A stretch of 37,355 nt of DNA from an uncultured Verrucomicrobiota bacterium (GTDB lineage: Bacteria; Verrucomicrobiota; Verrucomicrobiia; Limisphaerales; UBA9464): assembly GCA_903858835.1 (NCBI GenBank), contig CAIOKD010000062.1, forward strand, positions 1-37,355. The letters run 5' to 3'. Positions within the stretch are counted from its first letter, which is position 1, and each line of letters starts with the position of its first letter. Positions 1-37,355 of the stretch are shown here, in pieces. The notes beneath the pieces were generated by a model. That model ran no database searches. It was given only the letters and a program-made list of their open reading frames with translations, and was not told the origin of the DNA. A program made the position numbers and the translations under genes.

Positions 1-156
1 GACCTCCAACCCGCAGAATGCCGACAGGGTCATGAGGATCTCGGAGAGCTTCTCCCGGCACGCCTCGTCCAAGAGCTTCTCCCCACCGACCGTCCGCGAG
101 ATGCAATGGTACACCGCCGCCGCCCCCTCCACCCCCTTGATCCGCGCCAACCTCAT
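1..156 (-). mobile_element. 5' part of a Y1 (HUH) transposase / REP-associated tyrosine transposase (RAYT)-like gene, truncated by the window edge
   Basis: Not in the ORF track. Manual translation from ATG 156 gives MRLARIKGVEGAAAVYHCISRTVGGEKLLDEACREKLSEILMTLSAFCGLEV, open to base 1. YHCISR...FCGxEV is the typical N-terminus preceding the HUH motif of Y1_Tnp/RAYT proteins. Confidence 0.75.
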
Positions 157-162
157 GGACAA

Positions 163-190
163 ACCATGAATCCCAACCAACTCATGTCAA
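163..190 (-). promoter_or_regulatory. Putative sigma-70 promoter of the transposase gene (leaderless)
   Basis: TTGACA (190-185), 16 bp, CATGGT (168-163), 6 nt, ATG 156. Confidence 0.55.
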
Positions 191-226
191 ATACTTTGAA
201 CCTGTCACTTTATTTATTTTGACGGC

Positions 227-255
227 TTGCTGTTGCTGTCGATGTCTTGCATACT
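227..255 (+). promoter_or_regulatory. Putative sigma-70 promoter of rex (leaderless)
   Basis: TTGCTG (227-232), 17 bp, CATACT (250-255), 7 nt, GTG 263. Confidence 0.5.
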
Positions 256-262
256 CAGAAAA

Positions 263-895
263 GTGAATCGGGCAGCTCGCTCAGAGATCCCGCGTAAGAC
301 GGTCTATCGTTTGTCTCAATATCTGCGATGCCTGCAGCGATTGAAGGCAAATGAAATCCAGACGGTCAGCAGTGAGGCGTTGGCCAAAGCTGCGGGGGTC
401 AAGCCAACCCAGTTGAGAAAAGATCTGACCTACTTGGGGCAGTTCGGTACTCGTGGGCTTGGTTACGACGTCGTCCAGTTGGCGGAAATGATCACCTCCC
501 ATTTGGGAACCAATCGGCTTCAACCCGTCGTTCTGGTGGGGGTTGGAAACCTCGGGAGCGCACTGCTGCAGTACCGAGGGTTCGAGCCGGAGGGATTCGA
601 GATCGTGGCGGCGTTCGACCAGATGCCGGATCGCCATCGAGAAATCCCTCTCCGGGTGCCCCTGTTGGGTATGGATCGGCTGGAATCCACCCTCTCAGAG
701 CACCATATCCGCATGGCGATCCTCTCCGTTCCCGCCGCCGCAGCTCAGGAGGTGACCAATCGCTTGGTCGATGCCGGGGTGCTGGGAATCCTCAACTTCG
801 CTCCCATCGTTCCTGTGGTTCCAGAGCATGTGGTTGTGAACCATGTGAACCTCGCCATCGAGCTTGAGAATCTCAGTTACTTCCTCAATGATTGA
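263..895 (+). CDS. rex: Redox-sensing transcriptional repressor Rex
   Basis: IPRKTVYRLSQYLRCL, SSEALA, QLRKDL, FGTRGLGY winged helix; GVGNLG NAD(H) Rossmann motif; GILNFAP. Start GTG 263 preferred (ORF track starts at 227). Confidence 0.95.
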   Translation: MNRAARSEIPRKTVYRLSQYLRCLQRLKANEIQTVSSEALAKAAGVKPTQLRKDLTYLGQFGTRGLGYDVVQLAEMITSHLGTNRLQPVVLVGVGNLGSALLQYRGFEPEGFEIVAAFDQMPDRHREIPLRVPLLGMDRLESTLSEHHIRMAILSVPAAAAQEVTNRLVDAGVLGILNFAPIVPVVPEHVVVNHVNLAIELENLSYFLND

Positions 896-986
896 AGTCG
901 GCCATTCAGGTGGTTCTGTGATCCCGGATGCGATCCGTCTCGAAATGCCCACCATCCACAGGGCTCGGCCAAGCGCGAATACCGGC

Positions 987-2150
987 ATGCTGTCGGACAT
1001 CCGGGACGAAACCCGGGAGTCCTTGGAACTCCAATTCTCGGAATGGCACCAGCCCGCCTACCGCCTCGACCAGATCCTGGAATGGCTTTACCCCCGTCGG
1101 GCGGACCAGTGGGAGGCCATGAGCAACCTACCCGGATCGCTCCGGGCACAGATGGCGGCCCGATGGTCCCTGGGCTCCTTGGATCTGGTCCGCAAACAGG
1201 GTTCCCATGACAGCACCCAGAAATTCCTGTGGCGATTGACCGACGGGGCCCTCGTGGAAAGCGTCCTGATTCCGGCCAACCCCGCCCTGTACGGTGAGGC
1301 CGCCGACCGGCACACGCTCTGCGTCTCCACCCAGGTGGGGTGCGCCTACGGTTGCCGTTTCTGCGCCAGCGGTCTGGAGGGCTGGAAACGCAACCTCGCG
1401 CCGTGGGAGATCATCGGACAGATCCTCGGCGTGGAACGTTGGCACGCCCGTCAGAAGGCCGAGATCCCCGGAAGCCCGACCACCGCACGGAGCCCCGGTA
1501 CTCGACTGATCAACAACCTGGTCATCATGGGTATGGGCGAACCATTGGCCAATTACGACCACCTGCTGAAGGCCCTTCGCACACTCAACGCCCCCTGGGG
1601 TGGTGGGATCGGCGCCCGGAAGATCACCATCTCCACCAGCGGACTGGCCCCACGGATCCGCCAGTTGGCCGAGGAGCCTGAGCAGTTCCGCCTGGCGATC
1701 TCACTGCACGGGGCCACCGATGCCGTCCGCAGCCAGATCATGCCCGTGAACCGGAAGTATCCGCTGGCCGAGCTGACCCAGGCCTGCGGCTACTACCTCG
1801 AGAGGAAGGGCAGGATGATCACCCTCGAATACATCCTGATCGAGGGCATCAACGATGCCCCGGCCGAGGTGAAGCCGCTGGCCTCCCTCGCGCGACGCCT
1901 TCACGCCAAGGTGAACCTCATTCCCTACAACTCGGTCGAGGGGTTGCCCTGGAAACGCCCCAACGAATCCCGCTGCCAAGGCTTCGCCGACGCGCTGTCC
2001 CGCAGCGGCATCGCCTGCACGCTGCGGCTCGAGAAGGGGCACGACATCGACGCGGCCTGCGGGCAACTGCGGCTCAAGACCGAGCGCGAGTCGGCGATCC
2101 GGCCCTCCGATCCCGTCTCCGGCATCGACCCGGCCCCGGTGCGCCCCTAG
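987..2150 (+). CDS. rlmN: Dual-specificity 23S rRNA/tRNA m2A methyltransferase RlmN (radical SAM)
   Basis: CVSTQVGCAYGCRFCASG (CxxxCxxC), MGMGEP, ITISTSG, LAISLH, VNLIPYN, DIDAACGQL. Start uncertain (ATG 945 or 987). Confidence 0.95.
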   Translation: MLSDIRDETRESLELQFSEWHQPAYRLDQILEWLYPRRADQWEAMSNLPGSLRAQMAARWSLGSLDLVRKQGSHDSTQKFLWRLTDGALVESVLIPANPALYGEAADRHTLCVSTQVGCAYGCRFCASGLEGWKRNLAPWEIIGQILGVERWHARQKAEIPGSPTTARSPGTRLINNLVIMGMGEPLANYDHLLKALRTLNAPWGGGIGARKITISTSGLAPRIRQLAEEPEQFRLAISLHGATDAVRSQIMPVNRKYPLAELTQACGYYLERKGRMITLEYILIEGINDAPAEVKPLASLARRLHAKVNLIPYNSVEGLPWKRPNESRCQGFADALSRSGIACTLRLEKGHDIDAACGQLRLKTERESAIRPSDPVSGIDPAPVRP

Positions 2151-2160
2151 TCTCCTCCCG

Positions 2161-2808
2161 GTGATCGCGCTCCTCGATTACGATTCCGGCAACATCCGCA
2201 GCGTCGAGAAGGCCCTCCGAAAGGCCGGTGCCGAGGTGGTGCGAACACGCACTCCGGAGGCGATGGCCGGGGCCTCGGGCATCGTGCTGCCGGGCGTCGG
2301 TGCCTTCGACGACTGCATCCAGGCACTTGAGCGACAGGGTCTCCTCGACGCGGTCCGCCGGTGGATCGCCGAAGACCGGCCGTTCCTGGGGATTTGCGTC
2401 GGATACCAGGCCCTGTTCGAGCGCAGCGACGAATTCAACTCCCGCGCGCGCGGGTTGGGGATCTTCCGCGGATCGGTGGTGCGCTTCCAACCCACCGCCG
2501 AGATGCCGAACCTGAAGATCCCGCAGATCGGCTGGAACCAGATCCACCTGTGTCAATCCGACTGTCCGCTTTACCGGGGCATCGCCGAGGGCAGTTGGTT
2601 CTATTTCGTCCATAGTTTCCACCCGAGCCCCGAGGATGCCACGATCGTGGCCACCGAGACGACCTACGGCCCCACCTTCGCGTCGTCGGTCTGGCGCGGG
2701 AACACCTTCGCCACCCAGTTCCACCCCGAGAAGAGCCAGGACAACGGCCTCCGACTGTTGGCCAATTTCGTGGCCTTGGCCGAGTCGACCCCGCCGCCGG
2801 GCCGCTGA
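2161..2808 (+). CDS. hisH: Imidazole glycerol phosphate synthase glutaminase subunit HisH
   Basis: LLDYDSGNIRSV, LPGVGAF, LGICVGYQ (catalytic Cys), PQIGWN, YFVHSF, QFHPEKS. Confidence 0.95.
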   Translation: MIALLDYDSGNIRSVEKALRKAGAEVVRTRTPEAMAGASGIVLPGVGAFDDCIQALERQGLLDAVRRWIAEDRPFLGICVGYQALFERSDEFNSRARGLGIFRGSVVRFQPTAEMPNLKIPQIGWNQIHLCQSDCPLYRGIAEGSWFYFVHSFHPSPEDATIVATETTYGPTFASSVWRGNTFATQFHPEKSQDNGLRLLANFVALAESTPPPGR

Positions 2809-2932
2809 TCCTTTGGCGGGCCGGTTGTTCGCCGTCGCCCGGACACAGCCCCACCCAGCGCATCGCTCGTCGGTCGCAGATCACCGGGAGCACGCGTCCT
2901 CCGCGAGCACCTCCTGGTCCTCCTATCGGCCC

Positions 2933-4003
2933 TCAGAGCCCGGCAGCCCAGGGTTCCAGGGCGTCCAAGACCGACGCCACGGAGACCGACGCCATGAGCG
3001 CGACCAGCGCCTCTGCAGTGCCGGCGATCGGCCGCCCATCGTATCGATAGAACTCAAGATGCCGCCCCCCGATCGCCGGATTGGGAATCAGGGTCCACTC
3101 CCGCCGGCGCGGATGGACGGGCGGATTCAGCGTCGGCGTCTCGATCACCCACTGGCGGGGAACCCCCATCGCCGACGCGATGTGCATGAACACGGTGTCG
3201 ACGCTCAGGAATCCCCCGGCATGCCCCACCAGGGCCATGGCCTCGCGCAGCCCCGGAGACTGCGCCTCCAAGAATTCGGCGCCCGCCGCCCGCAACTCGC
3301 CGTGCAGAGCGCGCTCCTCGTGCGCCCCGAACAGGACGATGGGAATCGCCGGATGCCGTCGGGTCCATTCCTGGATCAGCGCGGCATACCGCGCCACGGG
3401 CCAACGGCGCAACGCGAGGTTCTTGGTGCCCCCCGATCCGGTGTGGATGCCCAACCAGGGGCGGCCCGCGAGGTTCCGTTCCTCGAGCCATCCGCGGGCC
3501 CAAGCCCGCTCGTCTTCGGTGAGGAACACCTCGTACCCGGGATGTCCAAGCCGCGGGGCCAAGCCCAGCAACCCGATCAGCCGGGCGTTGTTCTCCATCA
3601 CGTGCACCGAATAATCCTGTGGCAGCGAACGGGTCACCAGCCATCGGTCCATCCACGACTGGTTCTCGTATTCGTGACTGAGCCGCGTTTCGGCGCCGAT
3701 CAACCGGGCGATCAGTCGATAGCCCCGGCGTCCCTGGGTGTGGGTGTTGATGGAGAGATCATACCGACGCCGACGCAGTTCCAGACATCGGGCCACCGAT
3801 GACAGACTCCCCTCCTTGAGGAAATCATGCCGGATCACCTCGCGGACGTTCGGATTGCTCCGGAGAACCTCTGCCGCACCCGCCCACAGGACCAACACAT
3901 CGATCTCCGCCGACGGAAACTGGAGATGCAGCTCATGCAACAGCGGGGTCGCCATGAGCGTGTCGCCGATGCCGGAGAGGGACAGGACGAGGATTCGCTT
4001 CAC
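2933..4003 (-). CDS. Glycosyltransferase family 9 (ADP-heptose:LPS heptosyltransferase-like)
   Basis: KRILVLSLSGIGDTLMATP, RRWP, VDTVFMHIASAMGVP motifs of GT9. Start GTG 4003 preferred (ORF track 4039). Confidence 0.85.
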   Translation of the reverse strand: MKRILVLSLSGIGDTLMATPLLHELHLQFPSAEIDVLVLWAGAAEVLRSNPNVREVIRHDFLKEGSLSSVARCLELRRRRYDLSINTHTQGRRGYRLIARLIGAETRLSHEYENQSWMDRWLVTRSLPQDYSVHVMENNARLIGLLGLAPRLGHPGYEVFLTEDERAWARGWLEERNLAGRPWLGIHTGSGGTKNLALRRWPVARYAALIQEWTRRHPAIPIVLFGAHEERALHGELRAAGAEFLEAQSPGLREAMALVGHAGGFLSVDTVFMHIASAMGVPRQWVIETPTLNPPVHPRRREWTLIPNPAIGGRHLEFYRYDGRPIAGTAEALVALMASVSVASVLDALEPWAAGL

Positions 4004-4301
4004 CGTGCCGACACGGTATGGACCGGTGACGATGGCCACAAGGCGGGGGAAGATCCGCTCCGCAGGGACCTTCAGGTGCCATCGAGGATGGGCCTCTCCA
4101 TCGGGCGCGTTTTTGTCGCCCTAAATGACTTGCGGCGACCGGAGTTCAGCACAATCTTGTCTCTCCGCAGGTGGCGACACACTCCTCGAGTGTCGCCCAT
4201 ATTCCCCCCGGTCCTATTTCCGCTCGGAACTGCGTTGGCGTCTTTGAGGACGCTCCCGAGGCAGACCCATCCCAAACCCATTTCCAAGGAACCGTTTCCC
4301 A

Positions 4302-5906
4302 ATGCCCCGCGCACCGAAAGACCCGTCCGCACCCAAAAAGGCACGGACGCCCCGAAAGAAGTCCGAGATCCCGCCGGAGTCCGCGGATGAATCGCCGAAA
4401 TCCTCCAAACCCGAGGCACCGATCGCAGCCGCGGAATCCACCCCCCGGATCAACACCGCCGAGGACACCTCGCTGAACGTGCCGCCGCCCCAGCCCGGAC
4501 AGGTCCGCACCCGGGAGGCCGACGAGGAGCCCTTGGTCGTCAAAGCATCCCCGCTGCCGCCCCGGGCACGCATGGCCCCGCCCAACGAGGATGCGCCCGT
4601 GCCCGATGCCCCCGAGAAACCCCAGGTGGTGATCGAGCCGAAGACCCTCAACCTGCACGAATTGCAACCGATGCCCATCGGGCCTCTGGCCGACGTGGCC
4701 AAGCATTTCGGCATCGAGAACTACGGCACGCTCAAGCGCCAGGAGATCATCTTCCAGATCGTCCAGCGCAACCTGGCCGCCGGCGGCATCATCAACACCC
4801 GCGGCGTCCTGGAGGTGATGCCGGAGGGCTTCGGTTTCCTGCGTTCCCCGGCCTTCAATTACCTGCCCTGCCCCGAAGACATCTACGTGTCCCCGTCGCA
4901 GATCCGCCGCTTCGACCTGGCCACCGGCGACGATGTCGAGGGACAGGTGCGCCCGCCGAAGGACAAGGAGAAGTTCTACGCCCTGCTGAAGGTCGAGCGC
5001 GTGGCCGGACTCGATCCCGACAAGGCGAAGGAGAAGACCCACTTCGAGAACCTCACCCCGCTGTTCCCGAATCGGCGCTTCCTGCTCGAGACCTCGCCCG
5101 ACGAATACAGCACCCGGGTCGTCGACATCGTCTGCCCCGTCGGCAAGGGGACCCGCGGCCTGATCGTCGCCCCGCCCCGCACCGGCAAGACCGTGCTGAT
5201 GCAGAAGCTGGCCAACGCCATCCTCAAGAACAACACCGACTGCCACCTGATCATCCTGCTGATCGACGAGCGCCCGGAGGAGGTCACCGACATGGAGCGT
5301 TCCTGTCGCGGGGCCGAGGTGGTGAGTTCCACCTTCGACGAGCCGCCCGAGCGTCACGTCCAGGTGGCCGAGATGGTCATCGAAAAAGCCCGGCGCATGG
5401 TCGAGCACAAGAAGGACGTGGTGATCCTGCTCGATTCGATCACCCGCTTGGCGCGCGCCTACAACACGGTGCAGCCGCATTCGGGCAAGATCCTCTCGGG
5501 CGGCGTCGACGCCAACGCATTGCACAAGCCCAAGCGCTTCTTCGGGGCAGCCCGCAACATCGAGGAGGGCGGATCCCTGACGATCATGGCCACGGCGCTG
5601 GTCGACACCGGCAGCCGCATGGACGAGGTGATCTTCGAGGAGTTCAAAGGCACCGGAAACATGGAGATCCACCTCGACCGTTCGCTGGTCGATCGCCGCA
5701 TCTTCCCCTCGATCAACATCGAGAAGTCCGGCACCCGCAAGGAGGAGCTCCTGTACCATCCCGACGAATACCAGCGCATCTCCGTGCTGCGCCGCGCCCT
5801 GGTCGGTGTCCCACCCGTGGAATCGATGGAACTGCTGCTCGGCAAACTCAAGAAGACGCCGAACAACATCATGTTCCTGCTGTCCATGGGCGCGCCCTCG
5901 CGTTGA
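4302..5906 (+). CDS. rho: Transcription termination factor Rho with N-terminal low-complexity extension
   Basis: [27 protein letters not shown], Walker [50 protein letters not shown]. Confidence 0.97.
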
Positions 5907-5928
5907 GGGCCGAGGCACCGACGCGGTT

Positions 5929-6951
5929 TCAACCGCGCCCAAGCGGACCATGTGATCCGTGGGCGGACTCTCCGCGCAGGCGATTGAGTTGGTCGCGCAG
6001 ATCGTCGAGCCCGCCCACCAGAACCGCTCCGATCGATTCGATCTCGGAACGGTAGGCTGCGCTGGCTCGCCCCCCCACCAAGATCCGGGTGGAGGCGGGC
6101 AGCAGACGCCGGAGCAGCTTCAGCTCCAGAGCGAGTGACGGATCGCCGGTGGGGTGCACCACGCTCAACCCGACGGCCTTCGCCCCCTGCTCGGTGGCCA
6201 TTCCGGCGATCTCCTCGGCCGGAAGGCACGCACCGCCGTAGACCACGCGCCAGCCCAGGCCGGTGGAGGCAGCGGCAACGATGATCGCCCCCAGTTCATG
6301 CACCTGTCCGGAGGGCGTGGTGACCACCATCACCGGGGCCCGCGGGTGCAGAGCGATCGGCCGGGCGATGTTCCCCAGGAAGGTACGGAGGACCGACGTG
6401 GCCACGTGCTCCTGCGACACCTTCACCTCGCCGCGCAGCCAACCATCCCCGATGCGCTCGACCAGCGGCACGATCAGCTCAGCCAACAGCCGCATCTGAC
6501 CCATCGCCACGGAGGCTCGTTCCAGCAGGCCCTCCAGGCCCGCAGCGTCGGTCCGCAACACCGCCTGGAAGGCTCCCTCCAGGAAGCCCAAGGTTTCTTC
6601 GGCGGCTGGCGCGCTCCCGACAACGAAGGGCACTCCGATGCCCCCGCCGACGGGCGAGAATTCTCTGGAATGCTCTACGGAGGCGAAACCCCGATCGGAG
6701 CCCGATAGAAGGGAGCGCAGGGAATCGACGGAAAGAGACGCGATGGTTCCGATCGAAAACCCGGCCTCGGTCGCGCGACGCAGCAGAGTCAATCGCTCGA
6801 TGTCCGCGGCCGAATACAGGCGCTGCCTGCCCTCGGAACGGGCCGGACGAACCGTCTGATAGCGTTTTTCCCAAGCCCGAATGACATGGGGACTCAAACC
6901 CGTTTGCTGTGCGACGGTCCTGATCGAATGCTTGACCGCGGGATCACTCAT
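5929..6951 (-). CDS. CarH/LitR-type cobalamin-binding MerR-family transcriptional regulator
   Basis: MerR HTH ([23 protein letters not shown]...[10 protein letters not shown]); helical cap with W-x9-EH ([12 protein letters not shown]); B12 Rossmann motif QxH-xx-G-x41-S...GG (GQVHELG...VGLSVV...ILVGG). Start ATG 6951. Confidence 0.88.
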
Positions 6952-7062
6952 TTCCGAACAACGTTGACCGAAAGTTGAACACAAGCAAGACATACGAATC
7001 CAACTTAGACAAAGGATTTCAAAAAGGACCAACCAAACACCAAAAAACCATGAAATCAGGTC

Positions 7063-7129
7063 TTTGTTGAAAATTGTTAGACATTTCGAAATCCATTTGT
7101 TGACATTTCGTCTAAGTTTGAACTAAGTT
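7063..7129 (+). promoter_or_regulatory. Phased 11-bp direct-repeat array (CarH-operator-like) overlapping the sigma-factor promoter
   Basis: Consecutive 11-mers from 7063: tttgttgaaaa / ttgttagacat / ttcgaaatcca / tttgttgacat / ttcgtctaagt / ttgaactaagt. -35 TTGACA at 7100-7105 and -10 TAAGTT at 7124-7129 (18-bp spacer). Confidence 0.7.
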
Positions 7130-7189
7130 GGTTGCAGCTCGCTTCCAAAGGTCCGTCCACGGAAATCTCAACTCCAGAAATCTACGCTG

Positions 7190-8341
7190 ATGAAATCCAG
7201 AAAGCTCCCCCGCAGCAAGGCGACCTCCCCGTCAAAGCCCTCCAAAGCCACGAAACGGGCCGCCCTCACTCGGGCCACCTCCTCCAAGCGGAAGCTGCAG
7301 CGTAAAAAATCAGCCTCTCGGAAAAACATATCGCCCACCCCTCCGGCTCGCCCGGTGACCGTGCGGTCGATCTCCCAAGCTCCTCGCGCGGCCAAGGGTC
7401 GCGGTGAACCCGTCGCGCAAAAGCCCGGGGTGCTCATGGTCGACGGAATCCCCGTGGTGCCAACCCCGGCCGAGCCGGTCCGCGACCTGTACGAGTCGAA
7501 GAGCGCCCTCAATCTCTACATGCGCGAGGCTGTGGAAGTGCCTCTGCTGACCGTGGCCGAGGAGAATGCCCTGGCTGCGAGGATCAAGAAGGGCGACCCG
7601 GTGGCACGTGAACACATGATCCGGGCGAACCTGCGTCTGGTGGTGAAGATCGCCAAGGATTACGACGGTCTCGGGCTTCCCCTGCTCGATCTGATCAACG
7701 AGGGGAACATGGGCCTGATGAAGGGTGTTGAACGTTTCGACCCCTCCAAGGGCGGCAAGCTCTCCACCTACAGCTCCTGGTGGATCAAGCAATCGATCAA
7801 GCGGGCCCTGGCCAACCAGTCCAAGACCATCCGCCTGCCGGTGCACCTGGTGGACAAGATTTCCCGGATGCGCCGGGTGGCCATGGAACTGCAGGAACTC
7901 TTCGGCCGCGAAGCCACGGACGAAGAGATCGCCGAGGAGATGGAGGTGCCGCTCCGGAAGGTGAGGCTGTGGCGCCGGGCGTCCCTCCGCACCAGCTCCC
8001 TCGACGAATCCCTTGGCGACGAGGATTCCAGCAAGCTGGGCGACGTGGTTCCTGATGAGTCCTGCCAGACCCCCTACGAGGACCTCGAGAGCCGAACCAC
8101 CCATCAACTGCTCCAGAACAGCCTGCACATCCTGGACTCGCGCGAGATGACCATCCTCCGGGAGCGATTCGCCCTCGACGGCGGTCAGGAGAAGACCCTC
8201 GACGAGATCGGGCAGAAGTTCGGCGTCACCCGAGAGCGCATCCGCCAACTCCAGAATATCGCGCTGGCCAAGCTTCGGAAGAAGATCGAAGCGGTCGAGG
8301 CGGTCCGGATCCCGGAGACCGCCGAGGACGGCATCCACTGA
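7190..8341 (+). CDS. RNA polymerase sigma-70 factor, RpoD/SigA/RpoS family (no acidic region 1.1; basic N-terminal tail)
   Basis: Region 1.2 ALNLYMRE...LLTVAEE; region 2 MIRANLRLVVKIAKDY...DLINEGNMGLMKGVERFDP...STYSSWWIKQSIKRAL; region 3 TIRLPVH; region 4.2 TLDEIGQKFGVTRERIRQ. Confidence 0.93.
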   Translation: MKSRKLPRSKATSPSKPSKATKRAALTRATSSKRKLQRKKSASRKNISPTPPARPVTVRSISQAPRAAKGRGEPVAQKPGVLMVDGIPVVPTPAEPVRDLYESKSALNLYMREAVEVPLLTVAEENALAARIKKGDPVAREHMIRANLRLVVKIAKDYDGLGLPLLDLINEGNMGLMKGVERFDPSKGGKLSTYSSWWIKQSIKRALANQSKTIRLPVHLVDKISRMRRVAMELQELFGREATDEEIAEEMEVPLRKVRLWRRASLRTSSLDESLGDEDSSKLGDVVPDESCQTPYEDLESRTTHQLLQNSLHILDSREMTILRERFALDGGQEKTLDEIGQKFGVTRERIRQLQNIALAKLRKKIEAVEAVRIPETAEDGIH

Positions 8342-8361
8342 TCCGCCAAAGGCTTCGAACG

Positions 8362-8410
8362 AAACCTCCCGACAGCCTCCCGCAAGGGATGCTTCGGGAG
8401 GTTTTTCGTT
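8362..8410. terminator. Intrinsic terminator, probably bidirectional, between the sigma gene and acpS
   Basis: AAACCTCCCGA (8362-8372) pairs with TCGGGAGGTTT (8394-8404); inner TCCC-GCAA-GGGA hairpin; followed by TTCGTT. Confidence 0.8.
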
Positions 8411-8450
8411 GGGGCCCGCTCCGGCGTGGGGAGGAGGGCAACCGGGTCGA

Positions 8451-8828
8451 TCATCCCTCCAAGATGGCAACGGCCGAGGCGTAGCGGGCCGTATGGGTGA
8501 GGTTGAGGTGGAGAATTTGCGCCCCCCTGCGACGGAACAGCTCCGCTCCCGCCCCGTGGAGTTGGACTCGTGTGCTTCCGGTGTCCATTCGCACCACCTC
8601 GATGTCGAGCCAACCGATGTCTGCACCGATGCCCGTCCCAAAGGCCTTGCTCACCGCTTCCTTCGCGGCGAACCGGGCGGCGACGTGAGTAGCGGGATCT
8701 CCGTGACCGAAGCAGTAGTCGTACTCGGGAGGGAGCAGAATCCTGCGGGCGAATCGTTCGCCCAGTCGCTCGAGCGAATCTCGGACCCGCCCCACCTCCA
8801 CCAGGTCGATGCCCACCCCGAGGATCAT
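8451..8828 (-). CDS. acpS: Holo-[acyl-carrier-protein] synthase
   Basis: [41 protein letters not shown]; 4-bp overlap with the pdxJ stop. Confidence 0.95.
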
Positions 8829-9589
8829 GACGCCGCGACGGAACGGGAAGCCCCTCCGTAACCTTCCATGACTTGGAGGATCTCCTTCACCGCGTTCTCC
8901 AGGCCGACAAACACCGCCCGGCTGATGATGGAGTGCCCGATGTTCAACTCCTCCAGGTGCGGAACCACGTGGATGAGAGGCAGATTCTCGCGGTTCAAGC
9001 CATGCCCGGCATTCACCCGGAGCCCGGCCCGATGCGCACTCTCGGCGGCCGCCACGAGGCGCTGCAGTTGCCGGTTCCTCTCCGATTTCTGGTGGAAGAC
9101 CTCGGCGTAGGCCCCGGTGTGCAACTCGATGAACTGGGCACCCACCCGGGCGGATGCCTCGACCTGCGCTGGGTCCGGGTCGACGAACAGGCTCACCTCG
9201 ATGCCGGAGCCATTCATTCGGCGGAGGGTGTCCCGCAAGGCCGCCTCTTGTCCCACGACATCCAGACCGCCCTCGGTGGAGATCTCCTCCCGCTTCTCCG
9301 GCACCAGGCAGACGATGTCGGGCCGGGTCGCAAGCGCGATCTCCACGATCTCCGGGGAATTGGCCATCTCCAGGTTGAGCCGCGTCCGGATGGCCTTCCT
9401 CAAGGCGGCGATGTCACGGTCGATGATGTGGCGACGGTCCTCCCGCAGGTGGGCGGTGATCCCGTGGGCACCGGCCTGCTCGCACAAGAGCGCTGCGGCG
9501 ATGGGATCAGGCTCACCGCGTTCCATGCCCCGGTATCGGGCCTGACGCAGGGTCGCGACGTGGTCGATGTTGACGCCAAGTTTCAGCAT
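8825..9589 (-). CDS. pdxJ: Pyridoxine 5'-phosphate synthase
   Basis: [64 protein letters not shown]. Start ATG 9589. Confidence 0.96.
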
Positions 9590-9596
9590 GTCGGGC

Positions 9597-11126
9597 TCAG
9601 GGCTTGGCGGTGGTCTTCGGAGCGGGGGCGGCCTTCGGAGCCGCAGGAGCTTGGGTAGCGGGGGCCTCGGGCATACCCATCGGCGCGGGCGGAGCCACAC
9701 GGACACTCCGAGGCTTGCGGGGCGTGGCGGGATCCAACCAACGGCCCAAGGCGACCCATTCGAGGGCGCTCAACCCCACCGGGGCCTTGCGGCTCCAAGT
9801 GAAGGTCCCCGGACCGGACTGCCGGACCTGGGTCACCGTATTGTCCACTTTGCCAAGCCCATCGGTCAGCCAAACGTAGGCCAAACCGTCGCCTGGAGCA
9901 GGGTTGAGACCGAGGGACAGATCGCGCGCCTGCAGGTTGGCCCACCAATGCACGAAGTTCTCGGAGGTGACTTCCCAATCGTAGAGCACCAATCCGGGTT
10001 GCTGGAGCTGCTGGAGCAATTCCTTGGGAACCGGTTGCACCGAACGTTGTCGGCGGAACATGCTGAAACCCAGAAAACCTGGCTTGTGGTTCTCGGTCCC
10101 GGTGAGCATCGGCACGACACCCGGAGCGCTGCTGAGTCCGAGAATCTGCTTCTGGGCATCGTACATCACCAGACCATCCAGCTTGCCGGGTTCGGTGTTG
10201 GTGGAGTAGCGGTGCATCAAATCGGCATTGGCGGCCTGGAGGACCGGGGCCGAATCGTTCACGTGCACCACCGCATAACTCTGAAACGGGGATTCAGCCT
10301 GGGCCCAGAGGTACATCTGACCGAGTTCCTGACCCTGGAAGTACTGCTCCAAGCCGAGGAGGCCCATGACTTGGGGAGTGACACCGCGGATGGCCGTCAA
10401 CGAGACCAACGGATCATAGATCAGGTTGGTCGGATACCGCCAGTCGCGCAGGGAAAGCTCGGCCAACCCCGGTTTGCTCAAGGTCCCCGTCCAGGCCACG
10501 GACCCATTGGTGGCCACCGCCGTGGCCTGAATTCCGGGCCATAAGCCGGGTGCCTTCTGGAATTCCAGAAGCCGTGACGGATGGGAAGGAGTCGAAAGCA
10601 CGCGGGACCGGAAGGCCTTGGCCCTCGGCGAATCCGAGGGGCTCACCGCGAAGAGCCAGCCTTTTTCGGCGCTGATCCATGCGCCGGAGACGCCCGAACC
10701 CGGGGTCTTCACGACAGCCGAATAACGGTCGTTCCAGATCGGTGCCCGCTCGGCGGTGATGCGCACGGCCACGAACACCTCGCGCCCCCCGTCGCCGCGG
10801 CGCCAGACCTCGCCGGCCGATTCATGGGCCAACAGATCGGCCACCAATGGTTGGGCCTGGATCACGGCCGCATCGGCCGGAGTACCGTCCGACAACCACT
10901 CCAACGCGACCCGCGTGGCACGGGGACGAAGACGCTCGGCCAGGGCGGGCGCGTTGCTATGCGACAGGAACGTCCTCAACAGCGGGGCCCCGATCTGGCT
11001 TTTCAGACCGTCGCCCCCGGCGAAGTGCCATCGGGCCGACAACTCGGGCGCCTCCTCCTTGCACCCGGAGAGGACCGCCACCAATGCAACGGCCAACAGC
11101 CAGCGAATCGAGCGTGGGTTCGTCAT
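9597..11126 (-). CDS. Hypothetical lipoprotein (about 509 aa) with Pro/Ala/Lys-rich C-terminal tail
   Basis: [22 protein letters not shown]: signal peptide with LSGC lipobox. Ends 7 bp before the pdxJ start, co-oriented. No family recognised. Confidence 0.7.
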
Positions 11127-11211
11127 CAGAACGGTTTGGTTGCCAGAGAAAGCCGCCCGAGGCAATCCGCCTTTGCGCCATCCTCACCCAGGGATCACCT
11201 TTGGCACCGAC

Positions 11212-11898
11212 ATGAGCGACGAATGGTTCTGGATGGACGCATCGACCGGAGACGCTCCCGGCAACATGGCCTGGGACGAGGCGCTCCTAGAGGCATCCGC
11301 GGATCTCGGTCGACCGATCCTCCGGAGCTATGCCTGGGCGACCCCGGCGGCGACCTTCGGATACTTCCAACGGTACGCCGACATCGCCGCTTGGACACCG
11401 TTGCGCCCGCTCATCCGCCGGCCGACCGGAGGCGGCCTGGTCCCCCACGAGGCCGACTGGACTTATGCGGTGATCATCCCACCCCGGCATCCATGGTATT
11501 CGATGCCGGCGGTCGAGAGCTACCGACGCGCCCACTCCTGGCTGCAGCGGGCCTTCGCCCATGGCGGCCTCGAAACCCGGCTGGCTCCCTGCTGTGATCC
11601 GGCCGGGCCCGGACAATGCTTCGTGGGTGCCGAGCGTGAGGACCTGCTGCTGCAGGGCCGCAAGATCGCCGGTGCCGCACAACGGCGGAACAAGTGGGGA
11701 CTGCTCATCCAGGGGAGCATCCAACCCATCCCGCCGGGCCTCGCGAGGATCGATTGGCACCAGGCCATGCTCCGGGTCGCCGAGAACGACTGGGGAGTCC
11801 GCTGGATCCCTTGGCCCGGCACCGCCGAGGCCCTGCTCCGACGCGTCGAGGAACTCCGGCTACGCTACGCCTCCAAGGAATACATCGAACGGCGTTGA
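11212..11898 (+). CDS. Lipoate-protein ligase A / octanoyltransferase LipM-family protein
   Basis: NMAWDEALL, ILRSYAW, IRRPTGGGLVPH, CF, GRKIAGAAQRR, LLIQGSI (BPL/LplA/LipB catalytic domain). Start ATG 11212. Confidence 0.88.
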   Translation: MSDEWFWMDASTGDAPGNMAWDEALLEASADLGRPILRSYAWATPAATFGYFQRYADIAAWTPLRPLIRRPTGGGLVPHEADWTYAVIIPPRHPWYSMPAVESYRRAHSWLQRAFAHGGLETRLAPCCDPAGPGQCFVGAEREDLLLQGRKIAGAAQRRNKWGLLIQGSIQPIPPGLARIDWHQAMLRVAENDWGVRWIPWPGTAEALLRRVEELRLRYASKEYIERR

Positions 11899-11952
11899 GG
11901 GAGACTCCCGCCGTCGCCTCGAGCCCGGGGTCCGACGCCCACCGGCACGGAT

Positions 11953-12714
11953 TCACGCCTCCTCCCGGCGGCTTTGACGAAACCGGGTGGGTGTCATGCC
12001 CGTGGCGGCGCGGAAGGCCCGGGTGAAGGCGCTGTGATCATAGAAGCCGCAGGCGTGGGCGATCTCGGCCACCGGCTTGCCGGTTTCCTCCAGCAGGCGT
12101 GAGGCGGCCGTCAGTCGGGTATGGGCGATCCACTGGCTCGGGGTGGTCCGGAACAGTCGCTTGATGAGTCGAGCGAACCGAACCGGGGGGATGCCCGCCT
12201 TGTCGGCCAGGACCGTCGGGCTCAGTTCCTCGTCGTAGTGGGCTTCCAGGTATTCGAGGGCCGCCGCCAGGCCGGCCGGGATCCTGGCGGCACCCGCCGG
12301 CACCTGCAGATCGCGGGAGATGCCCACCAGGCCCGCAATCCTTCCGCCGTCGTCCCGGATGGCGAATTTGGTGGTGAAGCACCATCCGGTCTTGCGCCGG
12401 GGATACCAATGCAACTCGAGCTTCTCCACGATCGGCCGCCCCGTCCTCAGGACCGCTTCGTCCTGACGGGCGAAACGCGTCGCCAACTCCTCCGGATACA
12501 CGTCTCGAACCGTCTTGCCCACCAGGTCCTCGGCCCTCTGGAAACCCACCCGCTCGGCGAGAGATCGGTTCACTGCGGTGTAGCGACCCGCGGTGTCCTT
12601 CACGAAAAACGCGGTGTCGGGCACATGCTCGAAGATCTCGGCCAAGAGCTTCACTGGAAGTCGGGGCAATCCGGGCGCACCCGCGGCCCCGCCTGTGCGG
12701 ACTTTGGCGGACAT
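11953..12714 (-). CDS. PAS-domain AraC-family transcriptional regulator
   Basis: PAS_4 (FEHVPDTAFFVKDTAGRY...GLVGISRDL) plus AraC HTH (EIAHACGFYDHSAFTRAFRAATGMTP). Start ATG 12714. Confidence 0.9.
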   Translation of the reverse strand: MSAKVRTGGAAGAPGLPRLPVKLLAEIFEHVPDTAFFVKDTAGRYTAVNRSLAERVGFQRAEDLVGKTVRDVYPEELATRFARQDEAVLRTGRPIVEKLELHWYPRRKTGWCFTTKFAIRDDGGRIAGLVGISRDLQVPAGAARIPAGLAAALEYLEAHYDEELSPTVLADKAGIPPVRFARLIKRLFRTTPSQWIAHTRLTAASRLLEETGKPVAEIAHACGFYDHSAFTRAFRAATGMTPTRFRQSRREEA

Positions 12715-12765
12715 GTTCGGAGGGTGCTGCAAGACCCGCTCCCGGGCGATGTCAGAGTGGCAGCC

Positions 12766-15342
<2,577 letters not shown>

Positions 15343-15357
15343 TCAAGGACCAACGAT

Positions 15358-16827
15358 TCAGGCCAGGAGCGCCTGGATCGGATGGGATTCCTCGACGCCG
15401 GTCAGGCGCTGGTCGAGTCCCTGGCTCTTGAAGGTGAACCGGCGGTGATCCACCCCCATGCATTGCAGGATGGTGGCGTTCAGGTCGTTGATGTGGACCG
15501 GGTTCTCCACGACGTTGTAGCTGAAGTCGTCGGTCTCACCGTAGGAAATCCCGCCCTTGATGCCGCCACCGGCCATCCACATGCAGAAATTGCGCGGATG
15601 ATGGTCGCGACCGTAGTCGGTGCGGGTCAGGCGCCCTTGCGAATAGACCGTCCGCCCGAACTCCCCGCCCCAGATGACCAGCGTGTCCTCGAGCAGACCG
15701 CGAGCCTTGAGGTCGTGGATGAGTGCGGCGGAGGCCTGGTCGATATCCTTGCACTGGGCCCGGATCTCGGAGGGCAGGTTGCCGTGCTGGTCCCAGCCCC
15801 GGTGCAGGATCTGCACGCAGCGCACGCCGCGCTCCACCAGGCGCCGGGCCAGCAAGGTGCTGGCCGCGAAGGTGCCCGGCTTCTTCACGTCGTCGCCATA
15901 CAGGTCGGTGGTGGCCTTCGACTCGCCGGAGAAATCCACCAGGTCGGGCACGCTGCTCTGCATGCGGAAGGCCATCTCGTACTGGGCGATGCGGGTGAGC
16001 GTCTCGGGATCTCCCCAGCGCTCGTGGGTCCGGGCATTGAGCCGGTTGAGGGCATCGAGCATCCCGCGCCGATCCTCGCGGCTGACGCCCGGGGGATTGT
16101 CGATGTACAGGACCGGGTCGCCGATGGAGCGCAACGCCACGCCCGTGTAGCGGGTCGGAAGGAACCCGCTGCTCCACATGCGGGTGAAGAGGGCCTGCGC
16201 ATCGGCCTTGGAGGACCAGTTGGGCGTCAGCACCACGAAGGCCGGCAATTCGTTGTTGTCGCTGCCCAGGCCGTAGGCCAGCCAAGAACCGAGGCTGGCC
16301 TTGCCCGGGACCTCGCTGCCGGTCATCACGAAGGTGCAGGCCGGGTCGTGGTTGATGGCGTTGGTCTGGACCGACTTGATCACCGCCAATTCGTCCACGA
16401 CGCGGGCCGTGTGGGGCAGCAATTCGCTGATCCACCGGCCGCTCTGCCCGGCCTGGTGGAACTTGAACATGGTCGGGGCCACCGGGAATCGGGCCTGGCC
16501 CGAGGTCATGGTGGTGATGCGCTGACCATTGCGGACCGAATCCGGAAGGTCCTTGTCGAAATATTCCTGCAGCTTCGGCTTGTGATCCCAAAGGTCGAGC
16601 TGGGACGGGGCGCCGTTCATGTGCAGGTAGATCAGGCGCTTGGCCTTCGGCGCGAAGTGAGGGAACCCCGGCAACGGCGGATGAACGCGGGCAACGGCTT
16701 GGGCGCCGGTGGCCTTCAATCCGCCCGCGCCCAGCGCGGCCAGGGCCAGCCCCCCGAGACGGATGCCCGTGTCGCCGAAGAACTGACGCCGGGTCTGGTT
16801 CCGATGGAATTCGAAGAGAGGATTCAT
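15358..16827 (-). CDS. DUF1501 domain protein (sulfatase-like fold, Tat signal)
   Basis: TRRQFFG twin-arginine motif; [55 protein letters not shown]. Confidence 0.9.
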
Positions 16828-16829
16828 GG

Positions 16830-19800
16830 TCAGTTGCGGGTCACGGTTTCGTCGAGGTTCAGGAGCAGGTTGGCCGTGAGGGTATAGGCGGCCAGTTCGG
16901 TCTCGGGCAGCCCTGCGGGCGGCGCCGATTCGCCGACGCGGATGGCCTTGCGGGCCGATTCCGGATCGGCCTGATACCGTTGCCGGAACCGGTCCAAGGT
17001 GGACCGGACGACCTCGAGTTCCGGCGCGGTCGGCGGCCTGGACAGGAGGGTCTTGAAGGCGAATCCGATGCGGTCGTCGGGTCGGGAACCGCCCTCAGTC
17101 ATCATGCGGCGGGCCAGCCCGCGGGCGGCCTCGAAGTGCTGCACGTCGTTGAGGAGTTGCAGCGCCTGCAGGGGCGTGTTGCTGCGCTCGCGGCGCGAAC
17201 AGAATTGCTCGCGGTTCGGCGCATCGAAGGTGGCCATGAAGGGCGGCGGCGCGGTGCGCTTGAAGAACACGTAGAGGCTGCGCCGATAGAGGGCCGCCCC
17301 CGATTCCTGCCGGTAATTGCGGGTGTTGGAACCGCTGTAGCCCACCGGCTCCCAGATGTTCGGCGGTTGGTACGGACGGACGCCCTTGCCTCCGAGCGTG
17401 CCATCCAGGAGCCCGGAGACGAACAGGGCGTTGTCGCGCAACTGTTCGGCGTCCAAGCGGAAACGGGGGCCACGGGCCAGCCAGCGATTCTCGGGATCCC
17501 GCTGCAACAGCGCGGGCGGGACGGACGCCGACTGCCGATAGGCCGCCGAGGTCACGAGCATCCGGACGAGGGCCTTCACGTCCCAGCCGGATTCCTGGAA
17601 GGTGACGGCCAACCAATCGAGCAACTCCGGATGACTGGGCGGCTCCCCCTGCGAACCGAAGTCGTCGGAGGTCTTCACCAGGCCCACTCCGAAGAACTGC
17701 TGCCACAGGCGGTTCACCGTCACCCGAGCCGTCAGCGGGTGTTCCGAGGACACCAGCCACCGGGCCAGGTCGAGACGGTTGGGTACGGGCCCGGAAGGTT
17801 TGAGGGCCGGGAAGGCGGCCGGAACGGCGCGGGTGACCTTGTCGCCCGGGGCGTCGTACTGGCCGCGCACCATCACGAAGCTCTCCCGGGGCTTGTCCAT
17901 GTCGCGCCAGATGAAGGTCTGGGGAATCTGCCCCTGGAACTGGTCGCGCTGCTGGCGCAGATCCGCGACCGCGGCGTTCAACGGATCGAGAACCGGTCGG
18001 GTCTCCGAGCACACCTTGCCCAGGTAGTGGTCGCGGAGGAGGCGGGTCTGCTCAGGGGTCCGCTGGTCGGCGGAGACCTCCTTGAGGATCTTCCGCAGGG
18101 CCTCGGGGATTTCCTTCGATTCCTTGCCCTGGTTCTGCGCGAGCCAGACCGAGAACGAACTTCGGGGATCCCGGGCGGGGTCGATGCGGCCCGTGATTCC
18201 GGCGTGGTCCCAGTGGACCCGGCCGCCATGCTGGGTGTAGGCGATCCCGGTGACGGGCTGCCCCGCCTTCAGCCCCACGGCGTCGGCATCGAACTCGAGT
18301 CGCACCCACTCGCCTGCCGCGGGCAACGGACCGGCGTGCTGGCGGCTCGGCTTGCCCTTGGCCCCCCAGTCGGTCGCATCGACATCGCCCCACACCACAC
18401 GGTGTTCCCAGTCGCCCTGGAAGAACTGGAGCATCACCAACTTGGGCAGCGAGGCCGGATCGAGACGGACCCACGCGAAGACCTTGGCCGAGGCCGGCAC
18501 CTCCAAGGACAGGCCCTCGTAGACCGTCTGGATCAGTCCGTCGCCCCGCTGCTGGAGCGAGGATTGCCCGGATTTCACGGGGCCTTCCGGGGCTTTCACC
18601 CAGACGGGCGATCCCTGCACGCGGGCCCCGGCCGGGGTGCCGTCTTCCAGCCAGATCGTCTCGATGTCCCGGGCCTGGGGCGGCGGCTGGAGCGTCGCCG
18701 GATCGGTGTAGGCGAGGCCGCGAACCCGGGTCTCAACCGCCTGTTCGGCCTCCCGGATGCGCCCGTCGAACTCCGCGAGCTTCTGGGCGTCCTTCTCGGA
18801 CTTCACCGGCACGACCGGGGGCGTGCGCAGCGCGTTGCCATCCATGGCCGGATCGGCGGCGCTGTGGAAGAACGCGTACATCGAGTAGAACTCCTTCTGG
18901 GAAATGGGATCGAACTTGTGGTCGTGGCAAACGGCGCATCCGGCCGTCAGTCCCATCCAGGCTTGGGCGGTCGTCGCGGTGCGCTCGACGGCGTAGCGGA
19001 AGATGAACTCGGCATCGATGGCCCCGCCCTCGCCCGTGGTGACGTTGTTCCGATTGAAGCCGGTGGCCACCAACTGGTCCTGCGAGGGGTTGGGCAGAAG
19101 ATCGCCGGCCAACTGCTCGATGGTGAATTGATCGAACGGCAGATTCCGATTGAAGGCGCCCACCACCCAATCGCGGTAGGGCCAGATCTGGCGCTCATTG
19201 TCGAGGTGAAGCCCGTGCGTGTCGGCATACCGCGCGACATCGAGCCAGTGGCGGCCCATCTGCTCGCCGTACTGCGGGGTGCCCATCAGGCGATCGACGC
19301 AGCGCTCGTAGGCCCCGGGACGCGCATCGGCCAGGAAGGCATCCACCTCGGCCGGCGTGGGGGGAAGGCCCCGAAGGTCCAGGCTCAGGCGGCGCAGCAC
19401 CGTGGCGCGATCGGCCTCCGCGCCCGGATTCACCCCTTCCTTCCGCCAACGTTCCGCCAGGAAGGCATCGATGGGATGGACCCCGCCCTCGGCCATCCCC
19501 GGTGACCGGACCTTTCGAGGCGCCTCGAAGGCCCAGTGCTTCTGGTAAGGGGCCCCCTGCTCGATCCATCGCCGGAGGATGCCCTTCTGCGCGGCCGTGA
19601 GTGTCTTGTGGGATTCCGGAGGCGGCATGATCGATTCCGGGTCCTGCGTCTCCAAACGGTGCCACAACTCGCTGGATTTGAGGTCACCCGGCCGGATGGC
19701 CACCCGGCCGTCCTTGTTGGGAGTGAATGCCCCCTCCGCGGTATCCAGTCGCAGTCCCGCCTTTCGCTTCTTGGCATCGAATCCGTGGCAGGAGAAACAG

Positions 19801-19928
19801 TTGTCCGACAGGATCGGGCGGATGTCCCGATTGAAGGTCAAGTCTGCCGCCAATACGGAGAAAGCGGAGGCGGTCGCCAGCGCCATCATTCCCCGGATCG
19901 AACACGACACCACACGCTTGGGAAGCAT
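16830..19928 (-). CDS. PSD1 / planctomycete cytochrome c protein (PSCyt1 + DUF1549 + DUF1553)
   Basis: Signal peptide; [18 protein letters not shown] (CxxCH); HWAF; [12 protein letters not shown]; [11 protein letters not shown]; HPELLDWLA; RRSLY; NTPLQAL; LLNLDET. Confidence 0.92.
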
Positions 19929-19934
19929 GGGAGT

Positions 19935-19962
19935 ATTGTGTCGGGAGAACGCCGAGTTTCAA
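19935..19962 (-). promoter_or_regulatory. Putative leaderless promoter of the PSCyt/DUF1553-DUF1501 operon
   Basis: TTGAAA (19962-19957), 16 bp, CACAAT (19940-19935), 6 nt, ATG 19928. Confidence 0.55.
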
Positions 19963-20094
19963 CCCCCCAACCACCCATTTCAGCCCCATTCGATCTGCAA
20001 TCAGGGACAGGCTGCACGGATGAGGGGAGACCACCCAGGGGATGCGAAAAATCCTCGGGGAAATATCTGAAAGTGCGCCCCGCCAGGCGCACCC

Positions 20095-20125
20095 AACAAA
20101 AAACCCGGGGAAGACCCCGGGTTTT
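20095..20125 (-). terminator. Intrinsic terminator downstream of the FecR-domain gene
   Basis: AAAACCCGGGG-aaga-CCCCGGGTTTT perfect hairpin (20100-20125), followed by a T run on the minus strand. Confidence 0.85.
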
Positions 20126-20179
20126 GAAATTAATTAACGTTGTGCATTTCAACCACCAGCCGAAAGCTCGGCGGGCGGA

Positions 20180-20872
20180 TCAGTTGCCGCCGCCGTTGCC
20201 ACCGGTGGTGACCGGCGAAGCCACGGGCTGGGGCCGGGTCGGAACCACCGCAGGCACCTTGACATTGGCCGACTGCTGGATCGCAGAGGGCATGCCCGCC
20301 GGCAACGGCATAGTGTTGGCCACCACGGAAGCCGCGGCGGGGTCGAACATCTGACCACCGCAGACCTCGTACGAGACACCGCGGTAGGAAACCGTCACGC
20401 ATCCGGACCAGACCGCAACGGTGCCGTTGTCGGTGATCTGATACTCGGAAGTACGGATCACGGCGGACACCGTCGGGCCCTTGACGATGTAAGAGGACTG
20501 CGACGACGTCTTCTTCACGTAGCCGGCGACAGTGCCCACCTTGAGGTTGATCTTGGTGGTGATCACCGGCTCAGCCCCGGACTTGTCGACAGTCAACTCG
20601 TCGAAGGAGACCGAGGAGTCGGGGAGAACCACAACGGTGGGGCCATTGTCGGCCAGATAAAGGTTCGCCTGAGCGCCAGCACCGGTCTCGATCTTCTGGC
20701 CGGGCTTGATCGACTCACCCACGAACGCGGCTTGACCGTCGATCTTGACACTGCCCTTGACCCCGGTGAGTTCAGCCTTGCCGGTTTCGGCGGCGTAAAG
20801 GGAGGAACCCGCCAACATCGCGGAAACGGCGAGGAGGCCGGCAAAACGGGGAGAGAACCCGATCATTTTCAT
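20180..20872 (-). CDS. Secreted FecR-domain-like beta-rich protein
   Basis: Signal peptide MKMIGFSPRFAGLLAVSAMLAGSSLYA; GQKIETGAGAQANL, TKINLKVG, YIVKGPTVSAVIRTSEY resemble the FecR/PupR domain; Pro/Gly tail. Start ATG 20872. Confidence 0.72.
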   Translation of the reverse strand: MKMIGFSPRFAGLLAVSAMLAGSSLYAAETGKAELTGVKGSVKIDGQAAFVGESIKPGQKIETGAGAQANLYLADNGPTVVVLPDSSVSFDELTVDKSGAEPVITTKINLKVGTVAGYVKKTSSQSSYIVKGPTVSAVIRTSEYQITDNGTVAVWSGCVTVSYRGVSYEVCGGQMFDPAAASVVANTMPLPAGMPSAIQQSANVKVPAVVPTRPQPVASPVTTGGNGGGN

Positions 20873-20909
20873 GTTAACTCGTGTGAGAGGTTGAATTGTT
20901 GTTGGATGG

Positions 20910-20938
20910 AAGGTGTGGAACCGACCTCGGGAAGTCAA
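20910..20938 (-). promoter_or_regulatory. Putative sigma-70 promoter of the FecR-like gene
   Basis: TTGACT (20938-20933), 17 bp, CACCTT (20915-20910). Confidence 0.5.
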
Positions 20939-21020
20939 CCGGGAATTCGGTGGCAACCCACCGGGAAACCCAACCGATCTTGCTGGTCCTTGGGCAATCC
21001 TGATGGAGCCCCTCCAGGAA

Positions 21021-21959
21021 TCAAGACTTTGCGCCCAGGATTTCACTGTCCTTGGCCCAGATCTCCCATTGGTCCAAAAGGCTCCGAACCTCGTCGGCAC
21101 CGGGGGGACGCAGGGGCAGACGGACCGGACCCACCGGGATTCCCAGGTGTGTCAGGACGGTCTTGAGCGATCCAAGATACCCCTGGCGGGCGAGGATCTC
21201 GACCATGCGGAGCGCATGACCCTGCAACCGACGAGCCCGGGACCAATCCCCTGCCGATGCCGCCGTCTGCATGGCCCGGTACAAGGGGGCTGTCAGATGG
21301 TAGGTCGACCCCACCGCGCCGGTGGCCCCCAGAGCCACGGCTGGCAACAATTGCTCGTCGCAACCGAAGAGTAGCTCCTGCCCTTCGCCCAGGGTCGCCA
21401 CGCACCGTTGCAGGAGCATCAGGTCCGGGTTGCTGAACTTCAGTCCCGCCATCGTGGGAATCTTCCGGGTCGCCTCGGCCAGGAACCGGTCCGATGCCAG
21501 ATGGATCCCCGTCATTGCCGGAAGGTCATAGGCATGGAATGGCAGCCCCGGAGCCCCACCGGCTAGGAAGGCGGCACACTCGACCCAGGTCCCTACGTCT
21601 GCGGGCTTGAAGTAGCTCGGCGCCAGGGCGGCGATGCCAGAGGCCCCGATCCGCTGCGCGTGTGAGGCCAGTTCCCGCCCCTCCCGGAGACAATTCGATC
21701 CCACATGAATGATGCACCGGAGGGAGCTTCCGCGCAGGACCTCCACCCAACGCTCGGCCAACTGCATGCGCTCGATGGCGGTCAGCGAGTGGCTCTCACC
21801 GGTCGTCCCATTGACGAAGACCCCGTCGACGCCCTGCCGGACCAACCATTGCGCCAGGGCCTCGACCGTCCCCAGGGCAAGGTCTCCCTCCGGGGTGAAG
21901 GGGGTCACCGGGGCGACGATCAGCGGAATCCGGGCTGGAAGGGAAGCAGGGGTCAACAT
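21021..21959 (-). CDS. DapA/NanA-family aldolase (N-acetylneuraminate lyase-like)
   Basis: APVTPF, GVFVNGTTGE, IIHVGS, Schiff-base lysine GLKFS, FGCDE, GAVGSTY. Confidence 0.88.
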   Translation of the reverse strand: MLTPASLPARIPLIVAPVTPFTPEGDLALGTVEALAQWLVRQGVDGVFVNGTTGESHSLTAIERMQLAERWVEVLRGSSLRCIIHVGSNCLREGRELASHAQRIGASGIAALAPSYFKPADVGTWVECAAFLAGGAPGLPFHAYDLPAMTGIHLASDRFLAEATRKIPTMAGLKFSNPDLMLLQRCVATLGEGQELLFGCDEQLLPAVALGATGAVGSTYHLTAPLYRAMQTAASAGDWSRARRLQGHALRMVEILARQGYLGSLKTVLTHLGIPVGPVRLPLRPPGADEVRSLLDQWEIWAKDSEILGAKS

Positions 21960-22130
21960 GAGGCGGGCAGTGAGTCTCGATGGTGCCCGGGAGCGAATGC
22001 AACGAGGGAAACGCCCCTTCGTCCCATCCGGGACATCGGCCCGGGCGACGAATGCGCACTGTCAGCAGGAGTCACTTTCCGAGTTTAAAAAGTACGGATA
22101 CGTATTATCCTTTCGGGAACCGAGGTAACT

Positions 22131-23213
22131 ATGCCCATCCCCACCGTCGCTCCGGAAGCCGTCGCCGCCGCCAAGAGCCAACTCGACCAGCACCTGCTGG
22201 AGATCATCGAATGGCACTTCAATCCCGCCACGGGTTGCCCCTTCTGGCTCGATTGGGCCCGCAAGAACTGGGATCCCCGCAAGGAGATCCGCAGCTTCGA
22301 AGACATGCTCAAGTTCCCGCACTTCCAGGACGAGTCGCTGCGCGACCTTCAGCCCGAGGTCTGGGTGCCGGCCGAGTTCAAGGGCAAGCCTTTCAACATC
22401 TTCGAGACCGGCGGCACCACCGGCATGCCGAAGCAGCGCATCGGTTGGAACGACTACAGGGTCGATTACTCCGAGTTCAGCGACAAAATCGACGACACCC
22501 ACTTCCCGCGCGGGGGTGCGTGGTTGATGATGGGCCCGACCGGCCCCCGCCGCCTGCGTCTGGCGATCGAGCACTTGGCCAACGTCCGGGGCAGCTCCTG
22601 CTACTTCATCGACCTCGACCCGCGCTTCGTGAAGAAGCTCTTGTCGAACAAGCAGTACGATGTGGCCAAGCAGTACATGGCCCACGTGGTCGACCAGGCC
22701 GCCACGATCCTCAAGCACCGCAAGGTCAGCGGCCTGTTCACCACGCCGAAGCTGCTGGAGGCCCTGGCCGAGCAGGTCAACCTCTGGGAGGCGGGCATCC
22801 GCGGCGTGTTCTGCGGCGGCACCTCGATGAAGCCGCAGGAAGTGCGGTTCATCGTCGAGGAATTGCTCGAGGGCCGGATCGGGTTCTACCCCACCTACGG
22901 CAACACCCTGATGGGCCTGGCCGCCAGCGTGCCGCTGCAACCGGAGGACAACTTCAGCGTGACCTACTACTCGCCGCAGCCCCGGGCGGTCCTGCGCGTG
23001 GTGAAGCCCAACGCCACCCAGGAACTGGTGAACTACGGTGAGTTCGGCCGCGTGGAGCTCACCACCCTCACCCGCGAGTTCTTCATGCCACGCTTCCTCG
23101 AGCGCGACGAGGCCATCCGCCGCGCTCCGCGTCCGCCCTACGCCTGGGATGGCGTGGGTGATGTCCGTCCGTTCGGCGCGATGGAGAAGACCATCGTCGA
23201 GGGCGTGTACTGA
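22131..23213 (+). CDS. EhpF/GriC-like atypical adenylate-forming (ANL) enzyme
   Basis: WHFNPATGCPFWL, P-loop FETGGTTGMPK, GPTGP, IDLDPRFVK, TTPK, GGT, TYGNT, YGEFG, ERDEA and C-terminal IVEGVY, collinear with Pantoea EhpF as I recall it. SD GAGGT at 22122-22126. Confidence 0.75.
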   Translation: MPIPTVAPEAVAAAKSQLDQHLLEIIEWHFNPATGCPFWLDWARKNWDPRKEIRSFEDMLKFPHFQDESLRDLQPEVWVPAEFKGKPFNIFETGGTTGMPKQRIGWNDYRVDYSEFSDKIDDTHFPRGGAWLMMGPTGPRRLRLAIEHLANVRGSSCYFIDLDPRFVKKLLSNKQYDVAKQYMAHVVDQAATILKHRKVSGLFTTPKLLEALAEQVNLWEAGIRGVFCGGTSMKPQEVRFIVEELLEGRIGFYPTYGNTLMGLAASVPLQPEDNFSVTYYSPQPRAVLRVVKPNATQELVNYGEFGRVELTTLTREFFMPRFLERDEAIRRAPRPPYAWDGVGDVRPFGAMEKTIVEGVY

Positions 23214-23248
23214 GGTTCCGGGCTGTCTTTGCCCGAAGACCCAAGAAC

Positions 23249-23290
23249 AACGCCGACTCCGTGTCATCCACGGGTCGGCGTTTTCACTTT
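23249..23290 (+). terminator. Intrinsic terminator after the EhpF-like gene
   Basis: AACGCCGAC-T-CCGTG / loop / CACGG-GTCGGCGTT followed by TTCACTTT. Confidence 0.75.
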
Positions 23291-23342
23291 GGGACGGACT
23301 TCACAGAAGCCCCGACATCATCCGCAGAGGAACTCAAGGCGC

Positions 23343-25601
23343 CTAGGCCGCCTTGGGCACCGAATTGGTCTCGGGTTTTGCCGGGTCGGCTTTGGTTCCA
23401 GCGTCCTTCTTTGGGAAGTGATAGCGGTGCTTCAACACGTCGGGGAGGTATTCCTCAAGCTTGTCGGCCCTCCATTGCAAGCCGATCAAGCCCGCGACAA
23501 CCAACGCGCCGTACAGTTTCCAAGGCCGCCGGGTTTCCTCGAACGGATCGACCAGGTCGCGGCTTGATCCGGGAGGCAATTCCGCGATGGCCGTCAGCCG
23601 GGTGCCGAAGGGCACGTTGATCCGGGCCTTGGCGTTCACGGCCCAGCCGTTGGCATCCAGGATCGGCCCCAGGTTGCGCTTGCGCAGCTTGATGTAGGTC
23701 ATCACCAGCGACGGTCCCGAGATCAAGGCCATCACGCCGACGATGGCCCCGACCATGGCGAACGCCCCCTGGGCCCATAGATCCTTGCCGAGGGTGGCCA
23801 CCGCGGTGAAGAAGCCGCCGATGGCTCCGAAGGCCACACCCAACGCGGCGACCGTGCCCACATCAACCTTCTGCGGAGCGGCGGCTGCCGCCGGAGTCAC
23901 CGACTTGGTCGCCACCGTAGTAGCCGCGGCCGCGAGCTTCTGGCTGGCGGCGGCATCGGCCTCGGCCGCCCGTTTGGCGATCTGCTCCTCCACCCAGCGG
24001 ACGAACCGCTTGTAGGGTTGCCAGAAGGCCTGTCGGAGGCTGATGGGATTGGCCACGATCTTGGTGATGGTGGCGTCGTAATCGAGCCCCTTGCGGTCGT
24101 AGAACACACCGTTGCGGCCCACCATCAGGTTCTCGTCGTCGCCCTGGGAGAAGATGGCCACCACGGTCAGTTTCTGCCCGGTCGCCTTTCGGAGGCAGTC
24201 CACATAGGCCAAGTAGGCTCCGGCCAGGCTGGCCATCACCGCATGCTTGGCGGGATCCACCACGGTGATGCAGAGGTTGCATGACCGCTGGTCGAGATAG
24301 AGGGTGCCCGCCTGGAAGATCGCCGGCGATCCCCCGTCGTAGAGGTCGCGGAAATTCACGAAATTGGTGGCGAGCACGATCAGGTCCCGATGGAAGCGTA
24401 CGAACTTCTCGACCGAGGCGACGCCGGAGGCCTCCATCTCCAATTCCTTATCGCGGGCGATGAGACCCGTGATCGCCGCCCGGGCATCGCCCCGCAGGAT
24501 CTCCCGCACCCGGGCGATGCCGAGCGACTCGACGCGCATCCCTGCCTTGGCGGTCTGCCAAGCCTCGTACGGGGCCAATCGCGCTTGGACGACCGACCAA
24601 TCCTCTTCGGTGAGCACCTCGCGCGCGCCCAGCAGCGGTTCCACCGTCGCCGAGCGGAAGGTCGCGATGGCCTGGGCATGGGCGGGATTGAGACCCGAAA
24701 CCAACGACAACGGTTGCCCCGGGACGATCCGGGATACGGGAAACCCGGAGACCTCCTGCGCGGAGAGGCTCAGATCCTTGGTCAGGAGACCCTTGTACTC
24801 CTCCTCAGTGCGGTTGAGCAGCGGGGATAATCGGGCCTCGAACGTCGCCAGGCGGCAGCGACCGAAGTAGTCGTCGATCTTGGCCTTCACCGCCTGCATC
24901 GCAGCGGCAGCCGCAGCCGTCGCGGGCCCGGCGGGGAGGATCTTGGCCGCATCGGCTTCGGAGGTGTTCACCCAGGCATCGAACCGGGCCAATTCCGTGA
25001 AGAACTCCTCCACCTTGGCCGCATCGACGCCCGGCTTGCCGCTCCGGTCCATCACCGACCCGACCGCCGCCATGGCCTCGCGGATGACCTGCTGGACGGT
25101 GGTGTCTTCAGCCGATTCAGGGATGATCACCCCGTCACCGTTGAAGACCGTGTTGGCGAAGCTCTTGGACGCGGCGGCGGCATCGTCGACCGTGATGACC
25201 CCGGCCTCAGCCTTGCTCAACTGGCGCAGGATCACCCTGGCCGACCCGAGGATCTGGCGCCCCTCGGGGACTTGGTCGTTGATCGCCGTGAGCGCGACAC
25301 CGTCCCGGCCTTTCACGAGATCATCGGGGTCCCGCAGCATCGACCCCGCCCATCGGATCGCCGCAATCAACTCCTGCGCCCGGATGCGCCCATCTCCATC
25401 GGAGTCGATCAGCGCGGCGGTCTTGGGATCAAACTCGATGCCCGTGGTCGGACAGGCCAGGGCCACCCAGAGTTTCTGGTCCAACTGGTCCAGGTTCATC
25501 AGGTCCGCCCCCGTCTGGAGCTTGACCTGGTCGAAACCTCCGGCACGGAAGAACTGCCAGGTGTGCGGTTTCCGAGGAGCGTTGGTCTGCGGCGATTGCA
25601 T
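23343..25601 (-). CDS. Hypothetical membrane protein with N-terminal EF-hand-like motif (about 752 aa)
   Basis: WQFFRAGGFDQV...DQKLWVALACP; DSDGDGRIRAQE fits the canonical 12-residue EF-hand loop; long helical middle; 2-3 C-terminal hydrophobic segments; RNLGPILDANGWAVN. Start ATG 25601. Confidence 0.8.
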   Translation of the reverse strand: MQSPQTNAPRKPHTWQFFRAGGFDQVKLQTGADLMNLDQLDQKLWVALACPTTGIEFDPKTAALIDSDGDGRIRAQELIAAIRWAGSMLRDPDDLVKGRDGVALTAINDQVPEGRQILGSARVILRQLSKAEAGVITVDDAAAASKSFANTVFNGDGVIIPESAEDTTVQQVIREAMAAVGSVMDRSGKPGVDAAKVEEFFTELARFDAWVNTSEADAAKILPAGPATAAAAAAMQAVKAKIDDYFGRCRLATFEARLSPLLNRTEEEYKGLLTKDLSLSAQEVSGFPVSRIVPGQPLSLVSGLNPAHAQAIATFRSATVEPLLGAREVLTEEDWSVVQARLAPYEAWQTAKAGMRVESLGIARVREILRGDARAAITGLIARDKELEMEASGVASVEKFVRFHRDLIVLATNFVNFRDLYDGGSPAIFQAGTLYLDQRSCNLCITVVDPAKHAVMASLAGAYLAYVDCLRKATGQKLTVVAIFSQGDDENLMVGRNGVFYDRKGLDYDATITKIVANPISLRQAFWQPYKRFVRWVEEQIAKRAAEADAAASQKLAAAATTVATKSVTPAAAAAPQKVDVGTVAALGVAFGAIGGFFTAVATLGKDLWAQGAFAMVGAIVGVMALISGPSLVMTYIKLRKRNLGPILDANGWAVNAKARINVPFGTRLTAIAELPPGSSRDLVDPFEETRRPWKLYGALVVAGLIGLQWRADKLEEYLPDVLKHRYHFPKKDAGTKADPAKPETNSVPKAA

Positions 25602-25685
25602 GGCGGGCGACAGCGTTGGCGATAAACAATAGCAGCGGAGCCGGGGCGATGCCACCCAGCGTATCGGTGGATCCCGGGCGGAGCT

Positions 25686-26645
25686 TCAGCCGGGAATCCG
25701 AATCTCGGGAGGCGGCGGCGATTCCTTGAGGCGGCGATGGGCCTCGGGATCCGACCGCTTGAGGAGTTCGAGACGTTCCACTAGACCATCCACCCCGGGG
25801 CCGCCGCTATGGCACACGTCGAGGCGGGTGTAGGGCTTGAAGTGCTGGGGCAGGCCGATCACCCGGGCACGATCCGGCGCCCACTCAGCGACCGGACGGC
25901 GGTCGAGGACCAGCCAACTGTAGGGCAGGCTCCTCAGATCGATGCCCGCCCTGCGGCCGAACTGGACCCACTCCCCATCGGTGAAGGCCTCGGTCGGAGC
26001 CTTGGCGAAGAAGTGGCACCAATCGGATTCCCTGACGGGTGCCTGGAGACCGCAGGCCTGACGATGGGGACAGGGTGCAACGATGTGGAACTCGTCGCGC
26101 AACTGTTCCCGCAAGGTGATGAGGCCACGACTGCAGGCATGGGTGCCGGGCTCGAGCCACAAGACACATTGGGCCGCCCTCACGGCCGCCATCAGGCGCG
26201 GCAGGTCGTCTCGGTGCAACTCGTTGAGCACATGGCTGATCACCAACGTGGTGCAGGACCCCTGCCCCGAGGGATCGGGTTCGGCCCGGAGACCCGGGAA
26301 GCGATCCCGGGCTCGCCCCGAGGCGAACTGCATGGCCAAAGCGGATCGATCGTGCAGTCGGACTTCCGGGAGGTTCGCCTGACCGAACGTATCGACCACA
26401 CAGCGCGAGGCCACACCGCTGCCGCATCCCCAGTCGAGCATCGGACCCGCGGGCGGCGCCCAGCCCAGGCGCAACAGTTCCGACAAGGCCGCCCCCCACT
26501 TCCAGGCGATGCGCTGGGCGTAGGTGAAGTCGTAGCTGGCGAGATCCGAGAGGTTGCGCCAGTAGGGTTCCCGCACCGGCTCGGAGCGCAGGAAGAGGGC
26601 CCTCAGCCGGTCCAGAGAGGCCCAGTCCACCTCGTCCCAGGTCAT
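25686..26645 (-). CDS. Rsm22/METTL17-family SAM-dependent methyltransferase-like protein
   Basis: SAM motif LDWGCGSG; SHVLNEL; LWLEPGT; HIVAPCPHRQACGL...WCHF; LPYSWLVL; RLDVC. 4-bp overlap with the upstream gene. Confidence 0.82.
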   Translation of the reverse strand: MTWDEVDWASLDRLRALFLRSEPVREPYWRNLSDLASYDFTYAQRIAWKWGAALSELLRLGWAPPAGPMLDWGCGSGVASRCVVDTFGQANLPEVRLHDRSALAMQFASGRARDRFPGLRAEPDPSGQGSCTTLVISHVLNELHRDDLPRLMAAVRAAQCVLWLEPGTHACSRGLITLREQLRDEFHIVAPCPHRQACGLQAPVRESDWCHFFAKAPTEAFTDGEWVQFGRRAGIDLRSLPYSWLVLDRRPVAEWAPDRARVIGLPQHFKPYTRLDVCHSGGPGVDGLVERLELLKRSDPEAHRRLKESPPPPEIRIPG

Positions 26646-27856
26646 GGTGTTGCGGGGTTCGGAACGGCCGTGGCGGCGGGGACCAGAGCGAAGCCGAGGC
26701 GCTCGGCTAGGCGCTGGCGGACGATGCCGTGGAATCGGGCGAACTCCACCACGGCCCGCGCACGAGCCTCGGTGTCACTCGGGGATTTCCGACGAATGGC
26801 CGCGATCATCAGGTTCTTGCCCGTGTGTTCGGTGGAGATGAACTCGAAGACGCGGGTGTCATACCCGGCCCACTCCAGCAGCAGGGCACGCAACGCATCG
26901 GTGGCGAACTCGGCCTGTCGCTCGCGGAAGATGCCGTGACGCAGCGAACCGGCCAATGGGGCCGGCACCGACAACTGGGGGCGCACCTCCTGATGGCAAC
27001 ACGGCGAGACCAGGATCAGCGGGGCTCCGGATTGGACCCCCTTGGCCAGAGCCTCATCGGTGGCGGTGTCGCAGGCGTGGAGAGCCATCACCACGGAAGC
27101 CTCCTCCAGACGGCTGGAGGCGATGTCGCCGGCCTCAAACTTCAACCGGGTGAATCCGCAACGGCCGGCCACGGACCGCCCCTGCTCGACCAGACCCGGG
27201 CGCACCTCAACTCCGATGGCCGTGACTTCTCCGGTGCGGGTTTTGGACAGATGATCGTAGGCCGCGAAGGTCAGATAGGCCTTGCCGCAGCCCATGTCCA
27301 CGAGGTGCAACGGGGCCGCCGGATCGAGTTGGGCCGCGACGAGCAACGGCTGCAGCACTTCGACAAAGCGATTGATCTGACGGAACTTGGCTTCCATGCC
27401 CGCCTTCACGGATCCGTCGGCCGCGGTGACGCCCAATTCACGGAGCCAGGTCGAGTGTCCTGGCACGGGCCGCTCCTTGGCCCGATCGTGGGCGAGGTCG
27501 GGCACCTCGGTCACCTCGGGCTTGCCCAGGAGCATCCGGGTGGGCCGTCCCTTGCGGAAGGTGAGCTGAGCGGTGCCGGTGGTGGTCGACAAGAAACCGT
27601 TGAGGAACTGCTGTCCCAGCAGGTCGCGCAGCAGGTCGATCGCCTCGTCGTACGGGAAATTCTTGGTCACATCCCGCGTCGGGTGGCGGTACACGAAGGA
27701 CAACACCGGGGCGTCCTTCAGGCGGACCGGCCGGATGAACACGTTGCGGATCCCGTCCGGCTGCACCGAGGCCCCGAGGTTCAGGCGAACCAGGGTGCCG
27801 TCTTGGGCGCTCTGGCGCACGCGGTCCAGGAACTCGTCCACCGTCTTGGAACTCAT
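26642..27856 (-). CDS. SAM-dependent methyltransferase (Methyltransf_32-like)
   Basis: KFRQINRFVE, VDMGCGKAYLTFA, ALHACDTATD, SPCCHQE, ATDALRA, FEFISTEHTGKN. Start ATG 27856. Confidence 0.85.
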   Translation of the reverse strand: MSSKTVDEFLDRVRQSAQDGTLVRLNLGASVQPDGIRNVFIRPVRLKDAPVLSFVYRHPTRDVTKNFPYDEAIDLLRDLLGQQFLNGFLSTTTGTAQLTFRKGRPTRMLLGKPEVTEVPDLAHDRAKERPVPGHSTWLRELGVTAADGSVKAGMEAKFRQINRFVEVLQPLLVAAQLDPAAPLHLVDMGCGKAYLTFAAYDHLSKTRTGEVTAIGVEVRPGLVEQGRSVAGRCGFTRLKFEAGDIASSRLEEASVVMALHACDTATDEALAKGVQSGAPLILVSPCCHQEVRPQLSVPAPLAGSLRHGIFRERQAEFATDALRALLLEWAGYDTRVFEFISTEHTGKNLMIAAIRRKSPSDTEARARAVVEFARFHGIVRQRLAERLGFALVPAATAVPNPATP

Positions 27857-27867
27857 GGGCGCAAGGT

Positions 27868-29064
27868 CTAACCGATCGCTGGAGCCGGTGACAGGACGCT
27901 TTCCGCCGGCAGGGGGCCCGCCAGGCGCAGGTCGGCCACGCATTCCACATGCTGGGTCTGCGGGAACATGTCGAGGGGCAGGACCGTCTCCAGCCGGTAG
28001 CGCCCGTCGGCGCAGAGGATCTTCAGGTCCCGGGCCAGCGTGGCGGGATGACAGGAGACGTAGAGGATCTGACCCGGGCCCGTCTTCCGCAGGACCTCCA
28101 GACTGGGCGGGCGACACCCGACCCGCGGCGGGTCGAGCAGCACGGCCGTCTGGGCGGGATTCCATTTCGCCAACAGGCCGGGGAGCACCTGGTCGGTGTC
28201 ACCGGCGACGTAAGATCCATTGCGGATGCCGCGGGATGCCTGGTTGCGACGGGCCGCCTGGATCGCGGGCGCGTCGAGTTCGACCCCGACGAAGTTCTCC
28301 ACCGTATCGGCGACCTCGAGGCTAAAGAACCCGACCCCGCAATAGGCATCGACCAGGTTCCGCGCCCCGTGGCTGCGCAGGCGGTCTTTCACCACCCGCA
28401 CCAACTCAGGCAGCAGTAGGAAATTGTTCTGAAAGAAAGAGTGCTCCGGCACTTCCCATCCCGGGGCCTCCATGCGCAACACCGTCTTGATCCCGCCCTT
28501 GGGCGGCGGGTTGCGGCGCCACTCCGTGATCGCCTCGTTGATGGCAGGCTCGGCGATGGCACAGGACTCGATGTCGCAGACCAGGCCGCAGTCGGTGCGC
28601 ATGAATCCCAGGTTCAGCTTCTGGGCGGGTTTGTTCCACTGGCTGCGAACAAGCACACGGTTGCGGTAGTGGTAGGGATTCGGGCACGGGATCACCGGCT
28701 GGACAACCGATGGATCGAACCCGCCGACACGCCGGAAGAGCTCGCCGATCTGCCGATGCTTCCAGCGGAGCTGTGCGGCGTAGTCGAGGTGCTGGTACTG
28801 GCAACCGCCGCATTCGCCGAAATAGGCGCACTTCGGCTCCACCCGCTCCGGCGAGGGCTTGAGGATCTTCACCAGTTCGGCACGGCCGAAGCTCTTCTTC
28901 ACCTCGGTGAGCTTGGCCTCGACCACATCGCCGGGCGCGGTGAACGGGACGAAGAGGACGAAATCGCCCACCCGCCCGACCCCTTCGCCCCCGAAGGCGA
29001 GGTCGGTGATCTCCAGTCGCAGCCGTTGGCCGGCCACGGGCAGTCCGTTGGGCAGTGTTTCCAC
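27868..29064 (-). CDS. TRAM-domain RNA (uracil-5)-methyltransferase, TrmA/RlmD family
   Basis: TRAM (LEITDLAFGGEGVGR...FVPFTAPGD), CAYFGECGGCQYQ Fe-S motif, SFFQNN, DAYCGVGFF, LDPPRVG, YVSCHPATLARD, DMFPQTQHVE. Confidence 0.92.
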   Translation of the reverse strand: METLPNGLPVAGQRLRLEITDLAFGGEGVGRVGDFVLFVPFTAPGDVVEAKLTEVKKSFGRAELVKILKPSPERVEPKCAYFGECGGCQYQHLDYAAQLRWKHRQIGELFRRVGGFDPSVVQPVIPCPNPYHYRNRVLVRSQWNKPAQKLNLGFMRTDCGLVCDIESCAIAEPAINEAITEWRRNPPPKGGIKTVLRMEAPGWEVPEHSFFQNNFLLLPELVRVVKDRLRSHGARNLVDAYCGVGFFSLEVADTVENFVGVELDAPAIQAARRNQASRGIRNGSYVAGDTDQVLPGLLAKWNPAQTAVLLDPPRVGCRPPSLEVLRKTGPGQILYVSCHPATLARDLKILCADGRYRLETVLPLDMFPQTQHVECVADLRLAGPLPAESVLSPAPAIG

Positions 29065-29122
29065 CCCGCCGAATTGCCACGAATCGGGTCCCGGACAAAA
29101 GGACGGACTTTGGCCAACGACT

Positions 29123-30184
29123 CTAGTCGCCGTTGGGATAGGAACCCAGGATCTTCACGAAACTGCAGTGCTGGCCGAGCATTTCGATGGCCTTGGCGAC
29201 CTTGGCGTCCTCGGCATGGCCGTCGATGTCGGCGAAGAAGAAGTATTCCCAGGCCTTCCGCTTCGAGGGGCGCGACTCGATCTTGGTCATGTTGATGCGG
29301 AATCGGCGGAACGGCGCCAGGGCGCGGTGCAAGGCCCCGGCCTCGTCGCGCAGACTGAACATCAGGCTGGTGCGGTCGGCCCCGGAACTGGGACCGCACT
29401 GACGGCCCAGGACCAGGAACCGCGTGGCGTTGGCCGAGTTGTCCTGGATGTCGCGCTCGAGGATGGGGACCTTGTAGCGCTCGCCCGCCAATTCGCCGGT
29501 GATGGCCGCCGCGTGCTTCTCCTTGGCCGCCAATTCCGCCGAGCGGGCGTTGGAGCTGGTCTCGACCACCTCGGCCTGCGGCAGGCTGCGTTGGATCCAA
29601 CCGCGGCATTGAGCGAGCGTCTGGGGGTGGACGTAGAGCTTGCGTATGTCCTCGCGGCGCCCCTTGGCCGCCAGGCAGTGCGAGATCTTCAGGACGATCT
29701 GGGAGACGATCTTCAGGTCGCTGTCCACGAACATGTCCAACGTGTGGGTCACCACGCCCTCGGTGGAGTTCTCCACGGGCACGACCCCGTAGTCGGCCTT
29801 CTGGCGGGACACCTCGTTGAACACGTCGGCGATGGTCCTCTGGGGCGCATAGGCCAGCGACGCCCCGAAACGACGCAGGGCCGCCTGGTGAGTGAAGGTG
29901 GCCTCGGGCCCGAGGTAGGCGATGGTCAGGCTGCGTTCCAATGAGAGGGCGCAGGACATGATCTCGCGGTAGATGGCCCGGAGCCCCTCGTGGGTGATCG
30001 GCCCCTGGTTGTGGCGAAAGACCTTCTGGAAGACGGCGCGCTCGCGGTGTGGCGCGTAAATCTCCTGGCCGTGACGGGTCTTGATCGCCCCGATCTCAAG
30101 CACGTGACGCGTGCGTTCGTTGAGCAGTCGCACGATCTCGGCGTCCAGCGCATCGATGGCTTGGCGGTGTTCCTGCAGCGACAT
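29123..30184 (-). CDS. pheA: Bifunctional chorismate mutase / prephenate dehydratase (P-protein)
   Basis: CM domain (RQAIDALDAEIVRLLNER, YAPHRE), AYLGPEATFT, VVPVENSTEG, NATRFLV, ACT domain TKIESRPS. Start ATG 30184. Confidence 0.95.
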   Translation of the reverse strand: MSLQEHRQAIDALDAEIVRLLNERTRHVLEIGAIKTRHGQEIYAPHRERAVFQKVFRHNQGPITHEGLRAIYREIMSCALSLERSLTIAYLGPEATFTHQAALRRFGASLAYAPQRTIADVFNEVSRQKADYGVVPVENSTEGVVTHTLDMFVDSDLKIVSQIVLKISHCLAAKGRREDIRKLYVHPQTLAQCRGWIQRSLPQAEVVETSSNARSAELAAKEKHAAAITGELAGERYKVPILERDIQDNSANATRFLVLGRQCGPSSGADRTSLMFSLRDEAGALHRALAPFRRFRINMTKIESRPSKRKAWEYFFFADIDGHAEDAKVAKAIEMLGQHCSFVKILGSYPNGD

Positions 30185-30263
30185 GGCTTCCGGCACGATG
30201 CCGCAACTCGCGGGCGGGGCGAAGGAGGTTTTTTTCGCCCGATGCGGATTTTCCCGCCCGACG

Positions 30264-30629
30264 GTGCTCGCCCCGGACAGCGGTTCCACTTGGACTCTGC
30301 AATTGCCCGAGGGCCAGGCGGAGCGTGGGCGTGCGGCTTTCAATATGCTTTGGTGCCACGGGTGCCACGTGGCGAAGGGGTACGAGAAGGAGTTCGAGGC
30401 GCCCCACGCCCAACCGGCCGTCCCTGTCGTGCTGGGGCGGGAGAACCGGAAACCCAGCCGGATGGAACTGGTGAACTCCATCGTCAACCCCTCGCACCGC
30501 ATCGAACCGGGCTTCCAACGCAACCTGGTGACCCAGGGGAAGTTCTCGCGGATGGGCGATTACAACGAAACCATGACGCTCCAGCAATTGAGCGACCTCG
30601 TGGCGTTCCTGGAGTCGCTGCAGCGCTGA
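30264..30629 (+). CDS. Mono-heme c-type cytochrome domain protein (start uncertain, no evident signal peptide)
   Basis: LPEGQAERGRAAF...CHGCH (CxxCH), LVNSIVNPSHRI, SRMGDYN (axial Met candidate), LSDLVAFLESL. Confidence 0.72.
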   Translation: MLAPDSGSTWTLQLPEGQAERGRAAFNMLWCHGCHVAKGYEKEFEAPHAQPAVPVVLGRENRKPSRMELVNSIVNPSHRIEPGFQRNLVTQGKFSRMGDYNETMTLQQLSDLVAFLESLQR

Positions 30630-30667
30630 ACCCGAACCCGGCCGAAGGATCATCGGCCTCCAAAGGA

Positions 30668-30703
30668 AACGGCCCGCCGGATCGCGGAATCCGGGGGGCC
30701 GTT
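30668..30703. terminator. Hairpin / probable terminator between the convergent cytochrome c and fba genes
   Basis: AACGGCCC-G-CCGGAT / CGCGGA loop / ATCCGG-G-GGGCCGTT with short T-rich flanks on both strands. Confidence 0.6.
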
Positions 30704-30755
30704 GTGTTCATGGGGACCGGAGCGGGGCTCCGGGAAAACCCGATGGGAGGATTTC

Positions 30756-31721
30756 TCAGTCGAAGGCGTGACCGGCGCAGCAGAGGACGTTGCGGAGCTT
30801 GTGGCGCACGAGTTCCTTCACGGCCTTGCGGGCGGGTCCGAGGTACTTCCGGGGGTCGAATTCCTTCGGCTTGGTGACGAGGACCTCGCGGATCGCGGCG
30901 GTCATCGCCAGGCGGAGATCGGTGTCGATGTTGACCTTGGTGCAACCCACGCGGCGGGCCACCTCGATGTCGGCCTCGGACACGCCGGCGGTCTCTTCGC
31001 CGAGGTCGCCACCGTACTTGTTGATCTTCTGGGCCAGATCTTTCGGGACCGAGGAGGCTCCGTGCAACACCAGCGGGTAGTCGCCCATGCCAGCGTCGAG
31101 CAGGGCCTTCTTGATCGCCTTGAGGCGCTCGAGGTCGAGGTGCTGCTCGCCCTTGAACTTGTAGGCGCCGTGACTATTGCCAATGGCGACGGCCAGGGAG
31201 TCCACGCCGGACTGTTTGACGAACTGGACGGCCTCTTCGGGGTGGGTGTAGGCACCACCCTTGGAGTAGCTGCCGCCCTCCTCGCCGTCGTCGTGCTGGG
31301 CTCCTACGAGCATGCCCAACTCGCCCTCGACCACACAGTTGTGCTTGTGGGCGTACTCGACGACCTTGGCGCAGATCTCGACGTTCTTCTCGAACGGATC
31401 GTGCGAGGCATCGATCATCACGCTGGTGAAGCCCTCGTCGATGCACTGCTTGCACAGCTCGAAGCTGTCACCGTGGTCCAGATGGACCGCGATGGGGATG
31501 GTGGACAGCTTGACCGCGGAGTCGATCAACCCCTTCAGGTACACCGGGTGGGCGTAATCGCGGGCGCCCTTGGAGATCTGAAGCATCACGGGGGCCTTCT
31601 CTTCCTCACAGGCCTCGATGATGGCCTGGAGCAGCTCCATGTTGTTCACATTGAAGGCTCCGAGGGCGTACTTGCCCTTCAGGGCCTTCGCGAACAGGTC
31701 GCGGGTGTGGGTCAGTGGCAT
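30756..31721 (-). CDS. fba: Class II fructose-1,6-bisphosphate aldolase
   Basis: YALGAFNVNN, AVHLDHG, FTSVMIDAS, VEGELG, LAVAIGNSHGAYK, LVLHGAS, KVNIDTDLR, FDPRKY. Start ATG 31721; promoter TTTCCA-17-TAGTGT at 31798-31770. Confidence 0.95.
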   Translation of the reverse strand: MPLTHTRDLFAKALKGKYALGAFNVNNMELLQAIIEACEEEKAPVMLQISKGARDYAHPVYLKGLIDSAVKLSTIPIAVHLDHGDSFELCKQCIDEGFTSVMIDASHDPFEKNVEICAKVVEYAHKHNCVVEGELGMLVGAQHDDGEEGGSYSKGGAYTHPEEAVQFVKQSGVDSLAVAIGNSHGAYKFKGEQHLDLERLKAIKKALLDAGMGDYPLVLHGASSVPKDLAQKINKYGGDLGEETAGVSEADIEVARRVGCTKVNIDTDLRLAMTAAIREVLVTKPKEFDPRKYLGPARKAVKELVRHKLRNVLCCAGHAFD

Positions 31722-31832
31722 AGGTCTAGGTGGATATCTCACCGGCGTTTGCCAGCCGGCTGGGAAGGGACACTAGGAAAGCGGACCGGCGCTGGAAACT
31801 GGTTTTTTACCCCCTCCGGCCCACGAGGCGAC

Positions 31833-32627
31833 TCACCACCACAGCCCGTTGATGTCCACCTTCTGCGACATGTCCGAGGGGTCGTAGTCCTTGGGAAAGC
31901 GGAACAACGCCACATGGCCGTCGCCGTAGGCCATGTTCCAGCCGCGCTGACCACGGTTGTTGTGCCACACACTCCGGTCGCGGTTGGCCCCGGCGACCTG
32001 TCCGTCCCCGGAGTCGCGGCTGCCATGCCACGGCCAGTCGCCCTGCATGATCTTGGTCGCTGGGGCCAGGGCGATCTCCGAATTCTTGATGGGCTTGGAA
32101 TCGCCCGCAACCGTGGGTGAGGCCAGGTTCCCGGTGATGTGCTTCACCCCGAACCAGTCGACGGCCCACATGACCAGATAGCTGTTGCCCCAGGCAGGGT
32201 AACACCCCTTCTTGGACTCCGCCGCCCAGTAGCTGTCGCCCTTGTCGGAGGGGCAACGGAAGGCCTCGGCGGCCGACACATAGGCGTTGAGGGGACGATT
32301 GGTCTCCCAGGCGTTGCTGTCGTGGACGATGCTGACCTTGGTCTTGCCCGGTGCGGCCCTCAGGGGGACTCCCGGGGTTCCCGACCAGATCTCGCCCCCG
32401 ACGGTGGCCCAATCGCCGTGCGCCGGCATGAGGTCCTGGTTGTCGGCGGAGTACATCGCATAGCCCAGGTACTGCTGCTTCTGGTTGCTCACGCAGCGGG
32501 TGGCGTTGGCCTTGACCTTCGCCTTGGCGAGGGCGGGCAGGAGCATCCCCGCCAAGATGGCGATGATGGCGATGACCACTAGCAGTTCGATGAGGGTGAA
32601 TGCTCTTCGAGAGGGGTTGGGCTTCAT
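31833..32627 (-). CDS. Prepilin-type N-terminal cleavage/methylation protein with H-X9-DG C-terminal motif
   Basis: [61 protein letters not shown]. Start ATG 32627. Confidence 0.9.
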
Positions 32628-32732
32628 GAGAACACTCCAAGGTGGGAGTCGCTGGGAATTCAACGGTTTGCTACCCCCTTCCCCAGGGCCGCGCCAGCAA
32701 CATTTTGCACCGTCCCCGAGTCCAGAGCGGAC

Positions 32733-34187
32733 TCAAGCAATGAGCTTGTCGACCACCTCGCCGAAGACGTCGGTCAGGCGGAAATCGCGGCCCTGGAACC
32801 GGTAGGTGAGCTTCTCGTGGTCGAAACCCAGCAGTCGCAGGATCGTGGCATGCAGGTCGTGGACATGGACCTTGTCGACCGCGGCATTGAAGCCGAAGTC
32901 GTCAGAGGCGCCCACGGTAATGCCCGGACGGACCCCCCCGCCGGCCAGCCACATGGAAAAACAGTTCGGGTGATGGTCACGCCCGTCGTCGCCGCCCTGC
33001 ACCATGGGCGTGCGGCCGAACTCCCCACCCCAGATCACCAGGGTGTCGTCGAGCAACCCCCGGGCCTTGAGATCCTGGATCAACGCAGCGTTGGCCCGGT
33101 CGGTGTCGGCGCAGTTGCGCTTGAGGTCGCCAGCCAGGTTGCCGTGCTGGTCCCAAGCCTCGTGGAAGATCTGCACGAACCGCGTGCCGCGCTCCACGAG
33201 CCGGCGCGCCAGGAGGCAGGCCGTGCCATAGGTCGTCTTGCCGGGGGTAGCCCCATAGAGGTCCAAGATATGCTGGGGCTCGCTTCGGATGTCCATGAGC
33301 TCGGGCGCGCTGGATTGCATCCGGTAGGCCATCTCGAACGAATTGATGCGGGTGGCGATCTCGGGGTCCCCCACCCGTCCCAGGCGCTGCCGGTTGAGTT
33401 CCTGGATGGCGTCCAGGGTCTGCCGTTGGGCGGTGCCATCCACCCCCTTCGGATTGGAGAGGTAGAGCACCGGATCGCCCCCACTTCGGAACAGCACTCC
33501 ATTGTGCACGCTGGGGAGGAAACCCGCCCCCCAATTGGAGGCGCCGCCGCTGGTGCCCTTGCTGCCGGTGGAGAACACCACGTAGGCGGGCAGGTTGCTG
33601 CTCTCGCTGCCGAGACCGTAGGTTGTCCAGGCGCCGAGGCTCGGCCGACCGAACTGCTGGGACCCGGTGTTCATGAAAATCTGCGCCGGGGCATGATTGA
33701 AGGCGTCGGTGTGCATCGATCTCACGATGGCGATGTCGTCGGCCACGCTCGCCAGGTGCGGCATGAGTTCCGAGATCTCCTGACCAGAACGGCCATGCCG
33801 AGCGAACTTGAACTTGGGGCCCAGCAGCTTGGAATTCGGGCTGATGAAGGCGGCCCGGTATCCCTTCAGCAACTCGGCCGGCGGCAGCTTGCCGCTCCAC
33901 TTGGCCAGCTCCGGCTTGTGGTCGAAGAGTTCCAGGTGACTGGGGGCCCCGGCTTGGAACAGGTAGATGACCCTCTTGGCCTTGGCCGGGAACGGGGACG
34001 GCTTGGCGGACAAGTGCCCGGCGGCGGAGACCGGCGAACGGCCGGTGGCCGCCTGGGCCGAATCGCCGAGCAGCGCGTGCAGGGCGGCCATCCCGAGACC
34101 CACCCCGCAGTCCCGAAAGAACCAACGCCGAGTCAGGTGGGCCCGATGCTCCGAAAGGGCGTGCTGGAGAACGGAGATGCGATTCAT
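32733..34187 (-). CDS. DUF1501 domain protein (Tat signal)
   Basis: TRRWFFRD; [25 protein letters not shown]; NHAPA; FEMAYRMQ; WDQH; WGGEFGRTP; GRDHHP. SD AAGGAG upstream of ATG 34187. Confidence 0.9.
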
Positions 34188-34192
34188 AGGGT

Positions 34193-37078
34193 TCACTCCT
34201 TGGTGATGGTCTCGTCGAGGTTCAAGAGGGCCCGGGCCACGGCGGCATGGGCGGCCAGGGTGGCCGGGGTGACTCCCGGAGGCAGGTCTCCCACCGGGCC
34301 CGTACCGCCGGTGGCGAGTTCCGAGGCATTCAACCAACCCTCGGCGATCCGGGTCCGCTGTTGGAGCAGGAGATGACCAAGCACCTTCAGTTCCTCCGGG
34401 CGGGGCGACCGGCCCAAGACCTGCCGGAAGGCGAAGGTGATCCGCTGCTCGTCGGTCTTGCCGCCCTCGTTCACCGATTTGAGCGCCAGCGCCCGCGCGG
34501 CCTCCACGAACTGGGGCTCGTTGAGCGAGGTCAGGGCCTGCAATGGCGTGTTGGACCTCAGACGCCGGACACACGAGGCGTCGCCGTTCGGTGTGTCGAA
34601 GGCCTGGAGGACCGGATAGGGAATGCTGCGGAAACGGAACGCGTACAACGACCGTCGGTACCGGTCGGGCCCCTTCTCCTCGATCCAGGTCTTCGGCCCG
34701 TAGCTGGCGGGCGGCTGGAACAGGAACTCCGGAGCCGGCGGATAGACCGCACGCCCACCTAGGGCTGGATTCAGAAGCCCGGACACCGACAGCGCGATGT
34801 CACGAACGATTTCGCCCTCGACCCGGAACCGCGGCCCGCGGGCCAGAAGACGGTTGTCGGGGTCCCGCTCCCGCAGGGCTTCATTGAAGCGACTGGACTG
34901 ACGATACACGGCCGAACCGGTGATGAGCCGGTGCAGATGCCTCAAGGACCACGGGGGCACCCCGGGCTGGGAGGGCTCCATGAACTCGACGGCCAACCAG
35001 TCGAGCAGTTCGCGATGCGAGGCCGGCGGGGACTGCGTCCCCAGGTCTTCCACGGTCTCCACCAGACCGACCCCGAAGTACTGTTGCCAGACCCGATTGA
35101 CCGCCACGCGCGCGGTCGTGGGTGAACGGCGATCGGTGAGCCAGCGGGCCAATGTGAGTCGGGAATCGTCGGCGCCCGGCGGCAGCGGATGCAGGAATGA
35201 CGGGGTCGCGTGGCCGACCTCGCGGTCCGGCTTGAGCCAGTCACCCCGGCGGAAAACCCGGGTCGCCATCCGAGCCTCGCCGGGCCCCTCTCCGCGACGG
35301 GCCGCGAACACCAGCGCGGGCGAGCCTTCGGGCCATTGCTTCCAGAGCGCCTCGATCCGGGCATTGGCTTCCGCGAATTCCGGGCGGGTGGTGCGCCAGT
35401 GGGAGAACACGGCCGCGGTCTGGCCAGCGGTGCGACGCTCGGCCGGGACCATCACCACGATCTCGCGCACGGCCGCCGGCAGCGGGTCGGCCACGGCATG
35501 GGTGGCGGCGGTGACCGAGATCCGGAAACGACCGAGGTTGTGGGTCTGGAGGTCGTCGGAATTCCACCCGCCATGCTCCTGGTGGAGTTCGATCTCCAGG
35601 ATGGCTCCCTTCGGGAAGGCCACGGGTTTCTCGGCGACGAACACGGCCTTGCGGGACTGGTTCCGCCGTCCCGGCCCGGCGTCGATGCCCCAGGCGGTGT
35701 CCATCTTGCCGTCAATGGCGTGGGACACCGGACCATAGGTACGCTTCTTGCCCGAGCGGTCGTCGAACTCCGCCTCCAGGGGTTTCTCCTCGTTGGAGAA
35801 ATCGGCGGTCGCGCGGACGAATTTCACCGAGGTCTTGTTGGTCGGATTCTGTCGGTCCCAGGCGGTGACCTTGAACTCGCTCAGGGCCGCCATGCCGCGG
35901 ATGGATCGGCCAGGGCCCTGGCAGGGCAGGTTCGGGTCGGTGAGCTGCTCGAGGCGGAAAGCCGCGATCGAGGGAAGATCATTGGTGCCCCGGAAGTGCG
36001 CGGCCCATTGGGTGGGCGCATAGCTGGCCGCTCGGATGGATCCGTCTTCGTACTGGTAGAAGCGTTCACCGTTGTCGCCGACATGCTCGCAGCGGACCAC
36101 GGACCATTCGGGCTGCTCACCCCGCACCGAGGCCTCCCAGGCGGCCATGCGGGTTTCCCAGTCGGGCGTGGTGTGGCGGAGCCCCTCCTCCTCTTCACGG
36201 ATCTGCCGGGCCAACTGGTCGCGAAGGCGTTGCTCGGTGGGACTGTAGGCGACCATCGAGGATTCGTGGTCGTTGTTCAGGAAGGCGAAGAGCCGGTAGT
36301 ACTCCTCCTGCGAGATCGGGTCGTACTTGTGGTCATGGCATTGGGCGCACTGGATCGTGATGCCCAGCACCGCCTTGCCGATGCAGTCCATGCGGTCGAT
36401 CAGGCCGTCGATGCGGAACTGCTCGGGATCGGCCCCGCCCTCTTCGTTGAGCATGGCATTGCGCAGGAACCCGGTGGCCACACGCTGGGAATCGGTGGCC
36501 CCTGGCAATTGATCACCGGCGATCTGCTCCACAAGGAACCGGTCGTAAGGAAGGTCGCGGTTGAGAGCGTCGACCACCCAGTCGCGGTAGGCCCAGACGA
36601 AGCGGGGCTTGTCCTTCTCGAAACCGTCGGAATCGGCGTACCGGGCCGCATCCAGCCAATGCCGTGCCCAGCGCTCGCCATGATGGGGCGAGGCCAGCAG
36701 GGCCGAAACCGCCCGATCCCAGGCCTGCGGGGACTTGTCGGTCACGAAACGATCGACCTCGGCCGGCGAGGGCGGCAGTCCAGTGAGATCGAGGTGCAGG
36801 CGACGCAACAGGGTGACCCGGTCGGCCTCGGGAGAGGGCTTGAGACCCTCCGCCTCAAGGCGGGCCAGAATGAACCGGTCGATGGGATTGCGGACCCATT
36901 CCACTCGGCGCACGGGGGGCAACCCAGGGCGGACCGGAACCTTCCAGGCCCAGTGGTCGCGGCGCACGGCATTCGTCGGCGAGGCTCCCCAGCCCGCTAC
37001 GCCCATGCAGAACCACCCCAGGAGCGCGAACCGGACGCCCCAGCGTGCAGGGATGGAGGAAAAGGCGAGGGTGTTCAC
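34193..37078 (-). CDS. DUF1549/DUF1553 (PSD1) protein lacking the N-terminal PSCyt1 domain
   Basis: Signal-like N-terminus followed directly by DHWAWK; NPIDRF; WLDAARYADSDG; CAQCHDHKYDP; LLDWLA; RRSLY; NTPLQAL; LLNLDET. Start GTG 37078 preferred. Confidence 0.9.
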   Translation of the reverse strand: MNTLAFSSIPARWGVRFALLGWFCMGVAGWGASPTNAVRRDHWAWKVPVRPGLPPVRRVEWVRNPIDRFILARLEAEGLKPSPEADRVTLLRRLHLDLTGLPPSPAEVDRFVTDKSPQAWDRAVSALLASPHHGERWARHWLDAARYADSDGFEKDKPRFVWAYRDWVVDALNRDLPYDRFLVEQIAGDQLPGATDSQRVATGFLRNAMLNEEGGADPEQFRIDGLIDRMDCIGKAVLGITIQCAQCHDHKYDPISQEEYYRLFAFLNNDHESSMVAYSPTEQRLRDQLARQIREEEEGLRHTTPDWETRMAAWEASVRGEQPEWSVVRCEHVGDNGERFYQYEDGSIRAASYAPTQWAAHFRGTNDLPSIAAFRLEQLTDPNLPCQGPGRSIRGMAALSEFKVTAWDRQNPTNKTSVKFVRATADFSNEEKPLEAEFDDRSGKKRTYGPVSHAIDGKMDTAWGIDAGPGRRNQSRKAVFVAEKPVAFPKGAILEIELHQEHGGWNSDDLQTHNLGRFRISVTAATHAVADPLPAAVREIVVMVPAERRTAGQTAAVFSHWRTTRPEFAEANARIEALWKQWPEGSPALVFAARRGEGPGEARMATRVFRRGDWLKPDREVGHATPSFLHPLPPGADDSRLTLARWLTDRRSPTTARVAVNRVWQQYFGVGLVETVEDLGTQSPPASHRELLDWLAVEFMEPSQPGVPPWSLRHLHRLITGSAVYRQSSRFNEALRERDPDNRLLARGPRFRVEGEIVRDIALSVSGLLNPALGGRAVYPPAPEFLFQPPASYGPKTWIEEKGPDRYRRSLYAFRFRSIPYPVLQAFDTPNGDASCVRRLRSNTPLQALTSLNEPQFVEAARALALKSVNEGGKTDEQRITFAFRQVLGRSPRPEELKVLGHLLLQQRTRIAEGWLNASELATGGTGPVGDLPPGVTPATLAAHAAVARALLNLDETITKE

Positions 37079-37124
37079 AACCCCAGCATCCTGCCCCCGG
37101 CATTCCCGGCGGTCCAATCGGATT

Positions 37125-37355
37125 TCAGGATCCCGCCTCGCAATGGGGACAGGCCCCGCCCGACGAAGGACTCAAGTAGGGGATCCCCAGGGACAGACCC
37201 CGGAGGATCAACAAAACCCCGACACCGGACACCACCCAGGGCACGGCCTTTTGAAGGCGGGCCCGCGAGGCGAAGCCCAATCGCTGACCCACACCGTCGA
37301 CGACCAGGAGCAACGGCAGGGTTCCGAGGCCGAAAACGGCCATCGAGAGGGCCCC
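37125..37355 (-). CDS. 3' end of a DsbD_2 / sulfite-exporter TauE/SafE-like membrane protein (truncated by the window edge)
   Basis: MAVFGLGTLP...GVLLILRGLSLGIPYLSP...CPHC matches the C-terminus of this family as recalled; reading frame open to the window end. Confidence 0.65.
   Translation of the reverse strand, partial: GALSMAVFGLGTLPLLLVVDGVGQRLGFASRARLQKAVPWVVSGVGVLLILRGLSLGIPYLSPSSGGACPHCEAGS

Follow-up and report, generated by a model that had tools for sequence, protein, structure and literature searches.

A CarH-type regulator gene divergent from an RpoD-like sigma-70 paralog in freshwater Verrucomicrobiota: a candidate light-gated sigma switch

An uncultured Verrucomicrobiota bacterium carries a carH/litR-like gene that is divergent from the gene of an alternative sigma-70 factor, and the two probably form a light switch, in which the dark, adenosylcobalamin (AdoCbl)-bound oligomer of CarH would keep the sigma promoter repressed until light dislodges the oligomer. 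The pair lies in a stretch of 37,355 nucleotides, which is called the window hereafter. This reading, predicted from sequence, draws on the domains and motifs of the two proteins, on the conserved pairing of their genes, on phased repeats which, among sigma genes, are confined to the carH-linked ones, and on a separate RpoD in the same genome. The CarH/class I LitR-type protein would take up AdoCbl in the dark and oligomerise, and the oligomer would occupy a series of TnnACA repeats in 11-bp phase, including the TTGACA −35 box, which would stop the transcription of the dedicated sigma-70 paralog. Light would photolyse the cofactor and the oligomer would disassemble. The sigma gene would then be transcribed as a single gene, ending at its own terminator, and the new sigma factor would steer RNA polymerase to a set of genes located elsewhere in the genome. 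Since the sigma promoter bears the typical repeats of the repressor, light probably switches the sigma factor on.

The carH/litR-like gene (5929–6951, minus strand) encodes 340 residues and is of the class I AdoCbl type, as assigned from its open reading frame, Pfam, NCBIfam and a structural relative. Its ATG is at 6951, and the ORF list and the alignment give the same start position in homologues. The gene of the sigma-70 paralog (7190–8341, plus strand; 383 residues, from the ORF and Pfam) starts on the other side of a 238-bp control region (6952–7189). In 200-nt windows the GC content is 0.42 (6900–7099) and 0.39 (7000–7199), versus 0.56–0.70 in the adjoining windows, so that ORF ends and composition agree with the sequence-only reading, which had described two divergent genes across an AT-rich gap of this length. 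It had also placed a strong terminator after the sigma gene, and folding of 8340–8412 bears this out: the hairpin has a stability of −37.7 kcal/mol (z −5.2), which is equalled by 0 of 200 shuffles. The terminator-like hairpin and the U-run that follows it occupy 8358–8410 on the plus strand, 3' of the sigma gene, and UUUUUCGUU is found directly 3' of the hairpin. A simple consensus scan of 5700–8700 called no promoter and no terminator; the terminator was missed because the hairpin loop exceeds the length allowed by the rule. Ten flanking ORFs were scanned, and they include rho, acpS and pdxJ. The host genome is 3.0 Mb in size and 78% complete. The stretch occurs in lake and freshwater metagenomes, the habitat being lake and river water. 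RNA libraries of three studies contain contigs on parts of both genes, with 6670–7251 uncovered.

As judged from its sequence, the product of 5929–6951 is a CarH/class I LitR-type protein, and we infer that it binds AdoCbl and oligomerises. It is composed of a MerR-type HTH DNA-binding domain (residues 9–71, 6739–6927; PF13411, MerR_1, 63.2 bits), which aligns with the DNA-binding domain of Thermus thermophilus CarH (TtCarH), a four-helix-bundle cap (residues 125–192, 6376–6579; PF02607, B12-binding_2, 34.8 bits) and a Rossmann B12-binding domain (residues 208–310, 6022–6330; PF02310, B12-binding, 36.4 bits), all encoded on the minus strand. The cap contains the motif W171-x9-E181-H182 (codons 6406–6441) and the Rossmann domain the motif H218-xx-G221-x41-S263...G293-G294; across 26 aligned homologues there is no change at W171, E181, H182, H218, G221, S263, G293 or G294. 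In CarH/class I LitR proteins, W-x9-EH is placed over the upper face of the cofactor, and the Rossmann domain, with H-xx-G...S-x-L...G-G, supplies the lower-axial histidine. The closest solved structure is that of TtCarH (5c8d/3whp, E 1e-30), with which both parts of the protein align: the W, EH and H of the regulator match the same residues, and H218 falls on the region of the cobalt-ligand histidine. Both the CarH-type architecture (MerR, helical cap and B12 binding) and the two motifs had been proposed from the sequence, and both hold. The score on the NCBIfam equivalog NF052513 (TransRegCarH) is 135.5 bits, under the 400-bit cut-off; this model is narrow, so the shortfall is an argument against a strict equivalent of the modelled CarH proteins and not against membership of the family.

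The sigma factor begins with a basic N-terminal tail (about residues 1–100), which is followed on the plus strand by region 1.2 (7505–7597; PF00140, 29.6 bits), region 2 (7616–7825; PF04542, 62.6 bits), region 3 (7856–8080; PF04539, 61.7 bits) and region 4 (8123–8281; PF04545, 63.5 bits). Region 1.1 gave no Pfam match at E ≤ 0.01. An ECF sigma (group 4), which has only regions 2 and 4 in about 200 residues, is ruled out by the length of 383 residues and the presence of regions 1.2 and 3, and the earlier description of a non-ECF, RpoD/RpoS-like factor is confirmed in this respect. The housekeeping RpoD is likewise ruled out, because RpoD sits on another contig, C24: the second sigma found there, although truncated by the contig end, scores 395.6 on TIGR02393 (RpoD_Cterm), above the cut-off of 354, versus 261.9 for the linked sigma. 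The sigmas of relatives that resemble the C24 protein (about 45% identical) have, among the matches listed, open frames of mostly about 640–1040 residues. An RpoS or RpoD equivalog was also considered and rejected, as all the NCBIfam RpoD/RpoS models stay under their cut-offs (TIGR02394, 280.7 of 378.7; PRK09210, 284.2 of 572; PRK05658, 274.1 of 555). By these profiles, the linked sigma classifies as a group-2-like, non-housekeeping sigma-70 paralog. The sequence-only reading had proposed group 1/2: the likeness to group 2 stands, and group 1 is dropped on account of the missing region 1.1 match, the TIGR02393 score and the separate RpoD.

In the sigma tree, a 42-row clade (SH-aLRT 98) holds carH-linked sigmas exclusively, including that of the window. 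The other linked sigmas are in a 21-row clade (SH-aLRT 87), and 19 of the 20 unlinked ones form one group (SH-aLRT 90). The residue at the alignment position which we take to be T440 of E. coli sigma-70 was tried as a marker of the linked lineage and rejected: it is K or R in linked and unlinked alternative sigmas alike, and T in RpoD.

Of the 36 genomes from the window's family, 35 have a carH homologue; beyond the family, one occurs in 8 of the order's 24 other families. At 28 of the 29 fetched loci of relatives the sigma gene adjoins carH and is divergent from it; the 29th locus (L017) stops at a contig end. The sigma gene also adjoins carH at 6 of 15 further fetched loci from the same family and order, and at 45 of 80 database loci, these being the best 80 of at least 589 matches, all from MAGs and mostly labelled Verrucomicrobiota. 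The synteny search proposed along with the sequence-only reading thus finds the divergent CarH-like/sigma-70 pair conserved. In the CarH tree, linkage to sigma is clustered (12 changes versus 33 in shuffles). Linkage as a single clade of this tree was rejected, at least four changes being forced.

The control region of the window contains two full TnnACA repeats on the plus strand: TAGACA (7078–7083) and, 22 bp downstream, TTGACA (7100–7105), which is also the −35-like hexamer of the putative sigma promoter and the anchor used for comparing loci. In the same 11-bp register, the phase table gives a pseudo-repeat, TTGAAA (7067–7072), with three of the four motif letters, and a degenerate position, AAATCC (7089–7094), between the two full repeats. 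A further pseudo-repeat at +19, TGAACT (feature 7119–7129), overlaps the −10-like TAAGTT (7124–7129), and the spacer between the −35-like and −10-like hexamers is about 17–18 nt. The promoter is accordingly a prediction at 7100–7129, with a non-canonical −10 that the simple promoter scan missed. The TTGACA box is 90 nt 5' of the sigma start codon; in linked loci its median distance from the carH start codon is 139 nt. Closer to carH, the alignment of 19 genus-level intergenic regions reveals a genus-conserved block, GTTGAACACAAGCAAGACA (6974–6992), 23–41 nt 5' of the carH start, which includes TGAACA at 6976–6981 and is possibly the carH promoter or a second operator.

The window alone has only the two full repeats at 7078 and 7100, the centre one being degenerate. 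A shuffle test confined to the window, with the strands shuffled separately, was weak: of 500 shuffles, 118 equalled the best three-repeat chain and 12 the best four-repeat chain. In the 3.0 Mb of the host genome, T[AT]GACA-N15/16-T[AT]GACA, the strict form of the pair, has one site, at 7078–7105, and the reversed-pattern control has 0. No further operator was found in the host genome beyond this site, loose patterns being at control level (10 vs 7; 5 vs 5); since the genome is 78% complete, the only site means the only site found.

Published CarH operators consist of tandem 11-bp repeats, nnnnTnnACAn, that overlap the −35 or the −10, according to the description in PMC9304148. Comparison of the linked loci reveals repeats of this kind over the −35-like box of the sigma gene, to which CarH is predicted to bind. 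Over 67 unique linked intergenic regions, the spacing of TnnACA peaks at 11 bp (83 pairs vs 0.5 in shuffles), with other peaks at 22 (31), 19 (19), 30 (37) and 41 (22), although the compared loci are related, so these counts overstate the independent support. The motif is found 314 times in the sigma sense vs 84 times on the opposite strand, and, counted from the TTGACA anchor, it is commonest at −22, −11, 0, +19 and +30. Of 68 unique linked loci, 65 have an anchor TTGAC[AGT], which in 56 is itself a full TnnACA; a pair at 11, 21 or 22 bp occurs in 60 of the 67 regions, when shuffles give a mean of 1.6 and a maximum of 7. Within the window's genus, TAGACA-N15/16-TTGAC[AG] recurs at 17 of the 22 loci listed, the window counted. 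Relatives have extra repeats past the TTGACA anchor, toward the sigma gene. The proposal that the sigma gene is the direct target of the regulator is supported by these conserved, phased CarH-type repeats over its −35-like box, which make it the likely target.

The distribution of the repeats also bears on a reading in which there is no regulatory link, the synteny being inherited and the repeats being AT-rich promoter or UP-like elements, or sites of another factor. The pair lies among the housekeeping genes rho, acpS and pdxJ, and kin inherit gene order. However, the pair persists where rho and acpS do not adjoin it, the repeats have a strict 11-bp phase and a single orientation, and pairs spaced by 11 or 22 bp are found in 0 of the 19 usable upstream regions of 20 related sigma genes without an adjoining carH. 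Unlinked carH copies and fasciclin genes have the same type of repeat on their 5' side. The absence of a regulatory link is thus very improbable.

It is also hard to credit that the repeats serve only the autoregulation of carH, with the sigma factor expressed independently. The genus-conserved TGAACA block upstream of carH would fit this reading, and CarH/LitR genes are frequently autoregulated (PMC11519972), but the main repeats are in the sigma sense, with TTGACA 90 nt from the sigma start codon, the further repeats of relatives are on the sigma side of TTGACA, and the linked sigma lineage is found solely beside carH in the sampled loci.

The direction of the control is a separate question, as the regulator could be a light-dependent activator of the sigma promoter, or a dark repressor that becomes an activator in the light. 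MerR-family proteins are often activators. MerR-type activation goes with a long spacer of 19–20 nt, whereas that of the sigma promoter is about 17–18 nt. The scheme published for LitR at the litS gene of Streptomyces has LitR, in its light form, activate litS too, according to PMC11519972, so pure repression is not certain. Against activation, the −35 box lies under the repeats, which in many relatives extend to the +19/+30 positions across the −10/start region; a layout in which −35 and −10 are occluded is described for CarHTt and CarHBm (PMC9304148). Activation is therefore unlikely, and repression in the dark is the direction that we favour.

The sequence-only reading had noted that the window has no carotenoid or photolyase gene, and the genome-wide profile search indeed places the SQS_PSY and DNA_photolyase matches of the host exclusively on other contigs. 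The search for crt and photolyase genes elsewhere in the genome thus succeeded for these two families and failed for crtI: in the 78%-complete host genome no crtI_fam match exceeded the cut-off, and tblastn (E ≤ 1e-5) gave no homologue of fasciclin or CrtI. Across the window's family, crtI was found in only 2 of 37 genomes. CrtI-type carotenogenesis is probably not the regulon of this family. Among 20 distant linked loci, 13 have a crtI_fam gene (531–542 bits, cut-off 238) directly 3' of the sigma gene. In these distant relatives crtI would be driven from the same promoter, so that the "usual" carotenoid link is present in the wider clade. Fasciclin accounts for 10, Amino_oxidase for 5 and DNA_photolyase for 4 of 76 ORFs that neighbour carH copies without an adjoining sigma. 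The photolyase genes of the host, on contigs C286 and C78, would be candidate promoters for the sigma factor, but upstream of two photolyase-family and two HpnD/HpnC-like genes of the host genome, no operator or shared motif was seen, so no member of the regulon can be named.

The regulator might sense the supply of B12 (AdoCbl) instead of light, the sigma factor being expressed when the cofactor is lacking. The apo form of characterised CarH proteins does not bind DNA, as stated in PMC9304148, so B12 lack and light would yield the same output; in addition, a search of the 78%-complete host genome for a cobalamin riboswitch came back negative. However, the W-x9-EH photochemistry residues are invariant, the module is coupled to crtI in relatives and unlinked carH to photolyase, the habitat is lake and river water, and the host genome has two PduO-type adenosyltransferase genes. 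All this makes a pure B12 sensor quite unlikely, and a light switch remains the preferred reading.

In the host genome (78% complete), the sigma gene is the sole detectable candidate target of the regulator. carH is kept in 35 of 36 sampled genomes of the family although crtI was found in only 2 of 37, which points to a wider light regulon in abundant lake bacteria. We tentatively suggest, as a possibility, that the only direct target of the B12 photoreceptor in this family is the duplicated RpoD-like sigma, which travels with it as a module of two genes, and that the response to light (and B12) passes wholly through a dispersed non-pigment regulon, e.g., photolyases or photo-oxidative stress genes. 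If true, a non-phototroph would here change its choice of promoters globally through a light-gated switch. One repressor, one operator and one sigma factor would make a compact module, of interest in optogenetics and for studying how non-phototrophs respond to light.

The CarH/LitR proteins known so far control pigment operons directly or, in Streptomyces, work via a small ECF sigma, whereas the conserved target here appears to be a full-length RpoD-like sigma paralog. The window protein has the same domain order and signature residues as Thermus thermophilus CarH and Bacillus megaterium CarH/LitR (5c8a/5c8d/5c8e, 3whp), with about a third identity over the aligned parts (by eye) and about 50 extra residues between the DNA-binding domain and the B12 module. 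Tandem 11-bp TnnACA repeats, one of which covers the −35 box, are common to these systems and the window (PMC9304148). The window has two strong repeats 22 bp apart around a weaker centre, which matches the DR1/DR3 contacts that this source gives for a single head-to-tail dimer. The Thermus and Bacillus proteins act directly at carotenoid (crt) promoters, whereas the candidate target in the window is the sigma gene.

In Myxococcus xanthus the light response also combines a CarH-type repressor (CarH/CarA) with an alternative sigma, CarQ (PMC9304148, PMC8156234). However, CarQ is an ECF factor which is freed from its anti-sigma by singlet oxygen in a parallel pathway, and is not gated transcriptionally by CarH.

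The arrangement of Streptomyces is also close to that of the window. In S. coelicolor and S. griseus, as outlined in PMC11519972, an AdoB12-type LitR is divergent from the sigma gene litS, with dark-state control of bidirectional promoters, and the sigma drives light-induced genes. LitS is an ECF sigma (group 4), whereas that of the window, with its regions 1.2, 2, 3 and 4, is RpoD/RpoS-like; the genes driven by LitS are crt genes, and the window's family is mostly devoid of crtI (2 of 37 genomes); and LitR–LitS belongs to the Actinomycetota, the window pair to the Verrucomicrobiota. The window arrangement is a variant of the Streptomyces LitR–LitS cascade.

The carH gene (5929-6951, minus strand) lies on contig C62, which is the window, of a 3.0 Mb genome (337 contigs, 78% complete), and its product is of the CarH or class I LitR type (LitR classes after an excerpt of PMC9758184). 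The protein has 340 residues from the ATG at 6951, a start which is shared with its homologues, and Pfam places a MerR_1 domain at residues 9-71, a B12-binding_2 domain at 125-192 and a B12-binding domain at 208-310. The closest solved structures are those of T. thermophilus (Tt) CarH, 3whp (E 8e-31) and 5c8d (E 1e-30), and the alignment spans the DNA-binding and light-sensing parts. W-x9-EH and the histidine of H-xx-G match Tt CarH residue for residue, and an alignment of 26 homologues shows no variation at W171, E181, H182, H218, G221, S263, G293 or G294; the motifs reported by the sequence-only reading are therefore real. The product scores 135.5 bits against the narrow NCBIfam CarH equivalog, under its cut-off of 400. 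A linker of about 50 residues (about 72-124, window 6579-6739) joins the MerR domain to the B12 module; aligned linkers vary widely in length within the genus, and that of Tt CarH is short.

Homologues of carH occur in 35 of the 36 genomes sampled from the family and in 8 of 24 other families of the order. The sigma gene (7190-8341, plus strand) is adjacent to and divergent from carH (hereafter "linked") in 28 of the 29 loci fetched from relatives, the 29th stopping at a contig end; 15 further carH loci from the same family and order comprise six that are linked and nine that are not. Among the best 80 of at least 589 loci matched in a database scan with the carH alignment, mostly MAGs labelled Verrucomicrobiota (labels including Limisphaerales and Pedosphaera), 45 have a divergent sigma gene and one more has a sigma gene 1.7 kb off. 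The proposed divergent pairing is thus conserved, even if these counts are not independent because the compared genomes are related. It persists at loci where rho and acpS, the neighbours in the window, are not adjacent. In two Latescibacterota loci among those 80 (L078 and L113), the gene of a distant sigma-70-family member (32-33% identity to the window sigma) lies downstream of carH in the same orientation; this is a different layout, in another phylum. The public MAG titles of loci L051, L054, L059, L082 and L116 read Akkermansia muciniphila, Kapaibacterium or Bifidobacterium, and their carH or sigma genes nest among Verrucomicrobiota; these labels look unreliable. The Rho protein of the window (4302-5906) has a P/K/E/A-rich N-terminal extension of about 119 residues, Pfam Rho_N starting at residue 120.

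The sigma factor has 383 residues and regions 1.2, 2, 3 and 4 of sigma-70 (Pfam). The sequence at the end of its gene folds into a hairpin (-37.7 kcal/mol, z -5.2) with a U-run behind it, in agreement with the strong terminator previously claimed. Contig C24 of this genome carries another RpoD-like gene, truncated at the edge of the contig, which passes the TIGR02393 RpoD_Cterm model (395.6, cut-off 354), whereas the window sigma fails it (261.9) and is under the cut-off of every RpoD and RpoS equivalog. Its sequence thus assigns it to the alternative, group-2-like paralogs, neither housekeeping nor ECF; of the earlier "group 1/2-type" description, the group 2 part stands and the group 1 part does not. 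A FliA-like gene lies on contig C316, beside motA/motB-like ORFs. The N-terminal tail of the window sigma (7190-7489), about 100 residues, very basic and rich in K/R/S/T/P, occupies the place of the acidic region 1.1 of group 1 sigmas; it is present throughout the linked lineage, with a variable sequence.

The 238-bp gap between the two genes (6952-7189) is indeed AT-rich, with a GC content of 0.39-0.42 compared to 0.56-0.70 around it. According to an excerpt of PMC9304148, CarH operators consist of direct repeats of 11 bp in tandem, nnnnTnnACAn; that of CarHTt has three, of which one takes in the -35 element, and that of CarHBm has four, overlapping -35 or -10. In 67 unique linked intergenic regions, the spacing of TnnACA motifs shows a sharp 11-bp peak (83 pairs, where a shuffle gives 0.5) and further peaks at 22, 19, 30 and 41 bp, and 314 motifs are sigma-sense versus 84 opposite. 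At least one full pair at 11, 21 or 22 bp occurs in 60 of the 67 loci (shuffle mean 1.6, maximum 7). A near-invariant TTGACA anchors 65 of 68 loci, and the motifs pile up at -22, -11, 0, +19 and +30 relative to it, so that they cover the -35-like box and, for many of the relatives, the -10 and start region as well.

In the window, two full sigma-sense repeats, TAGACA at 7078 and the -35-like TTGACA anchor at 7100, are 22 bp apart; the unit between them is degenerate, and sigma-sense pseudo-repeats start at 7067 and 7119. Of the 22 loci listed for the genus, window counted, 17 have the pattern TAGACA-N15/16-TTGAC[AG]. Two strong repeats at a distance of 22 bp fit the way in which a single head-to-tail dimer of CarHTt contacts DR1 and DR3, as described in an excerpt of PMC9304148. 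A -10-like TAAGTT can be read 18 nt after TTGACA, and the two elements form a putative sigma promoter. In aligned promoters the -10-like element often begins with C. At the region 2.4 position (7780-7810) which we take to be T440 of E. coli sigma-70, a -12 contact, linked sigmas have K (43) or R (14), unlinked alternative sigmas have K (19) and the RpoD of this genome has T. It is possible, from these residues and the initial C, that the linked sigma recognises its own promoter.

The control set consisted of 20 genes for sigmas of this subfamily that do not adjoin carH; their genomes lack carH, have it at another locus or encode a second paralog. Upstream DNA was usable for 19 of them, and all 19 lack an 11/22-spaced TnnACA pair there. 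In a sigma tree rooted on the RpoD of the window's genome, a single group (SH-aLRT 90) contains all but one of the 20 unlinked sigmas, and the linked sigmas are placed in two clades, of 42 rows (98) and 21 rows (87), so that no more than two label changes are needed. As judged from the tree, the linked sigma is thus a distinct paralog lineage, found only beside carH among the loci sampled. In the CarH tree, the window sits inside a clade of 45 rows (99), of which 42 are linked; overall, linkage is clustered and does not form one clade (12 changes, at least 4 forced).

The strict repeat pair occurs once in the window's genome (78% complete), at 7078-7105, and the reversed control gives none; counts of looser patterns in this genome are no higher than control level. 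The loose scan also returned a near-palindrome on contig C239 (G000:C239:9916-9934), TCAACAGTTTGTGAACA / TTCACAAACTGTTGACA, which is probably the site of another regulator. Across 41 family genomes, three tandem TnnACA were found 12 times, versus 3 for the control. The carH-sigma regions account for four of the 12, unlinked carH copies have two on their upstream side (at L135 a fasciclin gene adjoins the site as well), and another three precede other genes with a fasciclin domain. The fasciclin genes directly downstream of such triple repeats (L137:922-1413, minus strand; L143:306-863, plus; L144:1537-2112, plus; L135:833-1327, minus) encode secreted proteins with a PF02469 domain (133-145 bits). 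The commonest families beside unlinked carH (76 flanking ORFs, 41 loci) are Fasciclin (10), Amino_oxidase (5) and DNA_photolyase (4). Fasciclin genes thus look like a recurrent CarH target in relatives, going by site and neighbourhood; no fasciclin homologue was found in the window's genome, at 78% completeness.

Of 20 more distant linked loci, 13 (L034, L035, L075-L077, L091, L093, L099, L102, L107, L108, L112 and L116) have a phytoene-desaturase-family (crtI) gene downstream of sigma in the same orientation, sometimes with an SDR gene in between; the three that were scanned score 531-542 bits with TIGR02734 (cut-off 238). In the window's family, crtI_fam exceeds its cut-off in 2 of 37 genomes. 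The sequence-only reading had proposed a search for crt or photolyase genes elsewhere in the genome: two photolyase/cryptochrome-family genes are present, along with two PduO-type adenosyltransferase genes, and no crtI_fam gene over the cut-off was found in the 78% complete assembly. One of its two SQS_PSY genes is HpnD (293.7 vs 278.6) and the other is HpnD/HpnC-like, below cut-offs, which points to squalene rather than phytoene synthesis. The layouts observed, carH beside crtI, beside sigma-crtI and beside sigma alone, could form a series in that order, the last where crt is rarely found.

The window stretch is found in lake, freshwater and river metagenomes of 12 studies. RNA libraries (4 runs, 3 studies) contain near-identical contigs on parts of both genes, which inform on presence only, not on level, strand or light dependence, and may include DNA carry-over. 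Elsewhere, the window encodes a DPP-IV/prolyl-oligopeptidase-type protein of 1073 residues (12121-15342) with a Pfam VHL beta-domain (43.7 bits, residues 392-449), and PSCyt1/PSCyt2/PSD1 (DUF1549/DUF1553) proteins and a DUF1501 protein (16830-19928, 32733-34574 and 34193-37117).

The reading best supported by these computational results is that, in the dark, AdoCbl-bound CarH would sit on the phased repeats and occlude the sigma promoter. In the light, the Co-C bond would be destroyed and the CarH oligomer would leave the DNA; the freed promoter would yield sigma as a single-gene transcript, and the new sigma would redirect RNA polymerase to other genes. Cells short of AdoCbl would be expected to respond, as far as sigma is concerned, as they do to light. 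By analogy, the CarH-type protein may instead be both repressor and activator at this promoter, a dual role drawn for Streptomyces LitR in an excerpt of PMC11519972. As to genes downstream of dark repression and light release, no shared motif was found upstream of the candidate light genes of the window's genome.

No paper joining CarH, Verrucomicrobia and sigma was found in the open full-text literature, and, among the open papers listed for CarH, sigma factors, genomic context and photolyase, no title or opening of an abstract shows this arrangement. The closest described system, according to an excerpt of PMC11519972, is Streptomyces litR-litS, also a regulator divergent from a sigma gene, in which AdoB12-LitR gates an ECF sigma driving crt genes. 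The pair described here differs from it in the class of sigma (group-2-like, not ECF), in phylum, and in the rarity of crtI in the window's family.
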